From: Plasmodiophora brassicae
Taxonomy: Eukaryota
Assembly: GCA_036867785.1 (NCBI GenBank)
Contig: CP145415.1
Location: 992,001 to 1,056,000, forward strand
Length of the DNA: 64,000 bases
Direction: 5' to 3'
This document shows positions 1-64,000 of the stretch, piece after piece (the stretch's first letter is position 1; each line of letters starts with the position of its first letter). The notes beneath the pieces were generated by a model. It saw only the letters and a list, made by a program, of their open reading frames with translations, ran no database searches and was not told the DNA's origin. A program made the position numbers and the translations under genes.

Positions 1-864
1 GAGCTAACTGCTGACAGTGCAGTTCATGGAGACAGACATGAGCCATTATTGCAGCACGTTCGGGCCCAGTTCCCGCGGCCAGACTGACACAATACAACAA
101 TCTGTACGTCCCATAACGGTACGCCCGGCATTTATGATGATGCCCAGCTGTCATCGCGTCTCATTATTTCCCGCACTGCGCCTTACGTTACCCCAACGGT
201 TGTCGTGTTCCACGGCAACGGCTGCACGTTGCAGGATGACTACACGCTTAAGGATTGGTACGCCACACGTAGCTTCAACGTCAAACGTACCGCGGGTACC
301 CGGGCAGCACAGGCGGCATTGTTAAATCCGGCGAGCTTGGCATCTTCTACGACGTCCAAGCTGTTATCAGCGAGCGCGTCCTCCGGCGTGGCGTCCCCCG
401 GGACACGATCCTGGTCGATGGCGTGTCAATGGGCGGCGCATACGCCGCCATGCCCGCCAAGCACTACAACCTGCCATGCACGCTGGGCCATACGTTCACG
501 ACCGCCGACGCCATGATCGCTAAAGTCCCCGCCTCAGTGGTACCGTCGAACCCGGAAGGCCCGACGCTGAGAGGGTTCGCGTCGGGAGTGTCGAGCAGCG
601 CCTTCCGAGTCGGCTTGTATGATCGTCTCCCTGCCGAAGCCGGGTTTCTCGAACCCAACACCCCGTTTCTTTCCGACGGCATGCGAACCATCGACAAGAC
701 TGGAGCGTCCCGGGTCAGCGTGTTCGTCCTGTTCGGCGCCGAGGTACGGCCCCGATGATGTCGGAGAGCGGATGCCGACGCTCACGATGGCCGTCCCTGG
801 GGGTCACCAGGAATTCTTCACCGTCCACCGCCGTGTGTCCGACGCCTACGACGTGTACATGTAG
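1..864 (+). CDS. Alpha/beta hydrolase (ABHD13/BEM46-like), 3' part; possibly frameshifted near 744
   Basis: The spliced reading gives VFHGNGCTL, nucleophile elbow LVDGVSMGGAYA, a TFTT motif and a C-terminal VPGGH (stop at 864). There is a frame change between FGAE (about 743) and the His-containing tail. Confidence 0.55.
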
Positions 865-976
865 GGGCCTGTTCCCGCTCCAACACTGACCCTGTATGTT
901 CCATGTCCCACAACGGTACGCCCGTGCGATCGCGTCTAGGTCGTTGTCATGGTGGACCTGTGGTGAACGACGCGCT

Positions 977-3900
977 ATGAATGCAGGCGCGGGTGCGAAG
1001 GCGCGCCCACGTGGCGTCCCGATCCAGGTGGTCGCCCGCCTGGCGTCTGGCAGCGGCGGCGCCAGCGTCCAGGCGACCGACCGGCGCCTGGTCACATCGG
1101 CCGGCGACGCGTTCGAGTTCGGGTCAGTGCACGACAACGCCTCGGTCCAGGTCGTCTACAACCGGGACCTGGCCCTGGTCGTCGGCACCGTTCCCGATGG
1201 GCAGAACTGTACGATCCTGTCGCTGGGCGCCACCGGCTCGGGCAAACGCCAGTTCCTGTTCGACGCCGACGCGCCCTGCGTCGCCGCGCTGGCCGTCTCC
1301 CAGCTGCTGGCGGCGACCCGCTCCCGACCCGACACCGACCTCGCCGTCCAGTTCATCGAGATCTTCAACGACACCGTTCACGACCTGCTGGCGTCCGCGC
1401 CGTCGCCCACCCCGCTGACGGTCGACGATAGCGAGTTCGGGCCGGTGGTCCCTCGCGCCCGATCCATCACCTGCGCGGACGACCACGACTTCGCCATCGT
1501 CCTGTCCGATGGCGTCGCCCGTCGAACCAGGGCCATGTCCGAGCACGGGCCGTTCGCCGATCGTGCATCGTGCGTCATGCTCGTGACGGTGACAACGCGC
1601 GCCGGGCCCTGCCCGCGACGGACGCGCCTGATGCTGGCCGAGGTGCCCGGCGCCGAGAAGCTGGCCGTCGACGTCGGCACGTTGCGCGCCACCGAAGGCC
1701 TGCAGATCAACCGGGAGCTGATCGCCCTCGACAACGTCGTCCGGGCGCTGAGCGACGGCGACGACCAGGCCGACTTTGCGAATTACGCCGAGTCCAGGAC
1801 GACCGAGGTGCTCGGCGACGCGCTGGGTGGCAACGCGAACGCGGTCGCCGTCGTCCACGTGGTCGCCAGCGACCCGCTCCCGGCAACGCTGGCCGCGTGC
1901 CGATTGGCGCGCGCGATGAAGAGCGTCGTCAACTACCCGATCGTGAACGACGAGCGCGCCCAGGGCCTGATCCGAGTCCTGCGCCTGCGGTACATGGCGC
2001 TGCTGGACGAAGTGAAGGCGTTGCGCGCGTCGCCGGCCGCCGACGACAAGTACCAGGACGCGCAGCAGGCGAAGGCGATGATGGTGGACCTGCAGGGGAA
2101 GGTCATCGCGGCGGAACGGGGGCGCTCGGCGGCCGTCAACGAGAAGCAGAAGGTGGTGGCGATGCTGGCCGACGTGCGCGCCAAGTATAGGGACCTGCTG
2201 CAGGCGAAGACGACGCTGCAGGCCGAGCTGATCGCGTCCGAGGAGGAGCGCCTGAAGCTGTCGCAGACGCTGATCGACATGCAGATGCACGAGACCGACC
2301 TGCGGGAGACGCTGGCCAACGATAAGTACGAGCTGGAAACCAAGCTGCTGACGTGCGAGGGCGACATCGTCGACCTGCAGGTCAAGGAGAAGCGGCTTTC
2401 AGATGAAGTCAGGGAGAAGGCGAAACGGGTCGAGGACCTGGAACGGGATCGCCAGGCGATGTCCCTGGAGTACGTTGCGCTGCGGCAGAACTATGACAAC
2501 GTGTTCGCCGACCAGAACGAGACGCGGGCGAAGAACGAGACCCTGGGCCTGGAGCTGCTGAACCTGGTCAACGTCAAGAAGGAGCTGACCGAGCAAAAGG
2601 GCCAACTCGAGGAGCAGAACGCGGTGCTGGAGGCGACCGCCAGGGAGGCGACGACGACGCGGACCGCCCTGGCCGACCAGTTGCAGGCGGTGCAGGCGTC
2701 GGAACGCGTCCTGAAGGTCGAGAACGAGAACCTGTCGCTGGTGTCCATCAAGAAGGACGTCGAGCTGAAGCAGTTGCAGACCGAGTTCGAGGCGCGCAAG
2801 GTCGCCATGGAGCGGCAGGCGATCGACCTCATCAAGGACAAGGACGCCGAGCTCGCCGCCTTCAGGCAGGTCGCCGACAAGGAGGCGCACAAGATGCTGT
2901 CGGCAAAGGTGGAGCTCGAGAAGGCCAACGAGCGCCTGCAGGCCGACGTCAAGATCGCGCAGCGACGCCTGGCGCAGATCGAGGCCGACCTGGCCGCCCT
3001 GGCCGACCTGAACGCCCGCCAGGACACCGACCTCGTCGCCGTGCGCGAACGCCTGACCCAGCAGTCCGACGAGTACCGCCGCCGCCTGCTCCAGTACGTC
3101 AACGAAGCGTCACCGGTCGAAGGACCGGCGCCGAGCGCCATGCTGGCTGAGCTGGTTCGCGAGCACGGCGCCATGGAGGCGCGGCTGAGGATGGAGACGG
3201 ACGAGCAGCGCCAGGCGGCCCGGGTCGCATTACGCCGGTTGAGGAAGTTGGCCGGCCTGTACCGCGACCTAGCGTACCACGTCGAGGATGGCGCCGCCCG
3301 GGATCGCAGGCCAAAGATCCTGTCGGACCAGGAGATCGCGGATCTGGCCCAGGAGATGGCGCAGAACGAGGCGTCGTGGCAGGCGGAGATCGACGCCGAG
3401 CGCGCCCGCGTTCGTAACGCGCAGACCGAGGTCGAGGCGCTACGCGAGGACGCGGTACGCGCCGCCGAAGACGCCAAGCGCACGCAGGCCAAGCTGAAAC
3501 ACGACATTGACGAGCTCACCAAGGCGAAGGAGCAGGTCACGTTGGAGTTGCACCTGGTCAAGACGGCGCACGCCGCGTGCGGCGCGACAGGGAAGGCGTC
3601 TGAGACGACGGGCGTCGCCGTTGAGATGCTGAGCGCCATCAAGAAGGACCTGGAGATGATACGAACGAGCGCGCTGGGTGCCGGGGCGTTGCAATCGCAG
3701 GAGACGTCGGCGTTCGTGCGAGGCCAGCTCGAAGACCTGCGCAAGGAGAACGATGTGTTACGGGGCAGGCTTCGGGTGGCGAATTCAGGCGAGGCGCGCG
3801 GGAATGCATCTACCGACGAGGTCGCGCAGCTGATGGAGGACATCGCCAGTCTTCGGGCGCAGATACGCGCGGCGAAAGAGGCGGAAGACCGGGTGCTGAA

Positions 3901-4114
3901 CGCGGCTGACCCAGGGAGACCAAAGACGACGGAGGAGGTCGAGAAGGAGCGCGCGGCGATGGCGATGCGATGCGCGCGCGCCGAAGCGCAGCTGAAGCAG
4001 TTCCAGGAGTACCTGCAGAAGCAGTTGGTCGCGCACGAGAAGGAGAAGCGCGCCCTGAAGAAGCAGGTCCAGGAATGGCGCGTCAAGGCCACTTCGACGC
4101 CACATCAAACATAG
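977..4114 (+). CDS. Kinesin-like protein with degenerate motor domain fused to a CCDC78/DUF4472-like coiled coil
   Basis: Intronless ORF with P-loop-like LGATGSGKR, FIEIFNDTVHDLL, INRELIALDNVVRAL, YAESRTTEVLGDALGGN and VVNYPIVN. The coiled coil contains SEEERLKLSQTLIDMQM...KYELETKLL and EYVALRQNY...KNETLGLELLNLVN. Confidence 0.8.
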   Translation: MNAGAGAKARPRGVPIQVVARLASGSGGASVQATDRRLVTSAGDAFEFGSVHDNASVQVVYNRDLALVVGTVPDGQNCTILSLGATGSGKRQFLFDADAPCVAALAVSQLLAATRSRPDTDLAVQFIEIFNDTVHDLLASAPSPTPLTVDDSEFGPVVPRARSITCADDHDFAIVLSDGVARRTRAMSEHGPFADRASCVMLVTVTTRAGPCPRRTRLMLAEVPGAEKLAVDVGTLRATEGLQINRELIALDNVVRALSDGDDQADFANYAESRTTEVLGDALGGNANAVAVVHVVASDPLPATLAACRLARAMKSVVNYPIVNDERAQGLIRVLRLRYMALLDEVKALRASPAADDKYQDAQQAKAMMVDLQGKVIAAERGRSAAVNEKQKVVAMLADVRAKYRDLLQAKTTLQAELIASEEERLKLSQTLIDMQMHETDLRETLANDKYELETKLLTCEGDIVDLQVKEKRLSDEVREKAKRVEDLERDRQAMSLEYVALRQNYDNVFADQNETRAKNETLGLELLNLVNVKKELTEQKGQLEEQNAVLEATAREATTTRTALADQLQAVQASERVLKVENENLSLVSIKKDVELKQLQTEFEARKVAMERQAIDLIKDKDAELAAFRQVADKEAHKMLSAKVELEKANERLQADVKIAQRRLAQIEADLAALADLNARQDTDLVAVRERLTQQSDEYRRRLLQYVNEASPVEGPAPSAMLAELVREHGAMEARLRMETDEQRQAARVALRRLRKLAGLYRDLAYHVEDGAARDRRPKILSDQEIADLAQEMAQNEASWQAEIDAERARVRNAQTEVEALREDAVRAAEDAKRTQAKLKHDIDELTKAKEQVTLELHLVKTAHAACGATGKASETTGVAVEMLSAIKKDLEMIRTSALGAGALQSQETSAFVRGQLEDLRKENDVLRGRLRVANSGEARGNASTDEVAQLMEDIASLRAQIRAAKEAEDRVLNAADPGRPKTTEEVEKERAAMAMRCARAEAQLKQFQEYLQKQLVAHEKEKRALKKQVQEWRVKATSTPHQT

Positions 4115-4608
4115 AACTATTAACATAGTTATACTCCCGCTGATGGTGGAGCTGTCCCGAGGATCTTGGATCCAGTGAACTTGCCGGACAGCAGGCGACG
4201 AATTTGTGAAACCTCCCCGTCTGCACATGATGGCTACGTTCCAGTAGGAGCCGCTGCCCCAGACGATGTCCAGGCAGGATGTGCAACAGGTCCTAAAGCA
4301 AGACGACTGCGAGGAACCACGATCCAGGTCAACGCGTTACCTGGATCGTCGTGGTCCCAAGGCAGCCGTCAACGTGTCGAGTTCTGACTGCTCCTACTAC
4401 TCCGTTTCGCCCAGGAAAACGTCGGTGCCGGCACAATTGTGAACTTCGACAAGGTTCTGCCCTGATTCCGGTGACGATGATCAGCTTCGTGACTCGCGCA
4501 TCCCACACGCCGGCAATGGAACGCCTGGCAGGTAGGACAGGTAAATCTCAGATGGTGGTTGCATCGTCACCTAGAAATTATAATTACTATATGCACACGT
4601 CGTCATCG

Positions 4609-5744
4609 TCATGTAAACCCGCGCAGGAACCCGGGTATAGGAACCTCGACGACAGCGCGTCTCGAGGTCTGTGGGTCGTCGAGTTCGAACGGGCCGAACT
4701 GCGTCCTGGTCGTTCGGTAGGGACGCAGGCCGGCCCATTCCAGCGCCGCATTCACCTTGGCGTTCTTCCCGTCCCGTAACGTTATCTTCAGCACTGCCGA
4801 TTCAAACGCAACGATTCAGCGATACGTGCAGGCTTGCTCGGAATATGAGGACCCTTACGTGCCGTCGTCGGGCCCTTGTACCGGATCTGGATCCGCAACG
4901 CCTGAAACGTGACACTGTCGGGCGCCGTCACACCGGCCCGCAGGGCGTTCAGTTTCTCCATGTCGATCTGCGTCGTCTTCGTCAGCATGACACAGAGGCA
5001 ATCCACCAGGGGCTGACGACACAAACCGTTCCGTTGACGTTGACCAGGTACACGCGTTCATACGCGTTGCTCGGATCTGTCAAGTGGGCGGCCAGCTTCG
5101 AAGACGTCGTCAGGAGGAGCAGGCCTTCGGATGAGGCGTCCATCCGGCCAACAGGCAGCAGGTTTTTAGGGATGTCCAGCTTCCGGTTCGCCTGACCGTA
5201 GATGCTCTCGTAGACGGTCAGGATGTCTGGACGTGGTCGCTTGCGCTCGACGACCTCGTCGCGCGCCTTATGGTACTAGAAACACACACACACACACCCG
5301 ACTTATTATATACTACCAGGCGATATCGATGGTGACCTAACGATGAACAGGCGGGGGCGTTGTGGACGCAGCACTCTGGATCCATCGAGGGCGACCATTG
5401 CCGATTCGGCGTCGATCAGCTCGCCCGCATTCGTGGTCACCGCCCGATCCACAGTGATGCGTCCATCTCGGATAAATTGTTCGGCGTCCCTATGCGGGGG
5501 GTTTGCATCCCGGTCAGACCATCAGGCACCGACCGACCAAGACCGACAGCGCCGAATATACTGACCGTCTCCTGAAGCCACACGCGGCCACGAACTTCGA
5601 CAGACGTCTAGGAAGGGCTACGCGGCGTTCGGGTTCCGTGCCTACCTGCTCCCCAGCACCCTCAGCGATACCGCGGGTGCCGTACCGGCGCACGCCTCGC
5701 CAGCGGCATCTCAAGGACAACGACGCAAGGCGCGCCTGCGCCAT
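4609..5744 (-). CDS. RsuA/RluB-family rRNA pseudouridine synthase, probably mitochondrial (multi-exon)
   Basis: Arg-rich transit-peptide-like N-terminus, S4-like RLSKFVAACG, catalytic motif PVGRMDASSEGLLLLT, YERVYLV, and C-terminal ITLRDGKN...RTQFGPFEL. Confidence 0.8.
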
Positions 5745-6466
5745 TTATTCGATGCAGCCGCCGTCGCGGACGAGGCGCCGTAGGCATTCCCGGTATACCC
5801 CTGGATGGGGCGAGGCCACCTTCTCTTCGGTGTACGCTTGCATTGCTGGTATATCGTGTCACTTTCGTACCCGTTGTTTGCCTGCGTAGCAAACAGCATG
5901 TGTCAGCCACATCATCCAGAAACGGGTACGATAACAGTCTCCAACCGTGGCAGGATGTCCAACCGCCGTCAACCCTGAATGCCTGTTGGCACCATGATCG
6001 AGCTGCCTTAACCGGGTGAGTGTACCGCCTTCGCCATTGTTCCCGCTCCGTGCTGAACAACTTCGCGCATTACGTAAATGCGACCAACTCGTCTCCACGG
6101 CAGGTGTCGGCGGACCCCATGAAGGACGCAGCTTCAGGAAGAAGTGCTTTCAGCGACACGAGTCAAAAGTGGAGAGCATCATTGCACGGGCTGGTCAGTT
6201 AAGTTCAGATTAATCCGCATGAAACAAATGATCAAGAACGGGAGTAAACGTGGATTTCGAAGACCAAGCAGCATCGTGGCTTCGGAAAGAAGCAGGATGG
6301 CATGACAGCGGCAGACATGTCGGCGGAATGCCGACTGCGGACTGTCCCATAGACTTCTGCCGATCGACGTAGTCGTCCGACATCTGCCCGAGCCAGCCGC
6401 CAGGAACTAAAACACGTCGAGACCACATCGATAGGACGATGGGGGACACCATGTTGAAAAAGTTAA

Positions 6467-6540
6467 AGCCCAACCCGGGGCTCGAACCCGGAGCCTTGAG
6501 ATTAAGAGTCCCACGCTCTGACCAATTGAGCTAGCCAGGC
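6467..6540 (-). tRNA. tRNA-Lys(CUU)
   Basis: The reverse complement folds into a cloverleaf with anticodon arm TGGGA-CTCTTAA-TCTCA and T-loop TTCGAGC, followed by a T-run. Confidence 0.95.
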
Positions 6541-6616
6541 TTGCCACGGGGCAGCATGCAGTTGCATCACTATCAGTATTAGATAAAACTGCGGAAGGTG
6601 CGCTGCCAAAATAGTG

Positions 6617-6690
6617 AGCCCAACCCGGGGCTCGAACCCGGAGCCTTGAGATTAAGAGTCCCACGCTCTGACCAATTGAGCTAGTCAGGC
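6617..6690 (-). tRNA. tRNA-Lys(CUU)
   Basis: Second copy, 150 bp from the first; differs at one acceptor-stem position. Confidence 0.95.
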
Positions 6691-7143
6691 TTGCTACGGA
6701 ATCATGCAGTTCCACGGCCATCTGAATGCGCAATGCTGGCATTGTAAGTAATCTGCAGTGACCAAGCAATCTTCACAGCGTATCCGGGTGCCATTGATAT
6801 TTGATAGCGAGCCGGTATCGGACCCTGGTTGTCACCGGCGAACTGCATTTTGGCCAGTTTAGACCATTCGTTGCTCAAGTGTCGCTTGCGCGTCTGGTAA
6901 ACAGTTGGATCCTAATCTATCGCTATGGCCTGTGGCCTATCGGCGACAACGTGGAACACTCCATCTGGCGACAAGTGGATGGGCGAGAATTGCGCAACCG
7001 TCCACACTGTATTTACCTTCCCGTATTACCGAACCGACTGGTAGGTAGACACAGTTATGTTATCCTCGGCATTACGACGACATTCGGCAGACCTACAGGT
7101 AGAACGACCCACTAATGATAAAGTAGAGTAGTGCAACCCGTAA

Positions 7144-7217
7144 GCCTGACTAGCTCAATTGGTCAGAGCGTGGGACTCTTAATCTCAAGGCTCCGGGTTC
7201 GAGCCCCGGGTTGGGCT
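7144..7217 (+). tRNA. tRNA-Lys(CUU)
   Basis: GCCTGACTAGCTCAATTGGTCAGAGCGTGGGACTCTTAATCTCAAGGCTCCGGGTTCGAGCCCCGGGTTGGGCT, followed by a T-rich Pol III terminator-like tract. Confidence 0.95.
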
Positions 7218-8046
7218 TCTTTGTTTTGGTCTGCTTTCGTTTGTCGGCATGTGACACGGGCAGCAGGACTGACATGACGTATCCCTGGGCGAGCGACCAT
7301 CAGCGTTGAAACGTCGCAGCACGAACTGTTTTTGACTTTTTGTAGTAACGGTCTCGGCACGTTGGCCCGCGACCACTCTTCGAACAACGTTGAAATACAA
7401 CGTCAGTATTCTTGTTGAACAATTAATTTCGTAAGGTGTTTCGAAACTTCGCGCAACGCCAGATTGTTTGCTGCCTGCTACGGTGTCGTTAACTACATTA
7501 GGAATATGACGAAACCTCTTGCTCCCCATGGTGACAACTGTGCACAGAACACTATGCCGCCTTGAATATGGGCTCCATACGTTCCTTTCTCCCGAAGATG
7601 CAGGTCGATAGGTCGGAACCTCAGACGTTGCGATTGAAGTGGCAATCATCAGTATACTAGGGCATCGTTCAGGGAGCCGTCCTGCTCAGGGACTGTCAGC
7701 TGCGAAGGCACCGGGTGAACTTGTTGCAGTAACCCCTGCAACAGTCCTGCGCTCCATATGCATTTCCGCTTCCGTCAGAAGTACTTGCAAACCCGTGGAA
7801 CAGCATCGCGAACGACGACGGAACAGCTGGAACATGCTGGCCGACCAATCGCAAGGTTGCAGCATGCAAACAAGAATCGCGTCGATTCTGAGCAAGAACT
7901 TTCTAAAAGTAATGTACGCATGTCACTCGCAGAGCACCATCTGTTCACCACCCGCTGCTGCGACGCCTTCGTTTCAGCACAGTCCCTACATAGGGATCTC
8001 GGGAACTGAAATGGGTTTAATACTTACACAAGGAATAATAGCTGTT

Positions 8047-9167
8047 TCACAAGGTAACGACAACAACGGTGATATCGTCGATGACGTCCTCTTCGGCCTT
8101 CCAACGCTTGGTGCTCTCCTCCAGCAGGGCGCGGCATGCCTCGCCCGCTGTCGCACAGCGCGCCACGATGTCCACAGCCTGCTGGCTGTCAATAAACTCC
8201 CAGACGCCATCCGTCGCTATAACCAGGAACCGGTCCGCTTCGTCGCGAGCCGTTTCCGTGACCTGCAATGAAAACGATGCTTCAGGTCGGCGCATACATG
8301 TCGACATGTCTATCCCATACCTCGGGTTCAGCGATGACGCCAATGGATTTCGCGACCGTATCGCCAAAGCTGCGCGTCATGGCCAGCCCTGGGATATCCT
8401 GATGGTAGAGCCAGACGCGAGCGGGACCGACGGGTTCACCAAGCGGCCCGCGACACGGTTGCACCCGGCCACGATTCCGGACGATCCTGTCTTTCTCGTC
8501 TGCGCGGTCGGGTTTGTGATCGACCGACAACGGAATGGCAACGACACTGCCCTCGGCAGTGCCCCGACCGAGCACGGCGCGGGAATCGCCCGCGTTCGCC
8601 GTCACGATCTTGTCCTTGGTCACGTAGGAGACGACAGCGGTCGTCCCGGAATACGTTGAGTTGATCTTCTTGTTGGATTCCAGGGCGTCAGCGGTTTCAA
8701 GGAACGCGTTCGTCAGCGACCCGCGCAGGTCGTCGTCGTCAGCGCTCATCATCGACATGAGCTTCAGCGGCAGGACATGCGACACGAACTCGCTGACGTC
8801 GTGGCCGTGCACGCCGTGCCCGTCAAAGACGCCGAACAAGGCCGCGTCAGGACGGCCGGCGAAGTCGACGCAGCGGATCAGGCGGTCCTGGTTGACCTTG
8901 CCCGGGTTGAACGCCACGTATCCGACATGGCTGACGCTGCTGACCGACTTGAACGGGCGCTGCGTTGTTCAAACCGCCTCAGATGTGACATACATGACGC
9001 CACGTCCCGACCGAGCAGCCTACCTCGGCAGCAGAATGGGATGTCGACGACGTGGCGTCGCCATCATCGCTGACGACCGCGTTGTCGTCTTCGCTGTCGA
9101 GGTCGACAACGACAGGCGGCGCCTTTTTCTTACTCGACATTGGCCAGAACGCAAACTTCCCGCTCAT
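8047..9167 (-). CDS. Protein phosphatase 2C (PPM family), multi-exon
   Basis: Motifs NQDR, FGVFDGHG, SGTTA, ANAGDSRAVL, LSVDHKP, GLAMTRSFGD, IATDGVWEF and DDITVVVV. Confidence 0.95.
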
Positions 9168-9585
9168 GCCGGCGACGCGGACGAACGACTGGCCGTCCCT
9201 CGACACGGGCGATCACTGCCCGCCCACCGTACTAAACGTGCCACCGCACACAGTACTACCTATATACGCACCTGTGACTGCGACACGCCAAGGAGTTGCA
9301 GGCGTTGGCCCGACCACATAGGACGATAAATCGCTAACACGCGCCGGGGCCGCTCGTTAAACAACGCTGGACCATCACCCCAAATAATGTCCGGGCTCCG
9401 GCGCGCGCGCTTCACGGCTCACCGGCAGTCACCACCTGTCCACCACTGCGCCGCAGCCTGCAGCCCACAGGGCGGACCGAGCCGAGCGTCGACCCGGCTC
9501 GGGCCCAAAAACCCACCGGCGAAGCTGAATGCAGCGTTGGCGTGTTTACGCACAGTTGCAGAGTCAGGGTCTTCCCTGGGCCGTA

Positions 9586-12500
9586 TCAGAAGGTGATCAC
9601 GTCGAGGTCAACGCGGATGGCGTGGCTGGACTCGTAGGCGGTGACGGCCTTCCAGACGCTGTTGGCGAGCTTCGACGGGCCGCACACGTACACGGCCACC
9701 GTGAAGAGCTCGTTCGGGCGAGCGGCGTGGGCGCGCTCCATGATGCCCGGGAACGCCGTCGCCATCGGCGGCGGTTTCGACGATGTGATCGTCGTGTCCG
9801 CGTTCTTCGAATGCGGGATGGTCTTACCGGGGCGTGTCAGGTACGCGTCGAAGCGCAGGTGCGGGTAGGATTGTGGTCCATTGGTATGCTTCGCGATCGC
9901 TTGGTCGATCGTGTCCTGGAACCAGGACAGCTCGGAGGCCCCGGGGATCATCCACAGCAGGAAGACGTCGCGCGTGTTCAACGACGGGGGCCCATCCGGT
10001 CGGCAGTAGATGTCGCGGATGATGGAGATCATGGGCGTCACGCCAATGCCGCCGGCAATCAGAACGACCACGTCGTAACGCTGTTAGGAAGACCGGTCAG
10101 TCACCGCCCTGTGCTCGGTGACAGCCAGCCAGCGCCGAACCTTGTACGACATGGCCAGGCGCCCGTACGGCCCGTCGACCCTGCACTTCAGCGCGTGCGT
10201 CGACGAATGCTGCTCGAGGGCGGCGAACCCGGTGAGCGCGCACGTGAAGTCGCCGGCCAGCTTGATGGTGAACTCAATGAACGGGTCGTGAGGCGCGCTG
10301 CTCAGCGTGAACGGGTGCCACTCGGTGCGGGACACGATCGGCACGTTCAGGTACATGAACTGACCCACGTGGAGCTTGGACGATTTCGACTTGGGCAGCC
10401 GGATTTGAACGGCGCCCCCGCCTGGGAGCACAGAACACGACAACGGCGCCTGATGAAACGTCAGCGGACGAGTCGTACATGCGGCGGCGGCGCCCAGGTT
10501 CGCACCTTCGCCTCCAGGCCACGAGCGTAACGCAGGATACGATCGACGGTCCAAACGACGACGGCGGCAATGACAAAGTTGCCCTGGATGACGGGCGCGT
10601 GCAGTGTGGCGAACGTGAAGAACGTGATGAACGACATGACGTGCAGCACGAGGAACGAATCGAAACAGTAGCGGCGAATGGCGGGCAGCGATTCGAGCAC
10701 GATGAAGAGCATCAGGAGCCAGGCGACCGTGCCCCATGTGTTCTTGCTGGTCGACAGCAGGATGCTGACGTTCGCCAGCACCGACTTCTTCAGGTACAGC
10801 GAGTACGCGCCGTGCACTGAGCTGATCCCGAACAGGAACAGGCCCAACCAGCGATGGAACTTGATGGCGCGTTCGAATGGCACGCGCAGCAGGAGGAACG
10901 CCAGCGAGTTCCTGGTCGCAGGGATCGCCACCCACATCGACGTTGCTGTGAATGGCAGAGGTTACGAACGCGGATACGGTGCAGGGATGTGCCCGCAGGT
11001 TACCTGAGGCGATGGACCCGAGACGCGACTGGACCGACAGCGCCGACATGGGCCAGATGTAGACCCAGGCGAACGCCAGGAACACGTACATTGTGAACGC
11101 GATGAACGACGCCATCGACGCCTGCGCGCTGGGCATCTTCGCCTCGAGCATGGCCCTCAGCTTGAGACGGGGGCGGCTGTAGATCGACTTGGATGGCAGC
11201 GGCTTCTCTGTGGCCATCGCGGTCGTGCCCCCGGCGACGCTCATCGCGGGGGGCGCACCGGGCGACGCCCCTGTGGTCGTCCGCGCCGGCGGCCCGTTGA
11301 AGAAGGACGGTATGACCACCAGCTGCGCTTCGCCGCTGAACGCGGCGGCGAGCTTCTTCGCGACCTTCTTCGCCCTTCGGAGGTACATGGCGACCAGGGC
11401 GGTGCGCACCAGGCGTGTCAGGCGGACGACGGCCACGACGCCGAGGACGCCCGCCACCGTCAACGAGAACGCGAGGCCGGCGTCGGTGCCGGCTGCCATC
11501 GCGACGCCCACGAAGTTGCTCGTGAACAGGTCGACCTGGACGATGCCGCTCGAGTCGTGCATGGGGAACCAGCCGACGCCGCCGTCGTAATGGGACCAGG
11601 CCCACGACATGTACACGGGCGACCCGGGCGTGAACGCCAGGCGACCCGCAGGCGCTAACGGCCTCTTGAACGTGACGCTGGTGGCCCCGTTCTGCTGGGA
11701 GCCGCTCACCTCCGTCAGCACCAACCCACCCGGGAACGGGTCCGGTTGCGTCTGCGACGACGAGAACCCGTTGAACACGGTCAGGTTCCCCGACGCATCG
11801 TCGATCCACGCCGTCGCCGATTCCGTGTTCAGGTGGCCGTCCGGGACGCTGGACCACCCGAGCGAGATCCACCCGGGCGTGCTGCCCGACAGCTTGAACG
11901 TGACGACGTTCGCGATCGTGTCCGTCGTCCAGGACACGTGCATGACGCCGTCGGCGGTGACGAAGGCGCCGTTCCCGGCCGAAGGCGTCCACGACGGGAA
12001 GAAGGAGATGGGCGCCACGCCGCGGTTGTCGTGCTCCGGGTACGACGTCGGCGATTGCCCGTCCTGGCTCGAGTAGGCCCAGCTGGCGAACAGCTGCGGG
12101 CCACCGGGGACGATGTCGAGGTGGTTCGCCGTCCCGATCACCAGCGGCCTCCGGAACCGGATCGTCGTCATCGGCGTGACGCCGTCCGACGCCCGGGCCT
12201 GCGTGCCCGAGATCGGCGTCACCGCCGGGTTCGTGTCGACGACCGGCGTCGTCCGCGAATTGGAGAACGCGTCGAACAGCGTCAGGGCGCCGGTGCGATC
12301 GTCGACCCATCCGACGATGGAGCTGGTGTTCGCGTGGCCGCCGCCCGTCGTCGACAGGCCCAGGCCGACCCACCCGCCCGTCATGGCCTCCACCGTGAAC
12401 GTCACCGCCGTCTGGTCGGACGAGATCGCCCACGTGATGTTCATGACGCCGTCGATCGAGATGATCGTGCTCGACGACGACGACGCGGCCGGCGGGAACG

Positions 12501-13242
12501 TTGCCGGCATTGGGGCAGGGGTCGGCGCCGGCGTTGGGGCAGGTGTCGGCGCCGGCGTCGGGCGAGGTGTCGGCGCTGGAGTCGGACGAGGTGTCGGAGC
12601 CGGCCTTGGCGTCGGCGCTGGCGTTTGACCGGGAACCGGTGCAGGAGTCGGGCCAAGCACCGGTGCCGGGGTAGGCACCGGCGTCGGTACAGGTGTGGGT
12701 GCCGGTGTGGGCGCCGGGGTCGGGACTGGTGTGGGTGCCGCTGCCGGCGCGATGAATTGCACAGGCCCATACGTCGTGCGAACGTCGTGCTGTGGGTAGC
12801 TGGTTGGACTGAGCTGTGTTGATGCCGCGACACCGCTGTAGGCGTTGGCCATGTACCACGACCCGCCGGGGACGATGTTCGCGTGGCATGGCCACGTGGC
12901 TGAGCACGAGGCCGTCAGCGGCCTCGAGAACGTGAACGTTGTCGTCGTTGACGTCTGCGAGAAGCTGACCGCTGTCACGTAGGGCGGCGTCGTCGCCGCG
13001 AACAGGGTGCCGACGTCACGCGACGTGGACCACGAGTCGACCAGCGTGAGCTGGCCGTTGTAGACCCAGCCGAGGACCCAGGCGGATTTCGAGTGCCCGG
13101 CCGAAGACGACGTCGACAGGCCGATCGCGATCCAGCCTTTCGTCGGCGCCGTCAGCGTGAACTTGACCGTGCCCGCCGTCTGGTCGATCGACCACGACGT
13201 CGTGAACGACCCGGATCCGACCGACCCCGTGATCACGCTCAT
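9586..13242 (-). CDS. Triple-DOMON / ferric reductase (NOX/FRE-family) flavocytochrome
   Basis: Three DOMON-like domains (GW(I/V)xxG.S...GH...(G/A)W ... P.HD) and a (PTPA)n linker. About 7 TM helices carry FHRWLG, SVHG, VLH and TLH. FAD motif HPFTLSS; NADPH motifs VDGPYG, LIAGGIGVTP and YVCGP. One intron at about 10946-11003 and two further introns. Confidence 0.88.
12510..12750 (-). repeat. Coding Pro-Thr-Pro-Ala/Val/Arg tandem repeat linker
   Basis: PTPVPTPAPTPAPTPVPTPV...PTPRPTPAPTPAP between DOMON1 and DOMON2. Confidence 0.9.
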
Positions 13243-13530
13243 GGTGACGATCACACAATATGGTGGCCACTAAGTTGAGACGTCGAGCGTCGAGTCGTAC
13301 CACTGTGCGGCCCCGTACTATATATCCGCTAAATAACCGAGCATACCACCTAGTACGAGCCCCCTGAGGTCACGCGGCAGGTGGTCATGGGTACACCTTC
13401 TTCATGCGAACCGGCATCGCCCAGGTGCCGCTACTGGAAACGTTAGCGAACGCGACGAGGCAGCGCGCATACGACCAGGCACAGAATCGAGAACGATACC
13501 AGATCGGGATCGAGAACGTCGTCGTCGACA

Positions 13531-14500
13531 ATGGACGAGGCGAGGGCGGTGCTGATAGACGCGGCGCGGTACGGCGACCCGGTCGCCGTCACGGTCTACA
13601 CGAGCGCCACGTACGACCAAGGTCCAGGTGATCGTACTGGCGCATGCGGTCGCTCTCGCTCATTCGTCCCAGTCACCGTGTTCGTTATCGAGGCCGACGT
13701 GGCCGACCTGCGCTGGTCGGTTCGTCACCGGTTCCGCGAGTTCGTCGTGTTGGATCGCGCGCTTCGCAGCCTGCACCGGTAACGGCGTTGATGCCACGAC
13801 GACAAGGAACGCGGCGCTGATCCAGGTGCTAGGGGCCTGCACGCCTCTGCCCCACTGGTCCGATTGCCCCGCAGGCACTGGCGCGTCCTGGTCGACCATG
13901 GCGATGGCCAGTTCCTATCGGCGCGCACGAAGGGCCTGCAGGACTTCCTGCAGCGGGCCGTCTCGATCGCCCCGTTGCTCGGGTCGGAACCCATGCTGCA
14001 ATTCCTGTGCCCGCCGTTCATGGCCCGCCCGCGACGCCTCCGCCAGGGGTCCGCCCAGGACGAAGACGATGAGCTCGATTCCTGCGACGACCCCACACCC
14101 GAGGTCACCGGCGTCGACATCGCAGGCGTAGGTGGACCTGGCGCGTCGCGACCGCACAGAGTCTGACGTGGCAGGCCGCGTACAGGTTCAATGCCTGACG
14201 AACGGGCGCGTCGTCTACCGGGTCAACGTGTGCAACGTCGCCAAGCCGGACGAGTTCCGCCAGTGGACCATGCTGAAATCGTTCTCGCAGTTCTTCCGGC
14301 TGAGCGTCGCGCTGCGCGACGCGTTCCCCGACGTGCACGTGGCGCGCCTGTCGAAATCGCCCATGGCCATCGTCGACCACCTGTCCCCGTCGTTCATCCA
14401 GCATCGCATGCGCACGCTGCAAGCGTTCCTGCGCGAGCTCCTCATGGATGCCCGGCTGGCCACCTGCGACGAGACGCTGACGTTCCTGGGCGTACGCTGA
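13531..14500 (+). CDS. Tandem PX (phox homology) domain protein, spliced
   Basis: First PX: WSVRHRFREFVVLDRAL...LPRRHW...FLSARTKGLQDFLQ. Second PX: WTMLKSFSQFFRLSVALRDAFP...FIQHRMRTLQAFLRELL...LTFLG. Confidence 0.75.
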
Positions 14501-14574
14501 CGGGGGGTCCATACACACACATCGGATACCTAATGGCAGACGTGCCGCGGCGGACCGGCCGTCGCCGTCCGAAC

Positions 14575-15576
14575 ATGGCGGCGCCGCGGGTGACCGTGAT
14601 CATGCCGGTCCACAACGGCGAGGCGACGCTGGCGGAGGCGGTTCGATCCATACAGTCGCAGACGATGCCGGCCTGGCGGTTAATCATTGTCGATGACGGG
14701 TCGACGGACGGCACCGCCGCGATCGTTGACGAGCTGGCCGGCGGCGACGACAGGATCGTCGTCGAGCGCACCCACGGCAACGTCGGCGTCGCCTCTGCAC
14801 TGAACCGAGCGCTTCAGTCGCCGATGGTCGCTGGCGAGTACGTTGCCAGGGCCGATGCGGACGATACCTGTCATCCGCAGCGCCTGGAAAGGCAGGTTGA
14901 ATTCCTCGCAGAGCACCCGGACGTGGACCTTTGTGGGACGCAGGTCTCGGTCGACGGGCGCCCGATCGCGATGCCGGCGCACGCGTGCCTCGCCGATTTC
15001 CACATGCACTTCTACTGTTCGGTCGCACACCCGAGCGTGATGTGGCGCAGGCGGCGGCTCGATCCGTTCCGGTACCTGGAGGACCCGGCGTTTCGACGCT
15101 GTGAAGACTACGCGACCTGGCTGCGCGTCCTGGGTTCTGAACGGCGCCTTGGCAACGTTGACGGGGAGCCCCTGGTTGATCTTCGACGACACGCCCGCTG
15201 CGTGTCGATCGTGCACTCTGCTGAACAGAAACGGGCGTCCGTTCTGGCGGCCCGGGATGCGATCGCCAGATTGCTTGGTGATGAAGGGACGGATGCGGAT
15301 GCGGTCGCCAGGATCCGCGATCCGATGTTGATCGTGTCCGCAACGGACGCGGGCCCGGCGTTCACGTTGATTAAGCGGATGCACGGCGCGTTCAGGCGAG
15401 GATGCCGACGGGACGGGACCTGTCCCCTGGTCGATGAAGACGTTGTCAAGCGCCTCGGCGAGATGGCAGCCCGAGCGATGCAGTATGGCGATGTGTCATT
15501 GTTCAAACAGTGGATCCAGGACTCGAACGGGAAACATGTCCCATTCCTGGAGCGACTACTATGCCCACCTTATTAG
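14575..15576 (+). CDS. Glycosyltransferase family 2 (intronless)
   Basis: Motifs VTVIMPVHNG, IIVDDGSTDGT, NVGVASALNRAL, YVARADADD, RLERQVEFL, HPSVMWR and EDYATWLR. Confidence 0.92.
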   Translation: MAAPRVTVIMPVHNGEATLAEAVRSIQSQTMPAWRLIIVDDGSTDGTAAIVDELAGGDDRIVVERTHGNVGVASALNRALQSPMVAGEYVARADADDTCHPQRLERQVEFLAEHPDVDLCGTQVSVDGRPIAMPAHACLADFHMHFYCSVAHPSVMWRRRRLDPFRYLEDPAFRRCEDYATWLRVLGSERRLGNVDGEPLVDLRRHARCVSIVHSAEQKRASVLAARDAIARLLGDEGTDADAVARIRDPMLIVSATDAGPAFTLIKRMHGAFRRGCRRDGTCPLVDEDVVKRLGEMAARAMQYGDVSLFKQWIQDSNGKHVPFLERLLCPPY

Positions 15577-15620
15577 CGCGTATAAATATGGAGCGGTCCA
15601 CCACCACCACCAATCGTGTA

Positions 15621-15887
15621 TCACGCATGCCACTCCTCGCTGAAGGGGCGCTCCGTGAACGCTTTGCCATTGACAAATCGCCAGCAGATCTCCGTCTTGT
15701 TCATGAAGGGCCTTGCGAAGAGCTCGCCGCACCCGTGGCACTTGCCGTCGCCTTTCGTGTAGTTCTCGATGATCCAGGCGGGCCTCAGATGCGTGATCGG
15801 GTGCCGCCCCCTCACCGCGTACAGGAGCAGCTGCCGGCCGCACATCATACAGCACAGCTTCGTCTTGCGCAGCACCGCATGGGTCAT
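15621..15887 (-). CDS. Small CxxC-CxxC zinc-ribbon protein, paralog 1 (88 aa)
   Basis: LCCMMC..LLLY...IIENYTKGDGKCHGCGELFARPF...W..V.GK; aligns with three neighbours. Confidence 0.75.
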   Translation of the reverse strand: MTHAVLRKTKLCCMMCGRQLLLYAVRGRHPITHLRPAWIIENYTKGDGKCHGCGELFARPFMNKTEICWRFVNGKAFTERPFSEEWHA

Positions 15888-16127
15888 CTTCGTCGCCGAC
15901 TGCGCACTCCCTGCCTGCCTGTACCGCATAGTCCCTGTTCAATACATGCAGGTAGGCCCGACTGCCATACGATATCGGCTGGGAGCAGCACGACGCGGTG
16001 TATGATGTCGTGTGCCTGCGTGCGTACGCTTGCCGTAATAGATCATCATGTTACTGCTGTCATCAACAACTACGACGCGATGTCTTGGGTATAATCGGGC
16101 AAGCTCCAGATCAGGCAGCGCCGGTAG

Positions 16128-16385
16128 TCAGTTGCGTTTGCGAGACCGTACGAAAAACGATTTGCCGCCGACCAGCTGCCACGCCCGTTCACCTTTCAGG
16201 GTGAACGGTCGGGCGAACGTCTGCCCGCATTGCTGGCACTTGCCGTCGCCAAGCGTGAAATCCTCGATGATCCTGGACGTTCGCAGCTTGATCAGCGCGC
16301 CGGTGCCCATCTTGGCGTACTGGACCAGGTAGGCGTGGCACGACTGGCAGGCCAAGGTCAAGCCGCGCAGCGCCTTCTTGGCCAT
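16128..16385 (-). CDS. Small CxxC-CxxC zinc-ribbon protein, paralog 2 (85 aa)
   Basis: LACQSCHAYLVQYAKMGTGALIKLRTSRIIEDFTLGDGKCQQCGQTFARPF...WQLVGGK. Confidence 0.8.
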   Translation of the reverse strand: MAKKALRGLTLACQSCHAYLVQYAKMGTGALIKLRTSRIIEDFTLGDGKCQQCGQTFARPFTLKGERAWQLVGGKSFFVRSRKRN

Positions 16386-16623
16386 CGGCCGCGCGCGGCG
16401 TCGGCGTCTCCCTCAACTGCGCTGACTCCCGCCGATCCAAATCGCCATCATTGCATTCGACTGCCCTCCGGCAGATATGTATTCCGTTCGCACATGACTG
16501 GTTGCGCTTATCGAAATGCCAAGAACACATATTGCCAGATCCCCGATGGCATAGAAATGGGAAATGAATAAAGTGATCGATGTGTTATTATTCATAATGG
16601 GTGCGCATCAGGAAGTCGGCAGG

Positions 16624-16872
16624 TCATTCATTGGGGCGCTGGACCTGACGGTGGAAGAACGTCGCCCCTCGGATCAGTCGCCAGGTCAGACCGTCTGGCG
16701 CAAAGTAAAGTCTTGCGAATGGTTGCCCGCATTCGTGGCAGTCGCCTTTGCCATCGGTGAAGTCGCGTTCGATTCTGCCCGGGTGCAGCTTCAGCAAGTC
16801 GGGCCTGGGTTTCCTGATCGAGTACCGCATGAGCGACGTCCGGCAGGACCTGCATGCCAGCGTGAAGCCCAT
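16624..16872 (-). CDS. Small CxxC-CxxC zinc-ribbon protein, paralog 3 (82 aa)
   Basis: LACRSC..LMRY...RIERDFTDGKGDCHECGQPFARL...WRLIRG. Confidence 0.75.
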   Translation of the reverse strand: MGFTLACRSCRTSLMRYSIRKPRPDLLKLHPGRIERDFTDGKGDCHECGQPFARLYFAPDGLTWRLIRGATFFHRQVQRPNE

Positions 16873-17122
16873 CGCGTCTCCTCTTCGCCGTCTTGCGGAC
16901 CGCCCGCCCCCGCGCGGCGCGCAGTGCCACAGCGTGTATACCAGGACGAGCGTTGCAGAAATGGCCGATGTCACCCGGACCCGAATATTCAGCAGATCAC
17001 GTCCATTGGTTCGTCTGACGACCGTACAGTGCGGCTGTCTACAGGGCCGATCGATGCTGTTCGACGATTTCACACAATCGTGCTCATGAGCGTGGTATAC
17101 ATATACAGCAGTCGTTTACAGA

Positions 17123-17389
17123 TTAAGGTTGGAGGTCGTCAATAGCGTCGTCGAAGCTTGCCCCTTTGCCGACCAGGTGCCACGACAGTTCGCTCTTGTA
17201 TATCATCGGTCTGGCGAACCGCTCCCCGCACTCGTGGCAGTCGCCGGAACCCTTCGTGAAGTCGTCGACGATCCTCGACGTCCGCAGTCGCCTCGGCAAG
17301 CCGCCATCGCCTCTATGCGCGTACTTGAACAGCGTCGTCTGACAGGACTGGCACACCAGTCGCAGAAACCGGTGCCCAATCACCGGCAT
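17123..17389 (-). CDS. Small CxxC-CxxC zinc-ribbon protein, paralog 4 (88 aa)
   Basis: LVCQSC..LFKY...LRTSRIVDDFTKGSGDCHECGERFARPM...WHLVGKG. Confidence 0.75.
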   Translation of the reverse strand: MPVIGHRFLRLVCQSCQTTLFKYAHRGDGGLPRRLRTSRIVDDFTKGSGDCHECGERFARPMIYKSELSWHLVGKGASFDDAIDDLQP

Positions 17390-17749
17390 GCAACTGCAAC
17401 GGGCAGCAGAGCGCTCGCGATTTCGCAACCGCCACAAAATGCGTGGCCGCGTCCAGCGATCCTCAACTCACTTCTCAACAGGCATCGTCAAACACCCCTG
17501 AACGAGCCTCCGTAGCACATCGCATTTTCATTCGTGTTGGAGGGGGGCAGTCATGGCGTTCAATGAGGGAACTTGTCTGGTTCGACGAGCCAAGGGATCG
17601 AGATTAATAATCTCGATCCCTTGGCACGTCGAACTCCGAAGCCGCCACAAGGCAAAATAAAACACAACGGGCAGCGGCGGAGTCTCACAGTTGAAAGTCC
17701 GCGACGGCCGCCACTGCTGGTCGTCGATCGTCCCGACGTCGTCGCCGAC

Positions 17750-19632
17750 ATGAGTGTCCACTATCGGTTCGTCAGTAGCAAGGATAAGCGATGGGACACG
17801 ATCGGATTCGACTCGGCGGTCATTTCCGTGCTCGATCTGAAGCGGGCCATTGTCGCGGCGCTCGCCAACGCCCCGAAAGGGACCGCGCCCGTCGGGCCGC
17901 CAAATTTTGACCTGATCCTGACGAACCAAGTGACTGGAGAACGTACGATAATCATACATGCTTTAATTCTCAGGCCTCATGTGCATTTTTACTACAGGGT
18001 ACCTGGCTGATAATTTCCTCATCCCAAAGAATACATCTGTTGAAGTACGGAAAACGCCTTCATCGGCTGACAAACATAAGCGGTTGTTGGAGCCGACAGA
18101 AGTCACACTTCTTGCCGCCGGGACGGCGCATCTGACGTTGGGGTCGTCGGATGATCCATCGCAGATTTCCCCCGAAGACGAAGAGGCGCGCCGCCTGGAA
18201 TCTGTCCTCAATCAGCCGCCTGCCTATGCAGGTAGGAATACATTCTATGTATGTTCCATGTGGATCCTGGCTCATGTTTGCTACAGGTGGTCTTACGTAT
18301 TCAAAGACAAAGCACTCATCCGGGTTGATTCACGACCTCTCCGCTGCCGTGAATGCACCAGCAGCAATTTCGGTCCCGACAATGCCAGTGGCTGGAGCCG
18401 CGTTCGGTGGACGTCGGCCCCAGTTCGTCCGGACCGGCAAGCCACGTCCAGGCTACATCTGCCATAGGTGCCAGACACCCGGTCATTTCATTCATGAGTG
18501 CCCTACGAACGGCAACTCCGAGTTCAACTTCCAGCGCCCCAAGCCTATTACTGGAATCCCGATCTCCATGCTCAAGCCTGCTGCGGAAGGGAAGAGGGGC
18601 GCGTTCTTATTGGATGACGGGTCAGTATTGCGCTACGTACCCGTATCAATACATCTCATACGCTGTTGTCGCAGGCGTTTCGCTGACATCGAACCGAACC
18701 AGGGTGCGTTCGAGGATGCGTTCCGACCACAGGATCGTGCACTGGATATCATGAAGGCGAAGGTATATCCACAATTGTAATGCTATGCACCGCGTGGCTT
18801 ACCAGCTGTGCTATAGGCAGCCGCCGAGTCTGCGACGCGGATCACATGTTCTCTGTGCAATTCGGTGCTGACGGACCCGGTTGTCTCGCCGTGTTGCTTC
18901 CAGACGTTCTGCCGCCAGTGCTTCACGGATGCGCTGGCACGTTCATCGGGAACGTGCCCGTTCTGCCAGTCGCCTGATGTGAATGCGTCCGACGTCATGC
19001 CCAACGAAGCGGCCGCAAGAGAAGTTGCCGAACACGTTGAGAAGTTTGGGCGCGCCCCCTTGCCGCTTGAAGAAGAGCAGCCGGTATCGCAGCCGAAGGC
19101 AGCTCCCATCCCGATTTACGAATCGCAAACGGAGCCCGAGTCGCGCTCGACGTTCGGGAGGCCTCACGGCCAGCGACCTCGTCCGGCACGCGTGACTCCT
19201 ACAATGCACTTCCGGGCGCCGGCTCCGTTTCCTCATCCGTATCCATCGGAACCATTCGTCCCACATCATCCACCGCCTCCACCCCCGCCTGAACATCCGC
19301 CAGGTCCTCGCGATCGCCGGCCCGGGCCCATGTACAGGGGTGACGGCCCGGAACAAAGGCAGGCGTTGCGGAGCCCTGAACGCAGACGACCGAGTCGAAG
19401 CCCTGAACGCCTTCGCAAGAGTCGCAGCCCAGCCGGGCAATCGCAATCGTATCGCGATGTACGAGCTCGCAGCCGAAGCCCAATGTCACGGCGCCACCAC
19501 CCTGATCGGGATCGCGATTACGACCGTAGTCGGTACGGTGGCGACCGTGACAGGCACTATCGTGATGAACGCGACGGGCGTTACCAACGCGATCGACCTT
19601 TCCGTGGCGAACGTGGAAGGTCCCGTCGCTGA
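17750..19632 (+). CDS. RBBP6: RBBP6/Mpe1-like protein (DWNN domain, zinc knuckle, RING, RS-rich tail), multi-exon
   Basis: DWNN: MSVHYRFVSSK...ISVLDLKRAI...LIPKNTSVEVRK. Zinc knuckle: PGYICHRCQTPGHFIHECPTN, then KPITGIPISML. RING: CSLC...DPVVSPCCFQTFCRQC...CPFC. RSRSP-rich tail. Confidence 0.9.
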
Positions 19633-19701
19633 TCTGTCCCCGTCGCTCATCGACCATCGTATAAATATACAGACTTCAATCAACAATGTGATGTCGTGTG
19701 T

Positions 19702-20097
19702 TCATAGGACAATATTTGGGCACTTCTCGTGGACCAAGGAGATCACGTCGTTGAAACAGTCCAGGTCTAAGCAGGATGACGGTCAGTACGAGAGCGCGTC
19801 AGGACGATACTCAACCGAAACACTACTGAGATTCGTGCCGAGATCGGACGCTGTGTAGGCTTGGATGGACATATCCGGGTTCACCTTGCCGACAATCTCG
19901 ACGAACGTCGCCCCGTGCAGCTTCTCAGCGGCGCTGCCCGGAATCACGTGGACGGCCACGCCGTCCGGCGCCAGCAGCATGCCGTTCGGCTGCACGCGCC
20001 CCGTGATCCTGACGTTCTGGTTCACATACGACCCCAGCATCCGCCCCAGCACGCGCGGCGCCGCCTGCATGCCGCCTATCGCCGACTTCGCATCCAT
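19702..20097 (-). CDS. RPA3: Replication protein A 14-kDa subunit, two exons
   Basis: APRVLGRMLGSYVNQNVRITGRV...FVEIVGKVNPDMSI...DLGTN; second exon LDCFNDVISLVHEKCPNIVL*. Confidence 0.85.
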
Positions 20098-20301
20098 CGC
20101 GCTGCTCGCCGGAATTGCAAAAATGGGGCACCGCTACCGCGCTCCGGGGGACCGGGTCAGACCGGCTACCGAGCACAGTGACTTCGGCTACACATAGCAG
20201 CAGCACCAAAAGCAGGTCGTTAGCCGTAGTCAGCGTGACCGATTAGCGGCTGCCTGTTTCCGTAATTTGGAGATGACATAGTGCATTGGTGAGCGGATTC
20301 G

Positions 20302-21847
20302 TCAGCGAATGGTGAAGCTGTTGGAGAACGCGACCCGGTTGGCGCCGAGTCGTGATGCGGCTGGCCGGCGCTGGGCATCGCGGTCCAGCTGCGGGAATAT
20401 ATTCCAGAATCGCAGGGTTTCGTCGCCGGCGCCGGTCACGATGGTTTGCCCATCCGGACTGATGGCCAGGTACAGGACGCGGTACGTGTGCCCAGTCAGT
20501 GTCGCGAGTTTCCGCATTGTCGGATACGACCAGACTATGATTTGATTCAACGAGTACCCATGCGTTGACACGACCTAGGCGCCATCATGTTCAGCAATCG
20601 AGCAACGAGTGGCAGTCCAGTTAACCAACCTCGTTGACATTCTTGGACCAGGTTAGGTTGCAGACTTGACTGCCCGTGTCGATGCTCGACAAAGCTGTCT
20701 GGGTTGTCGTGTTCCAGAAACGAATGCATCGGTCCGCTGTCCCTCCTCCTGATGCCAGCAGGCCATGCTGATGCGGCGACCAAGCCAGCGCTTTAACTGC
20801 TGCTGAATGTTCGGCGAACCTCGCGACAGGCGTCGTGGATGACACACTCCAGATCAGCAACTTGTTGTCGTTCCCCCCGGACGCCAGCTGCTTGTCGTCG
20901 AACGACCATCGTAATCCGCATACCTAGACGTGCGTGCACCATGAGCAAACAGGGCTGGATTTCGAGAGAATCTGAGGGGGCGTAACGAACCTCCTGCTTA
21001 TGTGCTGTCAAACGGGACGTGTAGACGTCGGAGGCGCGGTGGTCCCGAATAAGTATAGTACGATCGCGGCTGCCCGAAGCTAGATTATGGCCGCCCCATG
21101 ACAGCGTTCCGACACGAAGGCTGTGCCCCAGCAGGGTGCGGATTTTGACCTGCTTGACAGTGTCATACAGATGCACTTCGCCGCTCTTGGTCCCGACTGC
21201 CAGCATTGTCCCTCTAGGTGCCCAACACAGCTAGCCCAATGGTTAACCAGGCGCTCTGTTGTCGGGTGCGGCATTAATGCTTACCGACGTGATCAAGCCG
21301 TCTTCCCCCGGGAGCTCGCAGAGCTTGGTGACCTTGCTGGTCGACGCGCTCCACAGGTAGACACAGTTCCCCAGTCCCACCCCCAACATATTATTCGACG
21401 ACCAGTCCACTAAGTTCAGGTAGAAGTCGTCCTGCAGAGCGGGAGCATCGAGCACCTAGGCGAGGTCAGCTTCCGCTCTGACCCCGCTTAATAAACCGCC
21501 ATTACCTTGAACGGTGTCGTGCATATTTTCCTCGTTGTGCCTTTACGAAGGTAGGGCGGGGTGGTGACCACAGACGGTTCCGGCGCTGGGCGATGTATAC
21601 TGTAATGCAGGGCGCGCCCGTCGATGCGATGGTCACCAAACACACGCTCTCGTAGCAGGTGAGTGTACGCCGTCATGGGGCTGGGCGGGGCGCCAGCGGG
21701 AGAGTCGCCCGGCGTCAACATATGTGGTAAGTGGTCATTAAGTCGCGTCGGAATATGCCGATCGCCGTATGCTATGGGATGTGGTTCTCCCGCGGGGTGA
21801 CGTTCGTTGACATAAGATAATAACGGGGACCGCCTTTCGAATACCAT
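20302..21847 (-). CDS. FZR1: APC/C activator Cdh1/Fizzy-related (WD40), multi-exon
   Basis: C-box-like [71 protein letters not shown]...[10 protein letters not shown], and a C-terminal IR tail. Confidence 0.92.
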
Positions 21848-22979
21848 CGGACGGCACCGCTGGCGATGACGGCTACTAGCGCAAATGGCTATATAGTCGT
21901 GCGATCGCCCCGGATCCTAGGCGTCACCAAGAATGATGGTACCTCGAGGGGCGGGCGTACTAATTATTGCTAGCCAGATACGAGACCCGGCTAGTTCACC
22001 AGCAATCACACTATTTACGTCGGTCTTTGGCTATTGTGTAGTCCTGGCCCACACCACGACTGTTCCCGGATTACATTTGCATTACGGGACCGTAACGACG
22101 CAACCGTATGTCGTTCTTGTTTGACGACGGCGGCGGGCGTCTGCCACTGAACTCGTTCCGGAAATCGAACATTACCAGCGCGATGGTATATGCCGACAGA
22201 CGGCACGAATTACTTGTCGAGGGCAGGCACATTGTTACCCTCAGCGCGCTTCTTCATGAATATGGTGGCAGATGCGCTTCGGCGATCGGCAACGCTTCAA
22301 CGAACTGGCCGAACACCTCGTGAATGTCTTCCGCTGTTCCCAGTCCAGAACAACCGCCGGCCAAGGTACGAAGAACGGCAGGGAAAGCAACGTTCTGTCT
22401 CCATGCTCAGGGGTCAACATCATGGCGCCCGCCCTGGACGGGGAATTGGAACGAGCGGCGTAAGCGATTGCTTCAAACAGCGAAATGCCCGGATGGTGGT
22501 AGGCTGGCAACGTCGTCTCGCGTGATCCGGTACGTACACCCTGGTTGTGTGGCATGAGCTTGTTGCGTACTTCTTGTGGCACCAGCAAACGAACATCTGG
22601 ATTGAAAGAGTCATTCGTGCCTGCAGTAGGGCCTCCAGATAATGGGACACGAACCGGAGGTGCCGGGCTGAATTCGACGGCGGAACCGATTGACGTACCA
22701 GGTATAAGCGCTGCTTTGCACCTGACGTAGAAGGCGCAGCAACAAAGCCGGTTTCTCCCATAGACCTTCATGACAAGCAAGACCGATAATTCACCCGAAA
22801 TATGCTTCGACCTGAAACTGCTCTGCGAACCAAGTGCCGCTAGAGCTCGTCGACTGCTCGCCGCCCACTTATAATGCTATTGGCGACTTTGCTGAGATAG
22901 TCTGCGACCGTGGATGTTATCACCCAACGCAAAATCGTGTACTGATAACCCAGTTCACGACCACCAACTCCGACACAGG

Positions 22980-24029
22980 TCATCGAATCGTGTGAACCCC
23001 TACATCTGCGTTCCGACCTCCGCCTGCAAACAGGCGCGTGTCAGAATATGACAATGGAGTGGTAGATGGTTCATGGTGGACGAACTGTTTCAACGGAAGG
23101 CGTCTTCTGCACCACCACGACTGGCGTAGGTTCTGTCTTATCCTGAGGCCATGGAGAATTAGTTCGTTGACGACTGGTGCAGCTGCTGTCAAACGGTGGC
23201 AAACCGATTTGTACTTGCGGCACCCGCGGACAAGGACGATCACCAGGACGATGGCGATAATGACACAGAATGCCAATATCATGATTTGCCACCAAAGCAG
23301 GTACTTCGCCTTGTTTCCAAGCACTTTCTTCGTTGCGTCCTTGATACCGCGATTCAGTTCCAGCGAGAGTGAGAACTACAGCGCTATGAGCGGTCGTGAC
23401 CTAAAGGCAAATGGGCACTTCAACGAACCTTCTGGACGTCCTGGAAAATCTTCGACCCGCTGTTCGTCTTCTTCTCGATCCAGACCTGCGTCATGAACAT
23501 GTCTTCGTTGTCGTACACCATCTTGCGGAGCAATGATTTCTCGTTCTTCGTCTGCCATTTCCACATGCTTTGGATGGACGCCAGGATCAGTGCGACCACG
23601 CGATGGGCGGCCGCTTTCGTAACAGCATTGTCGGGACGCTTGCCATCGGCCAACTCCTTCATGTACTCCTTCTTACGCGTCTCGAACTCCAGGCCTTTCC
23701 TGTGTAAGACGGTTGGTGAAAACAAAGCAACTGCGCTGTAGAACGGGTTCCTACTTGACGTCATCCTTGGTAAGAATCGCGCTCCCGATGAAATCCATGA
23801 CTTCTTTGCCGGTGATGGTGCCGGACACCGTCAGGTCCTTGATTTTAGAGTCAGCGTCAATTGCTTTGTACACGTCGACAACGAAGCTCCGGATCTGGTC
23901 GTTGTCAGTGGCTGCTTCCTGCAAGAACGTCAAATCAGGAGACCGCCATTATCCGAACCCTCGATATACCTTGGCAGCAACGATAACGGCAAGACCAATG
24001 CATGCGACAATGAACGCAGTCTGATTCAT
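22980..24029 (-). CDS. Orphan type-I membrane protein (signal peptide, helical ectodomain, C-terminal TM), at least 4 exons
   Basis: Exon 1 reads MNQTAFIVACIGLAVIVAAK. GT-AG introns join in frame to EAATDND..., KGLEFE... and FSLSLEL...YLLWWQIMILAFCVIIAIVLVIVLVRGCRK. Confidence 0.65.
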
Positions 24030-24291
24030 AATAGATACAAAGCGACCCGCGGTAGTTAGGTGCTCGGGGATGGCGTCTGCGCTACTGATACCGTTATAGC
24101 CGCTGGGAACAGGTTGCTTCCGGACTCGTTCACACTGGACGACGATTAATCCGCTCAGGTGCAAAGAGATTAATATCAAGTGACGTGTGAACCAATCCAC
24201 ATAAGAACATCTGCGCCGAAACCAGGAAAACGCGGGGCGAAACGACCTCCCAGTCTCCCACCGCACAAACAGATAGTAATGATAGAGAATA

Positions 24292-24891
24292 CACCAACCT
24301 TGCCAAGGAGTTTTACCAGAAAGAGATGGACAAAGAGTTCAACAGGGAACTCGTGTGGGCCGAGATCAGAAACCTTCCGAAGTTCGCCGTTCCCCGTGAG
24401 ACGATCTCGGCATCAGTGAAGCAGGCTCTCATGCTCGACGTACATGACCATCAAGGTGCGGAACATGATCGTGACGCCGTCAGTGTTGCCGGCGATGCAC
24501 CCGAGATTCTTGCTACGTCCTTGGCGATGAGCAATCGACCGACAGTTGGAAAGAAAAGGCGAAGCGATTGAAGTTTGAAGAAACCGGCCGTGATCACGAC
24601 GCAGGTGGTGGCATCCGTCAATTTCTCCAGGAGGTCCTCGCCAGGGACGTGGCGAAGAGCGAAATTGCCCGCAAGCGAGTGGAGGCGGCACAAGAGCAGG
24701 CGGCTGTCGCTCGTGACCGGTATAATCTCAAGCTGTTCGCTGAGGGCAGTTCCAATGAGTCGATGGGGTACTTGAGCCTCAAGCGCCAGCAGCTGCTCGT
24801 CGAAGAGCGCATCGAATTGCGGAAGAAACAGCTGGAGTCGCGTCGGTTGGCGATGTTGCTGGCAGAGGCCGATAATGAAAGTGGCGCCTAG
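24292..24891 (+). pseudogene. C-terminal part of a Harbinger-associated Myb-like/NAM-associated protein, frameshifted
   Basis: KEFNRELVWAEIRNLPKF ... RPTVGKK, frameshift, then NLKLFAEG...YLSLKRQQLL. This resembles the NAM-associated C-terminal domain pattern. Confidence 0.6.
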
Positions 24892-24892
24892 C

Positions 24893-25260
24893 TCTGACTC
24901 GGCCCACACGAGTCCCCTGTTGAACTATCTGTCCATCTCCTTCTGGTAATACTGCTTGGCAAGGTTGGTGCAATCGTCCAACGACCAGCCAGAGTGGGAT
25001 TCGGCCAGGGCTTTGCTCCCGCACCTAGAGAACTTGAGGAGGTTCTTCTGGATATTGTTCTGCCACCTCGACCGAATGCTTAGCCAATTACGATCTTGGA
25101 CGAACGAGGACGAGTCCTTCACCAAACGGTGTAATTCGTCGGTGACGCGACGGAAGAACGTCTCGCCGTCCTGGTCGGTGCCTACCGACGCATCCGCCGT
25201 GATGGCCTTGTAGCTCTGGCGATGACGATGTCCTCAGAGGACGCGAAGGTTTTCTATCCG
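24893..25260 (-). pseudogene. N-terminal Myb/SANT-like part of a Harbinger-associated protein, frameshifted and truncated
   Basis: FASSEDIVIAR/(fs)YKAITADASVGTDQDGETFFRRV...RNWLSIRSRWQNNIQKNLLKF...SGWSLDD...AKQYYQKE, then a stop. Confidence 0.65.
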
Positions 25261-25459
25261 GGTGCCTTGCCGCGGCCAGCAGGAGTCGACGACGACGGCT
25301 CCGGCGCGCTGGCCGCCATCGGTGAACCCGGCGCGCTGTCCGCGATTCAATTGCCGTCTTCAAATCCCTTCCAGATCTGTTCAAATCTGGTCGGATTATG
25401 GCAATCCATAATGGGCAACGAGTGGGGTACAGATTCTCTATTATCTGCGATATGGATCA

Positions 25460-25830
25460 CCGGTGGAGATGCTCATAGGCGTCGATTTCGAATGGTAACC
25501 GTTAAGCGACCTTCAACGTAAGCAGTTGTTGCAGACGAACACTGTTCGAGCGGCAAATGCAAGAAGTGTATGAGGACGACTGCTTTGCTCAACGATGCGA
25601 TGCTTTGGGTATCCCGTGGCTGTCGACCGTGCAGAAGTGCATTTCAGCGAATCGCATGCTGTTGTCCTTGGCGACACATCGCTGATGATGTTGCAAGTAG
25701 CCAAGAACATCTCGAACATGATCAGCACATCGTCGGCATCGCCATTGTCCCGCGAATGCTCTTGACGAATAGTTAAGATTGTGAAGCTCATCACTTGAAT
25801 CGTTCAAGGTAGGCTAACAAGTCGTCGTAT
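25460..25830 (+). mobile_element. Decayed PIF/Harbinger ('plant transposon protein'-type) transposase fragment
   Basis: Interrupted motifs HRRRFRM, FAQRCDALG...LSTVQKCISANRML and CPANALDE*LRL match the recalled family pattern FRRRFRM / F.QR.DA.G..GLS..QKC..A.RMLAYG / DA.DEY.R. Confidence 0.6.
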
Positions 25831-26907
25831 ATGCTTAATTGTACCTGTACGGAAAGCGATTAGCTTCAGCTGACTTGTGTGCCTAGTTTGAACGCTTCAA
25901 ATGCTGTGCTCCACCAAACTTGATGTATTCGTCAAGAGCATGTTGAGCATATTCGAGATGCTCTTGGCTGATTGCGTCGCCGTCAGCGACATATGTCGCC
26001 AATGGCAACCGGATGCCCCCAGTCAACTCGCTCCTCCACCAATCGTTCGAGATGATCCTACCGCGCCGCTGCTCACTTCGACCCTTCAATTTTACAGGCG
26101 AAAACGAAGCATTCGCGCCAACAGTGAACGAAAACAACAGATATTGTATTCGTCTGGTGGAGAAGCACCCATGCCTCATTATGCTTTCACAGGACTGGCT
26201 AGACAGGATGATACGCCGCACGAACGAGGTCCCCAGGCCAACGATGCAGTTCAGCGCGAGATCTCGCATGAATGGTTTCGCTGGGTGGCCTGGATCCGGT
26301 CCGGTCGTACACGGTACTGACAGGCGCTCGGAGAGTCTGCCGCCGGACGAGTCCTACCAGGCGGTCAATCAACGCTGGAATGAGGGTTGCCAAATCTGGT
26401 TGACGATCTGCATGATGTGCCAGGGTCCAGGGCCGTCAAGGTGTGTAGCACCTGGAGACAAAGCAGCTACCACGGGATGATTGTCGCACGCCTGGGCTAT
26501 CCACGGCAGCGTCGAGATCAGGATGTCTCCACTGTCGCGTCGAGGGCTGGGCGCCGATGATGCCAGCCCAGGAATCCTCTCAACGAGCGGCTTCTTTGTG
26601 TGTGAGGAGCGACCAGGCCCATATGGTTAGACGGTCCCGCAGGCTGTCTGTAGCCTGAGTTAAACCCCGCGCCTGATGCGTACAAGAAACGTCCTGTTCG
26701 GAGGGGCAGTGCTGTTTGTGCTGGGCGGGGACCTCCGTAAACAGCTGCAAGGCTGCAGCAGTGCAGCTACAGTCGCTGCTGACTGCGATTGCGCTATAAT
26801 TGGTCCAGTCCGCACGGGTGTCCCAGCACCGCAGTGCCAGTGCCACGGCCTCCGTGCGGGCTAACCTGACGGGCTGTTGCAGTTGAGAAACGCTTGCTCC
26901 TGCAGGG

Positions 26908-27618
26908 ATGGCGCGTCTGGCGGTATTGGCGCTGCTGGCGCTCGTGGTCGCGCAGGCCGTTGCCGATCCACCGAGCCGCGATACTGGGCATAGGATCGCC
27001 GACCGAATCGTGAAGAAGGAGAAGGAGGAGAAGGTCAAGAAGGAAAAGGAACAGAATGAGAAGACGATCATCGGCCATGGTCGCGATTGGGTCGACCTGG
27101 GCGTGAAGAAGCTCAAGGACACTGCCGACGCTGTTAAAGAGGTTGATAGTTTTGCGGGGTCCCTCGTTAAGGCGGCAGGGGTTGGTGTCACTGCAATCGC
27201 TACGGCACCATCTGCATACCGCTGGGTCAAGGGCGTCGTTATGCCTGAGAAGAAGAGCACCGGATCTCCCATCAAGGACAAGTTGGTCTCCGCCAAGGAC
27301 GCGCTGATGAAGCCCGCGCCGGTCACTGTCACCACCGGGGCTGCCATGGCGACGGCCGCCATTGGCGGCGCTGCGTTCACTGCGGCAGCGATCGAGATAA
27401 AGAAGCAGGTTGACGGAAAGAAGAAGAAAAAGGAAGAACCAAAGCAGGAAGCTGCTGCATCTGTGAGCCGTGCTGCCTCTGAAGACGCTTCCAACATGGT
27501 CCTCATCGTCTCCATCGTCCTGATCGTTGTCGGCGCACTCGTCGGCTTGCTCGCGTTCTGCATCGCTAAACGGCAGGACGCTGCATCGGCGCCAGTTGCT
27601 GTTGTCTCGGCCGTCTAA
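26908..27618 (+). CDS. Orphan signal-peptide, Lys-rich protein with C-terminal TM helix (intronless)
   Basis: Signal peptide MARLAVLALLALVVAQAVA, KE-rich segments, and TM MVLIVSIVLIVVGALVGLLAFCIAKR. Confidence 0.8.
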   Translation: MARLAVLALLALVVAQAVADPPSRDTGHRIADRIVKKEKEEKVKKEKEQNEKTIIGHGRDWVDLGVKKLKDTADAVKEVDSFAGSLVKAAGVGVTAIATAPSAYRWVKGVVMPEKKSTGSPIKDKLVSAKDALMKPAPVTVTTGAAMATAAIGGAAFTAAAIEIKKQVDGKKKKKEEPKQEAAASVSRAASEDASNMVLIVSIVLIVVGALVGLLAFCIAKRQDAASAPVAVVSAV

Positions 27619-27904
27619 ATGGCCAACCGCTACCTCCTGCACACCCCTTCATGAATACATGTCCATCGCGGTAGATCTCCATGAGCCAGGCAGTAGTCGC
27701 GAAGTGTGAGCTGTCACTGAGGCATATGTGGGCCTTTCATCGCTGTGCAACAGTTCCAGTGACTGTTGTATCGGCTGATCTGGCCTTCTCGCTGGTGGTC
27801 ACATAGATTTTGCTGTTGCCTATGGTATCTTAATCGACCGCTTTGAGTACGCCCAGCGGTGGACCACCCGACTCGCTCGTTCGCCGTCGTACGTATACGA
27901 CACC

Positions 27905-29127
27905 ATGGGGGTCGCCTCGAACCGGGCTGTCAACCTATGGAGCAGGAGCAGTTCCGAGATCGACTGGTGTGAAGACAACTATCAGTACTCTCAGTACGAG
28001 GCCCTGCATGCGATTCGTGCGACGCCTGCTCTCTGATATCGTTCATGTCATCAGATACGTTGCGGAATATTGTAGGTTGAGAAAACTGAGGGCATTCCCA
28101 GCGGTGTTAGTCATGTCGATGAGTAGATAATACGTTTTCAAACATTCTGTTCTTGATCCTGCCTCCGATAATGATATACCTGTCGCGACCCTTCAGCCGA
28201 TTCATCACACCCGACATCAATATCGTCTGGCTTCTCCTTACAGTCGTGGGGCTCGGCTCTGGGTACTTTCATGCAACCCTAAGCTACTCTGGTATGTGAC
28301 AGTGGACTCCCCGTCGTGCCCACCTCAAGAGGTGCCAACAGGGCAGCTTATTGACGAGCTGGCGATTCTCTGGGTGGTCGCCGCCGTCGTCATGATCGCT
28401 TCCCCGAAGAATTTGATGAATAATCGGATCCTGAACGGCTCCAGGCTGCGCCTCAAGATCATTATGACAATTGTCACGATAGTGTCATCGGGGCTAATGT
28501 TCGCCGCACCGGTCCTCAACGCATTCCTGCTCTTGAGTCTATGCATCCCGGCATTGGTTCGGCGCCGATAACCAACCGATTGCTTGCTCACATCGTGTAC
28601 ACAGGCGTTCTTTGTCAACAAGGTCCAATCAGCAACAAGCTGGCGCGTCGTTCGCCTGATATTCTTATCCACATTCTGGTTCGCTATAGACGTTTGAACT
28701 TGTGTCTAACCCTGAATCACGCGCCTCGTGCAGGTGGCTCCTCGCTATAACATGCTGGGTCAACGATCGCGTGTTCTGCAAGGTACGCCTACCGGCGAGG
28801 CCCACATTCTACAGTCCAACGAGTTATAACAGATCTGGACTGAACTGGGTGTGCCATATCCGCAACTCCATGCCCTATGGCACCTGTTGGTCTCCGTCTG
28901 CTCCTACGCATTCATCATCGTTGCTGGTAATGCTGCGCGATCCAGGCACTGCGGCTCGGGGACTAATCCGGGTTCCGATCCGTGACGCAGCATACTACAT
29001 GGCCTTGGAGGAACGTCCCGAGCTCCATCCTCGCATCGCCTACTGGCCAATAGACACCTTCGAGTTCGGCATCGTCTACGTCGAATTCGTCAACGACCCG
29101 ATCACCGTCATGGACAAGGACGACTGA
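27905..29127 (+). CDS. Alkaline ceramidase (CREST family), multi-exon
   Basis: Motifs SSEIDWCEDNY, VAEYYNTFSN, GLGSGYFHATLS, QLIDELAILW, CWVNDRVFC and PQLHALWH. Confidence 0.92.
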
Positions 29128-29234
29128 CGACTATTTCCCTATCAGCTATCACGCTCTTCCAGCATAAATGCAGTATGTTGTATTAGGGATGTTGTCGTGA
29201 TTGCACCTGCCCGTAGGATATTATGATCGGGCGC

Positions 29235-29453
29235 TCAGCTATCAACACGACCTTGAAGTATAGATAGGGCCGTGAACTGCGGCAAGGACACGCTCGAGTG
29301 GCGCTTCAGTTCGGAGCGGCTCTTGCGGAACTCGGTCAGCGACACCGGGATGTGATCCAGGTTGCGTTCGCTTGCGCATGTCCGTCTTCGCTTGCGGGCG
29401 CGCTGTTCGTAGGCGACCGCCTCCGCCAACGTCGCATCCATACTCGTCGACAT
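29235..29453 (-). CDS. Orphan basic microprotein, copy A (72 aa)
   Basis: MSTSMDATLAEAVAYEQRARKRRRTCASERNLDHIPVSLTEFRKSRSELKRHSSVSLPQFTALSILQGRVDS. Paralog at 30828; TATA-like element upstream (about 29520). Confidence 0.7.
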   Translation of the reverse strand: MSTSMDATLAEAVAYEQRARKRRRTCASERNLDHIPVSLTEFRKSRSELKRHSSVSLPQFTALSILQGRVDS

Positions 29454-30827
29454 GCCGTCCTGAAAACACTGGGTCTGGTGACGTCGCGCTTCTCGCCGGG
29501 GAGTGCCCAGCTGCAAAGCAATATTTATAGTCCCTACCTCAGTCACTGGCCGTCTCACCCCGATTCCAAATATACGACGCTGAATGCCAGGCGCCTCTGG
29601 CGTGCTACGGCCACGTGGCTGGTATCTAAAATTACTTCAGTGCGTTTGGTTCTTTTCTTAGAATGTCCCTCTGGAACCCTTGAATCCTGCCAATTACGTC
29701 CTGGCAGGTGAATGCCGCCAGACGCCTTTACCTGCGTGCACAGCTGCCTGGGTCTGGTGACCAATCGGCCCCGGCTGCTGACACTAAACTGTCGGGCGTG
29801 CAGAGGCACTAGTCGCACTACGAAGCTGACACGGCAGTGGCTGGGCACGCAGAAGGTGCCAATCAAACATTAATAGCATCGGCTGCAAAACCGTATTCCC
29901 CCAAACACCTCTCGGTTGACGGACCGGTGTGTGAGAGTGACCCCCGGTTGCCGATACATTTGGTGTGTGGGCGGTGGCTGCGGCATTGCGACCAAATGCG
30001 TCGCCGAACGTAACGTTTGAATGGTGCGAGTTAACGTCGACACTGTAACCCGCCCTGTCGTCCTGGGCGGGACCCTGTCGAATATGGTAATCCCTTGGCG
30101 TCACTCACCCCGAATATCTGTGATGAATATTTTGGACAAGAATAAATCGTGGTTGGCGCATCCCGGCATCAGGTCCAGGATTCACTTCTCTGGCGAAGCG
30201 ACGCGCGAGCTGCCCCAACTCATTGTTGTTCTCTTATTTCTCTGCAGCGTGACCAGTCAATTCTGGCCAACCATACGTACCGAGGATGGTCTCTGTGCGT
30301 CGTGAGAGGCAGAAGGTTGGCCGGTTCTGAGGCTGGACCTGGATACCCTGAGACGCCCCAACAGCACGTCGACGGCCGTATAAGATGTAAGATGTTGCAG
30401 CACAACGATGCAGTTGACTCCAACCTCACCGCTGTGTTCGTTGATACCGTTCGATCTTTGGACGTGTGTCTCATACCACTTGGTATTAGGGCTGCTGACG
30501 ATCGACGCCAGTCGCCTGGACGCGTTGCCTTCAACAGTACTGCACGAATGTCGATATGTCGTGTTTGGCCTGCCCCAGGTTGGTTCGCTTCGTTGAAGCT
30601 ACCGTTTCACATGACGTCACATGCGGTCCCGTGGGAACGGGCAGCCGGGAACCGGTGCCAGCAGTTGACGCCTCACACACTGCACCTGGCGGCCCAACGC
30701 AGCTCTTGATGGTCGGGTGGAGGAATTGGTTAACCCGGGGTGACAGCCACGCGGACGAACTAACAGGTGACGACTATATAGGTGTTTTACGTAAGGGCGG
30801 TCCTCCGTGAATATTATAACAGGGCGA

Positions 30828-31043
30828 TCAGTTGTCAACGCGACCTTGCAGTATCGATAACGCGGTGAACTGTGGTAGCAGCAGGCTCGAGTGGCGTTTC
30901 AGCTCGGAGCGACTCTTGCGGAAGTCGGCCAGCGACACCGCGATGCCGTCCACGACCCGTTCGCTTGCGCATGTCCGCTGCCGCTTGCGGGCGTCGTGCT
31001 TGAAGGCGAGCGCCTCCACCATCGCCGGATCCATGCTCACCAT
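30828..31043 (-). CDS. Orphan basic microprotein, copy B (71 aa)
   Basis: MVSMDPAMVEALAFKHDARKRQRTCASERVVDGIAVSLADFRKSRSELKRHSSLLLPQFTALSILQGRVDN. TATA-like element at about 31216-31225. Confidence 0.7.
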   Translation of the reverse strand: MVSMDPAMVEALAFKHDARKRQRTCASERVVDGIAVSLADFRKSRSELKRHSSLLLPQFTALSILQGRVDN

Positions 31044-31080
31044 GCCGTCCTGTTCGCGTATGGCTCTTTCGAACGACGAC

Positions 31081-31172
31081 GCGACACGTTTGTCTCTGGC
31101 GACGCGACACGATTGTCTCTGGCGACGTGACACGTTTGTTTCTGGCGACGAGGCACGGTTGACTGTGGCGAC
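31081..31172. repeat. 23-bp minisatellite, about 4 copies
   Basis: Unit GCGACACGTTTGTCTCTGGCGAC at 31081, 31104 and 31127, with a degenerate copy at 31150. Confidence 0.85.
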
Positions 31173-31536
31173 GTGGCACCGTGCGCGTGAGTGAGTGTCC
31201 ACCGCCTGCAAATCGATATATATAGCCAGAGTGCGCTGGTCACACAGCACGCGACGCGTCGCTCTAAAATTAGAGCCGCCAATAAATTCTGCACAAGGCG
31301 AGGTAGTAGACGATAAGAGCAGCGCTGGCGTGCAGAGGCCGGTGACCTTCGACGGTGAGTCACGCGCCATGGCGCAGCTTCCGGTGGGAAAACGGCGACG
31401 GCATCAGAATCGTATCGGTTCATAGCTACCTAGCATACCCAGGCCAGAGCGCGCCTCGAGCGCATAGAACAGGCGCGAGTGATCGAGCTCGCGCCCCAAA
31501 CGCATACCCAAACAAGGGGCAGGTCGCCAAACAGCC

Positions 31537-34500
31537 ATGGCATCGCCGACGAGATCGCGTCGTCGCCAGCCGCGCAGCCCCGTCCGCATGACCATCTTCG
31601 ATGACTCGACGGAGCTGTCGCGTGCCCTGTGCGACGAGTTCGAGAAGCACGCCGTTCGTGGGCTCGAGAAGCTGTCCTGTCTCGAGAAGGGGCTACTCGG
31701 GCACGGGCGGCGCCGACGCCCGTCCTATAAGGTCAACGCGGGCCCGCAGCATCTGTCGTTCCGCGGGCGTACCGTCGACGCGTTCAACCACACGTTCACG
31801 CCTCGCCAGGCCTGTCTCGTGGCACATTATTCGCCGAAGGGATCCGTCCCGGGGCGATTCACCTGGAACACCGACGCGTCCGATGTCGCAGACATTCGCC
31901 GGCAGGCGCCGGACATCCCCGAGTTCCATTCCGACAGCGTTCTCGTGCGCCAGAAGGACGCCTACCGGCTCATGATCGTCATGATCGGCATGCTGCGTGC
32001 CGACGGCGTCTACTTCGCGAGGGTCAGCCCTGACAGCGACGCCGTCGACGTCTACATCATGCGTGACGAGCGCCTAGAGCGCGTCAAGCTCCATGACGAC
32101 AGCGCCCTGCTCCAGTACACAGACCGGTCGTATCGTCAGCTGACCGCCAAGTTCGCTGTGAACGCCCGCGAGGTCATGCTTCGCTACGTGAACGAGATCG
32201 CCTCGTTGACGAAGGCAACGGAAACGGACGATGACGGCAACGTCGTCAAGCTGGTGATCACCGACGCCAGTGATGCATCGATCACGTACGAGTACGACGC
32301 ACGAGGGCGCCTGGTGAATACGATCTTCAAGGACGTCCAGTGCGATGATTCGTTGTCGGACGAGGAATACGACGACGAGGATAGCGATGACGATGATTCC
32401 GACGACGACGTGTGGAGCTTGGAAGATCAAGATCGTGCCGACGATATTCCTGAGGAAGACGACAGCGATGTCCCGGTCCTGGAGGCGTTGCCGGCTCCGA
32501 GGGCGCCCATGGCACCCGAGGTGGCACCCGATATGGCGGCCCAGACATCGCCACTGGGCACTCTGGAGCAGCAGCTGGCAGCGGCCGCTCCCTTGTACCC
32601 GTCGTACGATTCGCCGCTGGATCCGATGCCTCCTGGCATCATTGTCCCCACTGCTAGCGATCTAGCGGACAATGGCATGGTACCGATGCCGTTTGATGAT
32701 GACGACGTCGGTCGCCCGGTTGCCCGCAGCGAATCCGGGCGCGACGAAGTTGGCCACCCTGTTACCCAGGAGGACGCCGGACGCCCTGTTACCCAGGAGG
32801 ACGCCGGAAGCCCTGTTACCCACAACGAAGCCGGGCGTCCAGCTACACATGACGACATCGCTGCTCCACCGAATGTCACGACGACGACGCCTGCCTTGCC
32901 AACTGACCCAGGACATCCTTTGCCAACGGTCGCAGGTGATGACGCTATGTCGCCGAACCCACTTGGTCGTACCGATGATGGTGACGGGCCTGAGGCAGGT
33001 GACGATGGCGTTATGCCGCGTGGAGATGATGATCGTCGTGTCGCACCGACCGTTTCGGAACCCGAGCCGCGCTCGCTTCTGACAAGGTTGTTCGGAAGGA
33101 AGCCGAAGCCCAGCATCGATGCAGCGGTGCGCGATCCTGATTCAGGTCGGCATGCTGTTCAGCCGCCATCCAACGATCACGACCCAAGGCACAGCAACGA
33201 GCGCCCGGACGTCACTGCTGGTGACCCCAGCGCTATCAACGGCCGGGATCCAGGAAGCGGACGCCGTCCCGACCAACAGGCGTCGCTGCCACGAACCGGT
33301 GGTACGGGCGACGATGGACGTGGTTCTCCATTGGAACGCGAGCGCCCTGTCACGATGGCTCACAGGGTGCCTCCTGAAGCAGGCGCCGCCGCCGCCGTGC
33401 CACATGGCCTCCACGATTCGGCCCCTGATGATCGCCAGAACATGCTCCGTGGATCGGATCCACCATCGTCCAGAAGGCAGCCTGCCGTTTCAGACGACCG
33501 CGAGCACCCTCACGTCGGGGACGCTGACGGCGCTGGTCACATTCCCAGCGGCAAGCTGGGCCGCGTTCCCCTGGCGCCTAGGTACCCGGCACATGCTTCG
33601 GGACCCAACGCGGATCCCGCTGCGCACGGCAATGCTCGTCCAGTGGACCGTCACCCGGATCCGCAATCGGCATCCAGCAACGGCGACAGCATGCCGCCGC
33701 CTTCGATCAGCCATCATCCAGATCGCGGCTCTCGACCCGCCGTGCCAAATGGCCTCCACGACTCGGCCCATGATGATCGTCCGACGGTCGCTCGTCAGAA
33801 CATGCCCCGAGCATCGGACCCATCATCATCCGGAAGGCAGCCTGCCGTTTCAGACGCCCGCGAGCGCCCTCACGTTGGAGACGCTGACGGCGCTGGCCAC
33901 ATTCCCAACGACAAGCTGGGTCGCGTTCCCCTGGCGCCTAGGTACCCGGCACATGCTTCGGGACCCAACGTGGATCCCTCTGCGCAAGGCAATGCTCGTC
34001 CAGTGGACCGTCACTCGGATCCGCAATCGGCATCCAGCAACGGCGACAGCATGCCACCGCCTTCGATCAGCCATCATCCAGATCGCGACTCTCGACCCGA
34101 CGCGCCAAACGGCCTCCACGACCCGGCTCCTGATGATCACCTGCCTGCCGTTCGTCAGAACATGCTCCGTGCATCGGATCCACCATCGTCCGGAAGGCAG
34201 CCTGCCGTTTCAGACGACCGCGAACGCCCCCACTTTGGGGCCGCTGGCGGCGCTGGTCACATTCCTGGCGACCAGTTGGGACGCCTTCCCCTGGCGGCTA
34301 GGAACCCGGCGCATGCTTCGGGACCCGACTCGGATCCGGCTGCGCAAGGCAATGCTCGTCCAGTGGACCGTCACTCGGATCCGCGATCGGCATCCAACAA
34401 CGGCGACAGCATGCCACCGCCTTCGATCAGCCATCATCCAGATCGCATCTCTCGTCCTAGTGGAGATGCCCTGCCTGATCATCCATACGGCGCGCCGGAC

Positions 34501-37500
34501 AGGAACGCCGATCCTGATGGTCGTCGCCCGAACGTCGCCGCCGAGGTCCCGCCACGCTCCAGCCCAGATCTGGGGTCGCAGCACTCCAGTCGCCCTGACG
34601 CTCGCGTCAACGTTCCCGCTCAGAACCCCACCCGGTGGAATGCTGACGAACCTGCTGCTGCTGACCGTCCATCGTCTCCGGGATCGCGGCGACCCGACAG
34701 AAGCCGTCCTCCACACGTCGGCCTGGATGGTCCTCGGCAAGGGCAGCCTCCAGTGACGCGCTTCGGTCGTCCCCAGGCCAGTGACTCGCACCCGTCCAGG
34801 GCCAATGATCAATACGTCAAGCCCGACGATGTGAGCAGCAATGACGTTGCTGGGCCTCGCCCTGCGTCATCGCAGCATGCCAGCGATTCTGGGCCCTCCC
34901 GGGACCTGCAGCATAGGCCGGTTATCGACAGCAGACGTCCCCATGGAAACGATCGTGCGGGAAACCCACAAGACGGCAAGCTGGGCCAACATCGTCGTGA
35001 CGCTGCCCCAGAAGCGGTGTCCCATGATGTGCCACGTCCTCCAACAGGTGCAGTCCCTGCCCCGGCACAGGCGTCTCGTGCTGCGCCTCGTTCTCCCACC
35101 AGCGCCGTCCCTGAGCCTGGTCGCGTTCACGACCCATCCGGGAACGGGAACCGGCCTGCCAGTGGCGACACGCGACCGCGTCTCTATCAGGCGCCGCCCA
35201 ATGCGCCCGCTGGTCATGATGACCGCCAACCCATAACAGATCGCCATGGTGCAGGTCTTCACCCTCCACACGACACGCCCCGGAATCAGGTCCCAGATGG
35301 CCATCGCCGAACGTCACCTGCCAATACTGTGCTGGACCCGAATTCGGGTGCGGGTCGACCCGTCCCGGAACACGACGCCGGCCGTCCAGCTGCTGCCAGG
35401 ACCGGGGCATCGCCCGACCTCAGTCGTTCCTCGGGGCCTGTCGATCGTCGTGACTGTCTCGATCAGAGTACTCCATCAGGTCGCCGTCCTGATATGTCCA
35501 ACAGCGTGCCGTCAAGTCAGGACGGCACTGGTGTCCCTCAAGGCCCAAACCGCAATGAGCACCCGGCTGCCAGCCTCCATCCTGATCGGCGAGCACACGA
35601 TCGCGACCCAGATGAACGTCGTCCTCGTCTGGAAGAGCACCACCCGAGCCGTGCTGGTGGCTTGGACGGCCGTCGTGCAGATGCTGACGAGCCCGCCCCT
35701 GAGGATCGTAACCGCGATCCGAAGCCGAGCGGTTCTAGACCTACTCCAGCTGGGCGCCGTCTTCCCGAGCCATCCAGGAACGCGCCTCCGGGTTCTGACG
35801 CCAACCATGAGCCTCGTACGAATCAGCACCTGCCCGAAGATCGTCATCGTCGTGCACCTGCGATCGCCTCTCCGCCAACATTACCAGAGGAGCGCCGTCA
35901 CCGGGAACAGCACCCGCCTGACGATCGCGAGCAGGGTCCACTAGCACATGGATCTAGCCCGGCGCCAATGGAGCGTCGCCATCCAGGGCCATCCGACGAC
36001 GTGCGTCCGATGCCCGACGTCAACATGGAGCCACGTGCCCCTGGCCGCGACCAAGCGAACCCGTCCTCTCCTGCCGCAGGTCATCGTACGTCGTCCCCGG
36101 ACGACTCGCCGAGCTATGCTGCCCAAGAGGCACCTCACGTGAGATCCCTGCCCGGCGCTCGCCATACGAGTGGGTCTTCCCCGACGCCGTCTGGACGTCC
36201 CGGGATGGCCCCGCCTGCCGACGACACGGGCGGTCGTCGTGCGCCCCATGGGAACCAGTCGGGCATGCCCTTCAATCGCGATCACGGCCCCGGATCGTCT
36301 GGCGTTCCAGCGGAGCGTACGTCCCAGAACGCGACCCCAGACAGGAACGAGGACAGCGCTCATCGGGTCCCGTATGAAGCAGCAGCAGCAGCAGTGCCTG
36401 ACAATGGGCACCGTCTGCCAGAGATGAACCGATCGGCGCCTGGCTCCCTCGACCCAGCTGGACGCGATCGCAATGCATCGCCGGGTCAGCGTCGTGACGA
36501 CGGATCGCATCCCAGGGCGCCCGAAGATCGTGGTCATGCTCCTGATGAACGTGGTTATTGTCCAAAGGTGCACCAAGCGAGCTCTGTGCCACCTGCCGGT
36601 CCCGACCACAATACTGCTCATCGTGGCACCCCAGGCCGCGTTCAGAACGGTGATGTCCCGCCACATCAGGAGCCGTCTGCCAGCGGGGGACGACCGGGAG
36701 ACCTGTCGCGTCCGGTGCAGCGCGATCAACAGGATGGTGTCCAGCGACCATTGGGGACGTCGCCGGCTCATCGCGCCCCTATGGCGAGTGCGTCGCCCAG
36801 CAACGACACGTTCGACGTCAGCGATCCCGTACGCCACCATGCTGATGTCGCCCCGGATCGCCAAGGTCGTGATGCCCCTCGTGGAAACGACAACGCGACC
36901 GACCGCCCTGACCGGCGCGTCCGGGAGCACGACCCAGCACAGGGGGATCACAAGAGCAATCGGCATCCGCCTGTGCATGCCGACGTGGCGGACGGGCACG
37001 ATCCCAGGCAGCGTCAGGCCAGTCGCGATCATGACGCCCATCACCCGCAGACGGGTCAGCACCCGGACCAACGTCCAGGCGCGTCAGCTGCTCCACCTGT
37101 CGCTGGCCATCGGGACGACCCGGATCGTCGGTCGCCAGCTGTCGGGCATGGCCGGAACGACGACGTCGACGCTGGCGATGACTCGCGCCGTCCAGCGCAC
37201 AACCGACCGGGCTCCGATCCACCTCGTCATGCAGGATTGCTATCCCGGTTGAATCCTTTCGCCAGGAAGCCTGAGATGCACGCCGTCGACGACGACGATG
37301 CTGCCGATGGCAAGAACGACAGGCCACGTCCGCGTTCAGACCGGACGACGCCTGCGGCGCCTAATGGACCGACCACTCGTCGTCCCAGTGACCAACCATC
37401 TGGACATCGCCTGGACGACGGCGACGTCAAGAACCCTCGTCGGGGACTCTTCTCCCGACTGTCGAACCCGTTCACCGAGGCAGGCGACGACCGTGGACGT

Positions 37501-39293
37501 GATGTCGCTGGTGGAGTGCCTGCCGGCGCCGACCGATACGGCTCCCGTTACGAGCAACCTGATGAAGATCGGATCAACGCGACGCCAACGTCGGGTCGTG
37601 GCCCTTCGACGCCAGTGGAGGAGAACGCAGACCGATCAGGTCCCGTTGATTCGGAAAGGTTTGATGATAGGTGTCGCTTGAGTGCTGATCTGTCCTGACT
37701 TGCTTGCTTCGCAGGCGACACCCCTATCAGCAGCGGCCCTTTCTTGGCGATGACAGGGACCCTGGCGACGGCGGGCTGGTCGACCGCCCCTTTCCACATG
37801 GACGGGACCAGGAAGCACGTTCGATGCCTTCCAACGATACCAGGTCTGGCGACGTCCCCGATCATGAGGACCTTCGCGACGACAAGCGTGACCACGGCGG
37901 CGATCATCGCGACAAGGTTCCCAGCCAACCACCAGCGATGCCTTATGGAGACGCTCCTGCCCCGGTAACATCTGGACGCGAGCGGTCACCGCCTTCGTCT
38001 GGCCGCGCTCAGAACCAGGACGACGGGGCCCATCCTGATCGCCAGACTCACGACGCGAAGGCCGCCGGCATCGACCGTCGTCTTCGTCCTGGCCGAGACG
38101 ACCATTCGAAGCGTTCTGCCGATGTGCCAACGTCGAACGGGGCGGCGCCCTTGTCCGACACGGCTTCGTCTGCTGCTCCAGTTTCCGGTCCTGTACGTCA
38201 GCATGGTGACGCGAGGCGGACGGCTCCTGAGGCCTTCGCGACTCGTCCATCCGATCTGAACCGTGACCCGAACGCTGGCCATCCTAGCAGCGCAGACGCG
38301 GTGCACAACGCGTCTCAAACCGGACAACCTGATGGGCAACGCCCGATCCGTCCATCCGGTCCTAGTGCCGAGAACGTTGGCCGTGCTGGCGGCGCCATAG
38401 CGCCAGAACGAGTTGCCCCAACTGACAACGACGACCTGGGCACCGTCCCGACGGACGGATCGAGTCGGCGTCATCCAGTGTCGAATACCAAGCTGGCCAA
38501 TGGGGACGAACCCGAACCTCGAGGGCGACGACGCCCTAACGCGGCGCCACTAGGCGTCTCGAGACCGACGTTGGCAACGCTGGCGAGGGATGCTGTCGGT
38601 GATGAGCGTGACGATTTCGGTTCGCCTCCTGCAGGTGGATATCAGGACGGACACAGCCCGTTCGACGTTAACGACGCGGTAGGCCGACCTCAGGCGGCTG
38701 CTGGTCACGACGGGTTCCAGCCCGGTCGCGAGCTTGGCGCTCCTGAAGAAGCCGCGAGCAGTGACCGCGACAGAACAAGCCCAAGCGGGAAGGACGAAGG
38801 TCGCCCGGCACCGCCTGCGAAAGGACCTGCTCCACATGGTGCCAATTCGGACGGCGCTGTAAGCAAAGACGCGTTGCGGCCGGCCCCTACCGGTGGTGAC
38901 CTCCACGACCCAACGGATCGTCCACCTTGGTCAGGACCTGAGAAGGAGGTGGCGTCGAAGGCAGGTCCAAGAGGTGACGACGCGGACTCTAAGGCATCTA
39001 CGACGGAGGATCTCCCGGCGAACGCGACGACTGACGAGCGGTACCGCCCGTCCCCACCGACGTTAGCAGGAATGGCGCACGACGCATTGTCAGACGCTGA
39101 GCGACGCGACCGCTCGAACAAGGTCGAGGCTCAAGATGAGCAGACCCTTCCGGACGACGACCTGGATCGTCTCGAGGATGGGCTTCTGGGCACCGAAGAG
39201 CCTGCGTTCGGTGACCAGGCCACAGTCGGCGCCCCGGTGGAAGATGCCATGACCAGCTGCTGGTCGTGGCTTTGTGGTGGCATGGATCAATGA
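31537..39293 (+). CDS. Giant (about 2,570 aa) low-complexity P/D/R/H/G/S-rich protein with a globular N-terminus and internal repeats
   Basis: A 2053-codon ORF joins a 529-codon ORF in frame through a 44-nt GT-AG intron (37671-37714). The protein ends SCWSWLCGGMDQ. Confidence 0.75.
33400..34460 (+). repeat. Three tandem copies of a coding repeat of about 350-360 bp (about 120 aa)
   Basis: GLHD...RQNM...GRQPAVSD...GAGHIP...LAPRYPAHASGP...GNARPVDRH.DPQSASSNGDSMPPPSISHHPDR recurs at about 33403, 33751 and 34111. Confidence 0.92.
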
Positions 39294-39426
39294 ACTGTGC
39301 GGCACGTTGTCTGTTACATTGGGCTTAGACCGTCCACGACAGGCGAACACGTGGCGGTAGACGCGCCGTATGGGCACGTTGGACGGCATCGGAAGGCCAC
39401 TGCCACGACCGACACTGCCCGACAAT

Positions 39427-40326
39427 TTATGTTGCAGGATCCTTCTCGGGATGTGCCGCTGCCGCTCTCGGTTGCTCTTCATCGTCATGGTCGCCCTTCC
39501 AGGCGAGCAGCAGGATATTCGAATCCAGCTCGTCGTCGACCTGGTACAGCGCCACGTCGTCGAACACGGTTCTGAGCGTGTCGGCGACAGCGTTGCTGCG
39601 GTCCAACGCGTTGTCCATGTCGAAACAGTTCATGATGAACGTGGCGCCGGTGCTCTTCAGGACACGGTACGCCTCCGCGAAGAACGTCATCGCAGAGGTT
39701 CTTCCGATCCCTGACTTGGAGCCGATGTAGACGTCGCTGATGACGATGTCGAACGCGTCACTCGGGGCGCCCGCTAAGAACGTGAACGCGTTATCGCATA
39801 CGTAACGAACGCGGACGCCATCGTCGGGTACGACGAATCGTCTGGTGATCTCCAGCGCGTCATTGCTGATGTCGACGGCTGTCAGCGTGTAGTTGATGGT
39901 GCTCTTGCTCAGCAGGAAGGGCAGGGACCCGCCTCCGAGCCCCAGGAGGAGAACGTTCGGCGACGTGGCGTCCTCGATGACCGCCTGCGCTATGGCCTCA
40001 ATGTACTGCAACGTGGACCCGTCGGACAGGTCGATCCAGGTCTGGACAATGTGGTCGGCGCGCTCATCGGGACTCCACTTCGAGTTCACGACCTGAATCA
40101 CGTTCCCGTCCGCGCTGGCGAATGCGGCCAGGTCGGCGCCGCAGTAGACGGTCGTCATTGCATCGGGCGCAGGTGGGCACCGCGGCGCCCCACTTCTCCA
40201 GAACACAATGAAGGACGACACCAGCGCAACCGCGACGCTGCTGAACGCGATCAGGTGTCGCGCCTGGAACCCTCGGTCAACCTGCCGGTTGGGCGTTGTG
40301 GTCGATTTCCTGGCTGCTGATGACAT
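39427..40326 (-). CDS. Membrane-anchored SAM-dependent methyltransferase / spermidine-synthase-like protein, paralog 1
   Basis: N-terminal TM, VLLLGLGGGSLP, LTAVDIS, DNAFTFL, FDIVISDVY and FFAEAYRVLKSTGATFIMN. Confidence 0.8.
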   Translation of the reverse strand: MSSAARKSTTTPNRQVDRGFQARHLIAFSSVAVALVSSFIVFWRSGAPRCPPAPDAMTTVYCGADLAAFASADGNVIQVVNSKWSPDERADHIVQTWIDLSDGSTLQYIEAIAQAVIEDATSPNVLLLGLGGGSLPFLLSKSTINYTLTAVDISNDALEITRRFVVPDDGVRVRYVCDNAFTFLAGAPSDAFDIVISDVYIGSKSGIGRTSAMTFFAEAYRVLKSTGATFIMNCFDMDNALDRSNAVADTLRTVFDDVALYQVDDELDSNILLLAWKGDHDDEEQPRAAAAHPEKDPAT

Positions 40327-40440
40327 TTGGCAAGCAGTTGACGCGCCCAACGCGACGACGGCCAGCAGGAGAGGCCGCAGTGTTATCGAACTGATACAAT
40401 GGGGTTGCTACAGTTTACTCAGTGGCAAGGTGCCCTGATG

Positions 40441-41484
40441 CTATAGGTCCTTCTGGGCGCCATCGTCGCCAACTTGTTTCGTTTCGTCGGCAGGCTTGCC
40501 CTCGTCATGGGCGGCGACCTTCTCTGCGGTGCCCGGCCCCGATTCGCTGTGGGCGTCGCGTTCCGATTCGCTGTGGACTTCGGGTTCCGATTCGCTGTGG
40601 ACGTTGTCGTCCACGTCGGACAGGGGCTGCTTCCATGCGAAGACCATGTAATTCTCGGTCTCGGCGTCGACCTCGTAGACCTCAACGACGTCGAAGACGG
40701 CCTCGAGCGCGTCCGCCAGCTGGTCCACGTCTTCCAAGGCATCGTCCATTGACATTCCGTTGACCATGTAGACGCCGTTGGGCTTCAGGACGCGGTATGC
40801 TTCCTCAACGATCATGCCCGACGTCATGTACTCGACCTGGTTGTCTCCAACGAAGACGTCGTTGACGATGATATCGAATTCCTCGTCGCTGGACTCGCTG
40901 AGGTACGCGTCCTCGTTAGCGTGCACGTACGAGATGTGATCGGCATCGTCCTTCATCGTGTAGTTCCTGGCGAGCTCGATGACCTCGCTGCTTTCGTCGA
41001 CGACGGTCAACGTGTACTGGTCCTTGACGCGCTCCAGCAGGAAGGGTAGGCACCCGCCAGACGACCCCAGCATGAGGATGTCGGGTTCCCTGCCGTCTTC
41101 GGCAATGGCGTCGGCAATGGCAGCATAGTGCGGCAGCGTCTCCAGCGACTCCTTGTTGATCAAGCATTGGACTTTCGCCGGGTCCGCCGCCCAGATCTTG
41201 TTGTGGACAATCTGGACGTTCTGACCGCTGACGAAAGCGCTGAACTCGTCCCCGCAGAACGCCATCTCCATGTTGGGCGGCGCAGCCGGGCAGGGCGACG
41301 GTGCGAACGGCGACATCCAGAAGACGACGACGGTGGCGATCGCGGCAACAGAGGCGCTGATCACAAAGTACCGCAGGTCGATGATCTGCCGGGGAGCAGC
41401 GACCTCATGCGCCACCTTGATCTCCTTCTTGACAGCATCGGAATCGCTGACAGCAGGCGCGGTCGCTTTCGTCGCAACGGCCAT
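40441..41484 (-). CDS. Membrane-anchored SAM-dependent methyltransferase-like protein, paralog 2 (acidic)
   Basis: N-terminal TM, ILMLGSSGGCLP, LTVVDES, FDIIVNDVF, EEAYRVLKPNGVYMVN, and an acidic tail with HSES repeats. Confidence 0.8.
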   Translation of the reverse strand: MAVATKATAPAVSDSDAVKKEIKVAHEVAAPRQIIDLRYFVISASVAAIATVVVFWMSPFAPSPCPAAPPNMEMAFCGDEFSAFVSGQNVQIVHNKIWAADPAKVQCLINKESLETLPHYAAIADAIAEDGREPDILMLGSSGGCLPFLLERVKDQYTLTVVDESSEVIELARNYTMKDDADHISYVHANEDAYLSESSDEEFDIIVNDVFVGDNQVEYMTSGMIVEEAYRVLKPNGVYMVNGMSMDDALEDVDQLADALEAVFDVVEVYEVDAETENYMVFAWKQPLSDVDDNVHSESEPEVHSESERDAHSESGPGTAEKVAAHDEGKPADETKQVGDDGAQKDL

Positions 41485-41625
41485 CGTTCCGGTCTAGATC
41501 CAGGAAGGTATGTGACTCGTTGCGGGCGGGCGAGAACAACGAGGTCGCGCGCACTGAAACGTCAGCACCGGAGCCCACGTCGGAGCGTCACGTTACCGGG
41601 TGGCGCAACACCAAAAAATGGAAAT

Positions 41626-41718
41626 AGCCATCGGCGTGGTTCGAACACGCGCGGGCAAAGCCCAATGGTTACCTTGACGGATTCAAGACCATCCCCTTGA
41701 CCACTCGGGCACGATGGC
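41626..41718 (-). tRNA. tRNA-Ser(UGA) with 11-nt canonical intron (41671-41681)
   Basis: Reverse complement: GCCATCG TG CCCGAGTGGTCAAGGG G ATGGT CT TGA A [TCCGTCAAGGT] A ACCAT, a long variable arm TGGGCTTTGCCCGC, GCGTG TTCGAAC CACGC, CGATGGC T; T6 terminator downstream. Confidence 0.9.
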
Positions 41719-42633
41719 AGTTTCTCGGACTTTGCCCTCACATCTGACCTATAAGTTCGCATAATGTTTCACCGCCGAATAAAACGCAAGGAGCCAAGAC
41801 AAACCGCGATGCCTTCGACGATTTCATGTGCCGCCTAAGTTGACGAGTTCCAAGAGCGCATCCACGGCATCGGCTGGGTGAAGGCCACAAGGAAGCTCGT
41901 CAGACGACAACGACATGTGAGCTCCATGCTGGATATCTTGCCTGACGAGCTTCCCTGTGACCTGTGACTGCCGTTGCCGTGGATATGATCCTGAAGCTAG
42001 TCAACGCGCTTGGCAAATGCGCTTTGAAACCGGACTCGCTCGCCATATCGGCCAAGGACTCCACGAACGGCTCCAAGTCACCCTGGGAACTCGAAATCGT
42101 CGAAGGCTTCGTGGTTCGTCCTGGCAGCTCCACTCCTAGGTACCCCAGCTTATGACGTGCGTGCGGTCTTGAAACGGGTCACGGCGCTTGGCGAATGCGG
42201 TTTGAAACAGAACGATAAGATCTGCCATTCGTTTGCAATATCGGCCAACGATTGCAATTACCATGGGGCATTTGAAATCGTCAAAGGCATCGTAGGTGCC
42301 AGACGGGTGGCGATGGCAGTTAATTCTGCGGGGTACCCCGTTATTCGGTAGGCAATCAGGGATTCGGCACCGACGAGGGCAGCGCCCCCGGAAGCCGCCA
42401 TGCGGACAGAACGACGCTTGCACCGGCAGGGGGGGGGGACGCATGGCAAACGTACCCTTTACAAAGACGACCTGTGGCAAACGGGTGCGAAGGAGACCCG
42501 CCCGTCCATCGTCTGTCCGCGCAGGCCAGGCCGGGGATGGCGGGGGACGTCCACGAGACGAGGACGAAGGCGCCGCGGACGGACGGACCCACGCAGTTCG
42601 AACGTCGCTTCGCAGTGGGAGCGGTCGGCACCT

Positions 42634-45600
42634 ATGTCGGTCGGGGACGACCTGGCGCCCATGCCACTGCCGGCGTCACCGTCGGTGTCGTCGTCGGGCG
42701 CGTCGTCTGACGACGGAGGTACCGCGTACCCATACCATCCGACACGACTGGTTGCCACCCTGCAATGTGCGGGCATCGGTTGCGCGCCTCTCATGATTGA
42801 TGCCCCATGCAGGATCCGGTACTGTATCAAGCGGTCCTTTGGCCCACCATGGAGCTGTCCCGCCAACACCAAACGGCTCCGCACGTGCCGCCCACTCTAG
42901 TCTGGCAAGCGAGACAGCTCTCCGACGACAAGTGTAACGTATACCAGGGGCACGATGTGTGCGCTCACTGAGCCCACGTTACCGTCAGTGTCTGTGTACC
43001 TCAACAAAGTCAGATCTCGGTGCCCGTTTGAAGTCAGCGAGGCTGCCGCGCTGCACCACCTTCAGCAACACGAATATGATGTCGAGCGCGCGGTAGACGC
43101 GCTTCCCTATGATGAGCCAGAAACATCTGCCCGAAATTTCCAATGGGTACCGGGGTCGCTGTGGGCTAGCAGTATCTGGTGCTGAGTGTCCTGCAGGGCG
43201 ACATCTGGATGCGGAAAGTCATCGAGTGTGGTGCTAACCTGGACGAACTCAGTCGAGGATTGCACGCGCTCGAACATGCTGATGAGGGCGTATGGTGTCC
43301 GATGCTCACATCGTCTGCCGCAACTCTGACCCCTTTAATCCAGGAGGTCGATGACATGCTGGTTGATCGATGTCGACAACTACAAGATGAAGCCGTCGAT
43401 TTCGAGGCACAGTTCAAGCAGGCAGTTGCCGACGGAGGTGCTCATCTCGGTAGTGGCAGATCGTTTCCAAACCTTCTATTTGTTCGATAACCCTCCTTGC
43501 GATAGGACGGTTGCGGAAGCTCGTCAGGAGCTACGGAGAGACGGGTACTATCGACACCCCTATGTTTCAGAAGGGGTGCGGCGCTATTCATGCTGCCATG
43601 GCGCTTAAGCGTCGAATGGGTTCTCCTGTGGATTCGTCGCAGAGTCCTGTCGAGGGGCAGCCCATGTCCAAGGACGAGGCGGTCCGGTGGCTTTCGCTGA
43701 TGCAACAGCGCGCCCCTTTCGTTTCCGTTCCGCAGCAAGAAGTGCTTGCAAAGGTCACTTTGTCCTTATTGTCGTCATTGCTGCACTCATTCGTCAGCTG
43801 TAGGCCGCTCAGCAGACCGACTCGCGTGCACATACCGCTGCTCGAGAAAACTTTCCCGGAAAACCGGAGACTCCCTTGAGTCTAACACCAGCGGAACCAT
43901 TCGGTGAAGAGTGTCCTTCACCTGCCTTAGAGCAATGGCAGGAGGCTATCCGCCGCAAAGGGACCTCACGTTTCACTCTAGCGGAATTGGCTGAGTTTGG
44001 CGATAAGCTTGGCCCAAACATGAAGGAGCGGTGTCGGGAGGTCATCATGGGGATCCAGGAAGAGCGCATGCGACTGCGTAGCGAGATCCAATCCCGAGGG
44101 AATGCTTTGAACTTGCAGGACTGCGAACGTTTCATTCAAAGTACTGGCCGCTGTGCGCGTTGTATGGGTGCGCTGGCCGTCACTTACCGTGTCTCTCAGC
44201 GTGTGATGAGCGGTTTTGCTGTGTGACGCCTGAGGAGGCGGCTCTTCGGAAGATTGTCCACGATACGAAGGCGATTCTCGAGAAACTCCTCGCCGTGCAT
44301 TTGCAGTATAAATCAGGATCGGTAACCCCATTCCGCCGTGATTTGTCTTGGGCATGTCGTATTGATTGATATCCCTCTACGTAGTTTATTGATGCCCAGG
44401 CGATCGAGTCGTTCTGTCAGCAGCTGACTGCTGTTAACATCGCTCGCGTTGTTTGGACAGGTACGACCTGTAATGGCATTGCGGATATGTGTTGGCCTCA
44501 GTGGCGCGTCGCAGGGTCCGAATCGTCTTGCGCTGTCACTTGGTTGCGCAACGTTTATCAGTTTATTGTGTCGAGTCGGGAACGCGTCCGATCATTGAAA
44601 ACCCGGCAGGAGGCTATTGAACTGCTTGCTCGGCTGAAGGCCGCCAGAATCAGAGTGCCGGATGTCGAGCAGGTATGCAGTATGCACATGGGCGGCATTC
44701 TGGAAGCCGTTGCGCTTCCCGGGCAACCCAGTCCGGAGGACGTTGCGTTTGACAAGCAGCGTCGCGAGCTGGCTGACTTGTTGAAATCCAAACCGTCCAC
44801 CGGCAAGCTACAGTTGTTCCTCCAGTCCATGGACAGGCGACCTTGCGCAGAGCGCTCCGAAGCCGAGGCCCGGCTGCAGGCAGGTCTACAGTGGATACAG
44901 GAATCACTTGCCGTCCTGGACGGGTCGCAGAATGATCCCGAGGTATGGTGTCTTGCGAGGATGGCTCCGATGTTGCGCCCCCTCACCAAGCGCCGCAGAT
45001 TGCCAAACAAATCGCGACAGGCAAGAAGCTCCCTGTGGACGTCACGCAGATTATGGCGCGGCTTCAGACGAAGAGTTGGGAGAACCGGTGGCTGACGAGC
45101 GTTGTCGCTGCCGACGACTTGGCCGAGCAGACCCGCCTGTACAGGCAGGCTCAGAGCAAGTGCAGCCCCCGGATTGCCAACACGCTGAACATTCTTGGCC
45201 AGCACCTGAAGACTTGCTATACCTGGATCAACTCGGTAACCCCACCCATGGCGTACTTGTCGTGGCGACGATGAATATAACGTTTGCACCGCAGGTTCGC
45301 GCCGCGATGGTATCTGCGTTTGGAGCTGCCGAAGGCTATCAAATCCTCGGCGGCAAGTCAATAACTGACATTTCGCCTGCAGAGGTTCGCGTGCTCGGTT
45401 CGGTTTGACTCTCCGCCATTCTGAGTTGTGGTCACCAGTGCGTCTGTCGGCGTCGTTCCCCCAATGCGGAGCGTACCAAATGCACGCAATGCAGCCTGCT
45501 GTTTCACCTCCCGTGTACCGGCCTTACCGATCGAGTCGACAGCTTTGTCTGCATCCGATGCTCGGTGGGCCAGGGCCGTCCTTATGTCGGGCGCTACCCA

Positions 45601-46089
45601 CCAAGGGTCGACCGTCTTGGTCCACGTGGACCGCAACTCACCGCTCTTCTTCATTTGCAGAAGTCTGCTCCTCCCAACCTGAAGTCCAACGAACGGTCCA
45701 TGTTCGATGCGTTTATCGAACGAGGTGTCAAGTGGGCCATGTCCGTTCGCGCTTCTCTGGCCAACGCGGACGTCCAGCGGCTGCAACTACTGTATTTCGA
45801 GGGCGAACAAATTCGCATCGAAATCGGTGAACGAACCCGACTGGCATCCCGCATACATGACATGCTCGATGGCAAGGTGAGCATTTCTGATGTCGCTGCT
45901 CATGATGCGAAGCTGGGCAGCGACGTTCCGGTCGGGGTACTGAAGCGTTCCGACTCCCACATCTCCCTTTCTTCATCTGATTCTTCGAGCTCGTCGTCGA
46001 CTATCAGCGCAGCTCGCCATTCGTCCTCTGCTGTTCGCAGCATTGGAACTTCGTCCATGGTCGGTGTCGACCCTCGTACCGTTGTCTAG
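42634..46089 (+). CDS. Chromatin protein with ELM2-like domain, long helical region and PHD finger, multi-exon
   Basis: Spliced ELM2-like TRLDPVLYQAVL...LVWQARQLSDDK..SVYL...AALHHLQQHEYDVERAV, and PHD CLC...CTQCSLLFHLPCTG...FVCIRC at about 45440-45565. Confidence 0.65.
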
Positions 46090-46317
46090 TCCATGGACTC
46101 CCCATTGTCTGTCATATATTCTACATCCTGCCCGTAATATGCGATATAAACCAGAATAACCTGATTTAGCTTGGGAAGTGAATGCTCTTCCTGCCTCAGG
46201 CCATCACAGCCCATGCCCTCCACCACGTCTCGCTGATGAAGTACCTAATCTGTCTAACAGATGGCACAGTCTTCGAAGCCAGGTTGTGATAGACAATGGT
46301 ACAGAGGATATAGCAGT

Positions 46318-48214
46318 TTAGTGTCTGCGGGCCCGCTTAGAGGATCCCGCTCTACTTTGATCATCGCTGCTGTCGCCGTCGCTCGACACATCAGACGACG
46401 ATGCGTCTGAGCTAGTGTCGGAATCGCTACTGTCCGACGACACATCTGAGGACCCTTCGTCGCCATCAGCGGCTGCGGCAGCGCGAGCAGCTTCGGCCTG
46501 CACCTGCTGGACCTTCAGGAACGCACGGAGCTCGTCCGTCAGGCCACCCAGGCCGATCGACGTGAAGAAGTTGATCGCGAACCTCGTGTTCTTTGGGGAA
46601 TCCTTTGGGAACAGGCCCGAAAAGAATTCAGCGTACGCGGGATCGTTCAGGCGCGCCCGAAGCTTCTTCAGGCCCATGACTTCAGACAGCTCCTGGAAGA
46701 CAATCTTGATGAAGATGCGGCTGGATGAGGTAGTGTCCGTCTCGGTAAGTGAAATGTACTCCAGGACGCTCCAGTCCAGCGCATCGGCTTGCAACAGATG
46801 AGCGAAGAACTTTGCAATGTTACGGAGCTTCGACGTCTCATGCCGATGGACTGTCGCATACTGGCGGGCAAACAGTTCCTCAAACGCCTATGCACATAAT
46901 GAGCACAGAGGAACCGCAGGGCAAGAGCAAACTCAGACGCACCTGTTCAAACTCGCGTTTAAGCCGGCAGAACCGTTCGCCCAGCAGCCCGTAAAAGCGC
47001 ATGTAGGATCGCTCCTGAGCGCAGCACTCGAGAACCATCTCGCAGAGGACCGGCTCCTTGCCATCTCCCATTGGCGTCTTCAACAGTTTGTGGGCACATT
47101 CCTCGAAGTCGAGCGACGACATGATGGTCAGATAGATCGTTCGACGAAGCGTGACATCCTTGGTGCCCGTTTCATCAATAATCTCCATCTCGTTCGCTTC
47201 GGCTGGCGCCTCTTCCTCCTCTTCTTCCTCCTCTGATTCGGGTTCGCCATCCGCGCCCAGTTCTTCGTCTCCAATGATCTCGGCTTTGATGAGGTCGTAT
47301 TGCGCCTCGGTCTGCGTGTACTCGGGATCGAAGTGGAATATGTCCAGGCTGCGTTCTGGATCGTGATCATCGTTCAAGATCAACTCGTGCGAAATCTGGT
47401 CCGCTGACTCCACCAGGTCCAGCTCGGGCGGCACAGCTGGGTGGTCAGCGAATCGCCCCCTCCTAATGACGAACAACCCTTCGATCATGTACTGCACGCG
47501 CTTGTCGATCTCACCCTCGTGCAGAATGCCGCGAAACCGTTCGAAGATGGCATGGATACCACGCGGCGACAGTTCCGTCAGCATGGCGCCACAGTCGGTG
47601 ATGAACCCGACCGCCACTTCAACGCTGTCGTCCGTCGGCTTGTCCAGGAGCAGGGTCAGCAGCTCCAGGGCGACAATCTCATGTGCCACTTGCTGGTTGA
47701 CCAGATGCGCCAGGAATTTCGTGCACGCCAGGCACACGATCTTGTCGTTTCGGCGGTATGCCCGCCGGAATTGCAGGATCATTCTCTTCAACAGCAGTTC
47801 GCCAATCTATTCGAACAAGTTAGCATAAATTCATAAGTGTCTGATGGGTTCGCATACCTCTGGCATTTTCGTGTTGATGACGGCGATTAGAGCCGCGTAG
47901 ACCGGCGTGAAGTTCGGCGACGCCATCTGTGCCTTCACGACGGCACGAACGAGCAGACCCCGTCCCCTGATAATATTCTCGGCGAACAGCTCGGCGACAA
48001 TGTTCGCGATATTGCTCGTGTTGACTTTGTTGACCAGACCGTTGATGCTCTTTCGCAAGGCGTCCCAGGCGGCGCGCTGGTATTCGACGGTGGACGGATC
48101 CGACGGCACGGCCGCCTGTGCCGCTTTGAACGGCGGCACATACACACCACCGGCGCGCCCCGTCGACGCCGCCGAGCGCTTAACACCACGCCCAACGCCA
48201 TCGTCCTGGTCCAT
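46318..48214 (-). CDS. CWC22: Pre-mRNA splicing factor CWC22 (MIF4G + MA3), multi-exon
   Basis: [68 protein letters not shown] and [22 protein letters not shown]. Confidence 0.97.
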
Positions 48215-48410
48215 TGGACGGAATGGGATCGAACGCCAACGGCCAACGCCCGCGATGCTCGCGGACTCCGTAGCAGCTACGGCGATCTACTGCTCCACTG
48301 GTGGCTGGCCGTGACATCATGTGCAGCTCACGACTCGAGGGAAATACTGCTCCCACTGGCCGCCAAGACATAGCTCCCCTTGGCAGTTAACACCGCACGC
48401 CAACGGGGAT

Positions 48411-48524
48411 ATGCAGCTCCGACCGGCGTCCGATTGCAGCTTCCACCGGCGTCCGATTGCAGCTTCCACCGGCGTCCGATTGCAGCTTCCACCGGCGTCC
48501 AATTGCAGCTTCCACCAGCGTCGA
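48411..48524. repeat. 23-bp intergenic minisatellite, about 5 copies
   Basis: Unit TTGCAGCTTCCACCGGCGTCCGA head-to-tail at 48434, 48457, 48480 and 48503, plus a degenerate first copy; no spacers. Confidence 0.92.
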
Positions 48525-48568
48525 CCGCTTTCATCGCAAAGAATAGGCCGACGGGCGTTTTCATTTCG

Positions 48569-49765
48569 TCACGGACCCTTTGTTCCATTCGAAGGCGTCT
48601 GCGGCGGCGGCGGCTGCTGCTGCTGCTGTGCTTGCTCGGGTGCAGGCCGGGTCGCCGATTTCGGCCGCACAGGTGCGAGTTGTTTCAGGAGTTTCGCTCG
48701 CGATGTCGTGTAGGCGGCCAACAGTTCCTGGTGATACCACTGCGCGCGTCTGTACGCCTTGGCGCGTTCGCTCTGCATGCTCTTGGCGTTGTTCCGATTC
48801 TTGCGTTCGATCTCGCGCGCGAACGTGTACAAATCGCGCTGCGTCTGATCCATGTTCTTCATGTCGAAGGCTGCGTAGGAGCCCTTGAAATGCAGGTCAC
48901 ACTTCACCGGTTCTGGTAATAGCCCATGTTCAATGAATGTCTCCATAGACGGTTCTAGGCAACTCCGCTTTGCGACTGGCTTGCTGGCATGCGGGACGTC
49001 TTCGTGTGGATTCGGCGCTGGTGACGCCGCCTGGCCAGCCGCCTTTGGTGCCAACCCGAACAGCTCCAGGAACACGGCTTCAGGCGGTGGGCCATCCAGT
49101 CCTGGCTCCTCTGGTCGAGCAATTATCTTCGAACCTCTGTTGTTGAACTCGTCCAGGCGCTGCTCCAGCGTCATGTCCGCCGTGTCGTTACCGTTCATTG
49201 GTATCAACGCCTGGATGTGCTTCAGGGCCACGGGCACCTTCTGCATCGCTTTCAGCGCCTTCTGCGCTTTGTTTGACATGATCCCGATTGCCAGGCCCGT
49301 CTTCGAATGGCGCTTCCCACTGCCGCTTATACTATTGTGCCTGGACTGGCGGCGACTGCCGCTTGCCTGCGATTCAACGCTGCCTGTCCGAGATTGTCGT
49401 CCCCGTCGTCCTCTCCCAGACGTCTCGACATCGTCGGTCGTCAGCACAGCAGGAGGCGACGACGGTTTTTCAGTCGGGGCAGACTTGGGTTTCGGCGGCA
49501 GGCCCAGCAGGCGCCGTTTCTGGCCTCGATGGAACCTCGCCTTCCGAGGTCGCAGCAGTCGATATGCGGCGTTCTTCGCCTTCCGGTTCATGACAGACAT
49601 CCGCTTAGCGATGTCGTCGAACTCATCGCTGCCTGCTCCTGTCTGTGCTCCACCTGCCGTCGCGCCATCCATCGCCATGTGGCACGTGCCTGTGAGATTC
49701 ATGGCTGTATGTGGCCGAGACGAGCATCCCGCTTCGGATGCGGGCGCTTGCAGGCAGCATTCCAA
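48569..49765 (-). CDS. Hypothetical basic, partly disordered protein
   Basis: A 398-codon ORF fills the space between CWC22 and the MAPK and has a coiled-coil/poly-Q C-terminus; no recognised domain. Start codon uncertain. Confidence 0.6.
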   Translation of the reverse strand: MECCLQAPASEAGCSSRPHTAMNLTGTCHMAMDGATAGGAQTGAGSDEFDDIAKRMSVMNRKAKNAAYRLLRPRKARFHRGQKRRLLGLPPKPKSAPTEKPSSPPAVLTTDDVETSGRGRRGRQSRTGSVESQASGSRRQSRHNSISGSGKRHSKTGLAIGIMSNKAQKALKAMQKVPVALKHIQALIPMNGNDTADMTLEQRLDEFNNRGSKIIARPEEPGLDGPPPEAVFLELFGLAPKAAGQAASPAPNPHEDVPHASKPVAKRSCLEPSMETFIEHGLLPEPVKCDLHFKGSYAAFDMKNMDQTQRDLYTFAREIERKNRNNAKSMQSERAKAYRRAQWYHQELLAAYTTSRAKLLKQLAPVRPKSATRPAPEQAQQQQQPPPPQTPSNGTKGP

Positions 49766-49857
49766 GGCACGATGGGCCTTATGTAACGATGCTGGGAAGA
49801 TATATGACGATCAAGGGCCTGTGCAGGCTGCACAGTCAGCCAGCAACGTTGTCGACG

Positions 49858-51398
49858 ATGGCAACCTCGACGGTCGGGTTGCCACGAGCGCCACCGGATG
49901 CCACGCCACGACACACGTGGACGGTGAACGGCGCCGGGTGCGATTTCACAGTCGACGCGAAGTACACGCCAGGGAAGCTGCTGGGTAAAGGGTCGTACGG
50001 CGTCGTCGCGTCCGCCTACGATGAGGAGAAGAAGCGGAAGGTCGCCATCAAATGCGTGCCGAAGGTGTTCGACGACGAAGTGGACGCGCTGCGGGTGCTA
50101 CGCGAGATCAAATTGCTGAGGCGACTGAACCACCCGAACATCATCAAACTGGAGGACATCGTCCAGCCGATCTCCGAGCACGGGTTCGCCAGCCTGCACA
50201 TCGTGATGGAGTACATGGAGTCCGACCTGCACAAGATCATCCACAGCAAGCCGAAGCAGTTGACGATCGACCACGTTCGGTTCATCCTCGCGCAGCTCCT
50301 CAGCGGCATCAGCCACCTGAAGAAAGCGCACGTCGTCCATCGTGATTTGGTACAGCCGCGCTTGCACGTGCCGCCCAGGCTTGACCCGTGCCTAACGAGC
50401 GTGAACGTCGTAGAAACCGTCCAACATCCTGGTGAACTCGGCGTGCGAGATCCGAGTCTGCGACCTGGGCCTGGCCCGGGGCCTGCACGACGAAAGGGAC
50501 CACGTCGACCTGTTGACGGAATACGTGGTGACCCGGTGGTACCGCGCGCCCGAGGTCCTCTGCTCCTTGCCCTATAGCTACCCGGTCGACATGTTCGGAC
50601 TGGATCTGTTCGTTCCTCGTTGGCCATCACTGTTGACCGCATCGGATGGCCAGGTGGGCGGTCGGCTGCATATTCGCCGAGATGGTACGCGGCGAGCCGC
50701 TGTTCGCCGGGGAGAACGCCGTCGACATGCTGAAACGCATCGTCTCGGTAGGGCAATCTCCTATGGTGCCGGATTCCGATTCTGAAACGGCAGGGCGCCG
50801 TCACTTGTACACAGGTCGTCGGGACGAGGGAGATGACGAAACTGAGGTTGCGGGTGTCGCACCCGCAGGCGCGGAAGTTCATGGACGCGTTGCCGTTTGC
50901 CGACGGCACGCCGATGCATCGCCTGTTCCCAGGCCTGGATCGAAACGGCCTGAATCTGATCGGTCAGCGCCCCTTGTTTCGCGGTTCACCATGTCTCCAG
51001 TCGATTCACCCATGGTCAGAGTCGATGCTCAAGGTGATTCCCGACGAGCGCATCTCGGTTGACGACGCTCTTCGTCATCCGTTCCTGGGCGAGTTCGCCT
51101 CCGTAATGCGCGTCCTGTCGTACGACGTCGTCCTGCGGCTGATACCAGCGCGTGCATGCAGGCGCACGTGGAGACGGAGGTCGCACCGTTCGACTTCGCC
51201 TGGGAGCAGCAGGCCATCGGCGCCCATGGCGTTCGTCGGCTGATGTTCCACGAGATCTGCGACATGCACTGGCCGTTGTCTCGAACGAGCTCGGACAGGA
51301 CCCTCATCGACGGGGACCGTGCTGGCAACTCGACGGTGATGCCCGCCACACCTCCAGGGCTGTTGACAGCCGGCAGCACCATTGGCCACCGCGTCTGA
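49858..51398 (+). CDS. Mitogen-activated protein kinase (TEY activation motif), multi-exon
   Basis: LGKGSYGVV, VAIK, LREIKLLRRLNHPNII, MESDLHKII, HRDL|KPSNILVN, CDLGLAR and LTEYVVTRWYRAPEV. Confidence 0.95.
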
Positions 51399-51631
51399 TC
51401 CCGCCCGAGCTTCTCCACGGGTTGTACCGGTTAATATAGGGAACGTCTTGAGGAACACCTTCCCTGGCAGTGCCGAGGTGTCACATCGGTGTAGGGGGTG
51501 AACGTCGTCAACCTGTGCGAATGGTGGGTCAGCAAGGCCTTCATTGCGCGCCCTTTGGCGCTGTGTGGCGAGGAGGCAGCAATTTGGCCGAACCCATGCG
51601 GCCGAAGGGGGTCACCAGCGTCATTCTGACA

Positions 51632-52708
51632 ATGTCGCGTTCGGCTGTGTTCCTTCTGCTTGTGACGGCGACGACCTCGACCTTCCTGGTGGTCGGGTTG
51701 TGCTGGAACCCGCCACGAGCTGACGCGCGATGCGGCCCCCAGTACGGCAGCGCAGGCTGTGGACCAGGACAGTGTTGCTCGCAGTGGGGATGGTATTCAG
51801 CGGCAATCCCTGGCCGACGTGTTTATCGCCCGCTGATTGTCGCCCGTTGTCAGGTGCGGCGCCAGCGGCGCCCATTGCAACAGCGATTCGATCTGCAGCA
51901 CGCCCGGGTTCAACTGGTGCGGGCCCGTCACGTCGATCGCGCTGACGTTCGACGATTCGGCGTTCGCGGAGCCCCAGATCACAAACCTGCTCGACGATCT
52001 CGACCGCCTCGGCATGAAAGCGTCGTTCTTCGTATGCCCAAACTGTTACCCCCGGCAGGTCGCCCAGTACTGCTCCGTCCTGCAGCGTCTGGTCGATGCT
52101 GGGCACGCCATCGAAGACCGTCCGTCGTTCCATGTCATTCGCCATGGCTGGAACTGACCACACATGGTGCAGACACGCTGAACCACCCTAACCTCGCCGG
52201 GACGGGGGCGACAGACGCGACGGTGGCGGCCGAGGTCCAGGGCGTGCCACAGTGGTTGCAGGCGAACTGTCCGGGCGTACCCGTCCCGACGTTGACCATG
52301 TTCCGACCGCCGGAGGGGTCGCTGACCAGCACCCAAGCGAAGTTCATCAACACGCTCGGCTACATTGTCGCAACGTTGGCGGATCGATGGGGTGGGGCGC
52401 CGCTTTGCTAACCGTGTTTGACTGGCAGGTGGACGATCGATTCGCAGGACTGGGCGGGGATCGATCTGTCGCAGATGGAGAACGTTGTCGCCAGTGGATA
52501 CCAAAGTCTGCCGTTTGGGAGTTCCGCCATCATTGTGCATCACGACTGGTATTACACGACGCCCGGGTCGCGAGGCATCCTCGATTTCTACGCGTCGTAC
52601 TTTGCCGGGTACCAGTTCGTCACCATCGGACAGTGCCTCGCGCAATGCCAGACCCTCGGATCCTGCAAGGCCCCGACGACCGCCTTGCCTGGCATTTACG
52701 ATTCGTGA
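51632..52708 (+). CDS. Secreted CBM18 (hevein-like chitin-binding) + CE4 polysaccharide/chitin deacetylase, multi-exon
   Basis: Signal peptide; RCGPQYGSAGCGPGQCCSQWGW|CGASGAHC; IALTFDD; GHAIED|HTLNHPNL; MFRPPEG; WTIDSQDW; IIVHHD; FVTIGQCL. Confidence 0.9.
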
Positions 52709-53059
52709 ATCGCATTGCGAATCCAGGAACAGATACACGAAACGCCCGCCATTGTCAGACAGAGGACGCCCTAAATCTGCTAATCAGCTTGCTGACGCGT
52801 CGCAATGGTCTACAGAACCAGGCGCCCGCTAGCGCCGATCGTGCCCCAGATGAAGGTCAGGCCGGCAGCAAGCCACCCCACCCCCGCCTTGGAGTGGGCC
52901 CGTCGAACAATCCCGAGCGACGTGCAGGCATAGCAACGCGTTAGACCAGGGCAAGTACAGCAATGGTACCGATAGCGTTGCCATGAAGCAGGGGCTGTTA
53001 AGACGCGAATCCGGACAACCGGGGCACCAGCTGGATCGGAGGCGCCCCCTCCCCACCAC

Positions 53060-53683
53060 CTCATGTTTGACGGTGACGTTCTTCCTGTGCCCAGGCTGCC
53101 ACCGGCACGACGTTGATCAGTACTGTTCGATTGTGCAGCGCATCCTTGCCACCCAGATCTCGTCCTGACGGGAGCGTCTGACGCCGCTGTGGCGGCTGAG
53201 GTCCAGGGCGTGCCTGAATGGCTGCAAGCGAATTGCCCGAGCATGCTCTTCCCGACCATGACGATTATCCGGCCGCCATGCGGGTCGCTGACGAACGCCC
53301 AGGCCAGGTACATTCACGACACGCTCGGGTACACCTTCGCAACGTGGGTTCACAGCCTGTGCTGTGTCGAGTGTGGATCTCTTACCGTACGCGGGGTCGG
53401 CAGGTGGGCCATCGATTCGCTGGACTGGACGGGTATCGACCTGCCGCAAAAGGTCAACGTGGTGATGAACGCTTACAACGACCTGCCATCGGGCAGTTCG
53501 GCCATCATTCTGCACCACGACGGGTACTACACGATGCCGGGCGCCCAGGGCATTCTGGACTTCTGCGCGGCCCGCTTCGCTGGGTACGACTTTGTCACTA
53601 TCGAGGAGTGTCTGGCGCAATGCCATGCGCTCGGCGCCTGCAAAGCATCCGGGAGCGCCTTGCCATGCGTGTTCGATTCGTGA
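53060..53683 (+). pseudogene. Truncated, frameshifted tandem copy of the CE4 deacetylase
   Basis: Clear paralogy from TFFLCPGC...QYCSIVQRIL to CKASGSALPCVFDS*. It lacks the signal peptide, CBM18 and TFDD, and a deletion/frameshift removes GHAIEDHTLN. Confidence 0.75.
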
Positions 53684-53817
53684 CCCGGAGCATCGTCTAC
53701 CTGTGGAAGACCCCTACCTTCGCGCTACCAACCACCTTCCATTATTGTCTGATAAAGGGGCACCGCTGCTGTCACAATGGATGTGTATGGGAGAGCCGGC
53801 CCCATAAAACAGTACTA

Positions 53818-55136
53818 CTACTCGAGATGGGCATTGTCCTTCACGGGACCGTGATCATGGAATGTGGTCAGGAGCTTGAATTCGCCGCGGATCAGGGAAC
53901 AGATCAGCACCGAGATCAGGCATCCTGGGACGAGGTACAGCAGTGCCGGCTGGGCGTGCTCGAACGCGTACATGATGTACAGGGTCACGGCGATACCGAC
54001 AAAGTAGCCGATGCAGGCCGACGTGAAGTACGGTTTCGAGAAATGAGACTCGGATCGTGACTTGCAGTGGATTTCGTGGTCAAGTCGCAGCATGAGGCTG
54101 ATGAAAAGGCCCGGGATGACAATGTCGCCCAGGCCGAGCATCGAAGGCCTCAGGTCGGCACCCCGGGGGAACAGCAGCTTAATCGGAGCGTCAAACTTGG
54201 TCGCCACGGTGACCTATCACATGCGAACGTCAACTGTCAGGCGTCGTTCGCCCGTTCCAAACCGGTCCTACCATGACATCAGTGCCAAAGACGAAGAAAA
54301 TGTCATAGAAGAAAAGACCAAGGAGCAGCGCGGCACCAGTCCAGAATGAGTCGAGATTGATCATGGAAATGGCTTGGATACTGAACGCGTAACCGAAGAC
54401 GTTGTTGGACAGCGCATGCTTCGTCATCAGGTAGACACCGGCAGCAACGGCGCTGACTGCCAGACATGGAAGATCGATCGTGCTAATTTGAACCAGATCG
54501 TCATCCTTCTTGTCTTTATCGCAAATCCATCTGGCGATGACAGAAGGGATCCGGAACGACAATACAGGTGCATTTAACGCCTGGTATGATTCGAGCGGCA
54601 ACAACGTCGACACAAACCTATCGAGACCATAAATATACCACGATCGCTTACGAGTCCAGAATTTTTGACTGGAGCACGCTTACGCTTTCAGGGACGATGA
54701 TAGCGATAGAAGCCCGACAGCAAAGAAATACAGCGAGACAATGAGGTTCAGATAGTATGGTGGAAGAAACTTGTACGCGAGATACAGGGTGATCAGCGCG
54801 CACGAGCCAAACACAGGGAACATGTACGCGTCTTTCGCTTCGATCCGCTCAGACTCGCTCTCGCCAGGCCGGTGCGTATTCCGAAGTCCAATATGGCATC
54901 CAATGTACCTGCACACGCAGGGCCCGTCAACGAAAGCAAGGCGCGGATCCGGGCGTCGCGTACAGCAGCATGATCGATGTCGGGATCAGCTGGACGAACA
55001 CAGGCACAGGGACAACGTACGGCGCCAGAGCCAGGGCGGCCACGACCGCATACGCAATCGACACACCCGACATCGTCTCCGACGACTCGACCTTGCGAGC
55101 CGACTGCGCCCGCACCAGCGACCTCGTCTCCACCAT
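53818..55136 (-). CDS. Signal peptide peptidase (presenilin-type A22B aspartyl protease), multi-exon
   Basis: DAYMFPVFGSCAL, LLLGLFFYDIFFVFGTDVMV, VATKFDAPIKLLFP, MLGLGDIVIPG and HAQPALLYLVP. Confidence 0.95.
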
Positions 55137-55673
55137 CGCTAAATTCAGTCCCGTCAAAGTTGCGACCTCCGGCTGATGCGGCACACGCCGTTCCCGACCA
55201 CGTGACGTGGCAGACGAGTCTCCGGTGGCCCGGACCCAAAAACAACAACCGCCCAACAGCAAAATAGCAAGAAACGCTGCGCCCCTGCAGCAAGCTCCGG
55301 GAATAATTCGTCTGCAGCAGGCTGGGGCATCCGCTTATCGGCCGTTCGTCTGGGCATCGTACTTAACTTGTAGTACTCTGATGGCCCCATTGAATGACCG
55401 GCAGCCTCTCGCTGGCGTTTCCAGTTTACGTTGGGGTGACGAATGCAAAACAGGTGTCGGCCTCTGGGTCCCGATAAAATACGTCGTTCTACATAGCGTC
55501 CCGATCATTAAACCATGATCTTGACGTATTCAGGGGCGCGTCCTCCGAATCGATGCGCCCACACCATTTCGGTTCAGGTGCGGATCGTTACCTTGCCAAA
55601 CGGGATTGTGTGGAGGGTGACAATACAACGATCGGAATCTGGGTACCCGTTGCATATAGGGGCGCTGGTGGTG

Positions 55674-57103
55674 ATGGTCGTCCCGGGGCAGGTTGAGCTG
55701 AGCCAGGTCGTGGAGCACGATGGAACAATGCGGGCGTCGACGTCGGACGAGCAGGCCGTGTTGGACATGATCCGGTCGGACGTCCCACCAGATGCCCATG
55801 TCCTGCACGGGCCGATGTTCACGACCCAGTTCCAGATCGGGACCGATCTGTACGTGCCGGTGACGTGGGCCGCGGCGAACAACGCGAATCGCGTCCTGCA
55901 ATCCATGGCGCTGGCTCGCGCCGATCTCACCATCTGTAACGCGCGCGGGATGAACGCACTGCACGAAGCCGCGCGCCACGCCTGCCTGCCGATGTGCAAG
56001 GTCCTTATTGCACTCGGCGAGTACGACATCAACGCTGCCGCCGCCAACGGCAAGACGGCCCTGCACTTCGCGGCCGCCTCCGGCAACCGTGACCTGTGCC
56101 GCCTGCTGGTCGACAAAGGGGCGCGAACCTCGTGCGTAACGTCGTTAGGGCGCACGGCGGCGCACGAAGCAGCGAGGATGAACCGTCTGCCCGCCCTTCA
56201 GTACCTTGTCGAGCGCGGCCAGATCGACCCGGAGCAACCGGATACGTACCGAATGTGGACGGCATTGCACCTGGCCAGCAGTCAGGGCCACACACAGATC
56301 TGTCGGTACCTCGTGCATCGGTGCCGTGTGCGTATCGACGCACCCGACAAGGTCGGTTCCCGTTTGTTCAGACGTGCGGTGCGCTGACCGTCGACGTTCA
56401 GTTCAACCAGACAGCGCACGATGTGGCCTACCAGGGGAAGCACTTCCAGACGGCGACGTTCCTGGCGTCTGTTGGCACGGTGTCCTCTGATGACGACGAT
56501 GACGAAGGGGACGACGACGATGACGACAATGGAGATGATGGTGTGCCGCATGAAGGGTCCGGGAAGTCGACCGATGCGCAGCCGAACGCTCCTGTTCCAC
56601 AGACGAAGACGATCCGCGAGATACCACCGCTGCCTTCTATGCAGTCGGCGCCCGGCACGCCACGCCTGGACAACTGGGTCACTCCAGTGTCTCGTGCACC
56701 AGGCCTGCCCTCGCTGGACAGAGGCGCGCAAGCGGCTCCTGCCTCGGTACCCGGCGGTGTGTTCTCTGCCGTCTCCTGCGAGTTGCAGGCGATACGCCAG
56801 TTGCACATGCAGCAAATTCGGCGGCTGGAGAAGGTCATCGGGCGTCGTGACGCGGAACTCCAGGAGCGAGACAGCCAGATCCACTCCCTGCTGAGTGCTG
56901 TCGAACGACAGAAGAGCGAGATTGATAACCTGCGCGTGCAGGTTCGCGTCCAGATGCAGATCGCCAAGCAGGCGCAGCAGGGCGAGCGGCCGCCGCCACC
57001 GCAGATCATCAACGACGCCCGACCGACTCCCAAATCTCGAGTCGCATTCACTGACTCGAGTCGCCCTGCGAGCCGATATAGTACATTCGGACATTCCAGC
57101 TAG
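55674..57103 (+). CDS. Ankyrin-repeat protein with acidic linker and C-terminal coiled coil
   Basis: GMNALHEAA, GKTALHFAA, GRTAAHEAA and WTALHLAS; intron at about 56352-56401; D-rich tract; coiled coil QQIRRLEKVI...IDNLRVQV. Confidence 0.85.
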
Positions 57104-59125
57104 TTTACAACGCTACGCGAAAGGTTATGGTACTTGGGATCAGATACAGCTCGGCTGTCATGCCATTCGTTCATCTGCATCAAGCGGATCTGTCGTTCGA
57201 CGCGTTCGCGACCGAGGCGCTGGACGACGTCGTGCACGTACCGCTGTTCATGCGCCATCTTCGCCTCGCGCTCGCATTGCGATCTGCTAAAAGTCAGGGA
57301 CATCGTAAAGCCCAAGCAACATTGGCAAACCGTTCGGCTTTGTCGACGAGCTCCTTCGCTTGGACGTACAGGCTAACTGCCGAACACGACGTCGTCAACT
57401 GCCGATGGCACCCAGGCGTACAGTCCTGAACCGAGCAGCGGCTCTTGTCCGGGTGCCACTCCCGCCTTGCGTTAACAACAACCTCGGCTCTGCGCTGGAC
57501 GTCAGCGCGATCAGCATCTATAGACTGTCGAATGTCCTGGCGGCGCGTGTCCCGTATCCATTCCCGCCGGCTGCGTTCCCTGGTCCAGTGCGCTGCGAAC
57601 TCAGTGGCGGCCAGCCGCGCTAGCGACACACCCAAACGGGGCCCGTTATGCTTCCGGTCCTCAGCTATTCTATATCGACATCACCAATGAGATCAAACAG
57701 CAGAGTAGACGTGCAACAGCAGCCCGACCTTTCACTCGTGCGGACTGTTTCAGCGACCCTCTGGCGTGTTGCTCTGTCCTCTGCAATGCCGACGCGCTCG
57801 TTGACATGCGCGTCTTGATGCCATTGACGGATCTGCATCGCGCCTTCTGCTCTGCTGGCGTTCAGTCGTCGTTCCCGATCCGTGCGCGCACGGGCGGCAA
57901 CCGCCTTGGACAGTTCCGCCCGTTTCCGCTTCAGCCGCTGCTCGTGGAGGTCGGACTGACACCTTCGCATCAGCCGTGTCGTCGACGCCGACTTGTCCAT
58001 CAGTGCCTGGCGCTGTTTACGTTCCAGTTCGTCACCAGCGCGAGCTTGCCGCGCTTTGCGATCCATGGCTTCAGCGTCGTGCTTCTGCCGTGCGTCGTCA
58101 AGGCGACGCGCTTCAGCAGCGGCGTGTTCCGCCGACCGCCACTGGACCAGGTCGTTCGCGTCGCGAAGTTCCACCTCGTATGCTCGCATGACATGCGCCT
58201 GATGTCGCATTGCCTCCCGATGCACGGAATAGGCTCGCAGCACACTGGTCCTTGTCCCCGAGATTGGGTTCGGGACGGATTGCGACCTTCGGAGAAGACG
58301 ACGGTGGGGCTTTGCTAGGTGTTCGTCGACGCTTGGGAGCGATGGTGCCGAGCCTGATGCTTCCTCACAGTGACTGATGACACTGGCCTTGTGTCGCTGG
58401 CGACGTTGCCGCGAGGGAACGGATGTAGGAGGATGTGTTGGGTGGCGACGACGCGGTGCAGGGTGGTTAACATGCGGACGACACATGATAATGTGAATGT
58501 CATCGCGGCAGACGAAAGGTGGTGGTACGTTGTCGAACGAACGTACGAAGGGATCGACGCGGGGCTCAGGGTGGCTCCCAGATCGACCCTCGTCAAGGTC
58601 TCCCTGTAGCATTGAGCGGCACGTCTCCATGGCGTGAACCACGCGGTCGACAAAGGGACTGTCGTAGACCCTGCAGAGAACGTCTCTGCTGTGGCCACCC
58701 TCATTCAGGACGAAGGCGATGATAGAGTCCAGGAATGTGGGCATCACAGGTCGCAGGGCGGAACGAAACCCGCGAACTACGTCAGCGACACTGTGGGTAG
58801 AAGCGCCTTCAATTAAGGCCCCGACTGTGATGACGCATAGGAGGGCAATTTGGGACACGGTCGCACCAGGCTCGTGAACCATTTGGTAGCGTTTGACGGT
58901 TGCCGCGATTAAGGCGCGGTGCCGTTCGTACGTTGTCAAGATCCGTGCGAGAGCGATGCGACGATGAGGGCGGGCTTCACATCGTTTGACCCATTCGGCG
59001 ACAATCGTACCAGACGCGCGCCCTGGCAATGCGAGCTCCTGCTCGAATCTGCCAATGCTGTCAATCAGCGATTGGGCAAAGGCGGTGCCAATGGCCATCT
59101 TGGTCGTTGGCCCGCATGGTGCCAT
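57100..59125 (-). CDS. Coiled-coil protein resembling cilia/flagella-associated protein CFAP99, multi-exon
   Basis: TRTSVLRAYSVHR...MRAYEVELRDANDLVQWR resembles the recalled CFAP99 conserved block; long charged helical C-terminus. Confidence 0.5.
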
Positions 59126-59486
59126 TCGAATCGGCACACGTGTCACGACGCCATAGCCGTGCAACGAAGATGCACCCAGCGTACCTGTCTCGTTAATGGG
59201 GTCGCTCGCCCAAGTACACCCGATCCGCCCGATGCCCGGTCTAAAAATAAATACTAGCTGCTGCGACCACCCCGGTGGAATGAAAGACGGGCCAAGCAAA
59301 AATGCGCGAGTCCACGCTGAACCGGTGACGTGTTTGACACTCGACGGGGGCATGGGCGACGTGACCTGACCCGCGTTGCCGTGTGGGCGCGGTGCGCCAC
59401 GGGGGCGCGCGTGGCGGAGGCGCTCCTCCGCGCCACGTTACTAGACGCGATTTGTGGAGCATCCGGTAGGCGAGCACCAGATCACG

Positions 59487-60308
59487 ATGGCTCCGGAAGC
59501 GCGGTCGGAACAGATGTCGGTGGACTGGGCGGCGCTGCGCCAGGCCATCAACGACCTGGTTGCCGAGAAGAAGTGCGGCCCGATTCTGGTGCGGCTTAGC
59601 TGGCACGATGCGGGCACGTACTGCAAGAGGACGAAGACGGGTGGAGCCCATGCGTGCCAGCGCTTCGCGAAGGCGGGCGAGTGGGCGCACGGTGCGAACA
59701 AGGGCCTTGACGTTGCGCAGGCGCTGCTCGAACCGATTCGTGCCAAGTTCCCGACGCCGTCGTCGGCCGACCTGTGGGCGTTCGCGGCTGTTGTCGCCAT
59801 CAAGGCGATGGGCGGCCCCGACGTTCCGTTCCGCGCTGGACGAACAGACGGGACCTCTGTCGAGTCGTCTGTTGAAGATGGACGCCTGCCTGACGCGACG
59901 CAAGGTGCCCAGCACATTCGCGACGTTTTCTACCGCATCGGCATGGACGATGAGGAGATCGTTGCACTCAGCGGTGCGCACACTGTTGGCAAGTGCCACC
60001 TCGAACGCAGCGGGTTCGATGGTCCCTGGACGGCGGACCCGCAGAAGTTCGACAACACGTACTTCATTGACTTGCTGAAGAAGAAGTGGGACCCGGCGAC
60101 GTCGGGGGCTGGGAACCCTCAGTTCGTGAACACGGACACCAAGACGATGATGCTTCCCGCCGATCTGGCCCTCGTCGACGACGCCGCCTTCCGCAAGTAC
60201 GTTGAAAAATTCGCCTCCAGTCAGGATGCGTTCTTCAAGGCGTTTGCCGCCGCCTTCAAGAAGCTGCAGGAATCTGGGTACGACGAGTCGGCACTCGTTG
60301 CTGTGTAA
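59487..60308 (+). CDS. Class I heme peroxidase, ascorbate peroxidase-like (intronless)
   Basis: CGPILVRLSWHDAGTY, HGANKGL, SADLWAFA, GRLPDA, LSGAHTVGKCHLERSGFDGPWT and FDNTYF. Confidence 0.93.
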   Translation: MAPEARSEQMSVDWAALRQAINDLVAEKKCGPILVRLSWHDAGTYCKRTKTGGAHACQRFAKAGEWAHGANKGLDVAQALLEPIRAKFPTPSSADLWAFAAVVAIKAMGGPDVPFRAGRTDGTSVESSVEDGRLPDATQGAQHIRDVFYRIGMDDEEIVALSGAHTVGKCHLERSGFDGPWTADPQKFDNTYFIDLLKKKWDPATSGAGNPQFVNTDTKTMMLPADLALVDDAAFRKYVEKFASSQDAFFKAFAAAFKKLQESGYDESALVAV

Positions 60309-60403
60309 GATGTTCCGATGGTTGCTCGTCCCCGTGAAACAATACAGGTTTCTTCGTTGTACCTAGCACGCCCCGGCCAGTGCAGGTATAACTACGAATA
60401 TGT

Positions 60404-61681
60404 TTACCGAAGAGAGTCGTTAGCAACCCAGTCAGGGACGATACGAGTAAGGTAGCGCATGAACTTCCACAAGCCGACCTGCATCTCCAGTTTGCCAACC
60501 ACGTCGGGACCCAGTTCCGGGAACGCGATGCCTGCCCCGAACAGATGTGGCGCGATACGCCCTGTGGTCGGATCGTAATCGCCGACAACAAGCTTCCCAC
60601 CATCGACGATATTGAGAGGCGCCCGATCGAAGCCAACAGCATAAATCAGCTTGTCACACCGAAGAACATGCTTCGCAATGGCATCCATCGTGGAACGGTG
60701 GCGCTCCAGCCTTGCAGGCAAGTTTTCAGGCCCGCTGGTGAGGTATCGTCGTGCCCATTCGGCCGTCCGCCCTTTCAGCCCGGTGCTATCGTTGACGAAC
60801 CCGCCGCTCAGATGTGGTTCTGCATAGATGACGTCGCTCCTGTAGAAGTTGATGACCTTGGCCACGTCGACCTCCAGCAGGTCTCGAACGATCATGATCG
60901 CGGAATGGGAGCTCCCGAACACGCCAACAGTGTCGTCAGATGTAGTTAGATTCGACAGTTTGTCGATCTGAAGTGCATCATCCAGTGGAATTACGGGGAT
61001 GTCATCAAACCCAACATTCAGCATCTTCGGCCGCGACCCGGTCGCCAGGACAACGTTTCTGCAGGGAGGAATCGAATTCCCCGATTCGGTTGTCAGGCAC
61101 CAGTCGGAATCGTCGTCGTGCCGCTCGAATTTGGACACGAATTCAGTGAATGGTGTGACTTGCTCACGAAGGCGGTTCGTAATCCACATCAGCGGTTCGA
61201 CGACGTATCGCAACTCGCAGGTCCCGTTCGGAGGTAGGTCATGCATCGGGAACCGGACAGGAGCGCTTCCGTACTGGAACGCATCCGACGCACGCAGGAA
61301 TTTGTCGAACAATTCGACAGTCGTGTTGCTCGACACGGTTGACCATTTGCGACCCAGCAACCCGACATCGAAATGCGGATCCACCCAGCATACCCTCGAG
61401 GAGGCAACACCAGCGTCAAGTAGCTTCCCGACGGCGGCAATCCCCGCGGGGCCAGCGCCAACAACCGCCCACTGGAACCCTTTCGACGTCATCTTGTCCG
61501 GGGACTTTGGGGGAGGGGCACTGGGCAACCTTGACCGTTTTTCCGTTTCAACGGAAGGACTCTGCGTTGGGCATAACGTTTCAAGTGTGTTTTCTTTGTC
61601 GTCACACGGGGCCGACCCCACCATCACCGTGGGCTCTTCCATCGATCTCGCAATTGTGATTCGTCCCGCACCCGCTACCAA
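60404..61681 (-). CDS. FAD-dependent pyridine nucleotide-disulfide oxidoreductase-like protein (intronless; start uncertain)
   Basis: WAVVGAGPAGIAAVGKLLD, VSSNT, VVLATGSRP, VGVFGSSHSAI, IYAVGF and LFGAGIAFPE. Confidence 0.85.
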   Translation of the reverse strand: MVAGAGRITIARSMEEPTVMVGSAPCDDKENTLETLCPTQSPSVETEKRSRLPSAPPPKSPDKMTSKGFQWAVVGAGPAGIAAVGKLLDAGVASSRVCWVDPHFDVGLLGRKWSTVSSNTTVELFDKFLRASDAFQYGSAPVRFPMHDLPPNGTCELRYVVEPLMWITNRLREQVTPFTEFVSKFERHDDDSDWCLTTESGNSIPPCRNVVLATGSRPKMLNVGFDDIPVIPLDDALQIDKLSNLTTSDDTVGVFGSSHSAIMIVRDLLEVDVAKVINFYRSDVIYAEPHLSGGFVNDSTGLKGRTAEWARRYLTSGPENLPARLERHRSTMDAIAKHVLRCDKLIYAVGFDRAPLNIVDGGKLVVGDYDPTTGRIAPHLFGAGIAFPELGPDVVGKLEMQVGLWKFMRYLTRIVPDWVANDSLR

Positions 61682-62072
61682 CAGCGCATGTCCAGGCCGT
61701 CGTCAGCTCGCCCGTCTGCCTATCCCGTTGATTTACTTCACTGTGCGCGCTGGGACGGGTGATGCCGTGATGAGACATGTCGTTGGATGAAGAGCTCGTC
61801 ACGTTCAACTGAATACAATATTAAATCTGCTGTTGATGATCTCGGCCTTCAGGCGGTCGATGACGATTGATGACGGCAGTCGCATTTTTTGCGTCGAGGG
61901 CCACCCAGACACTGCGCGGCGCCGCGGATTATTCTCGGGCTACGGACGCGACGGACGGCAGTCGGCAAGGTGACGGGCGGCGATTCATTTTTCGCGGTCG
62001 CCGTCGGTCGTCGATCGCGCGTACGGTAGTTCAATCGGGTATTGGTCGTTAGCGACGGGACCGGCGCCGGTC

Positions 62073-64000
62073 ATGGTCATGATCGGCGAGTCGTCGCTGC
62101 GTCGGAGTGCACGCAAGGTGGCCGTCAGGCATCCGCTGGAGGAGGCAGCCGGTGCTGATGACGACAGCGGCGTGTTCGGCAGCAGTGACTTGGACAGCGG
62201 TGCTGATGACGATTCGGGCCACGCGACAGCACAGCTGTACTGTATTTGCAGGAAACCTGACGATGGCGAGTTGATGGTGCAGTGCGATGCGTGCAGCCAA
62301 TGGTTTCATGCCGCATGCATGCGGTTGTCCGAGAAAACCGTCACTGATGACTGGAAGTGCCCGACATGCGTCTCATCACGGTCGGAACGACCTCCGCAAT
62401 CTGCGTCAACGAGAAACGTCGACCCGCCTGCGACTGGACCCGCTCGCGAGGAGGCCGGCCATGCAGGGATACCGGCGAAAGACCGTGACTCGTGTCGAAC
62501 CGCGTTGTGCAAGGTTATATCACAGGATCTGGCCTCAGCAGTTGAAGACGCTGTACTTCACACTGTGGCGGGTGAGGCACGTCTGGCGGAGGCTAGCAAA
62601 TTGTACAAGGCAAAGATGCGAGAGATTCTGTTCAATTTGAAGAGCAACACCAAGCTCAGGCAGAGTAAGTCCATGATCCATCCGCTTAAAACAACAGAGC
62701 TGACCTGCGTTCCGTCTGCATCAGGTCTGACTGAAGGAGTCTTGTCTCCTGCGAGCTTAGCGGCAAAGGATGTCTCGCTTCTTGCTGACCCTGAGTTGAT
62801 CGCGTCGAGAAACGAGGAGCGCAGACAATCGTTGACGTCCAGGTTGAAAGTGGCGGAAGAAGAAGAGGACGAACTGCAAGCGTCGGTGCGACCGCAAACG
62901 CTACCAGCAGCACAAGCAGATATTGTTCTTGCGGGAAATCCTGCCGTTGAACTGTTATCGCCTCCCAGTGACCCTGCTGTAAAGGAATCGGACGTAGCGC
63001 GGCCTAATGTGTCAGAAGTGCCCGACGAGATGGATGCCATCGAAATCGACGAGACGCCGGTCATGGAACCCCCGGAGACTCTATCATATCAGGAATCGCT
63101 AACAGCGGAAACGTCCCAATATGATTGGACTGGAACACTTGCCGTCACCGCGACCGATCCTGGTTTCCGTCTTCGGGGCAACATTACAGAACCTGGAACC
63201 GCGAACGACCGCAAGCGGTTATCCAAGCTGCCGTCAGCATTGTATGTGCATGGCAGGATCAACCCTAGTGCGGTCCACAAGGTCGGCTTCTGCGCGTTTA
63301 TGCACCGCTTCCGTGATGCCTGACGTGGTCTATCGTTGTAGTTCATCATGCAAGTGCATGCCGTTGCTGTGTCTGTCCCTGAAGCTGAGCGTCATCGTCA
63401 TAAGCGCATCGTGCTCGTCGAGTACTTTCTGCCGCCGGACTCGCCTGCGGACGAGGCGAATTGTGCACTGTTCATCAAGCAGTATAGAGGTAGGGCTCAC
63501 GCATTGTCTCGTGTCGTCGCTCTTGTGGACTGATTCGCCGCAGACCGCGCGCGCATTCCGGTGCTCGACTTTGTCGACCAAGGAATCTTACTGTACTTTG
63601 TTTCGCCTGTGTTTCACAGTAATGCTATATGGAGCGGCTTGTTAATGGAGGTCTTCGGCCGGGATCAGCCTCCGGCCGGCACTGCACTGTGGGCCATTGC
63701 TGTCTTGGCGGCAGAATCGAAGCTTCCATCGGTGAAGAAAACTGCTATAAAGCCTCAGAAACCTACCAGTCAACAGCCGCCTTCGTCGGTCGCTCCCGTT
63801 GTCGATGGCGCTGCCTCCGGTGGAGCAGTACCCCCGGCCGTGGTCGAACGGGCCGCGGCTCAGCCACCAACAGGCGACCCCGTCAATCGAGCAACGCCCT
63901 CAACCAGCTATCCCCAGCAAGCCTCGTCTCAACCGGCAGGTCTACACCAAGTCGCCGATGCATACCCGCCCGAACATTCGTACGGTATGCATCAGGCGTA
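62073..64000 (+). CDS. PHD + TFIIS-central + SPOC protein (BYE1/DIDO1/PHF3-like); runs off the window
   Basis: PHD LYCICRKPDDGELMVQCDACSQWFHAACM...WKCPTC; TFIIS-M YKAKMREILFNLKSNTKLR; SPOC-like WTGTL...LPSALYVHGRI. Confidence 0.88.

What the first reader, a model, noticed from the sequence alone, without database searches (positions are those of the whole stretch)
15621..17389. Tandem array of four divergent, intronless zinc-ribbon microproteins
Seen: four same-strand ORFs of 82-88 aa at about 500-bp spacing share L.CxxC...L..Y....G....L...RI..DFT.G.G.CxxCG..FAR......W.LV.G. The rest of each sequence is strongly diverged but every frame is intact, which suggests purifying selection after old duplications. 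They are easy for gene callers to miss. From memory, the pattern resembles an uncharacterised small bacterial/algal protein family (unverified). Inference: a lineage-specific expansion, possibly horizontally acquired, of basic Zn-binding proteins that may bind nucleic acid or protein. The adjacent intronless GT2 adds to the bacterial-like character.
Basis: partly seen in the sequence, partly recalled or inferred. Interest (0 to 1): 0.7.

Follow-up and report, generated by a model that had tools for sequence, protein, structure and literature searches.

The report
Four diverged tiny zinc-protein paralogues
A plant-parasitic protist carries four adjacent, transcribed copies of a tiny zinc protein from an unnamed family shared with bacteria and algae; the copies keep the predicted scaffold, but each has changed the lysines that the rest of the family conserves.

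Summary
The four minus-strand ORFs are real: intact, intronless, 500 bp apart, 32-47% identical, covered by spliced-RNA contigs in four studies, and already called as proteins in NCBI/UniRef. They are the only copies found in this 25.3-Mb genome (probably Plasmodiophora brassicae; inferred) and form one clade. They belong to an unnamed ~80-aa family with no Pfam or NCBIfam model, patchy in bacteria and also found in green algae, oomycetes and a choanoflagellate. AlphaFold plus structure search gives a shrunken beta-tent (Mis18/MsrB/cereblon/RIG-I-CTD-like) fold, with modest Z of about 5. The family signature is a lysine triad, KKK in 62 of 71 relatives. No window copy keeps it (VHR, KKQ, IKR, HRH), although all keep the four cysteines and the core. 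Best reading: a small phosphate- or nucleic-acid-binding module, duplicated locally, whose binding face diverged while copy 2 stayed near-ancestral. The ligand is inferred, not shown. Bacterial transfer is neither supported nor rejected: the nearest named relatives are oomycete proteins and AU tests reject nothing. The neighbouring GT2 shows no link to the array.

The parts
15621..15887 (-). Copy 1, 88 aa (102 aa if the ATG at 15929 is used). Most altered: keeps 14 of 23 family-conserved positions; triad reads V/H/R
   Evidence: RNA contigs
16128..16385 (-). Copy 2, 85 aa. Closest to the family: keeps 20 of 23 positions; triad K/K/Q; shortest branch (0.56 against 1.7-2.1)
   Evidence: AlphaFold model pLDDT 88
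16624..16872 (-). Copy 3, 82 aa. Keeps 15 of 23 positions; Gly-rich loop replaced by a Pro-rich loop; triad I/K/R
   Evidence: RNA contigs
17123..17389 (-). Copy 4, 88 aa. Keeps 15 of 23 positions; triad H/R/H; acidic C-terminal tail; lowest net charge (+3 against family median +11)
   Evidence: Atlas TM 0.81-0.82 to family clusters
15583..15620 (-). 3' UTR of copy 1, ending at a probable poly(A) site (8 non-genomic T at 15583 in 1 of 4 runs)
   Evidence: table 7
16565..16623 (-). Probable 3' UTR of copy 3: contigs of 3 of 4 studies stop at 16565 (weak hint; no DNA run laid)
   Evidence: table 8
14533..15576 (+). Context, not part of the array: intronless GT2 glycosyltransferase, tail to tail with copy 1
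17750..19632 (+). Context: divergently oriented, spliced DWNN-domain gene (RBBP6/Mpe1-like, name recalled), used as the RNA control

Best explanation
The array is an old local tandem duplication of one gene from an undescribed ~80-residue family. SHOWN: four intact genes, covered by spliced-RNA contigs, one clade, host-like base composition, homologous to single-copy bacterial genes and to genes of several eukaryote lineages. [quoted passage not shown] INFERRED: the family's near-invariant Y23, K25, Gly loop, K33, R59 and K70 (copy-2 numbering) line the groove that beta-tent proteins use as their binding site, and grip a phosphate-rich ligand (an RNA end or backbone, or a nucleotide) without catalysis. 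After duplication copy 2 stayed near the ancestral state. Copies 1, 3 and 4 kept the Zn scaffold but each rewrote the groove differently, which would give intracellular binders of changed specificity or affinity.
For: Family: 110 representatives at E<=0.001, of which 4 are the window's own and 2 are long repeat proteins; Atlas clusters at TM 0.85-0.86. Fold: pLDDT 88 and 86 for copy 2 and for a typical member. 19 of the top 23 VIA rows name beta-tent families by title (best Mis18-alpha Z 5.4, rmsd 3.1, 72 aligned; MsrB1 Z 5.2; cereblon Z 5.2), and only 80 of 48,161 chains reach Z 2; the second model gives the same list. Beta-tent proteins carry their binding site in a groove between the insert and the C-terminal sheet (PMC4287342, parts 2-3 of 6 read). 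RIG-I uses three lysines plus a histidine for 5'-triphosphate (PMC11346460, one passage). Triad KKK in 62 of 71 relatives; Lys at the equivalent places also in the distant subfamilies, by eye. Window triads VHR, KKQ, IKR, HRH; retention 14/20/15/15 of 23 against a family median of 21, with 1 of 71 relatives at 15 or fewer. Eleven scaffold positions, including all four Cys, are kept in all four copies. RNA cover and spliced control. GC3 0.76-0.89, against 0.76 and 0.62 for the two neighbours.
Against: Z of about 5 is below the level (8) at which the tool calls a match more than a common arrangement, and Foldseek found nothing at E<=0.001; its top rows were ribosomal eS27-sized chains. A profile comparison with the genome's own STEEP1 fragment gave probability 2.8%, so beta-tent kinship has no sequence support. 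I could not read model coordinates, so clustering of the lysines in one groove is untested. No ligand, partner or conserved gene neighbourhood was found. dN/dS of 0.44-0.82 fits relaxed selection as well as specialisation. No protein-level evidence.
Confidence: 0.45

Rival explanations
1. One working gene plus three slowly decaying spares: copy 2 does the family's job, and copies 1, 3 and 4 drift under relaxed selection.
For: Long branches (1.7-2.1 against 0.56); loss of family-conserved residues; dN/dS up to 0.82.
Against: Synonymous sites are far diverged (four-fold identity 50 of 90, floor 0.39) and the spacers are unalignable, yet all frames, all 16 core Cys and 11 scaffold positions survive. 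Identity is 0.62 at family-conserved columns against 0.34 elsewhere. All four are covered by RNA contigs, with no variant letters in 4 of 4 runs.
Confidence: 0.25
2. The family is an accessory ribosome- or RNP-binding protein (eS27/bL33-like zinc ribbon) of bacteria and organelles, and the copies act on the parasite's own translation machinery.
For: Foldseek's top two rows are trypanosomatid ribosome chains (E 0.16-0.17, TM 0.39-0.40). The Atlas lists bL33 and eS27 at TM 0.44-0.48. Basic tails; several eukaryote-type members have extensions that look like transit peptides by eye (no predictor run).
Against: Ribosomal chains of this size score lower than beta-tent ones (Z 3.5 or less against 5.4). 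No ribosomal chain matches the family profile at E<0.05. The family is patchy (4 of 251 and 14 of 251 genomes). The window copies have no extension, apart from 14 residues in the long form of copy 1.
Confidence: 0.12
3. A thiol or redox protein that works like MsrB.
For: MsrB1 is among the top fold matches. An msrA gene lies downstream in 12 of 80 bacterial loci (Pfam PMSR in 5 of 57 scanned). A fifth Cys occurs in 44 of 71 relatives.
Against: All four copies have Leu at the fifth-Cys position, and no Cys is conserved in the C-terminal strands. The 12 msrA loci largely share their other flanks and look like one lineage. No SelR Pfam match.
Confidence: 0.05
4. Small Cys-rich effectors delivered into the host plant.
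For: Small, Cys-containing, tandem and fast-evolving genes in an inferred biotrophic parasite; RNA contigs exist.
Against: No hydrophobic signal segment (best 9-residue Kyte-Doolittle mean 0.7-1.3). The Cys pairs are modelled as a Zn site typical of intracellular proteins. The family is mostly in free-living bacteria and algae.
Confidence: 0.06
5. Origin rival: a gene taken from a bacterium by the plasmodiophorid lineage.
For: Intronless; the Atlas clusters are 75-100% bacterial; no close relative from another rhizarian was found; AU tests do not reject a sister position to two bacterial groups (p 0.47 and 0.39).
Against: The copies do not nest among named bacteria in any of three trees. They sit, unstarred (80-88), with Saprolegnia and Aphanomyces proteins and unnamed metagenome proteins. 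The family is in green algae, a choanoflagellate and oomycetes. Composition is host-like. Vertical descent within SAR, or transfer from an oomycete host, fit at least as well; an oomycete parasite branches near P. brassicae (PMC4016497, passages).
Confidence: 0.3

Closest known systems
Unnamed ~80-aa CxxC...CxxC 'hypothetical / Zn-ribbon motif' family (ESM Atlas clusters of 52-146 members; e.g. WP_062567967.1, Saprolegnia SDRG_01287, Aphanomyces RHZ30754.1)
   Same: Full-length homology, four Cys, core residues, predicted structure at TM 0.81-0.86.
   Different: Single copy per bacterial genome examined against four in tandem here; lysine triad broken in all four; fifth Cys and the Pro after the third Cys lost; shared Trp69 (6 of 71 relatives).
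Beta-tent fold proteins: Mis18/Yippee (PF03226), MsrB (PF01641), cereblon CULT, RIG-I/MDA5/LGP2 C-terminal domain, STEEP1 (PF25809)
   Same: Predicted two-sheet, Zn-pinned topology with an insert; Z 4.7-5.6 over 66-78 residues for the best rows; Atlas TM 0.56-0.61.
   Different: About 80 aa against 92-135; seven strands of three or more residues in the models; no sequence match; no tri-Trp cage and no MsrB catalytic Cys. The genome has its own separate Yippee/Mis18 and STEEP1 genes.
Ribosomal zinc ribbons eS27 and bL33
   Same: Small, basic, two CxxC knuckles; Z up to 3.5.
   Different: Only 46-60 residues align; below family cut-offs; patchy rather than universal.
DUF6510 (PF20120)
   Same: Weak match over the first knuckle (20.5 bits, E 0.00045).
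   Different: Below the cut-off of 26.4; 3 of 68 members match; TM 0.43.

Membership tests
Unnamed 80-aa bacterial/algal Zn family | Full-length profile match and predicted structural match | tested here: met
Unnamed 80-aa bacterial/algal Zn family | Two CxxC pairs plus L20, Y23, I39, T44, F57, A58, R59 | tested here: met
   kept in 4 of 4 copies
Unnamed 80-aa bacterial/algal Zn family | Lysine triad K25/K33/K70 (a signature defined here, 62 of 71 relatives) | tested here: not met
   VHR, KKQ, IKR, HRH. This makes the copies diverged variants; 9 of 71 relatives also lack the full triad
Beta-tent fold | Two antiparallel sheets pinned by a Zn site from two CxxC, with an insert between strands 2 and 3 | tested here: inconclusive
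   Consistent top matches but Z only 4.7-5.6, on predicted models
Beta-tent fold | Bound zinc | not testable with these tools
   needs a metal assay
Beta-tent fold | Binding groove lined by the conserved residues | not testable with these tools
   model coordinates are not returned by the tools
Yippee/Mis18 (PF03226), STEEP1 (PF25809), CULT | Profile match above the family cut-off | tested here: not met
   no such Pfam row for the four copies or among the 25 families shown for 68 members; genome searches with PF25809 and PF03226 hit other contigs only
MsrB (PF01641) | Catalytic Cys/Sec in the C-terminal sheet and SelR profile match | tested here: not met
   no conserved Cys after the second CxxC; no SelR row
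Ribosomal eS27 / bL33 | Family score above the curated cut-off | tested here: not met
   eS27: 12.6 bits against a cut-off of 70 for copy 1
Secreted small Cys-rich effectors | N-terminal signal peptide | tested here: not met
   hydropathy scan only, no signal-peptide predictor run

The most novel reading that the evidence does not exclude
The family is the smallest stand-alone beta-tent known, a three-lysine sensor of RNA ends or nucleotides that works like a free RIG-I C-terminal domain in bacteria and organelles. The clubroot lineage got it from an oomycete host of its ancestors, dropped organelle targeting, and turned four tandem copies into a panel of binders with different specificities.
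Probability: 0.1. Interest if true: 0.75.

Novelty: new variant of a known kind. Interest (0 to 1): 0.42.

Why it matters
The tandem duplication itself is ordinary. The value lies in the family: widespread, without a model or a paper that I could find, probably a minimal beta-tent, and with a clear three-lysine signature that can be tested in a marine bacterium or an alga. A parasite with a compact genome keeps four transcribed copies that each alter this signature, which gives a natural series for finding what the site binds.

Tried and rejected
Named families: no Pfam or NCBIfam match over cut-off for the four copies; only weak zinc-ribbon rows for 68 members. PDB by sequence: only short CxxC/C2H2 matches. 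Viral origin: no relative in IMG/VR, phage records or BFVD folds. Metagenome scans with copy 2 and with the nearest relatives confirmed nothing, so P0007/P0239 and P0029/P0250 stay of unknown origin. Gene neighbourhood: 57 downstream and 56 upstream ORFs picked from 80 loci gave mixed enzymes; some picks were wrong frames, and the 80 loci are the best of 135 and biased to Latescibacterota. Vibrio has an SgrR-type gene upstream in 2 of 2 loci read and cutA downstream in 1 of 2. Selenocysteine: an in-frame TGA in L119 sits at an Arg position, not a Cys; rejected. Link to GT2: none. Further copies in the genome: none with four queries, though an intron-split copy could be missed. No RNA holder is listed on record; the runs were judged RNA from their spliced joints. 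Low cover at 17418-17618 is not used as evidence. Comparison with the genome's Yippee fragment failed on an intron and was dropped. Literature: searches on family motifs (0 papers), beta-tent terms, small CxxC proteins and P. brassicae terms showed no description of this family or array in their listings; supplementary tables were not searched and may list these genes as hypothetical proteins.

Full report
Observation. Copies 2-4 are 42, 32 and 37% identical to copy 1, and both CxxC pairs are invariant. All 6 pairwise scores (128-193) beat the best of 500 shuffles (43-54). The DNA period is 498, 502 and 499 bp, but the three spacers align no better than shuffles. All four proteins are already in NCBI, UniRef and nr, copy 1 as a 102-aa form from an upstream ATG at 15929, so gene callers did not miss them.

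Setting. The window lies on contig C10 of a 25,283,981-base genome in 20 contigs, between a GT2 gene and a spliced DWNN-domain gene. I infer Plasmodiophora brassicae from size, contig number and compact gene style; published figures are 25.1 Mb with 20 nuclear contigs (PMC6823432, abstract), and short intergenic distances with overlapping UTRs (PMC4815078, passages). No tool named the organism. GC is 0.61-0.62 and GC3 0.76-0.89, against GC3 0.76 and 0.62 for the two neighbours, so the genes look native. Four queries, two of them outside family members, each found these four places only.

Expression. I laid 4 of 24 listed runs, from four studies. None is on record as RNA, but all 4 skip the four GT..AG introns of the neighbour. 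Contigs cover copies 1-3 in all four runs; copy 4 has a listed piece in one run (20 pieces were not shown) and depth in all four. No joint falls inside the array. One run has eight non-genomic T at 15583, a likely poly(A) tail of copy 1; three studies stop at 16565, 59 bases behind copy 3 (weak hint). Some contigs span copies 1 and 2, which does not show a single transcript. No variant letters were seen; a Logan variant of copy 2 differs at one residue. Translation is not shown.

Family. No Pfam or NCBIfam family passes its cut-off. A profile of the four against 1.84 billion representatives gave 110 hits at E<=0.001: the four themselves, two long repeat proteins that I dropped, and 104 short proteins. 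The ESM Atlas gave unnamed clusters at feature scores 0.95-0.98 and TM 0.85-0.86. Of 20 relatives looked up, four carry a eukaryote label: Aphanomyces astaci, the green alga Asterochloris, the choanoflagellate Helgoeca and an MMETSP transcript; Saprolegnia diclina has one on a 1.5-Mb contig. In bacteria it occurs in Latescibacterota, Acidobacteriota, Planctomycetota, Nitrospirota and others (135 loci, 80 kept), and in Vibrio and Pseudoalteromonas (20 records). It is patchy and single-copy: 4 of 251 genomes in one phylum sample, and 14 of 251 in another, eight of those from distant subfamilies. No viral member was found. Neighbourhoods are not conserved; msrA follows it in 12 of 80 loci that look like one lineage.

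Fold. AlphaFold on a 68-row alignment gave pLDDT 88 and pTM 0.73 for copy 2, with seven strands; a typical member gave 86 with the same layout. Foldseek found nothing at E<=0.001. VIA-align against 48,161 chains found 80 at Z>=2, and 19 of the top 23 titles name beta-tent proteins: Mis18-alpha (Z 5.4, rmsd 3.1, 72 aligned), MsrB1 (5.2), cereblon (5.2), RIG-I-like C-terminal domains, YPEL5 and TCTP; eS27 and bL33 follow at 3.5 or less. The second model repeats this, best Z 5.6. The Atlas adds STEEP1, Yippee and SelR at TM 0.56-0.61. These Z values are modest and sequence support is absent, so I call the fold beta-tent-like, not proven. In that class a Zn pins two sheets, and the ligand sits in a groove between the inserted hairpin and the C-terminal sheet (PMC4287342, parts 2-3 of 6).

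What the copies kept and lost. I aligned the 71 of 107 relatives that cover most of the domain. Twenty-three positions are at least 80% conserved. Eleven are kept in all four copies: four Cys, L20, Y23, I39, T44, F57, A58, R59. Three lysines, K25, K33 and K70 (99, 96 and 92%), read KKK in 62 of 71 relatives; the copies read VHR, KKQ, IKR and HRH. Retention is 14, 20, 15 and 15 of 23, against a family median of 21; only 1 of 71 relatives is at 15 or fewer. The family's fifth Cys (44 of 71) is Leu in all four. Pairwise dN is 0.43-0.77 and dS 0.85-1.04, ratios 0.44-0.82; dS is probably underestimated, because GC bias puts the saturation floor at 0.39 and four-fold identity is 50 of 90. So the scaffold is constrained and the rest changes fast, mostly in copies 1, 3 and 4 (branches 1.7-2.1 against 0.56).

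Origin. The four form one clade (SH-aLRT 86 with 74 rows, 97 with 46 rows; quick trees; the careful search did not finish, and long branches meet inside the clade). Their neighbours, unstarred at 80-88, are the two oomycete proteins and unnamed metagenome proteins that also lack the fifth Cys. With copy 2 alone, AU tests reject neither a sister position to two bacterial groups (p 0.47, 0.39) nor to the oomycetes (p 0.57; that constrained tree scored 3.2 log units higher than the free one). Eighty columns cannot settle it. Vertical descent in SAR, transfer from an oomycete host (Woronina pythii, a parasite of Pythium, branches near P. brassicae; PMC4016497, passages) and transfer from a bacterium all stay open. 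The GT2 is about 30% identical to generic bacterial GT2s and no evidence ties it to the array.

Mechanism. Shown: intact genes, RNA cover, one clade, family membership. Predicted: a Zn-pinned minimal beta-tent. Inferred: invariant lysines, an arginine, a tyrosine and a glycine loop on a small basic domain with no catalytic residue most simply bind phosphates; RIG-I's domain of the same class grips 5'-triphosphate with K858, K861, K888 and H847 (PMC11346460, one passage), though I did not test whether the positions correspond. I therefore read the family as an accessory RNA- or nucleotide-binding module, and the array as one near-ancestral copy plus three with altered binding faces (0.45). Rivals: slow decay of spares (0.25), ribosome accessory (0.12), effector (0.06; no hydrophobic leader), redox enzyme (0.05).

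Novelty. I found no description of the family or the array in the listings; supplements were not searched. One earlier scan note, e1-875605, reports an undescribed small Zn beta-tent family beside a nucleotide-processing module in ultra-small bacteria; sequence look-ups with four family members found no overlap, so it may be a different family, and it is a lead only. Verdict: a real, expressed, ordinary tandem duplication of an undescribed and testable small family; new variant of a known fold class; interest 0.42.

Noticed in passing
window 17580-17634: Near-perfect palindrome (27-base arms, 96% complementary, 1 base apart) between copy 4 and the divergently oriented DWNN gene; z = -10 against shuffles; its centre occurs once in the genome.
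   Followed up: partly
window 15621-17389: The repeat period stays at 498-502 bp although the spacers no longer align; something may constrain unit length.
   Followed up: no
window 15888-15929: Databases use an upstream in-frame ATG for copy 1 (102 aa); one RNA contig reaches 15952, so either start is possible.
   Followed up: partly
window 14127-14186: Intron of the gene upstream of GT2 is spliced in 3 of 4 runs, but one contig of the fourth runs through it to the end of GT2.
   Followed up: no
L114-L119, L121-L122: Two distant bacterial subfamilies (first or second site CxC instead of CxxC) keep the Tyr-Lys-Gly-loop-Lys signature; L121 and L122 lie near a selD-like gene (name recalled); L119 carries a stop at an Arg position.
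   Followed up: partly
L016, L019, L020, L025, L026, L028, L030, L039, L060, L062, L073, L075: msrA lies just downstream of the family gene in one bacterial lineage, of note given the MsrB-like fold.
   Followed up: partly
protein P0062: A family member joined to a monothiol-glutaredoxin-like C-terminus (motif recalled); may be a chimeric contig.
   Followed up: no
window 10084-13242 (-): Long ORF that looks like repeated DOMON domains with a Pro-Thr-Ala linker and a ferric-reductase-like end (names recalled).
   Followed up: no
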